DNA from: Patellaria atrata CBS 101060
Lineage: Eukaryota
Direction of reading: 5' to 3'
Length of the DNA: 64,000 nucleotides
Assembly: GCA_010093705.1 (NCBI GenBank)
Contig: MU006095.1
Coordinates: 806,001 to 870,000 of the forward strand
Under the pieces are notes generated by a model, which had not been told where the DNA came from, did not search any database, and saw nothing but the letters and a program-made list of their open reading frames with translations. A program made the position numbers and the translations under genes. The stretch's first letter is position 1, and every line of letters begins with the position of its first letter. This document shows positions 1-64,000 of this stretch, one piece after another.

Positions 1-638
1 CGTGAATGCGCTGGAGTACTGACTTGCTTACTTGACGAAGCTCTCGTTGGATTTGACCTTGATGCTGGTGTCTTGAAGGTTGCCTGAACAGTGTTGGTGT
101 CAACAGCACGCGTTTTCCTTGTAGACTGACGAGCCAATGGTGAAGAAGTTATATTATGCCCATTCTGCAGCGCACCATTCTTTTTACGCCCAGAATTTGA
201 AACTACCTCAGTATTTGTGCCCCTACTCGATCTTTTGTTTGCGACAGGCGGGGGTGTATCAACGAGCGCATTCCTACGTGTAGACTTGCGAACCCCGTCT
301 ACAACCACAGATGACGGTCCTTCTGCGACTGCTAATTTCCAAGGAGGCGATGCGGCCCGTGAAAGTGACTTTGATCTATGTCCCAGATCGTCAACTCGAC
401 GCCGCTTCACTGGACGTTCAGCTTTTTCTTCGCCTTCCACCTCGACACTTTCTTTTTCCTCTTCTTGATTCTCATTGTGAAACCCATTTGTATATATATA
501 ATTAGAATCTCCGTTCAGGGTTGTCGGTTGTGAGGGCGATTGTGCCGGTTCTACAGACGCGGTATTGTTTGCGTTGTCATGATCGTGGTTAGAAACGTTC
601 GCGCCTTCTGGCATAGCCAGGGAGTCGACGGGTATCAT
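1..638 (-). CDS. 5' portion of a large nuclear protein, probably the SWR1 chromatin-remodelling helicase (continues off the left edge)
   Basis: Open minus-strand frame from ATG 638 to the window edge (MIPVDSLAMPEG...ERPVKRRRVDD...RAASPPWKLAVAEGPSSVVVDGVRKSTRRN). The NLS-like KRRR and the SPPWK..GP..DG.RKS motif resemble, from memory, the N-terminus of Pezizomycotina Swr1. No helicase domain is visible in the window. Confidence 0.45.
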   Translation of the reverse strand, partial: MIPVDSLAMPEGANVSNHDHDNANNTASVEPAQSPSQPTTLNGDSNYIYTNGFHNENQEEEKESVEVEGEEKAERPVKRRRVDDLGHRSKSLSRAASPPWKLAVAEGPSSVVVDGVRKSTRRNALVDTPPPVANKRSSRGTNTEVVSNSGRKKNGALQNGHNITSSPLARQSTRKTRAVDTNTVQATFKTPASRSNPTRASSSKQVSTPAHS

Positions 639-1015
639 GCAAGTGGAGACCCCCTCTAGGCACACGAAAACAGCATCAAATGTTTTGAATTTGATATCAT
701 TCAAAAGTCCGCATCGAGTTCAGTCCGAAACCGTTGTCATAAGTGAGACGGCAGGTCTGTAGCAGGTCGTAGCGACGATTTGGTGCCTTCGCGTGTATGA
801 TTTAGTGTTGATGCCTTTTCATTTTCCTCCGAGACTTTTCGGTACAGTTAGCGTCTTGGCTTTGACGGGAATGCTGACTGACCCGATAGCGAAGGACCTC
901 ATCTTAAGGTGGACCTCCACAGGGAGCTATTATCGCAAAAAACAACGGGATTGAGAGGTGCAGTATACTCCTTTGCTCTTCTCAGTCTTATATTGTTGTT
1001 AATACGATGTACTAG

Positions 1016-1600
1016 ATGTTGTCCAGACGAATTGCGCTAGCGCGGCCCCTCACGCGTGCTCTACGGCCAGGAATCCTCTTACCCCGAACCACCTTCATTC
1101 AGCGCAAATATGGCAGTAAGACAGATGGGGTGGATCCCAGCCTGGCGGATCCCGACTTGGTCTGATTTTCCAAAAGAACGATTTGGGCCCCAGCTGACCA
1201 TACCACAGAACGGTGGATATGTCAATCCACCAGCTATCAAACGCCAACACCGTGATCCCTACGCCGACTGGTGGGACCCCGTAGAGCGACGCAATTTCGG
1301 CGAACCAGTCCACGAAGACAATGACGTACTAAATATCTTCACACCCCATGACTATGATCACTTCTCGTTTGGATGGTCCGTCGTACTCGTGTCAACGTTC
1401 GTCGGGAGCATTTTCGCTCTTTGTGGGGTGGTATATATGTACTATCCGGATATACCAGCTATTCCACGATCATTCCCGGGAGGATTAGATATTGAACTAG
1501 GCGGAGCGGGGGCACTAAGGGTGAGCTGGAGAAAATTGAGCTGAAAGAATGGATGCTAACATATATATAGGCGAGGAAAGAGGACGATCCTTTGGACTGA
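1016..1600 (+). CDS. NADH:ubiquinone oxidoreductase ASHI subunit (NDUFB8-like), 3 exons
   Basis: Mitochondrial presequence-like MLSRRIALARPLTRALRP. Introns 1160-1208 and 1521-1570. Motif NGGYVNPP..KRQHRDPYADWWD..ERRNFGEPVHEDND followed by one TM helix and PRSFPGGL..ELGG. Confidence 0.9.
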
Positions 1601-1896
1601 ATTCACGGGCACTGGCAATTGTACATATACCAAGGAGAACGGAAATACATTTCTTTGATATTGAATTTTATATTGATTGATCGTCTCCAGAGATACTAAT
1701 TCAGGCTATAAAGCTATGTTAATAACATTTCCTATAGCGATTACACCAGAGAGTTTCACTATACCTGCAAGTGGCAACATCATTCGTTACACTACTAGTA
1801 CATCCCATTCCGCTAATGTGGGCAAAGCAATACATTATGAACGGTATATCCAGGTTACCCAAACGCCTACAATGCGAGATATACAACCCTACCTTA

Positions 1897-4567
1897 TCAA
1901 TGCCCTACGCCGCCAGCAACCCAGTTAGGAAATTCTGGATCCCCAGGAGGAGGGAATAGACCTCTATTCTCTTGTCCTGCTGGGGGATTCTCGCCTGCTG
2001 CACCATCACCGGCCGCAACTTCCTCTCTCCGTCTAGCGGCCAACGCCCTTTGCTGTCTATAATAAACGAGAGCAAGTAATGCGGCTGCTAAAGACAAGAT
2101 GAGAAGGCTGTCGAGTATTCCATCGTCAATAATATCGTAGGGATCATCACCCCCAGGCATACCCTCACGATGGGTAGCCAATGTGTCCCAATCATCAGGC
2201 TCCATGGGCTCTCGGGCATCATTGTCAGCATACCAGCCCTCTGCATCAGCAGCAAGAAATGCTGACAACCATTCATTCAAAGGTCGAGACTTGCGAGCTG
2301 CGGTATATTAGTCAAAGAAAGTAAATGGGGGAGTTCTTCACTTACAAGGCTCCTCTTGGATGGATTTGACTTTGCCATGAGTGATTGTGTTCCACCAGCT
2401 GCGTAGTCGAAGTCGGTAAAGGGCAAGAGTGACGGGTAAATATGCTTCTACGTTAGTCTCCAACGCTTGATCGTAGAATCTCTTAGCAAGATGGAAGTCT
2501 TGTTCAATGCCGATTCCGTTTTCGTGCATCCAACCCAAATTCCACATAGCCTGTGCACTTTGTAATGTCTCCGCAGCAAGTTGATAACATGCCGCGGCTT
2601 TCTCTTGATCAGGTGACGTTCCAAGACCCTCATGGTAGTAATCGCCCATTCTGACCATCGAATCGATATTTTGTTGCTTCGCGGATCGTGTCCAGTAAAT
2701 CAAAGCTAACGCTGCGTTGCCGAGAAGTTTTGTTTTCTTTTTAGCGAAAGGAATAATGGAACTCAAGGACAATTGTGGACGAGACTGATCAAGTAGATAG
2801 GCCACATTTGCTTGAGCATATTCGAAACCTTGCTCTGCGGCCATCATGTATTCAATGAGAGCAGTCTCCAGATCACCGGCTTCATATGCATCATTGGCAT
2901 ATTTGAAGTCAGCTACGATAACCTCCGCCTTTTCGGCAACAATCTTATAGTAGACCGCGGCCATTCCACAGGACTTGTCACGTCCCACGCCTAAGCGACT
3001 GATCTCTGCGAGGTAGTAAAATGCTTCAATATGACCATTTCTGGCCGCAAGCTCAAAATATCGTGTCGCCGTTTTGATGTCACCCTGATCCAGAAACAGG
3101 ATTCCGAGGTTCACTTGTGCAGCTGCCAGATCTTGATCAGCGGCGGGTTTGAAGTAGTCTGCGGCTTTGACAGAATCTTTTGGCACGCCATAGCCATACA
3201 TGTACATGAGACCCATTGAATACTGGGAGAGAGCGTCCCCGTTAGCCACTCCTCGCCTAAACCACGTTTGGGCGATCTCGTAGCTTTGCTTCATGCCTTC
3301 TCCTCGAAGGAACATACGGCCAAGCCAGCCAGCTGCTTTAGAGGCTAACTTCTCGATGCCGGGGCCAGCATCATTTCTCATTCCACCGTCTTTTGGCCAC
3401 ACCTGTCGTGCAACCTCGAGAAATAATAGTTTGGCCATCTGGAAATCCTGCTTCAACCCTTTTGGTCCTTCATAGTAATATTTTGCGAGTGCGTAGGTAG
3501 CCTTGATATCCCCACGCCTGGCCAGCATTTCGAGGTATTCCACTACATCTTCGAAATCCGCAAACTGATCAGAGCTTGGGCTCCCTCTCTTCGCGTTATG
3601 ACCGGCGCTGCTTACACTTGCCCCTTCACCGTATACTCCACCTTCTTCGTCTGCGATACGTATAGCATCCCTCACTAGTTGATGGCCGCCGGGTGGACCT
3701 GAGCGCTTGTATTCCATAGCTTTATCCGCGACTTTCTTGTAATAATGAACGGCCTTTTCACAATTCCTTGGAGTCGCAATCCCACTATGATGTCTGAATG
3801 CCATAGTCATCTGGGAATGAATGTCACCTTGATCTGCAGCAAACGTGTGGTAAAGCATGGCGAGACCCTGGTCTTGCTCCACGGCTTCCCCAACTCCTGT
3901 TGCATACATGAACCCTACCATATTTTGCGCTGTGCTGTTCCCATTCAATTCTGCCAGATCGTAATAGCGACGAAATGCTTTGTGATAGTCTCGTGGATGT
4001 GACCATAACCCGTAGAAACTCATCTCCGCCAAATAAAACATTGCATCTGGATTCCCCTCTGATGCAGCATTCTCGAGCAACCAGACCGCTTTCGCCAATG
4101 GTTGGGTGAGTTTGTACGTCTGGTCTTTTCCAGAGGTAAGTATCTCATTTTCAGGCGGTCCATTCATGAATAGGAGATAGAAGATCTGTTTGGCGACATA
4201 AAATGATTTACCGAATAATCCCGTAGGTTTCGTGAAGCGTGCATGGCGACTTTGAGTCGGCTGAATCTTGTAAAGGATTTTGGCAGCTTCATCAACAGCG
4301 ATAGCACCTGTTACAATGGTCAGTACTCATCCAGAATAACACAACGAGTTAGTATTACCCTTAGGCGGAGGAAATTCCTGTTGCTGGATATCGACTTCGT
4401 CCCGGATGATTTCTTGAGGTTGAGAACGCTGGCTCAATGCCACCGTTACGAAGAGAAATAATGATACTATAGGGACTTTTTGTTAGAACTTCCAGATTCA
4501 GCGGAGCATTGACGCGCAAAAGCTCACAAATGAAGAGCGGCAAGAGCCGCAATGACGATTTCCTCAT
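1897..4567 (-). CDS. HRD3: ERAD ubiquitin-ligase complex subunit Hrd3/Sel1L (Sel1-repeat membrane protein)
   Basis: Signal-peptide-like start at ATG 4567 with two 5' introns. 609-aa exon frame with many Sel1 repeats (AQNMVGFMYATG, AQAMWNLGWMHENGIG..QDFHLAKRFYDQALE). Final exon has a TM helix and ends FPPPGDPEF.NWVAGGVGH. Confidence 0.92.
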
Positions 4568-4987
4568 TTTTGTGAGAAGATTTGGGAGGTCTAGAGGGAA
4601 AGACCTCGTCTTCCAGTCATGGAATGGTGTAGGTGCTCATTAACATCGTAAGAAGAGAGAAGAATGAACAACAGATGGCTGATTCATCGTTGTCTTGAAA
4701 ACTGAAGAAGCCACCTTGTTCAAGCTTCCTGCGCTCGCTCCTGCACCTGCCAAGCTTGACGATTCATCCGAACGCCGACCTGCTTTTAAGATCATATTTA
4801 TAATCCATCTGATCCTCCATCAGGTACAAGTACAACGCGTTTCCCGACGTGCCCACCATGCTGGATAATACATATGGACCGTCATATTTCAATATGGCCC
4901 ATAGCATTACATTTGTTCAACTTGATCTACTAACACCACCTTAAGAGGCCCTTAATTGACCTTTTGTGGTCATCAAACCTCCTGAAG

Positions 4988-6742
4988 ATGCTTGACAATG
5001 GCAATTCGGAGACCTCTCCTTTACTTGATGTAAATTCAAACCGTAGAGGTTCAGAAACAATATCTAGGGACCCATTCCTTCGATCTCTTAATAGTAATGG
5101 ATATGTTAAGAAAGTCGAAGAGAAGCGGGCTCTTCCTATATGGAGAGCCAGTCTCATCATCATCTCCATTGGGCTTCTCATATTTCTTCAAGGTACGGTA
5201 AAAACATACTAATTATTCTGCACCGGATACTTATAATTTTTAGCGTCGAATATGACAATGATTACAACCACCCAGTCTACGATTGCCAGAGATCTGGATG
5301 CTTACGAGGAAGCCAGCTGGTTCACATCCGCATACCTGATCGCTATGTCCAGTATCTCTCCATTAGCTGGAAGACATAGTCAATTATTTTCTCCAAGAAC
5401 GATCTTCTTGGCCGCTACTATTATTGTCACAATCGGGTCAATCATTACCGGCACTTCTATCACATTCAGACAATTCATTATCGGCAGAGCTATAACGGGC
5501 GTCGGCGCCGCAGGCGTACTAACAGTTGCTACCATCATTGTCCTTCATCTTACTACGCCAAAACGGAGGGGCCTATTCCTTGGAATGCTCAATTCAGCCA
5601 TGACCCTTGGTGTCTCATTAGGTGCTGTCGTAGCAGGAGGTCTGGAACCAAAGATCGGATGGCACGCACTCTTTACAATACAAGGTCCTTTAGCGTTTGT
5701 AGCGGGCACATGCCTGTTCCTCTCTATTCCCGGGGACTTCTCCACCCGACTGGACTCAGCTACTAAGTACACATTGTCTCAGAAGCTCGCTCGTGTGGAT
5801 TATTTCGGTGCTATAACGCTTACCGTCTCGATATCATGTTTACTCCTAGCCGTCTCAGCAAAAGAAGTATTGCTTACTCCTATCATCATTGGATTTGTTC
5901 TGCTCCCGGTTTTCATCCTCAATGAAATCTATATTGCCAAGGAGCCGATCATTCCGGTCACTCTGATGAAATCTCGTGGCACACTTCTTTCCTGCCTCGC
6001 AACCGTTGGTCTAATGATGTCTCGTTGGTCAATCTTATTTTTTACTCCAGCCTATGCCATTGCCGTACGGCTTTGGAATCCTGCCGCGGCTGGTTCGATT
6101 CTTATCCCAACGAACTTAGGTTTCGCTCTTGGAGGTTTACTAGCAGGGTGGATTCACATCCGTCGAGCTGGGAGCTTCTACGTACCTTCCTTAGTGACGA
6201 TGAGTTTGTTCCCAGTCACTCTAGCATTAATATCGTTGGAATCAACTCCGACTTCGCCTACGTCCCTCTACCTTCTTCTCGTTTTCACAAATGGCTTTTG
6301 TACCGGGACCGCATTGAACTACACCTTGGTTCATCTGCTTCACTTAACGCCTCCAGATACTCATTTCATCGTCACCTCACTTCTAGCAACCTTCAGGGGA
6401 TTCGCGGGCTCTTTCGGGTCCGCTGTCGGCAGTGGTGTGTTCACACGTATGTTGCGCCGTGGCCTCGTTCGCGGTTTCAGTCATGCCGGTCTCAGTGGAA
6501 AAGGCCCTTTAATCCGCAAATTAATCGGTAGCCCAGCAATTGTCGGTACTCTCCATGGTACCGAGAGGGCCGTTGCGGTCGATGCATACGTTGGAGCATT
6601 GAAGGGTTTGTTCTACGCCGGGGTGGGGCTGTCGGCCATGGTGGTATTTATCCAGGCAGGAACTGGATGGACCAACCCTGAACAGGAGACCAGTGACGAG
6701 GAGAGCATAGAGAGTGCCAGCATCAACTCCGAGGCGAGATGA
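4988..6742 (+). CDS. MFS transporter, DHA2/vacuolar basic amino acid transporter (Vba)-like
   Basis: ATG 4988 with ETSPLL dileucine-type motif. Intron 5193-5243. SWFTSAYLIA, GRAITGVGAAG and many hydrophobic helices typical of 14-TMS MFS proteins. Confidence 0.88.
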
Positions 6743-9023
6743 CGGGTAGTCTCTTCACCCAGAAGACGGTCTTCTCATACTATGGGTCTATTCGACCTGC
6801 TTCCTAGCTGATGGCTACTCAAGTTCAGCTACCAATATTGATCCATGTGTGTGCTGGACCATGCAGTGTACGGTTCGTTCAGTCTCCTTGTATCTTCCAG
6901 CAATCGTGAATGTGTGCGAAGAGAATAAGGGATACCTCAAGCCTTACGTACAGGCACTGGTATTTCCCCCGTCGACACCTTATTTCCTTGTTCTTTCAGG
7001 GCGTTGGAGGTCTCCAATCAATGTACATTTGATACTGTTGTTTAACACTTCCGCGCCTAGGTAGTTTCCTATCATCCTATCATTTTAGGGGGCAATCATC
7101 TAGCAATAGGAATAAGGCACTAAGGGGCTAAGTAGCCAAAGATTGTGTCAATGCAAGCTAATTTAGGAACCTTAAGGCTCTCGCAAGAACGAGAATGAAC
7201 GAGTCAGCAGGAAGAGTCCACAGCTAGATACAACTTATGACAGAATATTGCAAGATCTAATGATTTTCACGAGACACCGTCTGGTTTGTCATAGCCCACG
7301 CTGAATGATTACGAATACCGCGGAATGTGGAAGCATTGATATCAAGCAGTACGAAAGCCGTCCAACAAACTCACCGTATAATTTCACAGGTTCAACAATC
7401 TGCCTCAATCTATTTCTAGGATTATGGCGTCTGTGCATTCGCAGTAAAACATGCATCCGGGAATAGTTACAGAGTACTTTTAGGGTGCGGAAATCGAAGG
7501 TTCCCAAATACCGTAAGCGGAGCATGGTAAGAAGGCCCGAATTCGGCCACCCAGAGAAATGGTTCAACACCCACAAGACAGGAAAATTCTCCCCTGTCAA
7601 CCATCTTGACGATTCACCATTTCTTGTTCCCGTTGATCAAAAAACGTTTGTTTTGCAGTACAGTAGAATCTTTTGTTCTGCAAAACGCCACATCGCATGG
7701 TTGCTATTTGATGGATGGTCCCAGCCACAAGTAGAACCAAGGGGAAATGTTTTTCTTTTCCAAGAATTAGATTCGAACTGTACTGTATGGAATACTATAC
7801 TGTACAATACACGAAAATCCCATCACTACATTCAGGAATCTAGTTTCTTCCACGAGTTCGAACACAGCATACTTCGCACATGCGGTTGAGTCGCCTGATC
7901 TCAATGGTTTCATGCGCCGCACCAATTCTCCCAAGCTCGAAATTATGATTCAGCTCAGTGGGGGAAGATAGTGTATACTTAACATACACGATCAGGCTAC
8001 AAGGCGGATACGGCTCCGATTAACATACACGGAATCGGTGACACATAACGCGGATGGCCACATCTTAAAGTTATCCGTCAGTCATGGTAGCTCGCTCCAG
8101 CAATGCAGGAAAATTTTCGCAATAGATTGACCTGTCGCGACTCCACGTGTCGGTAGTGTATACTTAACGTACACGATCATCAAAGTGGGTAAAATGCGGC
8201 TCTGCTTAACGTACACGATTCTCTTGACACATCTGGTAGCGCGAAACTTTTTGGTAGGTTCTGATCTCGATACGGTGGTGGATTTGCTCACCACCTTCAA
8301 TGAAGCGGATAGATCAAGGGACTTGTTGAATTGATCTATCAGTCTACGTCAATTGCGACGGATTAGGGATTCCCTCAGGATTTAAGGCGTTAAGGAATCG
8401 CGATGAGAATGCAAAGGAGGAGCCGTATAGGATTGTTATGCTTCGACAATTACCACCTATAATGATGTCCTGGGGGCTAAATTTGACCATAGGGCGTGAA
8501 GTCAGCGAAAGGCGTGACAAGAAAAGGGCCCATGCGCCAATTTCTCAGCAAAGTGGTGGTTGAAAAGAGGCATTGGCTAACGAGATATCAGCTAGTATAC
8601 CTTTGTATGGGTAACTTATATGCATCGCCATGTGTGGAGGACCGGAGGTGTCATACTTTTTGACAACCTTGTTGAACCGTGATGCTGCGTAAACTAGAAA
8701 TTACTAGTCCTTCCAGACAAGATGACTCTTTATTCAACTGCATACACCCGGAAACTTCGAACACCCTGATGTGCAAAAGTGCAAATGTAGTTCCTATAAG
8801 ATGCGTCCCCTCCCCAAAGGCTGGCCTTCTGATCTTCTCCCCATATAATAAGCAAGGCACTGCACGGTCTCACATTTCCCATAACTGTCCAGGCCACTGT
8901 CCATCCTCGCGTCATTATACCTTTAAGATCACTTTGGAGTCCGCTCGATTAGAGAGTCGTCTCTTTCTCTTTCCTCTTTGCATTCATAGTCAAACTATCT
9001 CCCTTTTTTTCCTAGGTTTCATA

Positions 9024-10774
9024 ATGTCTTCATCAATGTCGTTCACTGCTGTCTCCACGGCAACTCGGGCTACCAATATCGCATACAAGGTCCGAAATAT
9101 GACGACCGTCTGCCGACCTACGATTGAGATCAAACTCAACGCTGGCAGTCGCAGTACTGGACTCCATGGATCGTATATCACGTCTTACTCTACCATGGAC
9201 AAGATCGAGGGAACGGTTTCCATCACGGCTCAGATAGATACCCGGTTTGAGGATATCGAAATCGCCTTTATTGGTTGGTACCCCTCTCCCCTCCCCCCTC
9301 CCCCAAGACTCCAAGGTGACTGTCATCTGATCGTCACCATTCACTTTCATTGCACATTCCTATACTATTCCCGCATTTTCCGCTTCTTACCCAAAATAGT
9401 AGATTCTCAGCTGATAATACTTTTTTCCCGTCATTGCATATAGGCGTTGAGAAAACATTCGTCGATCACATTTCAAGCGCTGCAGCTGTAACAGGGCGAA
9501 CCGACGCCTCTCATCAGTTTCTCAAGCTCGTCCAACCCATCGAAGAATCTTCTCTACCCCAGCCAAGGATAATTGAAGCTGGGCGAACTTATAACCTCCC
9601 ATTTACCTTTGTTGCTCCAAGTCAGCTGCTCCCCAAATCATGCAATCACAAGATTGTGAGCAACCAAGTACAACATGCTCATCTCCAGCTTCCTCCAAGC
9701 TTTGGCGATCCCGAGATTTCCGGATTCGGAGGTACCCTATTGGATGACATGGCGCCTCAAATGGCCAAGATCGCCTACGCCGTTTACGTGAAGGTGACCC
9801 AAGTCCGTGAAATCGATGGGGCAGAAGTCCTTCTCGCAGACCGAGCAAAGAAGATCAGAGTCAAACCAGTATTCGAAGAACAACCCCCCCTAAACATCCC
9901 GAGCGATGATCCCGAATTCCGCCTGAGAGAGGAAAAAACCATCCGCAAAGGTCTCCTGAAAAGCAAGCTCGGCAAACTTGTCATGGAAGCTGTCCAACCC
10001 AAACCGTTCCACCTCCCGGCTTTTACAACCGACTCTCACTTCGAGCCCGTAACTACCACCGCCAGAGTCTCCCTCCGCTTTGACCCTACGGACGAAAGGG
10101 CACAGCCCCCCCAACTCGGCTCTCTCAGCAGCAAACTCAAGGTTTCGACCTTCTTCGCAACCTCTCCGCGAAGAGACTTTCCCAAGAGAGCGCAAATCCT
10201 CATCGATATGTCCGCAGGCCACCACTCCGAGACCGTCCAGCTGTCCTCCCGCTGCGTCGCCTCGGTACGGTGGGTTAAGCACGGTCCCGGCGCCTCTGCG
10301 GAAGCCCTCGCCCGACGAGATTCCGGTTTCTCGGAGGACGCCGGCAATAACGGGTTTCCGTCCCCGAGTAAGGACTTCAAGGGTTCCACCTTTTATACGG
10401 CGGAGATTATTGTCCCGATGACGCTCCCCCGAAACAAAAATGTTGTGCCGACTTTCCATAGCTGCTTGGTGAGCAGGCAGTATAGCATCAACCTCCATCT
10501 CTCTTCGCTGGTTACCGGTGCGCTGGGGTCGGGAATGAAACTCAAGGTCCCGGTGCAGGTTTCGGCTGAGGGGAGCACCAGTGGAAGGGAGAGGAGGGAG
10601 TCACTTGCTCAGGTCCAGCAAGCGCAACAGGAAGCACATGAGGTGTTTCAGTCGAGAAGTGTGGCTCCTCCGCCGGAGCATTATATGGGCACCAGTGTTG
10701 GTGTTTTGGCACCACCCCCGGAGTATGAGGTCTTTGCAACTCAGGGGTCCCGGAGTGTTAGTGTTATCGGTTGA
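9024..10774 (+). CDS. Arrestin-like (arrestin-N/Bul1-type) ubiquitin-ligase adaptor
   Basis: Exon 1 YSTMDKIEGTVSITA..DTRFEDIEIAFIG. Intron 9274-9443. LPFTFVAP, HLQLPPSFGD, PTFHSCLVSRQY motifs and a C-terminal PPPEY (PY) motif. Confidence 0.85.
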
Positions 10775-11625
10775 AGAATTGGTTAAAAAGGAAATTGTTT
10801 CGTTTCGCTTACACTTACTTTTTGAGGGAGGTGCACCATTCTAATGTTTAAGTTTTCGGGATTTCATAAGGAGTTCTGAGAAAAAAGGATCTGTTAATGA
10901 ATAAGGGAGGATATACCCTAGAATGACTTGTAAGCTTTTTGTCGGATCTGGTTGGACCTGAACTAATTGCGTTTGCTATGCTACGCTCTGGATTCTTCGT
11001 TTTCCTGTAGTTTGCGCTTATGTTTCATTTGGACTTTGTCTCTTTTTTTTTTTTTTTTCCCTCCGATTTTTCAACATGATACCCAAAAGTGGACGGCATT
11101 TATCTGCCCAGTTCGATGGAACTTCATTCGGTAATAAGTTTATATATAGTGCTTCACCAGGTATACGGTATCATTCCTTCTTTGGGTGAAAATTTCATAC
11201 CCCTTTATTTCCCCAGGATGAGACTCAATGCAGCCTACCTTCGCTACAATGAGTAACATAAAAAACAAAACACCGATCCTACATCCAATCCCAATATCAA
11301 TATCAATATCAAATACCACAAGTGTCAAAACTGTGTTCCAACCCCACCCTCTTATCTCCCTAACGGGTCTAAGAAAAAGGAGGTTCAAGGTACACCAGAC
11401 CTCCCATCTCGTCCCCGCGGCTCCAGCAGGTAGCAGTTGCTGTGATCTGCCCTAATGCCAGTGGAGTTCAACACGTCCATATTTCGAGGTTCCCAATACC
11501 GCTGCCATGACCACTTCACCTACCTTAGCTCCACACCGCAATCCCTCGTACGTCATCGAAGTACCTTAATACACTATCCTAATTTCTTATACCCCCTCTT
11601 CTAACCTGGCTAACCCGCGTTTCAA

Positions 11626-11665
11626 CCCCCCCCCCCCCCCCAAAACCCTTCCCCCTTTTTTTTTT
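11626..11665. repeat. Homopolymer tract cluster (C16 followed by C/T runs)
   Basis: Sequence directly shows C x16 at 11626-11641, then cccccttttttttttccc. Confidence 0.9.
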
Positions 11666-13040
11666 CCCAACCTTATCGAGAGATCCCTTTCGTTCCCATG
11701 TAGAAACCATCGACACAAACCTCACCACCGCTCGAACCCCGACCCGATATACTCAATATATTCAACGAGAACATCTGAAAACCGCCCCCTCTTAATCTCA
11801 CTCCCGCCACTATATTTTGATATCCACATCATCGTTTCCGTGACTGCTGCGGTGAATATTGCGGTTTTGATATCTGATAGGAGAGGATTGGGGAGGTTAT
11901 AGGGTAAGCGAATCGCGGGGGTTTGGAATGAGGGATTGTGAGAGATTGTAGGTCGTGGGTGGTATGCTGGTGGAGCGGAAAGGGGGTGTTGGGAGGTGAG
12001 AAGGGAGATGTTTAACTGGAGTTTATAGAATCCAAGTCTCCCTTAGAATGCTGGAGATGAGTATATGGGTTAGTTCCCAAAGACCAATGGCCAACATGAA
12101 GATTAGATACGATGTCCCACCTTGCGTCGGGACCAGAGGGGCCGAGGAAAGGGTGTTCCAACATGCACGGGGGAGGGTTCGCTTCTCGAATTGAAATTCG
12201 AAAAGTGATAAGCTGTAAGTCGAAATGATACGAAGCGATGTTTTTGTAGAACTAATAGTAGCCACGGTCCCCTTAGAACAAGACGGGCGGAAATTACGTA
12301 CAAAAAGGAGAAGTAGGCAGGTACCACAGCTATAAGCGAAAACTGACAATCTAGTAATAAACTTCACAAGGAAATAAGAGATAGTGAGACATGGAACAAC
12401 ATGACATACTTTATAACCGCACCAATTCTAGTCTTCCAGATTATAGCAAAACAACACCCGAAAGAAAACTTCAATTCCACAACTTTTAACGCTTGCGCAA
12501 CAAGTACAGAAATAGAATAAGAAAAAGGAGATTATTCAGAGACAGGGAAACATAGAATCGGCACTTTGATTATGAAATGGAAGAAAAAGAGCCAGAAACT
12601 GTATGCTCCACGATCTAATTTTCGATGCTTTCAAAAAGAGTAATAAAAAGGGCCGTCACAGCGTCAACTTCTGCATGGCGGGGGTATCTATCTCTTAGAC
12701 CCTCAGGTCACAAAAGAAGCTAAACAGCAATCTCGCATTCGCATATCCAAGCAATCGCGAATAAAACAGCAGGAACGAAGGACGATGGGGACAGGCCCGA
12801 GGAAGGTACGACCAATCCATAACCAAAAACGCCCAGTTTCGCCGAGAGGCAATTTCCCATTCTAAGGTAGCTTTTAGAAGTAACTCCGTGGATAAATGAC
12901 GAATGAACAATTATATAGCAGACCCAATGCGGACCAACCTCCTGTTTAGGGCGTCAGAAGACGATCTTGTTAGATGTCAAGATAAGGTATGGTGGATCGC
13001 AGATAAGGAAATCGCAACCTGGGATGTGCTTAACCGGTGG

Positions 13041-14983
13041 TTACATCATCATCGCATCACCCATTCCGGAAAGGCCCGCCCCGGCTACGTTGACGTTGAT
13101 TCCCTGGAGATTAGTCGGTCCGAGAGCGCTTAGTTTGAGTTCCGGGTTGCAATTTGCAGAGTGTTGACGATGGTATTTCAATCCGTTAAGATTTTTATAC
13201 CGCTTGCCACACACTTCACAACGGTACGGCTTCTCTTTCTCCATTCCAACGGTACCGGGATAAGGAATAGATGTGACCGGATCCACTATCGAGAATGTGC
13301 CGTCACTGTTCTCCTTGAGTTGCTGGTTTTGATGTCCATGCTATATAGCGTTAGTGCACAGTACCGAAAAAGTCGACTGATAAAATCACATACCTGTTTA
13401 TGATACTTGAGTCCATTTTGATTCTTGTAAGCTTTTTCGCACCCTATCACCGGGCACTTGAAGGGTTTATTCTCTTCGATAGGGAATGGTCCAATGTTGC
13501 TTCCTAATCCGGCCATCAGTTGCTGTTCGCGTATTCGCCGTGCAAGCTCGCCGTTACCCCCTATCTGACCTTGAGCAAGCGCAAACTGCAATTGTTGTGT
13601 GCTCATAGCGCCTCCTTGTTTGCTGAAAAGCCTTTTTGCCGGATCATCGATGGTAAGATTTGCCATATCGCCGCTATTGCCAAACAGTATAGAGTTCCAG
13701 TCCTGATTATTGCCACCCTGGAGAAGTTGTGCGTTAAAGTTACCTCCTCCCACGTAATTTCCTGCCATATCAAAATCTAGTTCCGCGGGAGTACCGGGGA
13801 CTGAGGAGTCCGGTGAACTCTTGTTCTGTGTATATTGCGCTGACTGAGTTCCGAGTGTTGGTGTGTTCACTGATGAGACTGTGGGATTGTTTTGCAGAGG
13901 AAATCCTTGATTAGCAGACGGTGTAGTAGGAGTTGCGTTCCGTAGCCCTTGATGCGACTGTATAGCGTTCGCGACTCCCACATTTAGGGGGGGTATACGG
14001 GTGTTATTTTGTTGTTGTACAGGCACAGGTGGCGCGGCATCATCCATTTCCATATCCATGTCATCTAAAGGGTCGGAATCCTGGATAGGTGAAAGAGGCG
14101 TTTGACTAAAGCCGGCGTCTGAAGGTAATCGCTGAGCGGTATATGTCTGCATTCGGCTCAGTTGAGAATTCTGTCCTTGTCTTGAACTCCCTTGCAGACC
14201 CATGCTCTGTGGCTGCTGAGTATTACCAGTCTGGTTTCCGGAAGTTGAGCTGGACTGAGGTACAATGGAATTCGATCTCGGAGGTTGATTGGTCCCTGAA
14301 GATGGTCTACGTAAAGAGTGTAATGCCGGAGCAGGAGTTTGCGCGTGGGCTTCTTCGTAATGCTGAAGCAAATCGTGTAATGAATCGATCTTGAGGTCAC
14401 AACACGCATATCCTTGTAGGAACTGTGCTTCCATCTTTGGAAGGTATGATGAGGATTGGTAGGAAGAAGACTGATGGAAAGCATGAGGGGATGATCCTCC
14501 CATAATAACTCTGCACAAATCTCGCGTTAGTATAATGTCCGAAATCGAAGAGGGTTATGATCCCGATATGCAAGAAACCAGCAAATTGCAAAGACCGAAT
14601 AACTTGTGGCATCTTATATATTAGATGGGTACTCACTCGTTCGCGACCCAACTACCCATAGAGAGACCCCCCCAACTCATCCCCCCCATGACACTTCCAG
14701 TGCTACTTTCTCTTCGCGGTCTCTCCTTCATGGTTATTGGCCTAGCTCCTGATCCATAATATGACGAGGGATTCTGATTACTTATTGAATCATGGCGACC
14801 ACCAAGACTCGGTCGTCCGTCAGCCGGCGTTCTGCTGTTGATATTGATCGCAGCTTGTTGCTGGACGGTAGCGCCCGCTTCCTGAAGCGCTGATGTGAGG
14901 TTTGAGGTCTGGTTTCGCGGTGACGCTGAGTTGTATCTCTGAGGGGTTGTGATATCGATAGGAGATGCGGATTGAGTCGCCAT
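13041..14983 (-). CDS. SFP1: Split C2H2 zinc-finger transcription factor Sfp1 (ribosome biogenesis/TOR regulator)
   Basis: [25 protein letters not shown]....[36 protein letters not shown] and [24 protein letters not shown] motifs. Two introns. First AUG at 14983 (a longer non-AUG form is possible, see findings). Confidence 0.93.
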
Positions 14984-16147
14984 GGCTAGAGAGGGTGGTG
15001 TGTATTTGGAGAACAAATCGAAATCCCCAGAATCCAAGAATGATAAGTCAGAATCTGGTAATTCTGTATAATTATAATGATGCAGCTTCCGGTGCCAGGA
15101 GAAGTAGAGGGGTTTCTCTTTCTTAGGGCTCCCAAATAGCGGAGATGCGGCGGCTGTAGTGGCGGGAGAGGTATCTGTGTCGACCGGCGACTCTTGCCCT
15201 TGTCTTTCGACGGGCGAATGATAGAGGGAAGGTGGTGATTCTGATGAGGAATCCAGCTTTGAAGTTGTCGGTGGCGCTTGTGTTGTTGTGAGCTGGGACT
15301 GAGAGCTGGATGTTCAGTTGGGAAGGCAGACGGGTACTGTACGGTAGCGAGATCGGGCTGTCGTCGAGTCAAAGCGAACCGAACTCAAGATACAACCGAA
15401 TATAACTACTCAGGTCGATGCTACGGTAAGTTAAGAGTCAAAGGCAAATCACAAAATACTATCTTCAATGTATACGGCTGAGATATAGTTCTGAAGTGAA
15501 ACAGTGAGGATGGGAGGCGCTCGCGGCTATGTACTGGACTGTACCACAAGGTCGACTTATTCACCATGACTTAATATGTTGACCGACTTCTAGGCTGGCC
15601 CTCAATGAGGATGCAACCTAGGCTCGCTGCCCCTATGAACCGCTGTTCATATTCCCCTTGATTTGGTTTGAATTCGTCTTTTGACTATGACTACGGGGTA
15701 CACTGTAAGGATTAACTGAAGGGAACTCTACCACCTCGGTCCTTCTTAAGAGACCATCTTACTCTCTCTAACACAATATCTATCTTTCTTCAGGATTCCT
15801 ATATCTGGTGTGTGCAGTCTGATGGGTTGTTGAAAATTCCTGGATATTTACAAATTGACCATGCCACCAATCCAAGCACCGACTACGCGTCTAAGTAGTA
15901 GTGATCATCCGGCTCAGTGACAAACGCGTCGTTAAGGATATGTTCTTTAGGTACAGTAGACTAATAATTTCAACCGCAGTTGCAGTTGATATACAGACCA
16001 AAGTACTCCGTACGTGGGACGGGTAAGAGGCAAAAAGAGGAAATCAGTCCGAGTGCGGTTAGGACAAGGTCGGAGCCTGCCACGAGCCGTCGGCCTACCC
16101 GAACACACGAACAATCCCTCACATGGGAACCAAGGGGGGATCTTTCG

Positions 16148-16175
16148 CACGCTTCACGCTTCACGCTTCACGCTT
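16148..16175 (+). repeat. Short tandem repeat (CACGCTT)x4 upstream of SFP1
   Basis: cacgcttcacgcttcacgcttcacgctt seen directly. Confidence 0.85.
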
Positions 16176-17570
16176 CGTTACCAATTCCCACGTGGCTAAC
16201 CTGCCAGTTACGTACCGAAAATGCCTGGAATCCCGACAATTCCGATAACTCTTCTTTCTTCTCAGTTCTACCACCAAAAAACCATCTATCATCACTTCAG
16301 TATCCATGTTCTCAATTACAAAGCATAAAGCTCAAGAAATATTTCACTTTAACTGACAACATAAAAGGTACAGTAGCAGATCCAAGGATCACTCTAGCAT
16401 TCATTCATCTCACCGCCTCGCCCTCCGCCTATCCGCCGCAACGCCAAACTTCGTTCCGCCCCCCGTTAAGGCAAAGTTCTGACATCTGAGCTCGGCGTTA
16501 TGACTCTAGCCCATCGTCCCCTTTCTTACTGATTGGTTAAGGATTCATCTTCATGATCTTTTGGTCCTGAAACAAGTGCGACTTGCACAGACCCAAAATC
16601 AAAAGGGAAATTTGAGAGACCTTCAAGACGATCTTCTGGTAACCAGTCGCGTGCCGCAGGTGTATGCAGTTTCCATCCGAGCTTTCTCCGTAGATGGTGC
16701 ACATCTCCCAAATTTCGTCTCCACAATAATAGACAACTACTTTACGACAACATCTCTGTGCACATCATCTATCAAAAACCAGTATGAACTCACTTCAACT
16801 TCATATTTTGATAAAGGACCGCTCCTTGTAAATTACTGTATCAGAAGTTATCTACAACTGGAGTACTACTTCTTATCTTATTACAGTAGACCCTTTCCTT
16901 TCAATTCAGGCTGCATTACAAAAGATACGGCGGCTGGTACGGTGTGTGTCTTATTAATAAATGAGGATACCTATTGATTGGGGCAAGGTCGTTACTTGAT
17001 ATTTATTAATGCCACGGAGCTATATGTTTCTCGGGTCAAGAAGTAGCCTGCCTTCTATATAATCCCCCCACACATATTACCCTTCAGGGAAATACTTCAG
17101 AGCAGCTAACATGGTGCCAGACAACAATAAGTAAAAAGATCCGGTCACATACACCTAGGATAATTGCAAGGTACCTTCAATGTTACCTTAACCTTTTACA
17201 CATTGTTTCTCTCTCATCTGAATACTCTTCTGAAATTCAATCGAGTTCAAACTGAACGCTCTTTTTGCCATCGATATCCCAGCGATGCTTCTCTCCTTGA
17301 GTTACACTCTCTTCACCCCATATAAACGTCGGTATTCGACACTAGCATTTATATCTTTTTTACAGACAAACTGGTAGAACCTTTATCAGTCTTCCGCAAG
17401 GTGTGGTAGGTTATAGATACTCTCCATAACACCTCTGCCGTTCAAATAAACACCGAGATCCTGCAATGGGAACCCCCAACTCCTTATAGAGTAGTAATGA
17501 TCAAAGGAAAAGCACTCTCTAGTAGAACTATATCGCCCATTCTTCAATTCCAACTCATAATCAATCCTCT

Positions 17571-19332
17571 TTAGAGTCCCACCACAACGTTGCGTACTAG
17601 TGATGGATCAGGAGGCGTCGGCGTCCTCATCGGATAACATGGTAGTTTAGATCGGTCGAATATTGGTTTCATAGGAGCAACCTCTAAACTATCCAGTCCG
17701 TATAACCTTGCTATAACATGCGCCTGGCCGATCCCAAAGACGTTACCGATGTATTCATATTGCTCCCTTATGTATATCTTATGTTCTAGAGATATACCCT
17801 CTACCGTAACTGCAGCGCGTAGTGGCCAGAGCAATGTATATCCACTCAAGGCCGTGCCTGTTGGGGTTGCTTGAGGGTTTCCGTTTTGGTCAATGCAACC
17901 AAATAGATAAGGGACAGAAGCACATATGTCATCCGCCAATTCTAGGATAGCATTTTTCCATATCACTTGAAGCTTGCCGAAAGGACTCTCCACTGTGATC
18001 TTCTGGTGTTGACACAATTCCAATAGGCACTCCAGCAGTCGGATCCGGATGCATCGATAATGGTTCCACGTGATAGCGCGGAAGATATCCATATGAACAA
18101 TAACCTTTCGGTTCTTGTATTTGGTCCATGAACAGTAATTCCCCCGATCTTCAAGGAGACGACCAGTGGCGCTTGCGACCACCTTATATCGCCACATTCC
18201 AAGTTCATCTTCAAGAGATGATCCTGCTTCAATAAGCTCGTTGAACCTTCCTTCCTCTTGATCCTCAGGCCTCAGGCTTAGAAACTCATTGACATCTATG
18301 CGGAAATGACCTAGGTTGGTAATCATTCTCAGCAATCGTGTTACTGAAGAATCTTTAGGCAGAAGCGATAACCATGCGGTGGTTTCAGGGGGTGGCCTCT
18401 TTCGTTTTAGTAAGTAACCAATACTCTAGAGCCTATCAGCATGCACAACATACTATGCCGTCAGGACGTCAAACTGACTAGTTGAGTCTGTAGAAAGCGA
18501 AATAAGCCTCTGCCTTCGTTAGTACGTAGTAGATCGGGACCCCGTAGTTTAATCATCAATTCGCGGCCGGAATGATGCGAGTCCCACATCTTATTCCAAT
18601 CCTTTTCTGCGGTAATGAGCTGCATGATCTTAGCAAGATCACCGAGACCGAAAACGAAGGTTCGGAAGTGGAAGTTGACTAACCTGATATAGCCCCAAGA
18701 GAAGAACAGTGACCAGCGTGCTGTCATTCTTCACATCTTCCGGGTTACTCAGGGTCGTATTCACCAATGGCAACGCTTTGCCATAATGCAAATGTGCTCG
18801 GAGAAGCATGCGAGGTTGTCTCGTCTGCTTTGCCAAAGAAGCTAGAGCTACTGCAGGCAATGCTTCTCGCAAACAGGGTAATACGTCAACCCTACAACAT
18901 AACGCTGGTAAGAACCAGAGATATCCGTACTCCGGCTGTGAATGCCCAGGTATTTCAGCATACTCGTTGAAGAATCTATCGATAGCTTGACTCTCAATGG
19001 AGGAATAAATCGACGGCGTGGCGTTGAATGATATGCCATGGCGCATACCATGGGTTTTCTGGAGTCTTGACTGAACTTTGCGCTGGGCGAAAGTGTTCTG
19101 GTTGACGAATAGAAGCTTGGTGTCTTCTCGGTAACCAGGACATGTTGCCCCTAGATTTACGCATCGCCTGCATTCCGGACGTTCTTCCCCGCACTGTATG
19201 GATTCCGGAATGGTAAGTCAATCCATATCGGGTAGCGAGGTGGTATTGGAGTGGCGTAGAATGTCTACCGACCTTTACTCGTCTTGCTCGACATGTGTGG
19301 CATCCACGCGACGGTCTCCCGATATTTCCCAT
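17571..19332 (-). CDS. Zn(II)2Cys6 binuclear cluster transcription factor with fungal TF middle-homology-type region
   Basis: ATG 19332: MGNIGRPSRGCHTCRARRVK, intron, then CGEERPECRRCVNLGATCPGY. Downstream A..HYGKAL..VN.TL....KNDSTLVTVLLLGLY and LADDICASVPY..GYTLLWPL motifs. Confidence 0.9.
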
Positions 19333-21826
19333 CCTAGAATAGAAGTATAAGTAGTAATACGATCTGGAATAATATGACAACAATGACACAATCCAGAGAA
19401 TCTTGAGACATCGAAGTTCTTCAACCTCTTATGTCTAAACTCACTGTAGCTGCGCCATCCCTAGGGATGCGTGGAGTCGTGCGTGTACTTCTATACATCT
19501 ATATAATTGCCCTAGATAGACACGAAAGCTATCGATCAGGTCTGCCGCCAAGCCTCTGCCCAGATCTGCCTTCAGAGCTTCGAAAAGGTTGTTGGTCGAG
19601 TTGAAGGCGGTCACTGGCGGTGCAAGTTGACGCAGCCCGTGCTATGTCCTAATCGGGCGAGCCATGCGAAGCCATGCGAAGCCACCGCTTCAGCTTGAAT
19701 CCTTCCTTCGACATCAACTCTTAAAAGTCACGAGAGTCTAAGAACAATGCATCAACATCATCATTGATGCAAGTTTGGAAAGCTATGGGACTGTACAAGA
19801 AATTGTTATAAGTATGAGCATTCAGCTGCGTTATGGTTGGGATACGGCCGTAACCTATCGACGTCCTTCATTTGATAGCAATCTTATATTCAGCTCATCA
19901 ACATCTCCCACGCCGCGCGCAAGTCCTTCAAGTTTGTTGTGCATTTGCTATCAGCATTGAGCTTCGTTTCAGAGAAGATACGGCCGTACATACTGATTGT
20001 AGATTCTCTCTTTGTCCTCTGGTGGGTCGAGTATCGCCATACCTCTACCAGGATGACGGTCGAATCTAACTTTGCATATCCTCCGTCTTCGGTTCTGGCA
20101 CTTTTCATTACTACACACATATTGCACACACTATGAAATTCACCTACTTTGGTCGTTGTGAGATACCTACGGTTATCTTGTCAGGTCAAAGGTCCCCCCC
20201 GAGTAGAGCGTACAGTAGTCAAAAATACCACCACAGGAAAGAGATATCTTCAGGTCAATGCATCTATGACATGAGCTGACGCAATACGTACAACAGCTAT
20301 ACAGTACTACAGGAATTAGATCTCCAGTCCGTAGACTATTCCCGCCTTCAGCAATACAAATCTTCGTTTGGATCTTATCCGGTCATGGAACTCTTGGTCT
20401 ACTCTATGTCAATCTCGAAAGACTCCTGAAAGCATTACATGAAAGATCAAAAGCGCAGATTCAACACACAGCTGTACCAAACCCTGAACGGTATGTACTT
20501 CCGAGAGCAACGAGACCTCTCACTCGAGGATACGGCCGTAACCTTATAGTAAGTGGTACAGGGACCATGGAGTTTCTACCCATTACCAACGAGGAGATGA
20601 GTTATCCTACATTTTTAGCACCTATAGACCAGCCACACGAGCCCTGGGTCCACTTATATTTTCTTAGCATATAGCGTAAACCTGATCCGACATGGTAGAT
20701 GTGTGGAGGTACGATCTATTAAGCTACTAAGTTATATCTCTCATATCTCTTTGAGTCTCCTATCCACCGTTCTCACGCTCGTCAGCCCTCAGTCGTTGTG
20801 CACTTGCTATACAGAAAGTGGTATATTCTCATCTTTGACTCTGTATAAATCTCCAATACTGCTACTGTTCACAACAATAGTTGAGTATTCGTTTGCCTGC
20901 TTTCTTAGATTCAATCAGCTGGACGGTAAAACATGTGTAGGAGCATATCATATACACTCCATTCAAGAAACGGTCGAAAGTGACATTTGCAAGTAAATAT
21001 AAAGACTAAGGATCCCATATGAAGATATAGTAACCTAGGGGTTTATGACAAAGCGCAGACCGAAATATATAGGGAAGAAACATTACAACAGAATACCTCA
21101 GGATCCACAAACATAACCATGGGAAAGAAGAAATAGGATGAAGAAACAAGATGCGGTCTACGGCAGTCAAACCCACATGCTATAGTCGATATACCCTATC
21201 ACTCCGGGTTGACAACAAGGTATCTGTGTAGGGTATCCAGTTCGCTATCAAACGTTGCCACTAGCATAGTTGTGATGGTAACTAGCAGACAAGACGCTCT
21301 CGATGAGATTTTCAACAACAAGTTCTTTTCCGAGAAGGTCGGCCAGGATCCTGAACATAACTTTACCATGAAACGAGAGGATCCGATGGTTATCATTGCT
21401 TATTTTCTCCGCTTTGCAACACGTGAAGGACCCTGCTCAACGCAAAATCAACCAGACAGACATAATAAAAAAGAACTTGAATCGAAGTCTAAGAGGAAAT
21501 AGAAGAAAAGAAGTTTGATGTAGCAAAACATTATTCACGGATCCGAAAATATAATACATCTGCCCCTTTCGGAGTAGAACACCTTAGGATGCTTCATCAG
21601 ACTGTTCACAACATTCGTTCCTATGCTTGAGTAACCCCGGCACCGTTTGATTTCTAAAACTCCCCCACAACAAACAATCGTGTCTTAACCTTCTAGTTCT
21701 TTTAGCAAACGACATTGCATATATAAGGCTCGCATATATCCCTTACGCACACTTATATCTCCTCTATAAGTTAGCTCTTTACACCTATTCACTCGCTCCC
21801 AGTCCAGCCATTACGCCCGATACAAC

Positions 21827-22478
21827 ATGATTAGAGATACGTCCCGTGCTCGTGCGATGGCTATAGAGCAGTTAAATGAGTTCGACCATATCAGTCCGCG
21901 GGTCCAACGCATGTTCGAAGCGTTCCGGGCATTCAGCAGAGAACCTGGAGTCCATTTACCAAGATACAGGCAGGAACGGCCATGCTCTGGCTACAGCTCT
22001 GGACTTGGTAGACCAATACACGAGTGGTAGAACCAACCTAATCTCCCATAGTGACATGAATATGCAAGTTTTGAAGCGGTTGTGCAAATAGGGGCCTGGA
22101 TTCTACCGAATCGAGCTAATACTTCTACCGACACCGCCCATTGTTACTCCGATCTACTAGGGGACGATATTCTATATCCTGGGGTTTGTACCGACAACCA
22201 TCCCTGACGTTTGTTTACTATGTTATATAGACGATGATGGTACCTAGGCTTACAAGACCTGGAAAAGTTATACCGATGAGTTTCTTAGCTGGGGTCCCAT
22301 TTTGAAGAATGCGATTGTGGCTGCCACTATGTGGGAGATTATGGATATACTAGAGTCCACACAGAAAACGGCCGATCAATTCCAATTCGAGAGCGCCGAA
22401 CTAAGGATGGGTAAGTCTCTTGACAAGTTGGAGGTCGCGAGAAAAAGTGGGAGCCTGGCGCTTACGAGGGAGGATTAA
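21827..22478 (+). pseudogene. Possible small orphan gene or frameshifted pseudogene
   Basis: TATA-like element near 21720, CAAC-ATG at 21827, plausible GT..AG introns joining open segments that end TAA 22478. The first segment needs a frameshift or an unseen intron. No recognisable family. Confidence 0.3.
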
Positions 22479-25400
22479 GGCGGACCGAACTCTACGGAGT
22501 GGGAAGAACTGTACCGAGTACAGGGTGAAAAGAGGGTATCTTGGAGAGTGGCGTAGTATATTAACTAGAGGAACCGTTTGTCGGAATTTGCGGAATATCG
22601 TTAAGGTAGAATAGGGCTTTTGATGTCTTCTCCATGGGATTCCATTTTCTGTGGCAATTTGTGAAATCATATCCCGCCCTGGTATGTTTGGATCAAGACG
22701 AATTACCGTACTCTTCACCCTTATTATCCTTATACGACCTATCTCTTTCCCTTGCTCAGTATTCGTAGGTCACCGTACGCTTACATCCAAAGTAGCTTCC
22801 ACTTGACCGTACAGATCCTCGAGACTCCACAATACACCAAACATGAGATAAGGCCTGTAGTTATACGATGAAGACAGGACCACCGAGCAGTATTCAATCT
22901 GTGGGTGGAGACGATATTTAGACAAGCTCCCTTTCTGTCCTGACTATGAGACCAGATCTCTCAAAAATTATCTAGGAGACTAAAGGACCAGAGGTGAGCG
23001 GGAGAAAGCAAGGTAATATGGCTCCGTCTCTGGCTTTCTCATCGTAGATGTTCTTCGATGACTGTACCCTTGCTGTACAAATAAACCTAAATTTCTGAAA
23101 TTCGCTCCGTACAGGACTTTTTCTGTTGATATGAGCAAGTTGAAGATGCCCCAATTGCTCATGTACGGTACGGTCAGAATCGTCTTTATACGGAAAAGAA
23201 GGTAAGGCGATTGGGATGAAGCAAGATAACATGGTCCTAAATCTTGCTTCTTCGCCGCAGATACTCCTCGGTGATTGTACCAGTACTATACGCATAAGGT
23301 TCAATTTCTGGATTATGCTCTGTAAAAGATCGCACACTCCTTTAGTCAAGTGTCCAAGTTCCTCTTGGTGGCCTACATACGGTAAGTCCAACGATATACT
23401 GTTACAAAAGAGTCGACTAGATTTTGGAATTCTTGCACAACGACGAAGCATGTTTAAACATCTTCCGTACAGCAAGCGCGTAGTAAATCATGTTTGAAAC
23501 TGTCCGATGCGGGGCTTATAGAAAGTCAGTGTCCGCGTCCGTATTCAACTTACAAGCAAAGATATGAGGCTGTAGACTCTCAAGGAAGAGTATAGTATCA
23601 ACACATGAGGTCCCCCGGCCGTTTCCCAACATATCGGATACATTGCTCAAAGCTCAACCTCATTCATTTTAGCGCTTCCACTATCGAATCTAGTGGCGCT
23701 CGGTAGACGAAGTCAATTCAACGAGGCTCTAATTTTGCAAGCTTTTGGACCAGAGATTTGGTGAGCTTCTTGGAAGTATCAAATCTAACTTCGTTTTGGA
23801 GTACTACCTGGCTAGCTCAGACGTTGTAATATAAAACTACCACTCTCCAATTGAATATTGATTGACCAGTGGAATTTTTGAACCTCTTGAGCCTCGATCT
23901 AACTTAAGTTTGGACTTGTTTACTTACCAGACGTTGGGTTGTCCATATACAGTCCAACAACACAAGCAGTTGGAATAGCGGGGTATTCCTTCTCGACATC
24001 AGCGCCTATGCTATCTGAATCGTAGGATCGAAAAAGCAGTATGCTCAATAAGTCAGGACACCGGACGCTCGCGTGGTACTTGTACACCGGAATACATAAA
24101 ATTTCGAACGATGTGTAACAGAAGGTTCAACGTATGCGGATATTTTTCACCAGAATTTGACTAGCTCTAAGGTCTCTGTAGGCGCCACCAACCTTTACAA
24201 TGCAACTCAGTTTGAGCCTCATCTGCAGGCAAAAATCGGGGAGGATTCATCAATATCCACAGGGCTGACACGAGAGAAAAAGAACACCGCATTTCATCAT
24301 GTCTTCGTAGCGCGGAGCTCAAGTCTCCAACACACCGATACTTATGGAAATTGTTGATACGGCATAGTTCGATAGTCGAAACCTTGAACTAACTTCGTAC
24401 GATCATATTATACTAGCATTAGACACTTGGAGCCCTAACGGCGTTCGCAAGAATCGCAAGAGCGTTGGATACAAGGATTCCCACGGAGTAGTAGAGCCAG
24501 CTCATCACGGATAGTCCGTGCTAATGTGAGTTTAGTTCAGCTGAAAGAAGAATTACACATTGGTAATCGAATTATAGCGGACCTGGGCAATCCTTTCAAT
24601 GTTCGAGAATCACAATTTCTCGAAGCTTTTTTTACGTCGAGGATTCATTGTTCTTCTTTTCGCCCCCAATATTCGGCATTAAACCCAGGATTTTATTCTC
24701 CGCAGTCGCGTAACCCGCGTGGTCGCGCCTGTGTGAGATTGATATCTGGACTCGAGTGGTTCGGAAGCGCGCCACGTCTGTATGCTTGTTCTGGTAGTCC
24801 AGAGTTCTGTATGGAATAGGGATAGAGCGGACGCCTCTACTTGTAAGACGGGGAAATCCATGCCGCGTAGTTCTGCAAAGCTAAAGAATGGGCTCGATTG
24901 CTCGAATGGTTGATGAGCTTGTGACAGCGTGCAGATATAATACATTTTTGCAGTGCATTAGGACTTACAGCGATTGCCCTGGCCTTCCGAGTCACGTCCA
25001 ACAACAGCGAAGGATCCCGACTAAATAGTTGGATTGAGGGGTATAGATGGACGAAGAACTACTGCTTCTGTCATCAACGGCTCCTTCTGATATTGAAGAG
25101 GAGTAGTGTCGGAGAGAATCGTTCTTCAAGATATCCTCCTTATTCACCTCAAGAACTTAAAAGCAAAGCCATGGTGGATGTGGCTTCTGCTGATCTTAGG
25201 GGTTCTAGTGAACTCTTTACCTTCCCTCGCGGGTTGGTGGCTTTATCATTAGGTCCCAGCGCCCGTCTCTCTGGGAGAAAGATATGGGTACAAGCGAATT
25301 GAAGCGAAGGAGCAAGAGGAAAGTGATGGACGATATTCGAGTCAACTCGACCAAGGCTGCGATGGTTGTGGGATGGTTTGATCACTTTTTGTTCAGTTGT

Positions 25401-26092
25401 TCTTGGGGAGGATGCCGTCCACGGCGCTTACGGTTCAAGGCAGTCTCATATGATTGGAGTATCATGTAGCCAAGTTGGTGGGATGCATCCAAAAGGCCCA
25501 AATGTGCCATTCAGATCAATCAGATGCCTGCTAGACAATTCTCTAAGCAGACTGCTAGTCCACTCGCACGGTTGCAGTTCAGGCCTCTGGAAGAAATGCG
25601 CCAGTGAGGGTCTGCCAAAAAAGCAGAGTCCGAGAAACAGCACACAGCACAGAGATGAGAAGAAGGCACCCAACCAGCCATACCATGTCTATCGGCCTTC
25701 TTTTGCGACGGTTAGAACTAGTTATAGTTACCTGGCACTAACAACCGATCTATTCCATCCCGAACATCTTCAACGACATGTCTACAACAAAACTTCCCAA
25801 CTCCCCAAATATACGTCGATGAACATCGCAGCATTGTCCGTAGCACCTTAAGAAGCTTCAATTGCTTTTGATCTCAAGTATTGCTCTCCTGTGGACGCTG
25901 GATAGGCGCTGCGACCTGGGCTACCTCTATTAGTCGTTCCCCTCCTCATCCTCAGCCTAACGACCTCACAACCGAACGCAAGGCAGTAGCTTTTTCTACG
26001 AGGCGCAGTTCGTCCACTTAATAGTGCTCTCCTCCTACTCGACGAACAGTGCCGTTCACTTAATTCACTATTCGCTGCATTGCCATCGGAGT

Positions 26093-28454
26093 ATGGCAAC
26101 TGCGACACAACTCATGCCTTCGCCAGGGCTGCAGAGCGCGTTTTCGCCGTACACAGATTCCCCCGCGTCTCCAGCCCCCTTTCCTTTCCCGCATTCGAAT
26201 CGGTGAGCAAGGTGGTACACTTGGGAACTTTCTCCGACTAACCTGATCTATAAGAAATTCCGGACCATCTGATTCGTTGCTACATCCGCCCAAATCCCCC
26301 TATCCGGTGGTAGAGCCTTCTCCGGTTGATAGTAATGGAACGGAAATAGAAGATGTAGAACAAGAAGATGAAGATGAAGGAGACATCAGGTCACCCTTAG
26401 ATATAGATATCAATAGCCCTGCCAGTCAGACCAGTCAGAGCAGCCACAAAAGCCTGGACATGGTACGCTCACACTTTACATTATGCGCCTTCTATACCTG
26501 GCGCTTATAGGGTCTATACTAATATTTTATAAAGCTTGCGAGACTGGACACCTCTATACCGGCACGATCACGAGCAGACTCTGATGAGGCTCCGCAGTCT
26601 GTCATCCATGCTCCTTCGGGGTTTAAACAATTTGTTGGTCATATCCTTCACCAACTTGTGGCCCCTAATACTGACCTTGATAGGACTCTAAAAAGGCGCC
26701 CCAACTTAAGAAGGGTCTGTCGACATCCCCTACTGATCGGATGGATAACAGCGTAGTGTCCCCAGTCACTCCGGAAAGCAATATGATCCCTGACGAAAAG
26801 GTTGGTTGCTTGGATTACAACTGACACATATCAACTGACAATGTATTGTAGCGTTCGTCTGGTGGATTTGAACCGTCTCCAATCAACACTCAGGTTCCGA
26901 AGGCCGGCGACCGAGCTACCCCCCGAGCCCAGACCCGACAAGAAGCCGAAGAGGAATGGAAGAGGAGAAGTCGAGCGAGCACAAGCTTGGAGGGTATGCT
27001 ATATGGTCTTGCTGATCGATCCGTAATATGCTAACACTCCTCTAGATATTGCAGAGCTTGATGATATCGACCGCGTAGAAGAAACAGAACTCGAAGACAA
27101 CAATGACGATCGGCTAACCACTCAAACATTAGAGAACTTCGACACATCAGCCCAGGAAGTAGCCGCCCTTCAAACTGCTCTAACAGAATGCTGGACCCTT
27201 TGCAATACGCTAGCTAATCTTAGTTCTACACACCGGGAGCGGATTTTCAACTATCATGGAAAGACCAATGTCCAAGAGTCAGCTTGGCGAAGCTGCTGGA
27301 GGCTATGCCAAAGTCTATACGAAAGTAGAAACGAAGATCACTCGACTCAAGTGAAACCGACGTTGGAGATGTGCCGAGAATTCTGTCAATCACTCTTTGA
27401 AGCACGAAGTAAAGGCGACGAAATATCTGACTCCGTTCTCCGGGTCAGTTTTGAGCTCAACAATCATCTATATAATACACAGGACCGGAATCTCCCGGAG
27501 GCTTTCCGAGAAAGAACCCTCGATTTCTACCTAACGCTTTGCCACAGGTTGATGAAACAAAGGACTTCCCTTCCGCAAGAGACAGATTCACTACTTCGAG
27601 CATGTTGGTCTTTAGCAGAAATGCTTTTCAGCCTCCGTCAAAATAAGCGTGATGGGAAACCGGCGGATGAGGAACTTCTTGGATCCGCAGTGCAAGCCTG
27701 CTGGGAACTTTGTGACCTATTCCGAGAAGGTTGGACCCAAATTCGACCAGATAGGGGCACACCACGACCGAGTCAATCGACGTTTTCCTCATCATACACG
27801 TCTCCTTTCGGCTCCCACATGACCCCATCTGAGCGTTCATCATCTCAAACCGAGAGCTACCACAGTGCTCCATCGATTCCCCCTGAAACGCCGACTACCA
27901 TCTTCGACGATTCGACCAGTGTAGGAGACCTGTCACCTGATGAACCGAATGTACCAAATATTCTCGTCTTAGGTCCGGAGAATAGCTCGACGAGGACACA
28001 TAACCGATGGTCGTCAGCTGCGTCTACCTTGTCCGGGTATTCCGAATCTTCCCAACGTACATCCTCCACAGCAACTGCTGGCCGCGAAGACTCTCGGACC
28101 GTCGCAGTAAAAGGCCTCATCCTCAAAGCTGCCCAAAACGCCGGCTTTACCCGTAACTCTGGTAATCCTCTCGCGACGTTTGTCAAAGCCCTTCCATCGA
28201 ATTCGTTCGGCACGCTACCCTGGCAGGTAAAACTTTTGGAAAATTACAGGAAGCTAGTGCTCTCGGATCCGACACTACGAGGTTCTCCAACCAACCTGCC
28301 GTCACGGAGGTTTTCTGCGGTTGATGTGGCGAGAGGTGTACAACAGATCGGACGGAGCGAGCAGCTTTCTTGGTTGAGAGATTTGTATAGGAATGTCTTT
28401 GGGTTCTTGCCGGAGGACTCGCCACAGAGGAAGAACGTTACTATTCAGACATAA
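26093..28454 (+). CDS. Uncharacterised fungal protein with acidic/Ser-rich N-terminus and helical core, 6 exons
   Basis: ATG 26093 and five canonical introns with branch sites. Last exon about 27047-28454 contains EVAALQTALTECWTLCNTLANLS, SVLRVSFELNNHLY and SAVQACWELCDLFREGWTQIRPDRGTPRP. Confidence 0.85.
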
Positions 28455-29819
28455 TCCGAATCCAAAGTAACAAAGTCCTTGAATATACCCATGATATTTT
28501 ACGTATTTCACTAACCTTCCGTTTCAATTTACCATCTACCACACACGCATCATTTACACCATTTAATACACCATTTTTCACCATCAGAAGTAATCACCAG
28601 CTGAATATACTTCGACGACCTTGCAACTCATTGTCTTTTCCTTTGAAGTAACATGGGTCGTTTGCGCTGGATTCCATTGCGTCTTTACATCTTCGACAGT
28701 TTGCTAGATACCCTTTCCACTCGCTCTACTCTTGCATTTTTGTCATTTCCTCGATCCTCGCCCCAATCATCTCATTTCATTTGTCTCATTTCTGTTTATT
28801 TGCCTTTTCGGACGGGGGCAATGGGAGGTGGTACTCTGAGCGAAATCTGTCTATAAGCGTGGAGGGGAATAGAAAGTCGTCATTGGGGTTGGTGGTTGGA
28901 TTTCCCTTTGCTTTATTAAACCTTATCATACGCTGCCGATATCTTTTCGTGTTTTTAATTTGTGTTTGATGGGTCGATGGGGCTCCGCAGGGCGTTTTTG
29001 GTGAGAATCTTGAACCCTTATGTGTTTTGCGGTATCTTCACGACTATACTTATCCCACTTTTATTAAATATTCGATTGACTGGTTTTCATGGCTGGTGTG
29101 GTACACGGTAGTCTGGTAGGGCAGAGAATGCTTGATAGAGGAGAGCGAATATACCTTGCTTCTTTCTACTTGCTCATCCCCCGTCTGTGATCTTACTCTC
29201 TCATTTCTCTGCTTCGTGTGACGTTCGTGCTTCGAATATTTCCTACCGTCATCTTACTCACTCAAGCCCCGCCAGCTCTGCGCGATGTCAGACGCCCTTG
29301 GCCATTCAAGTACGGGAGTCCCCCGGCGTTGCCAGCCGTTAGTATCAGCTCCACATCGCCGTAGGCTGTACATTTACTTTAGAGACATCTTTATTCGTTA
29401 TACGGAGTCTGGAGTTTGGACCGCGCCCGGGGTTTAGATACTACAGCGTGTACGAGTATACCAAGGGTAGAGTGTGCGGGAGCGGGAGGTGGCATTGAAG
29501 ATTTCAAGACAATGACCGGCGAGCCGTGCGATACTGACAGGAGATAAAAGAATGGCGTGTACTTAAGCTGCACAAGGGGATTGAAAAAGGGGGGGTAGGA
29601 GTACAGTAGAGAAAGGAGACGCGATTCTCATTTACCATTTGATTGTTTAGATCCTGCTGAACATGCAAAAGTAAGGGTCCCAAAACCCCCCAACGCACCG
29701 TATATGCATAACATAGTAGGTAAACAGCAACTAGATCTCATCACCAGACACGAACCCCCTTCCCCTTTTTACCCCCTTGCCCCTTCTCCCTTCTCCAATC
29801 CCCCATCACGCCCCCCCCA

Positions 29820-31488
29820 CTACCGCGTATACTCTCTCTGCAAAAGCCTCCCAATAGTAGTAAGCTGAATATTGCTCGTACCCTCATAAATCGCCCCGAT
29901 CTTGCTATCGCGCCAATACTTCTCCGCGAGCCCTTCCCTCACGAATCCCATGCCGCCCATCCACTCGACCGCCTGCCCTGACACCTGACCCGCGACCTGG
30001 CTCGCGAAGAGCTTGGCCATGGCGGCGTCCTGGACGAAGTCCTGCCCGGCTTCCTTCTTGCGCGCGGCGTTGTAGACGAGGGCGCGCGCGGCTTGGAGGT
30101 GCGTCCAGGCTTGGGCGAGCTGGTGCTGCATCGATTGGAAGGAGCCGATCTTTTGGCCGAATTGGGAGCGGTCGTTGAAGCAGTAGCTGGATTTTTAGTT
30201 TTTGCGTTTGGATTTTCTGTGTTTTTTTGGGTTGTGGTGGAACGGGGCGGGGTTTGGAAAAAAGGGGTATTAAACTGGATAGGGGTAATTGGATATGAGG
30301 GACTTACTTGGCCGCATTCTCCCACGCGCCCCACGCCAACCCTGTCATCTGCGCCGCGATTCCAATTCTGCCCTCGTTCAGGAGGCCAATCGCATACTTA
30401 TACCCCTGGCCCTCCTCACCGAGCAGATTCTCCTTCGGGATCTCCACATCATCGAAAGTAATTACGCAGGTAGAGCTCGCCTTGATGCCGAGTTTCTTCT
30501 CCTTCTTCGCGATTTCGAAACCTGGGGTCCCCTTTTCGAGGATGAAGGCCGTAATCCCTTTGTAACCCTTTGAGGGGTCCAGGTTGGCGAAGACTATGAA
30601 GAAACCAGCTTCCATGCTATTGGTTATCCACATCTTTGAGCCGTTGAGTTTGTAGCCGGAGTCCGTCTTTACGGCTTTTGTTGCTAGAGCGAAAGCATCT
30701 GAGCCAGATACAGGCTCGGAGAGGCAGAAGGATCCTGTGAGAAGGAGTTTAGTATTCGTTCATCTGACGAATTGCACCTAGTTCTTCGTCCTGGGGGGAC
30801 CAGTTGCAAAGATATGATCATAGTAGTAGATGGAATTGACTCACCAACGGTATCCGTCGCTAACCTCGGTAACCACTTCTTCTTAATCGCCTCACTCCCA
30901 TATTTCAACACCGCCGTATTGACCAGCGTATTATGCACATCGCACATAACGCTCACACTCGGGTCCACTCTTGCCAGTTCCTCAATCGCCACAATCGCCG
31001 CTGTGAAGTTCATCCCGGCACCTCCGTACTCTTCTGGGATCTCAATTCCCATGAGCCCCTGCTCGAACATGTGCTCGACGATCGCGGGGTCCATTTTCTC
31101 GGTTTCATCCATTTCGCGGACTTTGGGGAGGATAACCTCGTTCGCGAATTTGGAGACGGAGTCTGCCATCAGGGCTTCGATTTCGGAGCGGTGGGAGATT
31201 GGGGTTGGTGGGATGTCGGTGAGGTCCAGGGGCTCACCCTTTGTGACGCTGAGGTAAGGGCGGGTGGTGGAGAGGTATCGTGAGCTGTTGCGTAGGGGTT
31301 TCAATTAGCAGCTATCTTCCCGTCCGACATTCTTTCAAAGCCTGAACAGCTCATAGAGACGTAAGAGTTCCATGACCGACTTACTGAGGAACGTTGTATC
31401 TCCGTCTCGTAGCTCTTAATGCGGGAGATCTCGAGCTAGAGGTAGCAACACGTGCTAGAGGACGTAAAGTCTTTGATATCGAAGCCAT
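29820..31488 (-). CDS. Mitochondrial short/branched-chain acyl-CoA dehydrogenase
   Basis: Presequence [18 protein letters not shown] from ATG 31488. [48 protein letters not shown] and [17 protein letters not shown] motifs. Four introns. Confidence 0.95.
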
Positions 31489-33339
31489 AATTGCGCAGTA
31501 TGTGGATGAGGATTCGGAATACACAGCGAGTATACAAAAAGGCGAAATCAATACCAGCAACAGTAGTTGACGTTCGTGACTGTAGATATCCGGTTAACCT
31601 CGGCCTAACCCGCCTCCTTGGCCTTCCGTCTTCTCCACGGGTCAACATTTCAGCGAGCGGTGTAGTCAAACTCAAGACTTCAAGGCACGTGATGTTAGAA
31701 TTTAGTGCATCTTTACGGTTCCAAGCCATCCCAAAAGCTCCCTAACATTTAGCACATGAACCATCCAAAAATCACCTCCTTGATCCTCATTAGAGTCCTC
31801 ACGAACCGCTCCGCTACCTTATTAGTTCCAAGGTCAGTTGAGGACAGCCTGACTCGGACTGAAACCGAATTAGCGGTTCTGAACTCCACCCTTTCCGTGC
31901 CTCTCTGAGCTACTATATCATACCGTGAGTCCACTTTACGACATGACGGTAGCAAAAATCCCAACATCAAACCTACCTTTGTAACGGTGAAATAAACAAG
32001 CGACCTAACCAATCTGCTCCCATCCCTAGAACCTCGAATGTAAGTATAAGGTTGCTTTAGCTTCTAACATACTTTCACCCCCTCCTTTGCCCTAATCCTT
32101 TACCGGCGCATCAGGCCCATTTGTATACGGAGTACGATCTCGGCTAAACTCTAAATATTCTACGATGTCCACGAGGTTGCCGCGACACGCGTATGTGGCT
32201 TCCTGTGCGGCAGATCTGGTATTTGCCTGATTGGAGCTGAGATGATTCCGGTGTGCGGCGTGGGGCGCCTTGGAGGATTTTTTTAAGAGTATATTTTTTG
32301 AGGCGTTGGGACATCGGATGAAGAGCTTAATCAAGCTGGATCTTGAACTGTTAGCGCAACATTTGGGAAGTCTGACAATGCTTGAGAGATTTGATAGTGC
32401 TCGGGATTGAGCTAAGGATCTTTCGGTTTGTAATATGTTAGAATAGTGGGCTTAGCAGCGGTGATAATCATGTTAGACGCGGAGACCTAAATAGGTGAAG
32501 CTGAAGGTGTTGATTGCAGTCGCTATAGAAATCCAAACTCGAAGCCGAAAACGCGTAGTGGAGTATGAAACAGAAATCTGAAGAAATGCACCATTTTCAA
32601 GTTATGTGAATATACCGAAACATAAACCTATCAAGAGGCTCTGTGCATATGATGCTTCCATTAAAATCGAATTTGAGCGCCACAAGGTGTCATCACCAAA
32701 ATGCCCCTGCTGGATTCAATGCAAATTCCACCTCTTCGATCCATCCAACGACTCCATATGAATAATGATCTTGACGGTCCGTAAACGCCTTTGTACAGAT
32801 AAAGGTAAGGACCCTATTTGATTTTTCAAAACCCGCTCATCAACGAAGAAGACAAAAGAAAGGAAATCAGAACATGTCCCGCTTTTGCTCGACACCATGT
32901 GGGGGATATAGGCAGGAACAGTACATGCTCCTACTCTCGATGCCGTCGAATATGAGAAAGTAATCGAAGCAAAGGTCTTAATAAGTCCGCCGGGGATATC
33001 ATGCGGTGAAGTGCTGGAGCAAAGCTGAATAGATCTCAGAAAGCCAACCAGGGATCATCTGCTACAACACAGTATCAACACGAGGCCAATGAGAAAAGAG
33101 TTCTATATATTGGGTTGGACGGAGTAAGAGTCCCCCTACTCTCTCTGTCGAACGAGGCACATGGTTCCATGTTTCGACTTGGTTCCTAGCGGCGCGGGGC
33201 GAAATATGGGTGATACTTGGAATTCGCGTGGACGCGGGCAATGGATGGTTTCATATCTAGCTTCCATCCGACCTTTATGCAGGTTCATATTAGATATTAT
33301 AAGGTACAGTGTCGTTACGTTCGTTCAAACTTAGGTTCA

Positions 33340-34771
33340 TCATTGTTGTGGCCGTCTAGCGGTCCAGATATGTCTACCAAGATTAGTCTCCGTCTTTCTA
33401 TTCGGGTGCGACCAGCAAACTTACATATTGTTGTATGCGTGTACTTTCTTTGAGCAAATCACACTGCGCACCTGGTTGACTAGGGGCCGAACATGCTGGT
33501 CTGCATCCCAACGGTTCACCCTAGTTAAAGGTGCTAAGCTTAGAGCTTCCAAACCCTCAGTTATGCCCAAGTTGTACCACCGGCCAATTTCTTTCTGATG
33601 TGGATCCGCAGGCCAGGCATTGTAGGGAGCGCGAATGATTGTCTCTTGAATGTCAATGAAGCCTGCAGCCGAGAGCATTGCTCGAGTATTATGCTGGTAC
33701 GCGATTGGTCGAGCGACACGAGCGGTGGCATCCGCCAGGTAATGATACCATTGAAGTAGCGGTGAGTCGGGCAGTAACGTCCCATCATCGCAACGAGGTT
33801 CAAGATCGATTTCCACTTGCTCCACGTAGCCATATCCCGGCTTAAGATGTCTGAGAAAAAGATGAACGTCAGTAAGTCGTGGCCATGCATAAGCGGGTGG
33901 TTTGGATCATGTCCGCGGGTAAGGCATACGTGAAGATCTTTTGATATAGTTCCGGCCAGCTGGATACGCTTCCGCTTCCCATTCGTAGATGGATTAGATC
34001 CCACGAATCCTCTCCAAGCGACCAGATTCCTTCGTAATCGCGGTGAACTCGAAACCGCAAATTCGGAGGAATTCTACAAACCATTAGAAAAGAGAAAAAA
34101 TTGCCTTGGGACCGCACACTCACTTTTCAGGTTGAATATTTACGAGATCTAGGCCCAGAACCTTTGAAAGTGTGAGTTAGTTTGTCAATCGTGAAATACG
34201 AATTCTGGATTGGAATCTCTTGGGTGCTTTGCTAACCTCCGCATGTGGATATTTACTGTGTGGAAGTACGAATTAGCAACTCTCTTCCAAATTTTACGCT
34301 CAAAGGACGAATGCAACGCGAGAACTCACTCTGCCATATCAATCGCCCAGATTCCAGTACCACAGCCCAAATCGAGAATACGAGGGTTCTCATATGCTGA
34401 AGGATTTATGGGTGCTTGATGCAAAATATCTCTGCGCGCGACGAGGAAGAGTTTGTGGTACATGTCCATACGGTCTTTCTCCGCCTACGTAGCGAGCTGG
34501 GTTAGGATGGCATTCGTGCGAATTGATTGGCGGTGCAGTATTCTCTTACCTCGTCGCACGGATATTGGTAAATTCCCTTTCTGAAGCCATGATACAATCG
34601 GCCATTCTCGTGATAGTTCTGGGGAGAGGCAACTGACTGACTAAATTTCGCAAGCCCGTCAGCATCCATCTCTCTGATTTTTTTGGGTTTCTCGGTCTTA
34701 GGGGCTTTGTGCCCGCAAGAGCCCGAATTTCGGAATGAGTGCGCTTACCCGTTCGTCGCCATTGTAACCAT
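33340..34771 (-). CDS. laeA: LaeA/Lae1 SAM-dependent methyltransferase, velvet-complex global regulator of secondary metabolism, about 8 exons
   Basis: Spliced: (MVT)[120 protein letters not shown]. In-frame AUGs at 34771 and 34762. 19-nt exon at 34237-34255. Confidence 0.92.
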
Positions 34772-37073
34772 TGGAGGCGATTATCTTTTTGTAGGTTGAC
34801 GGATTGGAAGAGTGGAAAGGTTGTGAAGGGGGAGAATGTGAAAGAGGAGAGGGTGTTACAAGAATAAAAGTGTGGGCGGATGATAGATCATGGGACGGGG
34901 CCTGCAGGAAATGGAAATGGGAATGGGAAAGGTGAACGTGTGCTTGGATATATTACCGGGGGGCAGGAGGGGTGGGTTTTGATTTCTAAATGCCTGCACC
35001 GCTACTGCCCTGAGCGCTGTGAACGGGGCAGACCCACGGCAGCTTCGACCCAGAACGAAAGCCAAAATGGAAGTGACCCTGCGCGACCAGCGGCGGCGGG
35101 ATGCAAAGCACTTTGAAGCAGGGTAACAGGGTTGGATTTCTTTTAGGGGAGAGAGGGGTGTTTTCGCTCGAGCAAGGGTACGGAGTAGAGGGTAAAAGAT
35201 TTTTGTGTTATAAATTGAAGGGATGAGTAGAGAGTGCTGGGCTGTTTGGCTTGCCGCAAGCTAAACGGCTCCTCTACCTGTTTGTCGGTGCCGCCGGATT
35301 TTACTGGAAAGTTAGTGTAATCGCTGAATTGCTTGAAGGTAAAGGTAATCTATGCTGAAAGGTGAGGCGAGACGAGACGGAAAATAAAGTATAGGTACAA
35401 CACGTTGTAGAGCGTAGCGGGAACACCAACAAAATCGAAAGATTGAAGCAAAGAATATATCTTTTCCTTTTCCAGGGTTTTGTGTGGTATTTAGAGTACC
35501 ACATCATTCACGGCCATGAAAAGAGCGACACAAGGCCCGGCATTTGGAACAGGTCTCTGCCCAGCTCATGGATGCTCCAATGTTCGGCGCTGACGCCCGT
35601 TCTTTGACGCTGGCGTCCTCTTTTAGAGGCGTTATTTTGGGCCTCTTTCTCGGGTATGTGTATGACCTGGATTTTATTTTGCATCGCAATCGACTCTAGT
35701 CACTCCATCGTGAGCTTTTTTTTTTTTCATCTGCACCTCTGCCACTGTTGCAGGTTGAAAGTTGTGGCTGGCAGAAAAGGGCACCAAGGTATCAAGCACG
35801 CGCATAAGGACTTTTGTAAAAGAAGACTAAAAGAAGCATCCCGGACAGATGAGAACAGAAATGCTCGTTCATGCCGCGCTGCTTCGGAGGCCCTGCCCGC
35901 TTGTCTTGCCTCGCTCATCGGTCACTGTCCTGTTGTCGCTCATCGCTCGTCACCATTATTACCTTCTTTGCACATTCGCGCGCCATAACTTAAATTATAC
36001 AACGCCGCGGACAGACGTCCGGATTTGGTTGTGATTGATCCCCATGTCTCTCGTTGGGAGCCGGCCAAAGTAGGTTTCGGGCAAGGTGACCCGAGGGTAC
36101 GCCAGTCCGTAACTTTGGCACAACCCGTACGAAGTTACTGGCTTGCTGAGGTGTCCCGTGTCTGCAGACGGGTATGATTGCTGTTCCGCGACGGATGATG
36201 CGCCTCATCCATATTTTGGTGTTTTCCTTCTGTCGAAAACTGGAAGCGTACCATTCTTTTTCCATCTTTCCCAACACCTCTTTGTGGGTATATATTATGG
36301 ATGATAGACTAATAGTAGACGGCGACGTGCGGAGAAGGCGTTCATAGGGTGACGAGCGAACGGAGCTGGAGTACCGTAGTTCAGCAGTAGTTTGGACACT
36401 TGAGAATTTGCTAGAACACTTTGGTTGTGGTAGCTGTTAGTGGTAAGGTATTGTCTGCGGTAGTCAATCACACTTGAGGTGGTCAGTTAGGCCGTCGGGG
36501 CTGCCAAATAATAAATTAGAACAGTTTTTCATGCCCGATATCACTTCTCGATCTAAAAGATGAAGTATTCCATGCAATGATACTATTAACCATCTCAAAT
36601 CAAAAGCTGTGCTATCTCCTGCTGTCTAATATGACCGGTATCTCATCATAGCCTTCACCGTCCTTAGTACTTTCTTGTTTGTATCTCTTCAATGTCCAGG
36701 ATTCTGAGCGACTGAGGGTAGTGGGCGTCGACGGAGTGCTCGTAAAGCGGTCACCACTGACCCTTAGTGTGACCCATCAGCCAGTCTGTCGGGATGGCAA
36801 GTCGAGCTTCCTGGAGTGAACGTCGTATCTGTTTGGAGCATATTAAATGCCCCATCTCGGCCAAGATTCGCTTTACTTATACCGGTTAGGCGCAACAACG
36901 CATTCCGGAAACGCTACCTTCTTGAGCACGGGCTTGGTTGAGAACTCTAGAACTATCATAGTTAGATGAGAAAGGTTAGATACCTTATTTCAGACAACTA
37001 ATTTTGCTCTCATCATTTCTCTCACACGCTGAAACGCGTTAATCCTTAAGGTATCCTTTGTGGTCTAACGTGT

Positions 37074-37225
37074 CTTCTGAGTTCATATTCCTTACGCTTA
37101 TGCAAGACCAATGTTGGATTAAGCATAGAAGCTCAACCCGCTTTAGCGCGTACCTATTCTTGGTTACAAACCAAGCCCAACTGAACATTAGTTCTGCATA
37201 AGCGTAAGAAATATATACTCAGAAG
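37074..37225. repeat. Imperfect inverted repeat, 42-bp arms (hairpin)
   Basis: Arms 37074-37115 and 37184-37225 pair at 36 of 42 positions by Watson-Crick rules (manual alignment). Confidence 0.85.
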
Positions 37226-40200
37226 GTACCGTACAGAGAAGGTACGGTAGCGGTACAGTATCCCGAGCTATCTGTTCCATTTCCGTCGGTTTCGCACACA
37301 ACCTAAACAAGAAACATGCCAGATACCCTACCTTGAACTGTTCTCCCGGCTATTGACGGCAATTTATATCACCAACATAGGAACAATTATGCATCTTGAG
37401 TAACATTCTCTAGTTCTAATACTGGTGGTAAACTGCCAAGCGGCAGCTCTAGTATTTTATGGATTAGGTCCGATCCTCATACGCTCAAGTCCTGTGCTCA
37501 TCCTTACTAAACGAGACCGGGTAGCAATGTACTGTAGTGAGCATCAGGTCCCTTAAATCCTGCCCGAGTCGCAGGACTACCAGTCTCCTGGATTGAAAGC
37601 ATCCTTCGAAGGACCACACGATCTTCATCAGCTGAAGCATCTCTATCCGGATTCAATTACATTTCGGGAGCGATTACTTGACCGAACTAAAGGAACTGCT
37701 CAGGATCCTCTACCTAACGCGTACCAATTATGCCCAGTACGTAAAAGTTGATGACACAAAATCGCAAGGTTACTCCTTACCGCTCCGCATGCACAACGCT
37801 GATGTAGACAAGTCCAGAGTCCCATGATGTCTCCCAGTCAATTTTCTCTGTAACAGATTGGATCTTGAAACGTTGCACGAAGGCTACATAGCATCTACCG
37901 TTTACCCGGACATGCGGTGGTCTGATCCGGGGAATTTAATTCATTGCTCACTGCAGCTGCAAGATGCCGAGAACGTGCTGTAGTGCCGCACAATCTGCAA
38001 ATTCAAAAAGACTTAGAGCCATGTGCTACGCTTCGAGTGCTGTGAAGTAGGTACGGGTTCTGCAAAAAGGGGCGCCGCTCGTCATTGCCTTAGCCCGAGA
38101 CGGGCGGTTTCCCGTCTCAAACGTGTTGCTACACCGCAGCGAATGCAATGTCAGAATCAAAGGCAAAAGCAGGATCATTGCATGCGGGCTCATGAAACCA
38201 TGACGGAGGGCAACAATTCGATCGGAGATGTTGTGAGCTCTGCAGCAGGAGAGTTCTGACACCATCGGGTCTTCCGTCATAGGTCTCGCACACTTGAACG
38301 GTCTGAGGCATTTTCCGACCCGGTAATCTGGTCGGGAACCAGATCTATGGGTGACAGGAGCGGACAAGGCGCAAGCGAAGCAAATGAATCTCCAACATTG
38401 GCTGATCTGCCGTATGGATGAGACCTCTATCCCGCGCTATTACTCGCCTCCGTCAGGGGGGCATTCTCCATTTGTCTTATGACTGGCAGCAACGCCATCT
38501 CCGCAGCTTTGAAAACATACTTTCCATTATTGTACGAATGTCGGCGTTTGTTGCCCCAAGCTGGAGTAACTCATATTGTATGAAAGCTGACATGCTCCCT
38601 TGGCGAGAAAGCGGTAAGGAGAGCCACTTTTCCTAATATAGCAAAGTAGGTATTCCGTACTTAGGCCGAAGTTGGGAAACGACACAATTATAGTTCAAGC
38701 AAACATGAGATCTGGATTGTGGGTAGTTATGAGTCTACGACGCATAAGGCTTGCATATGGAGTTTCGAAGACCTTAGCACAAGCCACGAGGTTACTTCAG
38801 ATGACAGGTTTGCGATAGTAAATTCGGAATGGATTAATTTAATCCCTATTGTTTAGCGGTAATGTATTACTCCATAATGTCGATACCATAATTTTTGCGG
38901 CGCTAACTTCGTTCATTAATATCATTACATACATACACAAAGAAGCTGATCTAAAGGGCTAGGCGACCAACTAAACTTTCAAATGGACTTGAAAGCTAAA
39001 TTTAGATAGTAAATTCACCGAACATCTCTCGAACGATAAATAGCAAATGCTAAAAGTCGGTGTTCTAGTGCCAGTTACTGACAAATAAAGTACGCGGGTT
39101 TATTAGAGATACGCTCTACTGCCAAGATTATGCACAAGATGTGAGAGATACCACCTCATGACAGTTGTCGATCGTGGTGATTCGAGTTGAAGATCCTGAG
39201 CACATCAAGAATCGGTCGCGAGTTCGATGTGATGTTCGGTGCAGAATGACTACTGCACCGTACTGCTGGCAGTACTGCATTGTGATTCGATTTGCATGAT
39301 GGTGAGCCATTCATCGCTTGCTGAAGCCAAAGTCAATTTTTGGTTTTCTGGAGCTTACAAGGGCCTTGTGGCCTTGTGCCGCTGGGGAAGACGCATCGGG
39401 CGAAGCTTTCAGGACCTTGCACTTTTACTATTAGACAAGATCAGCAGAACGGGATGCAGCTGCTTCCGGAACTCCCGTCCAAAAGCATAGAGGAGATGAA
39501 AAATAACAGCTCGCAACTTTCGCAAGCCACGCAGTACCATGTGGGCGGATCGATTTACCGTGACAATGGTTGAGCTGTCGGACCTTTTAGCCCTAGCCAG
39601 CCTTCCTCCCTCTGGGCCGTTAATAAGCCAGCGTGTCCACTCATAGACTTGGCCAGTTGTCCATAACTTCCTCTCTAGTGAGGGACTCATACCCGGTACA
39701 ATCGGTTGTCTCTTCAGTGACCCCCTCCGTGATGGTACAGTCAATGTCCATAGAAGAAAAGATATATTCTCGAGTGCGGAGTTTTTTTGCATGATCCAGA
39801 ATACGAAGGCGACCGTATCACGCGTGTATGGGAAGGCACGGTTACAATCGTTATTGGGGAGGCGAATATACGGCCAAGGGTGCCAGCGGGGTGGATCTGT
39901 GCCTAATATAGGGCAACCTTGCCTTAATCTGAGAGCTTTTGGTGTGGAGACTGGGGACAACATTTTGTGATGTATCGCATTTTTCATCGCAGTTGGGCGG
40001 CGACAAGCCCCAGTTCGGCTTGTTGCTCTTTCGTCTCAACTCGGGACGATGTCCGTCCTCCTTAGCAAGCGCACACTATCCACAAACCTCCTACAAGGCC
40101 CCTTCTGCTCCCCTCGCTCTCGGTTTTGCCTTAGCAAAGTCTTTTGATGACCTCCCCGCATCCATGATGGGGTGGTATGCAGGTCAGCTTTCGACACTCA

Positions 40201-43200
40201 TGCCACCCCTCGACGTCTTGGCTTTTGCAGGTCCTGAGAAGGACGGGCACTGACGGGATGGTGGTCGTCTGGAAATTGACATATTGCCGTTCTGATTCCC
40301 TCATTCCTGGCCCCTAGTTTCCTCGAGACAGACCAGAATGGCGGGTTAAAGAGATTACGAAACTGCAGGGAACTACGAGACGCCAATATCTATCGTCTTC
40401 AGTCAATACTTTTTGTTGTGCGTACATTACTGTAAAACGATCTCGCGCAGCCCTGCCAGCTTCAGGAGTCCGTTTGCGACCACCTTCTACATGTAGAACA
40501 TCTCACACGTTCTCACTAGCGTCACGACACAACTATCTTTTACCATACATACAGCACTCACTCTCTAAAGTGATGTTCTCAAACTTTTGCTTCGAGTCAT
40601 TCATTGTTGCGAAAATGCGGTGGCCCTATCGCAGACTCAAAATTCGTCACCGCAGGAACGCACCATATGCGCCCAATAATACTCATCCCCTAGAGGGTTA
40701 AACGATCTCCTCTTCATAGCTACGGGATACGGTGCAAAATCCAAGGACACGAAATACAGATGTTGATCTAATTTGACATAGGAACAGTATCACGAATCGT
40801 ATCCCTGACGTAGAAGTTGAGCTACGTTTCGAGATTGCATTGTGGTGGGTCTGTCGCAGCTCACAGTGGCTAACCTCAAGGCAAATCACTAACTCAGATC
40901 GTCATCCCGTTCCCATATTTCGAATTCGAACCGCATCCGCTCTCGACTAGGAATCCTAACCCCGTAAGGGAAAGATACATGTACTTGCATCAGAAATTGG
41001 GATGTTGCTACGAGCGGGGAAGTGTGCTCAAGTGCCTCTCCTAGGGATTACTCCGGTTCACCGCTGAGATTAACTCTTGTCCCTGTCCATGTATTTTTGC
41101 AGAAAGTACTTTTCCGCTCTCTCGGGTTTACAAATTCGCAATTTATGCACAAAGGAAACTTTTCGGTTCCGGAATTTCCTGTATACGAAAACGGTGATCT
41201 TCATGCTGTCGATGACAAGCGCCGTACGCGATCTCGGAATGGCGTCTCATAAAACTGTTTCAGCCAGCGGTGACCCCCACACAGTGGGAATTTTGTTCCC
41301 CAGATCCAGCAAGGTCCCGCTCAGGAACACCTCCCCTTGTCGGTGATATAGAAATACGGCAACAAGTAACGGTAGCCGTCCAGTGCATCTTCCCATAACA
41401 GTTAAACGCCAACGAATATACTAACTTCATTCAATTAACCAGGTAACATCCAGCCGACTTGTCTATCTGCTACTACGCTCCTACAGCAGTTACGCCGCTT
41501 AGACAAACCCCTAATCCTTAATTGAAAGAATCATATGGAATTGCTAGTCTCTTTAGGGATCAGCAGTCCGTCGCCGTCAGTTTTCAAAAAACGCCAGTAT
41601 AAGCGAGATTTGCAATAGCAGATGTTATCGCTACACTACGATCAAAACATTGCCCCTATAGAGAGCCAATCAAATTAAACGTCTATGGCTGACGGACCGC
41701 TCCGACCCTATCAGGACGTTTGGTGACGAGCGGCCGTTCACTCAAAATCAAGAATTTAACACCGCCTATATCACAGCCCTACGCCGCTAGTCCGCCTCGT
41801 AAACTTGTTGTAATGGAGAACTAAAGAGCACAGACTCCTTCTTAATCCAATGACACGCCTTTCTCCTGATTCCAATGGCTCACCGCAACCACTCAGCTTT
41901 CATTGACGCTCCAGACAGTTTTTACCCTTGACCTCAGGCCTTCTCTTCAAATCTGATACCATCCTAGAACTCCTACTATAGCTAGGTCTACGAACTTCTG
42001 ATTTCCGAATCGGCGAACTGACGCGTACTTCCATTTACAGCGCCTCAAATGATCTTCATCACAGCACAAGTGAGACGCTGGTAGTGCTCCGCCACAGGGA
42101 CCGGGAGGGATAAAGTGTATCTGACAAACAGATGGATATAAAAAATTCGTTATGAAAGACCATATCATGTACGTACCACTGAAACTAAAGTACAGCTAGG
42201 GTCTTGAAAAGGATGAACCATCCATAAGCTAAAGATAGGATGACTCCATATGGAGCGGCATGAGTTTCTAACCATTCACTGGATAGTCACTATCCCTTGC
42301 TATGGGGACAGCCCATACTCTCACAATAGATCATAGTTTCCAGTTGTCAGCGTTACGACTGCTGAGTTATTAGGCGTCACTTTTCACATATTAAGCTAAA
42401 TGTCCTCTAGCAGTTTTACGCGGAATCGCGGATGATCTTCCAAAAGCAGGTTTCCATTGATCCATACAATCGTCGATCATCTCGGTAGCAATTATCCCTT
42501 TCTCAAAAGCCACCAGTATGTTGGCATGCGGATGGTCACGATAGTGTGCTTTCCTGGCGATGTCAACCGAACGATTCTCCATGATATTGAGTCATTTACA
42601 TATTGTAACATGCTCCTCGATTCTCTGTACTTGTACTCTACTGCAGTACAGGTATGCTAGACAATTGGGGTCATATTAAGGACAGCTTACCAGACTACTA
42701 GCGCAGGTGGTGAGGGTCTTCACTCTCGCCGGCCTCTTGGTTTAGCCCCACTCTTTTATTTCAATTGGCCATCGTACGTTATGTTTCTGTCCACATATCA
42801 GTGTACTGAGCAGTACAACATGTGACTAGCTGAGGACGCAAAATGCGGAATGCAGGCACATCAAGAAAGAGACATGCGCCCTCTCATTGGCCAATAAGTC
42901 CAGAATCATTCGGATCCAGGCCGATCTTAACCCCCAGTAAATCCACAAAATGGATCATATCAGCTCACTATCTTACCTCGCGTCATCCTGCCCTAAATGT
43001 ATAGATAGTTTAACCTCTAAGGGTCTAAATGTTTCAAGCTTTCTAGTATGGATTCGTTGCTAATGGTAGCATGGATTTGAGCCCTGGGAATTCATATTAT
43101 CATGTAAGTTCGCAACTCCACAAAGCCTCAATGGTTCGAGATACTCTCCCATGTCAAGTCAACCGGTATCTTTTCCGTTATGCTCGAACACGGGGTTTGC

Positions 43201-45961
43201 GAGAACACGATGTGCCGATGGTTCGGCCCGAGCGGAACATAGAAGTTTCATCTTGGATAAGCATGAGCCTCAACGTGAACATGCTTCTACGCCATCAGTC
43301 TTATACCATCTTTATCGCATGATTAGTCCGCCTCATTCTTCGCAGACCTCTTGACAATGCTGCTTTGTCATATCACTGGCCGGAACACTCTCTTCTCATT
43401 CTGTACGGCTCGAAATTAGACAGCATAATTGCATTCCTTCCCTTGAATCATTTTTAATGCGGCAGGATAAAAGCACATATCCAATTTGTATAGGCTAGCG
43501 ACTGCAGTGTAGTCTCACACTCGCTAGTCCCTGCTTCCATATGCATGGCCTACAAGATGGATATCGAATAAATAAGCTTAGCAGCTGTTTATTGCACGGG
43601 AACATGCAATACCAGCGCTAACTACACTGCAGAATCGTTAATCCTGACCTACGTGAGCTCCAGTGAACCAAACCTTGCATTGCATCTCCATTGTGTAGAT
43701 CCCGCGGACCTGCCACGTTATCAGGAATACTGCAATATGCAGACTGGGTTATTGGACCGAGTCCTCAACAATTTAGAACCAGTAATAGCATCTGGAACCA
43801 AATACGCCAAAGTGAAAAACCTTAGGTGAAGCCACAAGTCCTGCTTCGTTGTGACTTCATCTTACTCTTGAGGTTAGGCAGTCCATCAAGGAAATATCAG
43901 TATCGGGTAAAGTTGTTAGGCATGTTGTTAGGATTGTGTAGTCTTCGGTGAGTATTTCGTACGAGCATGATTCAAGCAGAGGGAGTCACAAGTCTCTCCT
44001 AAATTCCCCGTGCGTCCGTCCGACCTCAAGAACATAATGTTTTGCAGTCCATCCTTAGTGAACGTTGTCAGCTAACAGGCTGCACGTTACACAAGCCCAC
44101 AGTGATAACTAGGGTTAAAACCAAGGCACACTTCTGCAGTATGTGGGGATACTCCATTCACTTGTATGTGGGCAAAATGAACTTCTGTGCTTGGTAAGTT
44201 GTTGATATCTGTTCGTCATCTCAAAGGGTTTGAATGCCCGCCAGTCTTTACTAGGATTATTCCCATTCTGCGGTGGCTATGATAAGGACCAATATGATTG
44301 AACGTGCATGAATGTGCAGAGACGGTGGGTCGACACAGTCATTAAGCGGGAGAGCGGTGTGGTATTTGGAAGACCGACGTGACCTCCAGGTTAAACCTGG
44401 GGACCCGCGTGGGACACTTCAAAGCTGGAGACTTCAGGGCAACAGGAATTATCCCCGGACAGTCTCGATGGTATTGCGGCCAGCAACTATCGTTGAGGAG
44501 CGTAAAGGTCAGCTGAGGACTCAGGAACAGCAACTCACCTTGATGGTTATAGTCATTCTCTAAAGGCGGAAACGAGCGTTCCCTTTGCATACAAGGTTTG
44601 AAATTGAACATACCGCCGCGTCACTGACATTTGGGATAGCAGGATAAGGTATACGTCCTCAGGCTCAATCACTCAGTAGCCCTAATTGAACCCCGGCCAC
44701 ACTTCCTCGTTCTCGGTCACCTGCTCGAATATCGTCGGCGGGGAATCTCATCATCTGTCATGCACTGCGGACATATGTACACCATCCCCGAAGATACATA
44801 GAATACCGTCAACAGTCACAGTCGGACACTCTCTAACATCAGGAATAAACGCCCTTTACTTTACATTGAAGACAATCTGCAGTCCACGGAATCGATAAAA
44901 CATCTATACTAATCTTCACAGAGGATAACGGAAGTCAGGACGAACAACAAGCTTCGGGTATCTGATTCACCCCTGGATTATCCGTACAGCTACGCAGAGT
45001 GTCTATGATTTTACTATAAAGCGGTTTTCATGTACAAGGGCCCGAAGTGAATCAGTCGACGACTGGGCTGTATCAAACGATGACCGGCCTATATCAATCC
45101 ACGACTGGACTGGACTGTACAACATTACCGCAGTGTAATTTTGGCCTAACTATACTGTACTCATATGCACTTTACCTGTATGTATTACTCTGAAGTGAGT
45201 GTCCTGTGGATCCTGACTGTACTGGACAGTGCAATCCTATAGAATACTGGATCAGACTCAACTGTATGTAACAGATATAGATTATAGGGATAAGGGTCAG
45301 ACAAGATATACGAGACTGTACGATTAGACTGAATTGCACAGTGTGCCAAATGGCGAATGGGAGATGATATTCTTGCGACGAGACTGCGTCGTTGTAGGGA
45401 AGAGTTTTGTGTACGGTTCGGGGGTTTCTAGGTTGTTTGTATGATGGGTAGAATGGGTACTGGGTGACGTCGGGGAGGAGTGATGTCAGGAAGGATTTTG
45501 GGCACTGGGATAGCGGGTGTTGTCGATATGAAAGACATGAGTGGATTGAATTTGTCTAATAGGCCAGAGAGGGTACGGTTTCAAGAGGTAAAAGGAGTAG
45601 CGAAAAGGGAAACAGGGAGAATGAAGAAAGGGTAAGGGGTTGAAATCCGGGCTGGAAGATCAAATTGGAACTACAGATGAGGTATAGGATCATAGCAAAA
45701 TGGTATGGTAGAAGGTTGTATTCCGTTTCTTGTCCAGTGGGTCAAACACGATTTTCATTTTTCATTCATCTCCGCTACGTAGCTTTCGTATCGCATTACA
45801 TTCATATAGTACACAAACCGACGCCCGATCTACAACTCTTGAAGTATACAAGGTCTCTTCTCATTAACACAGCCAGATCTTCCACGTCCAAATCTCAGGA
45901 TTCTCGCATACGAGCCATATTGCTCGTATGCCGGTACGGCCATTCGTTCACCGTCTTTCCC

Positions 45962-48523
45962 TCATCCGACCACAAACCTCACACCGAGCACGACGCTGTC
46001 GCACTCGAAGTGACCACTCCTCTCGCTCCGAATTTGGCGGAGGGTCCCCCACTCCGTTCCGGCTTTGCCCTCCTCTGCGTACGTGAGCACGCAGTCCTTG
46101 CTGAGTTCCGGAGTCACGAGCTCCGGATCCAGGACGTACGTGTAGTTGTCTCCGTCCTTGGGTGCGGTATAGGGGGAGGGGACGCTGGACAGGGACGAGG
46201 TTGCCGAGGGGCCACGGGGACTGGCAGGGCGGGTAGGCCCGCGGGAGTTTCGGTTCGGTGGCGATGGTGCCACTGGCATGCTCGGGTGCGCGTGTAATTG
46301 AGCGCCAGACATCATGAGTTGCTCTGGCGGGGTACGAGGGGATGGTGCACGGGATCTCTTGGCCCGCGTGGGTGCTTGCTCCGGTATAGTTCGAGCTCGC
46401 AGGTTGACCGTGGATGGCGGCTCCCGAAGGGTTTGGATGAGGGGGTCGGAGAGCTGGGCCAGGCGGAATGGTTTGGTGAGGGTGGTGTCGCGGATGACCT
46501 TGGGACCGGCTTTGATCATGACCCGGGAGACGAGATCATCTGTGGGGAGTAAATTCATATTTCCACGGGATTGAACCACAAGATTGTGCGAAGGGTTGCG
46601 GATGGCGCTTGGGGCGTAGGAGAAGCTCCCGCGGCGAGTCATACCAAGTGTAGGGGCTGTTTCAGACGGTGTTGTTGCCATAGCAGCGTGGGATGCCTTC
46701 TGGTCACGCATGGGCAAGGTATGCTTAGGTTTGGCAGGAAGAATTAGCCGATTCTCTTTGAGGTTCTTGGATCCAGCATTAGATGGCGAAGAAGGGGTGT
46801 CGGGTGGCCGCATGCTATTATCAAGGGATCTCTTGGTAGGAGTAACCGCCACAGGGGAGGTGGTACCAGAACTACCATTATCCCGTAGAGTGAGAGTACT
46901 GAAGGTGTTTGTGCGCGTCCTTCGTAGGTGTAGAGGTGATCCTAGCCCTTTCCGTGCATAAGAAGTGACACCTATGTTTCCTATGGGGCGTCTCCTATCA
47001 TCGGGACTGCTGGTAACATTCACAATGTAGGAAAAACCCGCTATTCGAACTTGTTGGGATGACGGCTGTTGGCCGGATCCTGGTGAACGAGACAAGAAAA
47101 ACCCCGGAAGGAGATGCGATGGATTATGATTCTGTAAACTTACACTTGCATAATTTGCCCCTTGTGAGTCAATTCGCGGCTTGGATGAAGCAGAGACGCG
47201 GTCTGATAGCCACTTATTATCTGCTAAACTTGAGTCCACCCATTGAGAAGCATGTTCTGTGCCAGGCAGGTGCGACTGTGTACCAGCTGACACCACGTCA
47301 TCGTCTTGTGATTCTGTTGAACTTATTGAATATCTTTCGGTCCTGGCGGTGTGACGTTTGTCTGGAGCTTTGAAGCGGTAAGTCTCGCTCCATAGCCTCT
47401 TCGGCTCTTTTAGATACTCATGGCTAGCGTCGTATTTCCTTCCTTCTCCCGCAGATATGATCACATCAATGACTCCGAACCTGGCGCCCGGCTCTCGCAT
47501 GTTCTTGATTGCTTCGGGAGGCGGGATATCAGCCAAACTTCTGAGGTAGTCTCCGATTGGAGATCTGTCGCCGTACATGTCATATCCATTTGCTTCCGCT
47601 TCTTCCGCGATAGCTTTTGAGATCTCCATCCAGCGCTCTGTTGGCGCGGAAACGCCGGACTTCGAAGTTCTCTTAGAGTTTCTGAGCGACCCATCTGGAT
47701 GCTGAGCAGGAGGTACAATCACCCAAGCGTGTTCCACTATGTACCCAATTCTGGTTCCGGCGAATATGAGGGGAGTGATAGTGGTAGCGTTGAACCTAGG
47801 ACGATCACGTCTTGTCAAGAACGTGCAATTCACGAGCTCACCATTAAACAACACATCGATCCTCAAGTCTTGAGGTGCATTTTTAGGGTCCCGAAAGTTC
47901 TCAATGAATGTCTTGCCAGATAGGGCAACTTGGATCGCGAGTGCCTGGGGCTGCAGGAATTCGCTTGGTAGATTGTGCTGTAATCGAAGGGTTTGAAGAA
48001 GGTTTGGTAAGGAACGGTTCGGTGATACGTTGCGTGTCGCGCTGTCGGCAAGAGGTGGACGAGAAAGTGTTTGATGTCGCTTCGTAACTCGTGCCGCCCT
48101 ACTGTCTGTAGCTCCGTCCCCGTCGCCGGTTGTTTCGAGTTCTCCAGTAGGGATTACAAGTGACGAGGAGTCTTGCGATACGACCGATTCGGAGCGAAGA
48201 ATGGATTGTCGTTGCGATACGCGTCTTGTGGTGTGAGCATGCGGAGCCGTTTCGTTCGCTCTCACTAGTTCCGTGCCGGCGTGAACAAGGTAGAATGGAA
48301 TATCTTTATCCTTGCCGATGAAGTTGAGATTGGTGTCCTCGCCACCTTCGAACGGGATCGGTTTCTCGAAGAGACGGCGACCGTTGCGAAGCTGCGACTC
48401 GGAAATTTCAACATTTCTTCCTGCGGCAGGATTCTTCCTGACCTCTGGCTCTGCGACTGTTGACGAATTGAGATCAGCGACAGATAAGCGCACCGAAGTG
48501 CTGAGAGGAGAGTAGGTAGGCAT
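45962..48523 (-). CDS. Uncharacterised 853-aa protein, single exon, with Pro/Ser-rich disordered region
   Basis: Long uninterrupted ORF. Globular-looking block (DLRIDVLFNGEL..FAGTRIGY..EHAWVIVP..FGVIDVIISAGEG) and C-terminal PELSKDCVLTYA..LRQIRSERSG.F....VVLGVRFVV. Confidence 0.85.
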   Translation of the reverse strand: MPTYSPLSTSVRLSVADLNSSTVAEPEVRKNPAAGRNVEISESQLRNGRRLFEKPIPFEGGEDTNLNFIGKDKDIPFYLVHAGTELVRANETAPHAHTTRRVSQRQSILRSESVVSQDSSSLVIPTGELETTGDGDGATDSRAARVTKRHQTLSRPPLADSATRNVSPNRSLPNLLQTLRLQHNLPSEFLQPQALAIQVALSGKTFIENFRDPKNAPQDLRIDVLFNGELVNCTFLTRRDRPRFNATTITPLIFAGTRIGYIVEHAWVIVPPAQHPDGSLRNSKRTSKSGVSAPTERWMEISKAIAEEAEANGYDMYGDRSPIGDYLRSLADIPPPEAIKNMREPGARFGVIDVIISAGEGRKYDASHEYLKEPKRLWSETYRFKAPDKRHTARTERYSISSTESQDDDVVSAGTQSHLPGTEHASQWVDSSLADNKWLSDRVSASSKPRIDSQGANYASVSLQNHNPSHLLPGFFLSRSPGSGQQPSSQQVRIAGFSYIVNVTSSPDDRRRPIGNIGVTSYARKGLGSPLHLRRTRTNTFSTLTLRDNGSSGTTSPVAVTPTKRSLDNSMRPPDTPSSPSNAGSKNLKENRLILPAKPKHTLPMRDQKASHAAMATTPSETAPTLGMTRRGSFSYAPSAIRNPSHNLVVQSRGNMNLLPTDDLVSRVMIKAGPKVIRDTTLTKPFRLAQLSDPLIQTLREPPSTVNLRARTIPEQAPTRAKRSRAPSPRTPPEQLMMSGAQLHAHPSMPVAPSPPNRNSRGPTRPASPRGPSATSSLSSVPSPYTAPKDGDNYTYVLDPELVTPELSKDCVLTYAEEGKAGTEWGTLRQIRSERSGHFECDSVVLGVRFVVG

Positions 48524-49028
48524 AATAGGATATGACGATAATCAATGAGAGGAGAATGAGTGTGGGTGGCATGCAGCCGTCTTCTTTGCAATGAGAAAGG
48601 ATATTGTCATGTTGTTTTGAAAGGAAAGAGGGTCGCAATATGTTTTGTTGACGCTGCGGTTAGGCTCGTGATGTTGTCACAATATATCACGTTTTTCTTC
48701 ACTACCTTAACCATCCGCGTCTACATTGGGAAAGGAAAATATTTACTTCTCTTCGGATCAAATAATCAGAAATCTTACTCCTAATTCCCATCTTCTTTCT
48801 CAAAGTAATCTTATTCGGCTTTACATCTCACCTTACGCTATTTTACACCTAAGGCTTATATGCCATTGGTAGTCGGACCAACAGCTAAGGTATAAGGTAT
48901 CATCACGGCAGATTCGTCTCCTTGACCCTTGGTCTACGAGGCAGCCCGATCCGGTACCCAAAGAGGAAGGACCATGGCCTACGTACAAAGTTTCCATTCT
49001 GTCCCCGTACGATTTCAGCCTCTCGCGG

Positions 49029-49847
49029 TTACGGTGAATCGGTAATATCTGGTTCGATATCCAATTGTACGTCTCCCAAAGTGTCACCCAATTCCGCAAC
49101 AGTCCTCTCATACACCTTAGCAATTTCCATCTGCCAGTTTTTATCATCATTTTCATCTTCAAGGTCATCGTCTTCATCCATCGTGTCAATTTCTGACTCG
49201 GAAGGTGCGTCGACGGCCTCTTCGGGATCAAAATCCCCATTACTCATACTTTCAACTACAGTAATACGAGTCCTCCCTACTAGACCCTTAATTCTCACCT
49301 TCATCGTATCGGTGACCGTGTGTACCGAGTTAAATCCCGGAAGTGGGTCTCCTGTTTCAATATCCCTACCTTGTATGAGTGAAGCAAAGGCCAAATCTAA
49401 CTTATCTAAAAGGCGGAATATCGCTTTTGGGCACGGGGGAAACGCTGGAATGAATGTTTCTACCAATGAGGCGAGTGAAAGAAGATAGGGAACCTGCAAT
49501 GATGCTTCATATAAGCAAACAATCAGCCCTGGACAGTGTATTGAAGACACTGCGAAGTATTCGAAGGGAGACTAACGTGTTCCAGAGACCCAAACTACAT
49601 CCACCAGCTTCTCTACTTCAGCGCTGGCTTCCCGAAAGTTATCATATCCTCTTGCAGCCCCTTTACCAAATTCATCTCCAGTCTCCCTTTTCGCAAAGCG
49701 TCGCCGGATCAGAAGTATGCCTTGGTCTACGTGACGGATGAAGGTAGATTCCTTTGGACCGCCGCTTTTTAAAGGTTTGTCTCGGGGACGAGGAAGATGG
49801 CTACTAATGCTCGATGATACAACTGAAGAAGCTGGAGGTGAGAACAT
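49029..49847 (-). CDS. Tfb6-like protein (TFIIH-associated subunit family), 2 exons
   Basis: LPRPRDKPLKSGGPKES.FIRHVDQGIL.IRRRFAKR..KLVDVVWVSGTP-SLQVPYLLSLA..FRLLDKLDLAFASL..TMKVRIKGLVGRTR, then an acidic tract and WQMEIAKVYERTV.ELG. Family assigned from memory. Confidence 0.75.
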
Positions 49848-51015
49848 GATGGTCAGATCGGGTGGGGAGCTGCTAGAATCTGTGAGACGGAGAAAGTATT
49901 TCCAGAGTTCAGGTTGTTGGTGTCGTCTGATGTTGCTGATGGATGACGTGGACCAGGGTACCATAAGTCATCAGTCAAGTCGTAACGCCCTTACCCTAAA
50001 AACTGCTTCGTGGAGAACCCCACGTTTACTGTTTTGCCTTCAGATATGCAGATCTGTCGCATACAAGTATTGCCATCTCGAACGACGTTGAACTAGTCTT
50101 TGAGTGTAGCTCACCAGTGAACACTAGCTTTCTAAGGGATAGGTTTCGAATGCGTTCCTCTTTTTTTTTCTTGCGCTCTGTCGGCTATACCTGTACAGTA
50201 TAAGTGGTTTTCTCGGTTAGTTCTACCTGTCAATAAGCCTCGCTCTCTAAGGTGTTCTTAAGAGTGGAAAGAGGAGAATCATAAGAGTTAGATTGCGGCC
50301 TGATGGTCTGACGGTCTGACTATTTGCGCACCTCAATCGCATCATCAGCCTGGAGCAAAAAAAGTTTGAGCATCTTTCGATACGTCACTATAAAGAATCT
50401 CTAGAATGGCACGGTTCGCATCAGATTTACCGACGGGTGTGTACAAAGTACTGTATTGATGGGCTATACAGAGTAGTCCTCGTGGACTACGGATAGATAT
50501 TTTACTTTCAACGTGCCACAAGTTCATAACACTCCAGACAGATTTTATAATGGGCATAAAAAATGTAAGTGTAAGCGAGGGCTAACTATAGGCTACTTCC
50601 CGGCCTCCGCCGCACATCACTGCTGGGGTTGACAACTCGTGGCACTGCAGAGGTTCACTTTAGTACAGAGGTACAGTTAGTAACAGAGGATTTAGCTATC
50701 CTACATCAAATTCCCTCTGCACCTTTATCTTACCACTTTGTCGTGTGCTCTATCCTCATCATTACTGTTCCCGTCGTCCCATTACCCCGGATATCCACCC
50801 TCTGTGGCCAGGAGTGTCATTACTTCTTTTGAAATTTACACCAATAAACTCACCACATTACCGCGTCGACAATCCCTTTGCCCATAGAGTAACAACCTGT
50901 CTCTTCATGTCCAACTCCGAGTAATCCATTCTCCATCCTTTGACCCTATCGCCAACTGTAGCATGAGGTACAAAGCCGCTGATTGCCCCTGTGTTCTGCG
51001 CCGGGTTTATACTTC

Positions 51016-54000
51016 ATGAATAACCCGCGATCAATATTCACAGGCAGTTGCACCAGCACAGACGAATCGGCGGCAAGGTCAAAGTCCAGGCGATTGAACA
51101 CACCAGAGTACAACGAGGCCTTGAACGCGGGTCTCGAGGCGTCACGTTCTTTACTCTCGCAAGCTCCAACTAGACCCTCGTCACGTCATCTGCCATCGTT
51201 ACCTCCTTTATGGGACACCAACATCGAAGCCGAACTTAAGAATCCGCCAAAGACATCCCACGAAGTACCGCCTCCACCTCCGTCCTCTTCGTTCCAACTA
51301 CCACAAGAGCAGGCAATAAGTAAAAAGCGAAAACTACCTGAATCAGAGCTTGAAACCTCCTATTACACACGTCTTCCCGATAGACCGCGGCTGAAGAAGA
51401 GGCATGTTACAACGTCCAGTGCTCGTACCTTAGAGCGATTCCAATTCTCTGGTCCGTCCATCAACAAAACACAACCACCTTCGCCACTCTTCTTTTCCAA
51501 TAGCAGGCGTGAGCGGCCACGGCTACCAGCTCGTTTTTCTAGTTCCGAGGCGGCGGCAAGGATGCTTTCCAAGACACACGGTGAAGACACTGGAATAAAG
51601 ACTGTTACTCTTGCAAGAGGCACACCTGTTGGTAGTTCGCCAAGCGGCGGAAGTGGCTCTTCCCTTGCTCGTACATCTTCGGATCGATTGAGCTTGTCTG
51701 GTATAATATCACCGGATGGAAAGGAAAAATCGGAAACGGTACGCCTTTTGGGTCAGGTGGGTGTTGTTGAATTACTAGAGCAAGATGCAAGACCCACGTT
51801 CATTGTCGACCTGGGAGAATCCTATAATTATACACCTGGTCCGCTTCGATTAGCCTTTTTAAATCGCACGTTACGTGGGCTTCCGGGCCTTATAGATTCA
51901 GTCACTGGTTACGCTATCCAGGATGCGTCGAACACAGATTTTCAGCAATTCAAGAGATGGATAATGGGATTGAATGGCCAAGGGGGAACTCCTGTTATAC
52001 CCTTGCCTTCCTACAGCTTCGCGGGAGTATCATGGACGTGCTCGAAGCTGCGGAATAGACTGCGAGTCGTTTGTTCGACTCAGGTAATCTCTTCAACCAG
52101 TCAGTCGAATTCTTCTATGTCAGGATCGCACGTAACTTCCAGTGGTGAGTCCAATGCACTCACAGCTAGCTCCAATGAAACAGAAACTAGCATCTCTGCT
52201 GCAACACGCCAGCACTTGGAATCAAGCAATGAGCCACAAGATTATTTCGGCGCAGCCGCTCCTAAAGCTGGAGAGGTTCCATTACCGAAGACAAAGGATA
52301 AAATGGATACTAAGAACGTGGACTCCTCTCATGAGCCAGATACCACGTCAAATAGCAATAATGATAGCAATAGCAACGCATCGGCATCCTTGAATGATGC
52401 TCTACACTCCAGTCTAGATCTACCTGTAGTGGGTAATAACTTCTCAGTTGCGTCTGTTAGTGAGGTCGCCTCCTCTCTAGACATGCATCCTTCCTTGACT
52501 AACGAGTGCGTCCTTCTTGCTGTAACTACGGCCGATGTTGACTCGTTTTGTAGCGCGATACGATCTTCTCCAAAAGAGATTGGATTCTTTGATTGGACTC
52601 GTTTACCGCTCACGGATTCCCTGCCCCGGCACATCAGATTTGCACGTAGTATCGATTGGGCGAATACAGCACTCGGGCCTATCGAATTTTGGTCAGCTGA
52701 CCTTCGACAAATGTGCAATCTTATCATGGCCAGCCCTCACCCAGCTGCAATGTATTGGGGAGAAGACCTTGTAGCTATTTACAACGAAGCATATATACTT
52801 CTTGCCGGTCAAAAACATCCAACCCTCATGGGACAAAGCTATCGCGAAGCCTGGAGAGAGATCTGGGCAGATGTCGAGCCTGTCTTTGCTAGCGCAAAGC
52901 AAACCGGGCAAGCAACGATGAAGGTAGGTACTCTTAAACATTCTTATAGCTAATTGACTAAGCCCTCGTTAGGATGATGATTGCTTGTTTATCAAGCGCA
53001 GTGACTATCTTGAGGAGACCTACTTTTCCTGGTCTATCATCCCCATGGTCGGTACTGACGGTGCTGTCTCGGGGCTTTATAATCCTGCATTCGAGAAGAC
53101 GCGGCGGAAAATTGCGGAAAGACGAATGCTGACACTACGTGAAGTTGGTGAGAGGACCGCGTCAGCCCGGGATGTGAAGACATTCTGGGAGCAGGTCCTG
53201 GCTGCCCTTGAAACTAATGAACATGATACTCCTTTCGTACTGCTATACTCAGTCTCTGATGATTCTGATAGCGACTCCTCTTCCATCCATTCGAGTAGCT
53301 TGCTGGGCACAAAGATATGTTACTTGGAAGGCGCGCTTGGCGTACCTCCCGACCACCCGGCGGCCCCAGAACAGCTAGAATTGAAGACTAGCCCAGAGGG
53401 ATTTGGTCCAGTCTTCCGTGAAGTTATGAAGACAGACAAACCGGTCATGCTCGATGTATCGTCAGGTGATCTTCCCTCAAAGGCTATAGAAGGCCTGGAA
53501 TGGCGAGGCTTTGGTGATCCATGCCGCGCAGTAGTGGTGTGTCCGATCAAGCCGACAACAGGAGAAAATACATTGGGATTCCTTGTTCTAGGCATAAATC
53601 CTCGGAGACCATATGACGATGATTACAGTCTGTTTATACAGCTCCTGAGCCGGCAACTTGCCACTTCCCTCGCATCGGTTGTCCTCTTCGAGGAAGAGAT
53701 TCGAAGAGGCCAGCAAGCGGCTAAACTTGCTGCTCAAGACCGTATAGAACTTTCAGAGCAACTAGCAGCGCGGACTCAAGAGGCTAGAGAGAGTGAGACA
53801 AGATTCACACGCATGGCTGAGTTTTCTCCCGCTGGATTGTTTATTGCGGACTCCGCAGGGCACGTAACTTATTGTAATGACACCTGGTATGAAATCTCGC
53901 GTGTAGCTAGAGATACTAGGAGCACCGATCGCTGGATCGATGCCGTTCTAGAGGAAGACCAATCTCTCGTAAGGAATTTATGGGCAGAGCTAGTCGAGCA

Positions 54001-55897
54001 CACAAAACCTATAAATGCCGAATTCCGCTTTAAGGCCCAGTGGGAAGACCGTAATGGCAATAAAAGCGATACGTGGGTGCTTTTCAGCGCTTATCCGGAA
54101 AAGTATGAGGAAGGCATGCTTAAGAGTGTCTTCGGCAGTATCACCAATATCAGCCAGCAAAAATGGGCAGAGGGCTTTCAGAAGCGAAAGATGGAGGAGG
54201 CAGTTGAGCTTAAACGTCAACAGGAGAACTTTATCGACATCACTAGCCATGAGATGCGAAATCCACTGAGCGCAATATTACAGTGTGCGGACGAGATATC
54301 CTCCTCGTTGACTGAATTTCGTTCCACCAATTCTACGACCATATCGGATGAATTAATCAGTAGCAATATTGATGCGGCTCAGACGATAGCTCTTTGTGCG
54401 CAGCATCAGAAACGCATAGTAGATGATGTTTTAACATTATCGAAATTGGATTCGGCAATGCTACTTGTGACGCCTGTTGATGTACAGCCGCTTAACGTCG
54501 TGCAGCGAGCTCTTAAAATGTTTGAGGGAGAATTAGTAACTGCGGACATTGAGATGACTTTCATCATTGATGATTCGTTCAAAGAGCTGGGGATCGATTG
54601 GGTCCGACTGGATCCCTCTCGAGTGCTCCAAGTACTCATCAACCTCACAACAAATGCCATCAAATTCACCACTACCGAGAGCAAACGTACGATTGCCGTT
54701 ACAATTGCTGCCTCTAAGGAAAAGCCATCGACAATTGAGAGGCGTCTTGTTAACTATTTCCCTACTAGGTCGAAGAGGGTAGATATGACAGGGGGTATCG
54801 ATTGGGGATCCGGCGAGGAGGTATATATCCAATTTGCTGTCCGAGACACCGGCCGAGGCCTCAGCGAAGAAGAGAAGAAACTGCTCTTCCAACGCTTCTC
54901 TCAGGCGAGTCCAAGGACGCACGTCCAATATGGTGGATCCGGATTGGGGTTATTTATCTCACGCGAACTTACAGAACTCCAAGGCGGCGAAATTGGCGTT
55001 TCATCCGAGGCTGGCAAAGGTAGCACATTTGCCTTTTACGTGAAGGCGCGGAGAACAAACCCTCCCACGGAACCAGAGGCCATGCCCCATTCCCTAGGAA
55101 AACAGCCTTTGATCGACCCTAGCAAACTGAAAGTGAAGCAGGAACCTGTCGTCAAGACGAGGGATTTCGCCGTTCCTGTCTCTGGCGATGTCAAAGCATC
55201 GTCTGATGATCCTAAGCGCTCGCTACAGGTATTAGTTGTTGAAGATAAGTAAGTCATTTGCGCTGCGTCACTATATCCTTTTCGTCGCTAACCGTAACAC
55301 TTTAGCCTCGTAAACCAACGTGTTCTCAAGAAACAGCTCCAAAACAGAGGCATTGTTGTTCATGTCGCCAACCACGGCGGAGAAGCCCTCGACAAGCTGC
55401 AGAGCTCACAATACCACGTAGATGCCAGAGCCGGCGCTTTCCCTCTCAACGTTGTCCTTATGGACCAGGAGATGCCGGTGATGGACGGCTTACAGTGCAC
55501 GCGCACCATCCGAGAGTGGGAGCAGAGCGGGAAGCTTGTGTGTCACGTACCAATTATTGCGGTTACGGCGAATGCGAGAACAGCACAGATAGAAGCATTG
55601 ATAACCGCTGGAATGGTGAGTTGCACCCGCAGTTTTTCTTACCATGACCTTTCGTCTGGATGGAGTTTGTTAAATGTTAATAAAATGTAGGATGACGTGG
55701 TGTCTAAACCGTTCCGCATCCCGGAACTCCTTCCAAAGATACAGGAGCTCGCAGCCAGATTTCCGGGACCGTGCGTACAACCATTAGCGAAGTCATCAAG
55801 TCCCGACGCAGCGGTTAAGGCGATTGCGGAAGCCAGCGAGAAGATGAAGAGTCAAGCGGGGGCCAGAGACAGAGCTCGACCGGGGAGTTCGATCTAA
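51016..55897 (+). CDS. Hybrid histidine kinase (PAS-like, GAF-like, PAS, HisKA, HATPase, receiver), group XI-like, 4 exons
   Basis: DWANTALGPIEFW, H-box FIDITSHEMRNPLSAI, N-box QVLINLTTNAIKFT, G1 DTGRG, F-box FQRFSQAS, G2 GGSGLGLFIS, receiver VLVVEDN..LMDQEMPVMDG..KPF. Introns near 52924-52972, 55249-55305 and 55616-55690. Confidence 0.95.
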
Positions 55898-57634
55898 ATC
55901 TTTCCTATCTTTCACGTAACGAGAAACGCTTTATGTGCATGGTTGCATTGGCATATTTGTCCTTGGGCACGTAAGGGGCGGCGTATATGTCCTTCTTGCT
56001 TCCGCTATTCTGTGTTCAGCGCTGTAAATATAGGGATGGCGTGATGCATTATCTATTAGACTTTGCGGTGGATGAGGTGTTAGGGGCGCGTGCACGAGGG
56101 AATCGCCTTACCTAGGAGGTGTCTGGAAAGGGGATAGAGTACGAGAGTTGTATCGGATGTCCAGAGTATCCAAGGCCCCTGAATAACTTGCATACTAGAT
56201 CAGCTATTTGCATTTGACGGTCATCGATCAAGCACTCATCAATGTCTGATGTTTGAACAGTGCTTTTGCTCTTCCGTGAAATTGCTAAAATGGAATGGGC
56301 CGAGCTATGCTACGACTATGGTACAGTACATCCGCGGGCTATGAGTTCGAGTTCAGGGGCTGAGCCGGTTTCCTGGAGACAATGCACCAGATGGTTCCTA
56401 CTTAAGACTAGACTGCACCGGGCCCTATGGAAACTTGGTTCAATGATTCCATCGGATGACTTCTCATAGCTTGGAACCGTTTATGAACCCGGTGCAAGTC
56501 CGTCTCTGTTCCGATCGGGTCGGAAGCTTCCCGTTCCATGGTACGCTTTTCGGAGCGGGTCTCCGTCCGCGGTTGGCGATCGGGTAGAACTATCTCACAG
56601 ATCAGGTTTCTCGCCTCGTACTTCCATCCAGCTGGAACCTTAAAGTCACCTCACGAAAATCATCCATCACATGGAATTCCATTGCTGGATCTCAGTATGG
56701 GTTCATTTCTCATCAGTCTATTCCTCGTCAAGAAGCGGCATATCTAGTTCTATAGGTGATTCTATTACAGTGATTAAACCATCATTGGATGTTTAGGCCC
56801 TAATGTCCTGAACTCTACAAATGTCAAGCAGCTCAAGCGACTTGGGCTTTGGTCATAAGCTTCGCCCTCGCACTTGGTTTCCGCAATTGCGATACCTTAC
56901 CGTTAGTTCAGTACTAAGGAATGCACCACAATGGTCAGCCAACTTTTCTTCAAACCTACAAAGAACTACCAGGAGCACGGAACGTTACTAGCAATAGCTT
57001 TCTCTGTAAACCACCTACGTATTCTAGCACTCCAATCATATGACCGTTAAGCTACCGCGAAACTAACTATGACTGTATCAGGAGAGACGTCCGCGCTCAT
57101 GGGTTACTTTCATGATCAACGTAAGCGGGTATGTACTGTACCTGGCCCGGGGAAATCGGTCCTCCCTTGACCTTTGGGGGGTCAGCCAATAAATTTTCGA
57201 TCTAGTTGTTCTAAGTTCGAGGTGGACTTTGACTCTCAAACTCCTACCTACCGTGCGATTTCTTCAAGAGCTATGGAAGTCTCGTTTCGTTCAAAGGCCA
57301 ACCGAGACCTAGAGTAGAAATACGCTGAAAACAAACCGGTAGGTCCCGAGGAGCATGACAATGTTCTTGACGAGTCTCCTGAGACCGAAATCGAGCATTC
57401 GGGCAGCAGGCTTGCCGCAGAGAACATATGTCAGTTAGACTTTGACTAACATACTAGCCTCCTAAGGCGGGTTCCTAGGTGTTTTGGCATCTGTGGCTCA
57501 CTTAGCATGAGGAAACCCCGCCTAGAGAACCAGAACACTTTGTACATATAATAATACATACACTTCTCGTTTCCGAAATACTCATACAACAAGACACCAT
57601 AAACTCATGAAATACTCACATTCCTTTTGAAGAT

Positions 57635-59295
57635 ATGCCTCAGTTCCGACCCGATTCTGAGCTCCCGTTCATTTACAAAGCTAAGACGATAGTGGCCATC
57701 TCAGCCGGATTTGCAGTAAGTATCCCGGTATACGAGTAGTATTAGGTAAATTGAAACTGATTGAATGCTCTTTTAGGTTCTTGGATTTGTATGTTTCATC
57801 GCGCCCGTTTCGTCAATTATAACCTAATCCTGCACCACAGATAGCCGTATTCTTACGGATATACTGTCGACTCAGACCAATATATTGTTTTTGGTGGGAT
57901 GATGCTTTAGTTCTTGTTGCGTTTGTAAGACTTTTCCCTATTCTAAACTTTTCAGGAGGGATTCCTAATTCATCTGGATAGATAACCTCTACTATCGGAA
58001 ATATCATTGTATGTTTATGTACGTATGGTATCTAAGTGCACATATTACGCCGGTGCCCGACTGATCCCGGTTCTAGTACCTCAGTATGGCCTGGGACAGC
58101 ACGAAGGCGATTTGACTTTGCTGCAAGGAAGGGACTTTCTTTATGTACGATTATACTTTACCACTCCTCTCCTCATACTCCCTCAATCCCCACTCCCTCA
58201 TTTTCTCCCCAATACCCAAGTCAAACTCCACCGTAACTGATAGATTGTTTAACAGTGGATCCAATTTGCGAACTCAACGTACGCTCTATCTACAGGCTTG
58301 ATCAAAATCTCGATTTTGATGCAATACATCCGCCTAGCTGGCGTATCCCACCGCACATTCCGAATAGTCTGTTCTTGGGTCACCGCAGTCGTAACCTGCT
58401 GGTGCATAGCATACTTCTTCGTCGTCGTCTTCGCATGCAACCCGAGAAGGCGATCTTGGGAGAAATGGGTACCCGGTAAATGTTTCGGCTACGGCTCCCT
58501 CGACGTCACAGAGCTTCTAGTTGCGTAAGCTCCCCCAACCTTCAGTACCAGCCCGGGAATCCCAAGCGCCTGACACAAGTTCCAGGTACGCTTCCCACGC
58601 GGGCTCCAACACCGTCTTCGACTTCATAGTCTACCTCCTCCCGATCCCGATCCTGCGCACCATCAACCTCTCCAAAAAGAGCAAACGCGGCCTCATCGGT
58701 CTCTTCTCCGTCGGCGCTGTGTAAGTTCTCCCCAAGTTCAAACAACCACCCCACTTTCCTTTCCCCCAACCCACACTAACACCCCCCCAAAAGCGTCTGC
58801 ACAACAACAACCGCCCGCCTCCTCCTCATCCTGATCTCCAAACTCGGCAACGACCGCACCTCGCCCGACCGCACCCACCACGCCGCGCCCGTCGTCCTGC
58901 TCGGCTGCCTCGAAGTCATGATCGCCATCACCGCCGCCTCGATCCCGACGTTCTGGCCCCTCATTTTACGGCTCAGGGGCAGCGGGATCTGGGTTACGAG
59001 TGAGGTGCGTGTGGAGAGCGCGCCCATGACCGGGGCTGATAAGGGGTATACCGGGAGTGATGGTGGGAGTGACGGGCATGAGTTGACGCTTGTGGGGACG
59101 GGGAGTAGTAAGGGAGGGACAGGGACGGGTTGGCAGGATGAAGATGAGGTCAGATTGGTTAGGGGGTATGGACATGCTTATGTTGAGGAGTGGGCGAAGG
59201 GGAAGGGGGGGGTGGTTGAGGCGGGGGCGGTCGAGGAGGGGAATATGATTAGTATTGAGAGTGCGAGGGTGCATGTTCTTAAGGAGGGGAAGTGA
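57635..59295 (+). CDS. PTH11-like/rhodopsin-domain integral membrane protein (no CFEM domain seen), 8 exons
   Basis: Spliced: IAVFLRIYCRLR....WWDDALVLVA..YGLGQH..LIKISILMQYIRL..FACNP....W......C..FDFIVYLLPIPIL..LFSVG..LEVMIAITAASIP. TATA-like element near 57547. Confidence 0.88.
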
Positions 59296-59505
59296 AGTAT
59301 TCTTAAAAAGTTAAGGAATTGGGGGGCATGGATCTGTATTTTAGGTTGGGTTTCGGGTATGCGCGTATGGCGCGGTTATCCCTTGTAGGAGTCGTGGTTT
59401 GATATGTATTTGTATACAAAAGAGGGGAAATATTAGAAGATTTCATGGATATTGCTATCAAAACAAAATCTTATATTCTATCTCGTCAATCGTAAAATAT
59501 ATCTA

Positions 59506-61603
59506 TCACGACATCCCCATCCTCATCCCCAACCCCCGCACGAACCTCACCTCGTCCGCCTGCCTCTCCAGCGCCCTCCTCATCTTGGCCCCAAACTCCC
59601 TCTCCTCCCTCGCTCTATCCTCTTTCTCCCTATCCTCCTCCATGCGTTCCTCAAAATCCTCCGGCAAGAACCGCGGACGGGTGTTAAACCCCACCAACCC
59701 CAACCGTCCATCCCCAGTCCACACGACCAAGTCATCATTCTCTAACCACGCATCACCGCTGCCGGTGTAGCCACCAGTAGAATTCGCAAGCGTAGGAACA
59801 ATCTTCTGCACGATATCCCCAGCCCCAGACCCCTCGCGCGGCCCAGAAAACAGCCCGCGATTCGTGAGCACGAAACTCGTCTCCGCAGCATCGACGTTGA
59901 TATTGAAGCTCCTGGTCGGGGTGAAGCCGTCGCGCTCAACCCAGCGAATATTCCCGTCGCCGTCGGAATACACGATCAGCGTGCCGTGCGGCGCCACCGA
60001 GAGCAATTTCGACCCGCTCGCCGTCTGTCGGTTCTGCAGATACAGATTCCGGTTGCGCCCTGCTGTCGCGTCCGTGCTTAGGATCCCGTAGCGCGGGTCG
60101 TCGCTGAGGCCGTAGAGTTCCAGGCTGCCCTTGCCCTTGTACTCTCCTGCAGCGATGAGCGTGCTGCCGGGGATGTTCTTGACGTCGCGCACCTCGCTGA
60201 TGGAGAGTGCGGCGTCCCGCAGCAGGTCCATTTCGCGCGGGACGTAGGGATGGGGTAGGGAGGTCATGGCGCTGATGCGGGCGCCGGAGTGGATTGTCCC
60301 GCGCACGCGGGGGAAGTAGCGGCGGTCATAGTTGAGGATGTTGGTGAAGCGGCCGCCGACCCAGATTTCGCCGTTGCCGGTCCAGGGGGTTGGGGAGAGG
60401 TGGAGTATTGATAAGGGACCTGGTTGGGATAGGGTGGCGTATGCCTGGCCTAGATCCCCGGTAAGGAGTCTGTGGAAGTCGTTGGGCTGGCGCGCGCTTC
60501 CGCTGTTGATGATTTCGCAGAGTACGTCGAGGGAGGGGTTTGAAGTTGAAGAAGGGCTCCGTGGGTCGTGGAGGTGCAGTGTCATGTTGGTGCCTATGGT
60601 GAGGGGTGTGGGATGGCTGGATTCTGAGAGAGCGGTGATTGGGAAGGGGAAGGTGTCCCGAGATATGAGTTGGAGTGTGTTGAGGTCGACCTGGTTGAGG
60701 GTATTTTGGACAGCGAAGAAGCCTTTTCCTTGCGCCCTGTCTAAGCTGACGCATTCTACCGCACCAGTTTCCGTCATCATTGCTTTGCTTTCCGCAAGTT
60801 CCGGTACTTCTCCGTTCGATCTTTGCGTCAGAAGCCTGGTCGCGCTCTGGTACAACAACTTGCCCTGTCTACGATCTTCTGAATCACCCGTATCTGGTCG
60901 AACATCCCAGACACCGACACTTCCATCTTCAATCGGCGCAAATATCTTATCCGCAATATCCCCATTATTGTCATACAGCACCCCCAAGCCTGTGACCGTC
61001 ACATATCTTTGATTCTCCCCTTCCCGCTCGACACTACCCATCCTCTCGAACCAATTCATTGATATCAGTGCATGTCGATGGATATACTCCCTATAGAAGT
61101 TCACCTTCTCCGACGGGTAACTCGGATCCCAATTCGCCAGCGCCCTCTGCCTCTCCCTCGCAGCCGCTTTATGCGCCTGCATCTCCGCATTTGGAGCCGT
61201 GGAATCATTTACATTGTTCGGGGCGTCCTGCGAAAGAGTGGAGACGGCATTAACGAGGGCCACGAGGGAGGGTTGTAGACGATGCGTCAGGAGATGTTGC
61301 CGGGTTCGGTTTACTTCAGCCCGCGAGTTCTTAAAGCAAAGACGTTTCCAGAGATTATCGTCGCGGGAAACATGGAGGAAACGGCGGGATATACGTTGGA
61401 TGCGGGCGATGTCTTCGGGTTTGACGTCTGTATGTCAAGCTGTCAGTCAATTTGAACATCAATTGGAAGGGCATGGGTTACCAATCTGGATTGTTCACCG
61501 TACATGAGAGTATTTGAATGATTATCTCGGACGGGAGGCCGTCCAGTGTCGGACTGGGTGGTTTATTGAAAGTAGCCATGAGGGAATATGGGTTGGTGGC
61601 CAT
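59506..61603 (-). CDS. F-box protein with a C-terminal WD40-like beta-propeller
   Basis: ATG 61603 (or 61579), F-box LDGLPSEIIIQILS/YVKPEDIARIQRISRRFL..SRDDNLWKRLC split by an intron. DGSVGVWD, VGGRFTNILNYDRR and AGEYKGKGSLELYGL motifs. Confidence 0.88.
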
Positions 61604-62283
61604 GATGGAAAGGAATTGGGGGCGGTGGGGGTTCAGACGATGACAGTTGACAGTTGACGGCTTCAGAGAGCTTCAGCCCTACTGTATTTACCAGTTTACG
61701 TCGGGTTTCGATGAAGTTCCAAAGCATCCCACCGGGCCGTGAACGGGCTGGCAGGGGTGAAGATCGGAGCTCGGGCCTTGTCCTCCCCTTTCCCTTCTAT
61801 CAACATCATAAGGGATTGAGTATCTACAGAAATTAGATTTGACCATGTCTTTTTTCCACGGGAGCTGTTATTTAGATTTTTTATACAGTAGGGGGGAAAA
61901 AGAAAAAAAGCAAAACAGTTCCCACCCGCTCCTATCCATTGGACGAGCGGCATGGTACTTCTGCTTGAGGGCATTATCCCCTCTCTCAGGTTCGACCTCT
62001 GGACCGGTTGGTTCTGGCCTGATCGGTGTGGTGGGGGTTTTCACCACTAGGCCATGGGTATCTGAGATATGGAAAGAAGTCACGGTTTGTTTATTGATTA
62101 CCTACAAGTGGTAGGAACGTGTTCAGGCGGGGGCGGTGGGCGTTAAGGTATAAAAAAGGGTTTGTCAAAATAACAGCTCCCTTTCTATAGCTTCTTCATT
62201 GGAGCAAATACGGCAGTCCAAGTGTTAGTTTCATCAATTAGAAACGATATCTATTTGATCCAAAATCATTATCGCTATATCCT

Positions 62284-63635
62284 CTATCCTTTCCAACCCA
62301 ACCGTTTCTTTACACACTTCAATACATATACTAACGACACCAGTACAGGAACCTCGATCAAGGGACCGACAGTGCTTGCCAAAGCTTGTTGACTACCCGC
62401 ACCATACACTGCGACAACAACCGCAATAGCAAGCTCGAAGTTGTTGCTTGCTGCTGTGAAGCTCTGTGTACAGCTTACTCTATAACCAAAGCCTAGTTTC
62501 CAACATAGCACGGCCGTGCCGCCAAATGTCAAGAGAAAATAGACGATAAGTGGCGCCGCTACTCGAAGAACAGAGGTGATCTGTTCAACAACGTGTGCAC
62601 CTTGAGACGCAAACAACACTATGATTGTGTAAATCAGTCCCAACAAAGAGAAAGGGCCGATGAAACGTATAAATTTGTGTTGATAAGCTTGCTCCCCAAG
62701 AAGTTTTCGAAGGACAAACCGAGTCAGGATTGCGGCTCCCAGTGGAATACCTAGGCCATGTCAGATAAGCAGTAACAGAAAAAAACAACAAGAGGACTCA
62801 CCAAGAAACACAGCAACACTCGTTGCGGTCTTTTCATAGGACACATTTGTATCACTATCGCTATGACTAACAACACGTAGGTAGAATATTGCAAAAGGGG
62901 CGAAGAGCACAATCTGGAGAATACTGTTGAAGGCGACTAGAACGGCACAATAGTCACCATCACCCTTGGCGAGGTCTGTCCATATCAACACCATAGCGAT
63001 GCAGCGAGCTATGCCAACATAGATCAGCCCTTCTCGTAACTCTTGCCGGTCAGGGAGGAAAGCCCATGCTAATCCAGTCATGAGGAGGGGAGCAAGTATC
63101 CAATTGAGAACAAAGGATAGGAGGAGATGAATATAGATCTCCCGCTTCTTAAAGATAAGATGGAGGGTCTCGTAGCGAACTTTGCAAAGAATGGGGTACA
63201 TCATTACGAGAAGACCAATGGCTGAGATACGTTCAGTATGATCTCGGAAATGTAAATAGGGATGTGAGACCTACCAATGGGTACACTGACTCCTACAAAC
63301 TCTCCTTTCTGAAGGGCAGGACCGGTGGAAGGAACAAAGTTCCCCAGTATTATTCCAAGTGCCATAGCAATGATGATCCAGAGCACGAGGAATCGATCAA
63401 GAAAAGATAGTCCTCTTAGGGGAAGAACATCATTATCACAACCATCGTCACAGGTTTCGATACCATCATCTGGCGTGGTGTTAGCATTCTCTAGCATCCA
63501 GGTGCACCGGGACATACCAGGTAGTTTCACTGATGGCCCACTTTCGACATCCACCTCTTTGAGGCCTCCTACCGTATCATGGTAGTCATGCACAGGTTGG
63601 GTCTTTTCCGCGACTGAATGTTCTACTGTATTCAT
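62284..63635 (-). CDS. ACR3: ACR3-family arsenite/antimonite efflux transporter
   Basis: LSFLDRFLVLWI, VGVSVPIA.GLLVMMYPILCKVRYE, NWILAP, GIARCIAMVLIW, VAFNSILQ, SFTAASNNFELAIAV and VGPLIEVP motifs. Three introns. Confidence 0.95.
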
Positions 63636-64000
63636 TGTAAAATGTTATGAATCAATAGTTTGGATTAAATGTTCACGAACAAGTACTATTAAATTACTTC
63701 AAGGAGTTTTATACACATTAAACGAGAGATCTTCATAGAAACGGCCCAATAGGAAGCGTTGTGCATGTCATTCTGCGTGCTCGACTAGCGTCGCCGACAA
63801 GAGAAAATTCATTTGAAAACAGCGAGGACAAAATACCTTTATCAGCATCCCCAAAGCCACTATCGAAAGGTATCGAACCTCTTTTGAGAGTACATGGTCA
63901 AATACAAGAAGACTATTTGTTTATCTCAAGATTGAAAGCTTCAACTGCCATTAGTAACGAATACTAGACGTTCAGTAATTCGGTTTATCGGTGAGAACGT

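Follow-up and report, generated by a model that had tools for sequence, protein, structure and literature searches.

The window analysed here is a 64,000-nt stretch of the genome of Patellaria atrata CBS 101060 (contig MU006095.1, positions 806,001 to 870,000), and the SFP1 gene lies on its minus strand. Counted from the CUG codon discussed below, the coding sequence, as read with the help of the deposited protein P0001, consists of three exons. Exon 1 (14637–15256) ends at the donor GA/GTGAGT, and the deposited protein P0001 reads ...WVANEVIMGG...; it is followed by intron 1 (14511–14636), exon 2 (13394–14510), intron 2 (13341–13393) and exon 3 (13041–13340), which specifies the putative C2H2 fingers and contains the stop codon. 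The predicted product is 678 aa long if translation starts at the CUG, and 587 aa long if it starts at the internal AUG.

When the region upstream of the AUG (hereafter, the extension) was used together with exon 1 as a query, 81 homologues were recovered. The top match was P0001 itself, a 1136-aa protein of P. atrata CBS 101060 that matches the window at 100% identity across the query, while the relatives are named by their sources 'transcription factor SFP1' or 'Transcriptional regulator of ribosomal biogenesis proteins'. The Pfam scores obtained for P0002 were 22.9 bits for zf-C2H2 (cut-off 25.2) and 21.8 for zf-C2H2_aberr (cut-off 27), both below the cut-off. In Saccharomyces cerevisiae, Sfp1 is a TORC1-regulated activator of ribosomal-protein and ribosome-biogenesis genes; the yeast and P. 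atrata proteins appear to have C-terminal C2H2 fingers in common, and the orthology assigned here follows the source names of the relatives.

The SFP1 frame upstream of the annotated AUG

SFP1 is annotated as starting at the AUG at 14981–14983 (minus strand; context GCC AUG G), its 'canonical' start and also the proposed start of the short isoform. A first-pass annotation of this DNA had claimed that the frame stays open upstream of this codon, and this was confirmed: 110 codons separate it from the in-frame TGA at 15314–15316 that closes the frame. The peptide given in that annotation agreed with the translation except for one dropped threonine (the sequence reads TTTQ, not TTQ). A run of about 580 nt devoid of minus-strand AUG had also been reported, and indeed all frames are free of ATG between 15567 and 14983, a distance of 584 nt; this gap ranks second longest among the 2207 ATG-to-ATG gaps present in the window when both strands are considered. 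The in-frame CUG said to add 91 aa was found at 15254–15256, in the context TCAAAG CTG G, that is, with A at position -3 (15259) and G at position +4 (15253), 57 nt 3′ of the TGA. This codon, the proposed initiation site of the long isoform, does add 91 codons: the CUG plus the 90 that follow it (14984–15253), a segment that is free of ATG in all frames. Further in-frame CTG or TTG codons are present in the extension at 15085, 15037 and 15016 (minus strand); the CTG at 15254–15256 is the only good near-cognate codon from the stop to the AUG-proximal part.

The presumed 5′ leader is ATG-free over the 310 nt immediately upstream of the CUG (15257–15566). The nearest upstream ATG (15567), if transcribed, would open a 48-codon uORF (15421–15567, minus strand) with its end at 15421, 165 nt 5′ of the CUG. 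At 16148–16176, ∼900 nt upstream of the CUG, a 7-nt unit (CACGCTT on the plus strand) is perfectly repeated in tandem, with 4.1 copies; this array could act as a promoter element.

Two further frames of the minus strand likewise stay open at this place, one of 132 aa (14986–15384) that is +1 relative to SFP1 and overlaps the extension, and one of 81 aa (15123–15368). Since this reflects a stop-poor composition, the open SFP1 frame is by itself weak evidence of translation; it is the conservation of the extension in relatives that raises the finding above chance. The 132-aa frame, for which no evidence of conservation was seen, was taken as a by-product of the C-rich, stop-poor composition.

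Conservation of the extension in relatives

Many of the 81 homologues covered more than 85% of the query, and those with a coverage of ∼50% corresponded to models that begin at the internal methionine. The block (V)KLDS..PPPL.HSP..RESTA.STP..TP..F.R.KK..W.RK...DLLFED.GD..FPLFP could be aligned in Pleosporales, Mytilinidiales, Botryosphaeriales and several lichen-forming genera, and a variant of it in Exophiala and Capronia.

To extend the comparison to DNA, a single scan of metagenome contigs was used, which yielded 79 loci, 44 of them including the start region; with the window, these made 45 rows, from which 35 distinct sequences (below 97% nucleotide identity) were obtained. Left outside the tally were loci where the contig ends inside or just after the extension (for example L006, the first 17 nt of which are junk, L009, L023, L035 and L043), those with AUG-started N-termini of another type (L027, L046 and L075), and those lacking a recognisable extension (L018, L069 and L074). 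The first-pass annotation had proposed looking in orthologues for a conserved frame and amino-acid sequence with dN/dS below 1, and had named stops in orthologues as an outcome that would count against the extension. Of the 406 pairs formed by 29 distinct DNA sequences, 402 had a pN lower than pS; dN/dS ranged from 0.16 to 0.70 in the 25 closest pairs listed, except for one pair at 1.09. None of the 45 rows had a stop within the extension. These comparisons indicate that the extension is coding and is conserved as protein in relatives, and the CUG-started extension is very probably translated.

The proposed start codon lies at the edge of conservation

In the 35 distinct sequences the first conserved codon was CTG (26), GTG (6) or ATG (3), counts that come from related sequences and do not represent independent events. 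At the 32 non-AUG starts, position -3 was A in 31 cases and G in one, while position +4 was G in all 32. Positions -3, +2, +3 and +4 were invariant in 26 non-AUG sequences, with neighbouring third codon positions varying. The three AUG starts are in a weak context, with T, T or C at -3 and T at +4. The codon singled out earlier from the P. atrata sequence, at 15256, is exactly the codon that relatives retain as CTG or GTG, a purine being present at -3 and G at +4. The leucine of the PPxL motif, which is equally conserved, served as a control and was found to be encoded by CTC in 20 cases, CTA in four, CTT in three and CTG in two; CTG accounted for 23.5% of the other leucine codons.

The residue preceding the CUG is K, T or A depending on the lineage (I before three of the GUG starts), always with a purine at -3. 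A varying residue combined with a constant purine is what a constraint on initiation context predicts, and not what an amino-acid constraint does. Further upstream, the in-frame translations 5′ of the conserved block are unrelated across lineages, and the nucleotide information drops to background beyond about -12 from the start. At the Exophiala-like loci an ATG is present within one codon of the start position, and the leucine codon is there free to change (TTT, TTG); the annotated Venturia protein reads MPDSS... As a check for structure-assisted initiation, the 75 nt downstream of the start were folded in 29 sequences, and no conserved hairpin was found (mean z of -0.76).

In eight of the 26 non-AUG sequences an in-frame GTG with A at its own -3 position is present at -6 to -4 relative to the CTG (ACC GTG AAR CTG; loci L001, L003, L004, L005, L011, L015, L037 and L042). 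It is possible that this GTG is a second near-cognate start in those lineages. Prokaryote-style gene callers have used it, delivering proteins that begin with VKLDS or MKLDS.

Lack of a conventional AUG upstream of the proposed start in most relatives

Of the 32 non-AUG sequences, 28 have an in-frame stop 24–429 nt 5′ of the start, and the other four reach the end of the contig. The absence of an AUG in orthologues, a check put forward in the first-pass annotation, was borne out by 30 of the 32, which have no in-frame ATG between that stop and the start; the exceptions are L077, with one at -45, and L025, with one at -126. Two of the relatives, L002 and L003, are spliced transcript contigs: the junction of intron 1 is closed in both, while their genomic relatives have GA/GTAAGT...CAG at that place. 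They contain uninterrupted ORFs of 688 and 690 aa, respectively, counted from the CTG. Their leaders, of 64 and 189 nt, have no ATG in any frame and include in-frame stops at -51 and -120, and their nucleotide similarity to the genomic relatives is continuous across the CTG. An upstream AUG-containing exon spliced into the frame, which the earlier annotation had recognised as fatal to its proposal, is therefore absent from the spliced transcript contigs of these two relatives. For P. atrata itself no RNA run was listed, and the two runs compared with the window were DNA contigs colinear with it, free of joints and possibly the source of the assembly.

Public gene models are inconsistent at this position. 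About a third of those available for SFP1 begin at the internal AUG; others have unrelated N-termini, and the annotated N-termini located 5′ of the conserved block are mutually unrelated, while two 'partial' models begin exactly at the block. The unrelated N-termini of these other models are invented. In the case of P. atrata, P0001 acquires an AUG by joining a neighbouring gene (19046–17592, minus strand) to an acceptor near 15296. This neighbour, which provides the first 446 aa of the PF11951-bearing P0001, spans 17571–19046 on the minus strand and has its own stop at 17571–17573; it is not part of the feature studied here, and is relevant as a rival source of an AUG. The joining intron in P0001 is 2296 nt long, and its donor, near 17592, falls 8 codons ahead of the neighbour's own stop. 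A YAG acceptor is present at ∼15296, between the TGA and the CUG, and the P0001 junctions have GT and AG. Only one of the 81 homologues, P0001, carries PF11951. P0001 probably represents a chimera into which the annotation was forced by the lack of an AUG.

ATG depletion between the two proposed starts

Considering all frames, only two ATGs were present in the 10,602 nt of extension available, and 33 of the 35 sequences had none. Codon shuffles of the extension, which preserve its lack of Met codons and ignore the phylogeny, gave a mean of 47.3 ATGs and a minimum of 29 in 1000 trials. The density of ATGs was 0.23 per kb in the extension; the 327 nt of exon 1 that follow it had 19.4 per kb, and the leader 5′ of the CUG had 1.95 per kb. 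The three lineages that use AUG at the first start also keep the extension ATG-free.

The internal methionine that ends the extension is invariant in a 26-sequence alignment (A1, where it is M102), and its codon is mostly in a strong context: 31 of 35 sequences have a purine at -3, and 27 of 35 have G at +4. The near-total absence of ATG, together with an internal AUG that is invariant in that alignment and mostly in strong context, supports the earlier proposal that leaky initiation at the CUG and the AUG gives two isoforms.

Properties and distribution of the extension

The extension is rich in S/T-P sites and contains a basic patch and an acidic-aromatic DLLFED..FPLF block. A Pfam domain search with the extension gave no family, and no recognisable targeting signal or domain was found in it. 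AlphaFold2, run on alignment A2, returned a mean pLDDT of 58, a pTM of 0.15 and no secondary structure. According to this model, the extension is probably a disordered region with short motifs; that it acts as a regulatory, activation or interaction module, or is subject to regulatory phosphorylation, is a guess.

When a profile of the extension was searched against 1.84 billion representatives, 89 matches were obtained, most of them short exon-1 ORFs, with none visibly derived from other classes. Among the more distant relatives (43–45% identity), L027, L046 and L075 seem to start at an AUG with an N-terminus of another type (MKLTFDWL, MPSWGQWF), and L069 has no extension, with a stop 4 codons ahead of the AUG. 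The non-AUG start seems to be confined to some classes. Four Aureobasidium-like loci have identical protein starts after the internal methionine. Two of these (L066 and L067) keep a 94-codon extension that begins at ACC CTG G, and what is left in the other two (L018 and L074) is a degenerate remnant, L018 having a stop 36 codons upstream. The latter pattern looks like a lineage-specific loss of the long form; since the extension seems to have been lost there, the long form would be dispensable in at least that lineage.

DISCUSSION

The arrangement found at the SFP1 locus, a weak first start followed by an AUG-free run and a strong AUG, is, as judged from the DNA, the classical layout for leaky scanning. 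We consider it likely that a single SFP1 mRNA of P. atrata has two in-frame starts of translation, CUG 15256 and AUG 14983, and it is reasonable to expect that both isoforms are made. According to the proposed mechanism, scanning ribosomes would first meet CUG 15256, the context of which (A at -3, G at +4) is the best for fungi, and some of them would initiate there to generate the 678-aa long isoform with its 91-residue N-terminal region. The remaining ribosomes would scan 273 nt without encountering an AUG in any frame, and those that have passed the CUG would start at the strong AUG 14983, rendering the 587-aa short isoform. Initiation at the CUG in P. atrata and the accumulation of both isoforms are what we infer from the sequence comparisons.

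Three other explanations have to be weighed against translation from two starts. The CUG (or GUG) might be the sole functional start, in which case the protein would simply be 678 aa long and AUG 14983 would specify an ordinary internal methionine. The purifying selection acting on the extension fits this idea. So do other classes (L046 and L075), where the N-termini seem to begin at an AUG and to be similarly long but have no counterpart of the internal start motif, a pattern suggesting that the long form represents the ancestral protein in its full length. However, near-cognate starts let most ribosomes pass, ATG is avoided in all three frames of the extension (two observed versus 47 expected), the internal methionine is invariant and mostly in strong context, and the lineages with an AUG at the first position maintain both a weak context for it and the ATG-free stretch. 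ATG avoidance, a strong internal methionine and weak AUG contexts are expected only if ribosomes must reach a second start, and initiation at the CUG alone is unlikely.

The two remaining explanations dispense with the CUG. Conventional initiation could take place at an AUG exon spliced into the frame, be it as in P0001 (donor ∼17592, acceptor ∼15296) or from a small unannotated exon. The deposited P0001 does precisely this, has GT and AG at its junctions and shows 100% identity with the window across the query, but it needs the 2296-nt intron with a donor 8 codons before the neighbour's stop, and the PF11951 domain so acquired is found in one of 81 homologues. In addition, conservation of both amino acids and nucleotides ends within about 12 nt upstream of the CUG, the annotated N-termini 5′ of the conserved block are mutually unrelated, and the spliced transcript contigs of two relatives contain no such exon, all of which makes this explanation very unlikely. 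Alternatively, the extension could be untranslated, a 5′ UTR kept free of AUG in which the open frame merely arises from a stop-poor, C-rich composition. Two other minus-strand frames are indeed open at the same place, and ATG-poor leaders are usual for regulated genes, the leader 5′ of the CUG having 1.95 ATG per kb. Against this, the conservation is frame-specific, with amino acids that align across classes; pN is below pS in 402 of 406 pairs; stops are absent from the extension in all 45 rows; and the Exophiala-like lineages have an AUG that opens the same frame at the same place. That the extension is an untranslated leader is therefore most improbable.

Translation from two starts would place SFP1 beside several known systems. 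The closest is cpc-1 of Neurospora crassa, the homologue of GCN4, for which near-cognate-initiated N-terminal extensions conserved in Pezizomycotina have been described, with a dN/dS of 0.348 for the extension (Ivanov et al. 2017, PMC5487733). The same work identifies A at -3 and G at +4 as the most important context positions in Pezizomycotina. Both genes, cpc-1 and SFP1, are alike in being Pezizomycotina transcription factors with an in-frame AUG-less extension that is conserved as protein, preceded by a near-cognate codon with A at -3 and G at +4; three of the signs by which the cpc-1 extension was recognised in PMC5487733 (an open AUG-less frame, purifying selection and a conserved near-cognate codon) are also found in SFP1. 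The two genes also differ. While cpc-1 has several candidate near-cognate codons (CUG, AUU and ACG; PMC5487733), SFP1 has one start position, and while the cpc-1 extension overlaps regulatory uORFs and bypasses them, that of SFP1 contains no AUG uORF. The path to the main AUG in SFP1 is, unlike in cpc-1, ATG-free, which points to plain leaky scanning, and its start position toggles among CUG, GUG and AUG in different lineages.

Long forms initiated at CUG occur in c-MYC and FGF2, and in pairs of this type, as in C/EBP, the ratio of the isoforms can respond to initiation-factor activity. The isoforms of mammalian C/EBP alpha and beta arise from alternative in-frame starts, according to the discussion section of PMC5487733. 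C/EBP and the proposed Sfp1 pair have in common that a long and a short form derive from one mRNA by way of a weak first start, either a near-cognate codon or a poorly placed AUG, followed by a stronger AUG. In contrast, C/EBP relies on reinitiation with a small out-of-frame uORF, a mechanism of which SFP1 gives no indication. Among filamentous fungi, a CUG start is cited in PMC5487733 for IDI-4 of Podospora anserina, and a non-AUG start is described for the peroxisomal isoforms of 6-phosphogluconate dehydrogenase (PMC7214817). Both cases resemble SFP1 in combining near-cognate initiation with an N-terminal region hidden in what is annotated as 5′ UTR; the extension of the dehydrogenase is a targeting signal (PMC7214817), whereas that of Sfp1 has no recognisable one. 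Neither a non-AUG, near-cognate or CUG start nor an isoform pair for Sfp1 was found in the searchable literature, and the string 'sfp' is absent from the main text of PMC5487733.

A more far-reaching idea, which we regard as doubtful, is that the CUG/AUG pair works as a rheostat. The stringency with which start codons are chosen (set by the balance of eIF1 and eIF5, the availability of eIF2, or nutrient signalling) would determine the ratio of long to short Sfp1, the long form would carry a phospho-regulated acidic-aromatic module absent from the short one, and the ratio would feed back on ribosome-biogenesis transcription; on this view the evolutionary alternation of CUG or GUG (perfect context) with AUG (poor context) would reflect selection for a first start of intermediate strength.

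Gene annotations miss the probable conserved CUG start of SFP1 in several fungal classes. For the study of near-cognate initiation and leaky scanning, SFP1 is an unusually clean case, with one start position, a context that is strictly conserved and natural CUG, GUG and AUG variants. Sfp1 is a central growth regulator, and a hidden, conserved N-terminal region together with a second isoform would alter the way in which its regulation is approached across many filamentous ascomycetes, plant-associated and lichen-forming ones included.
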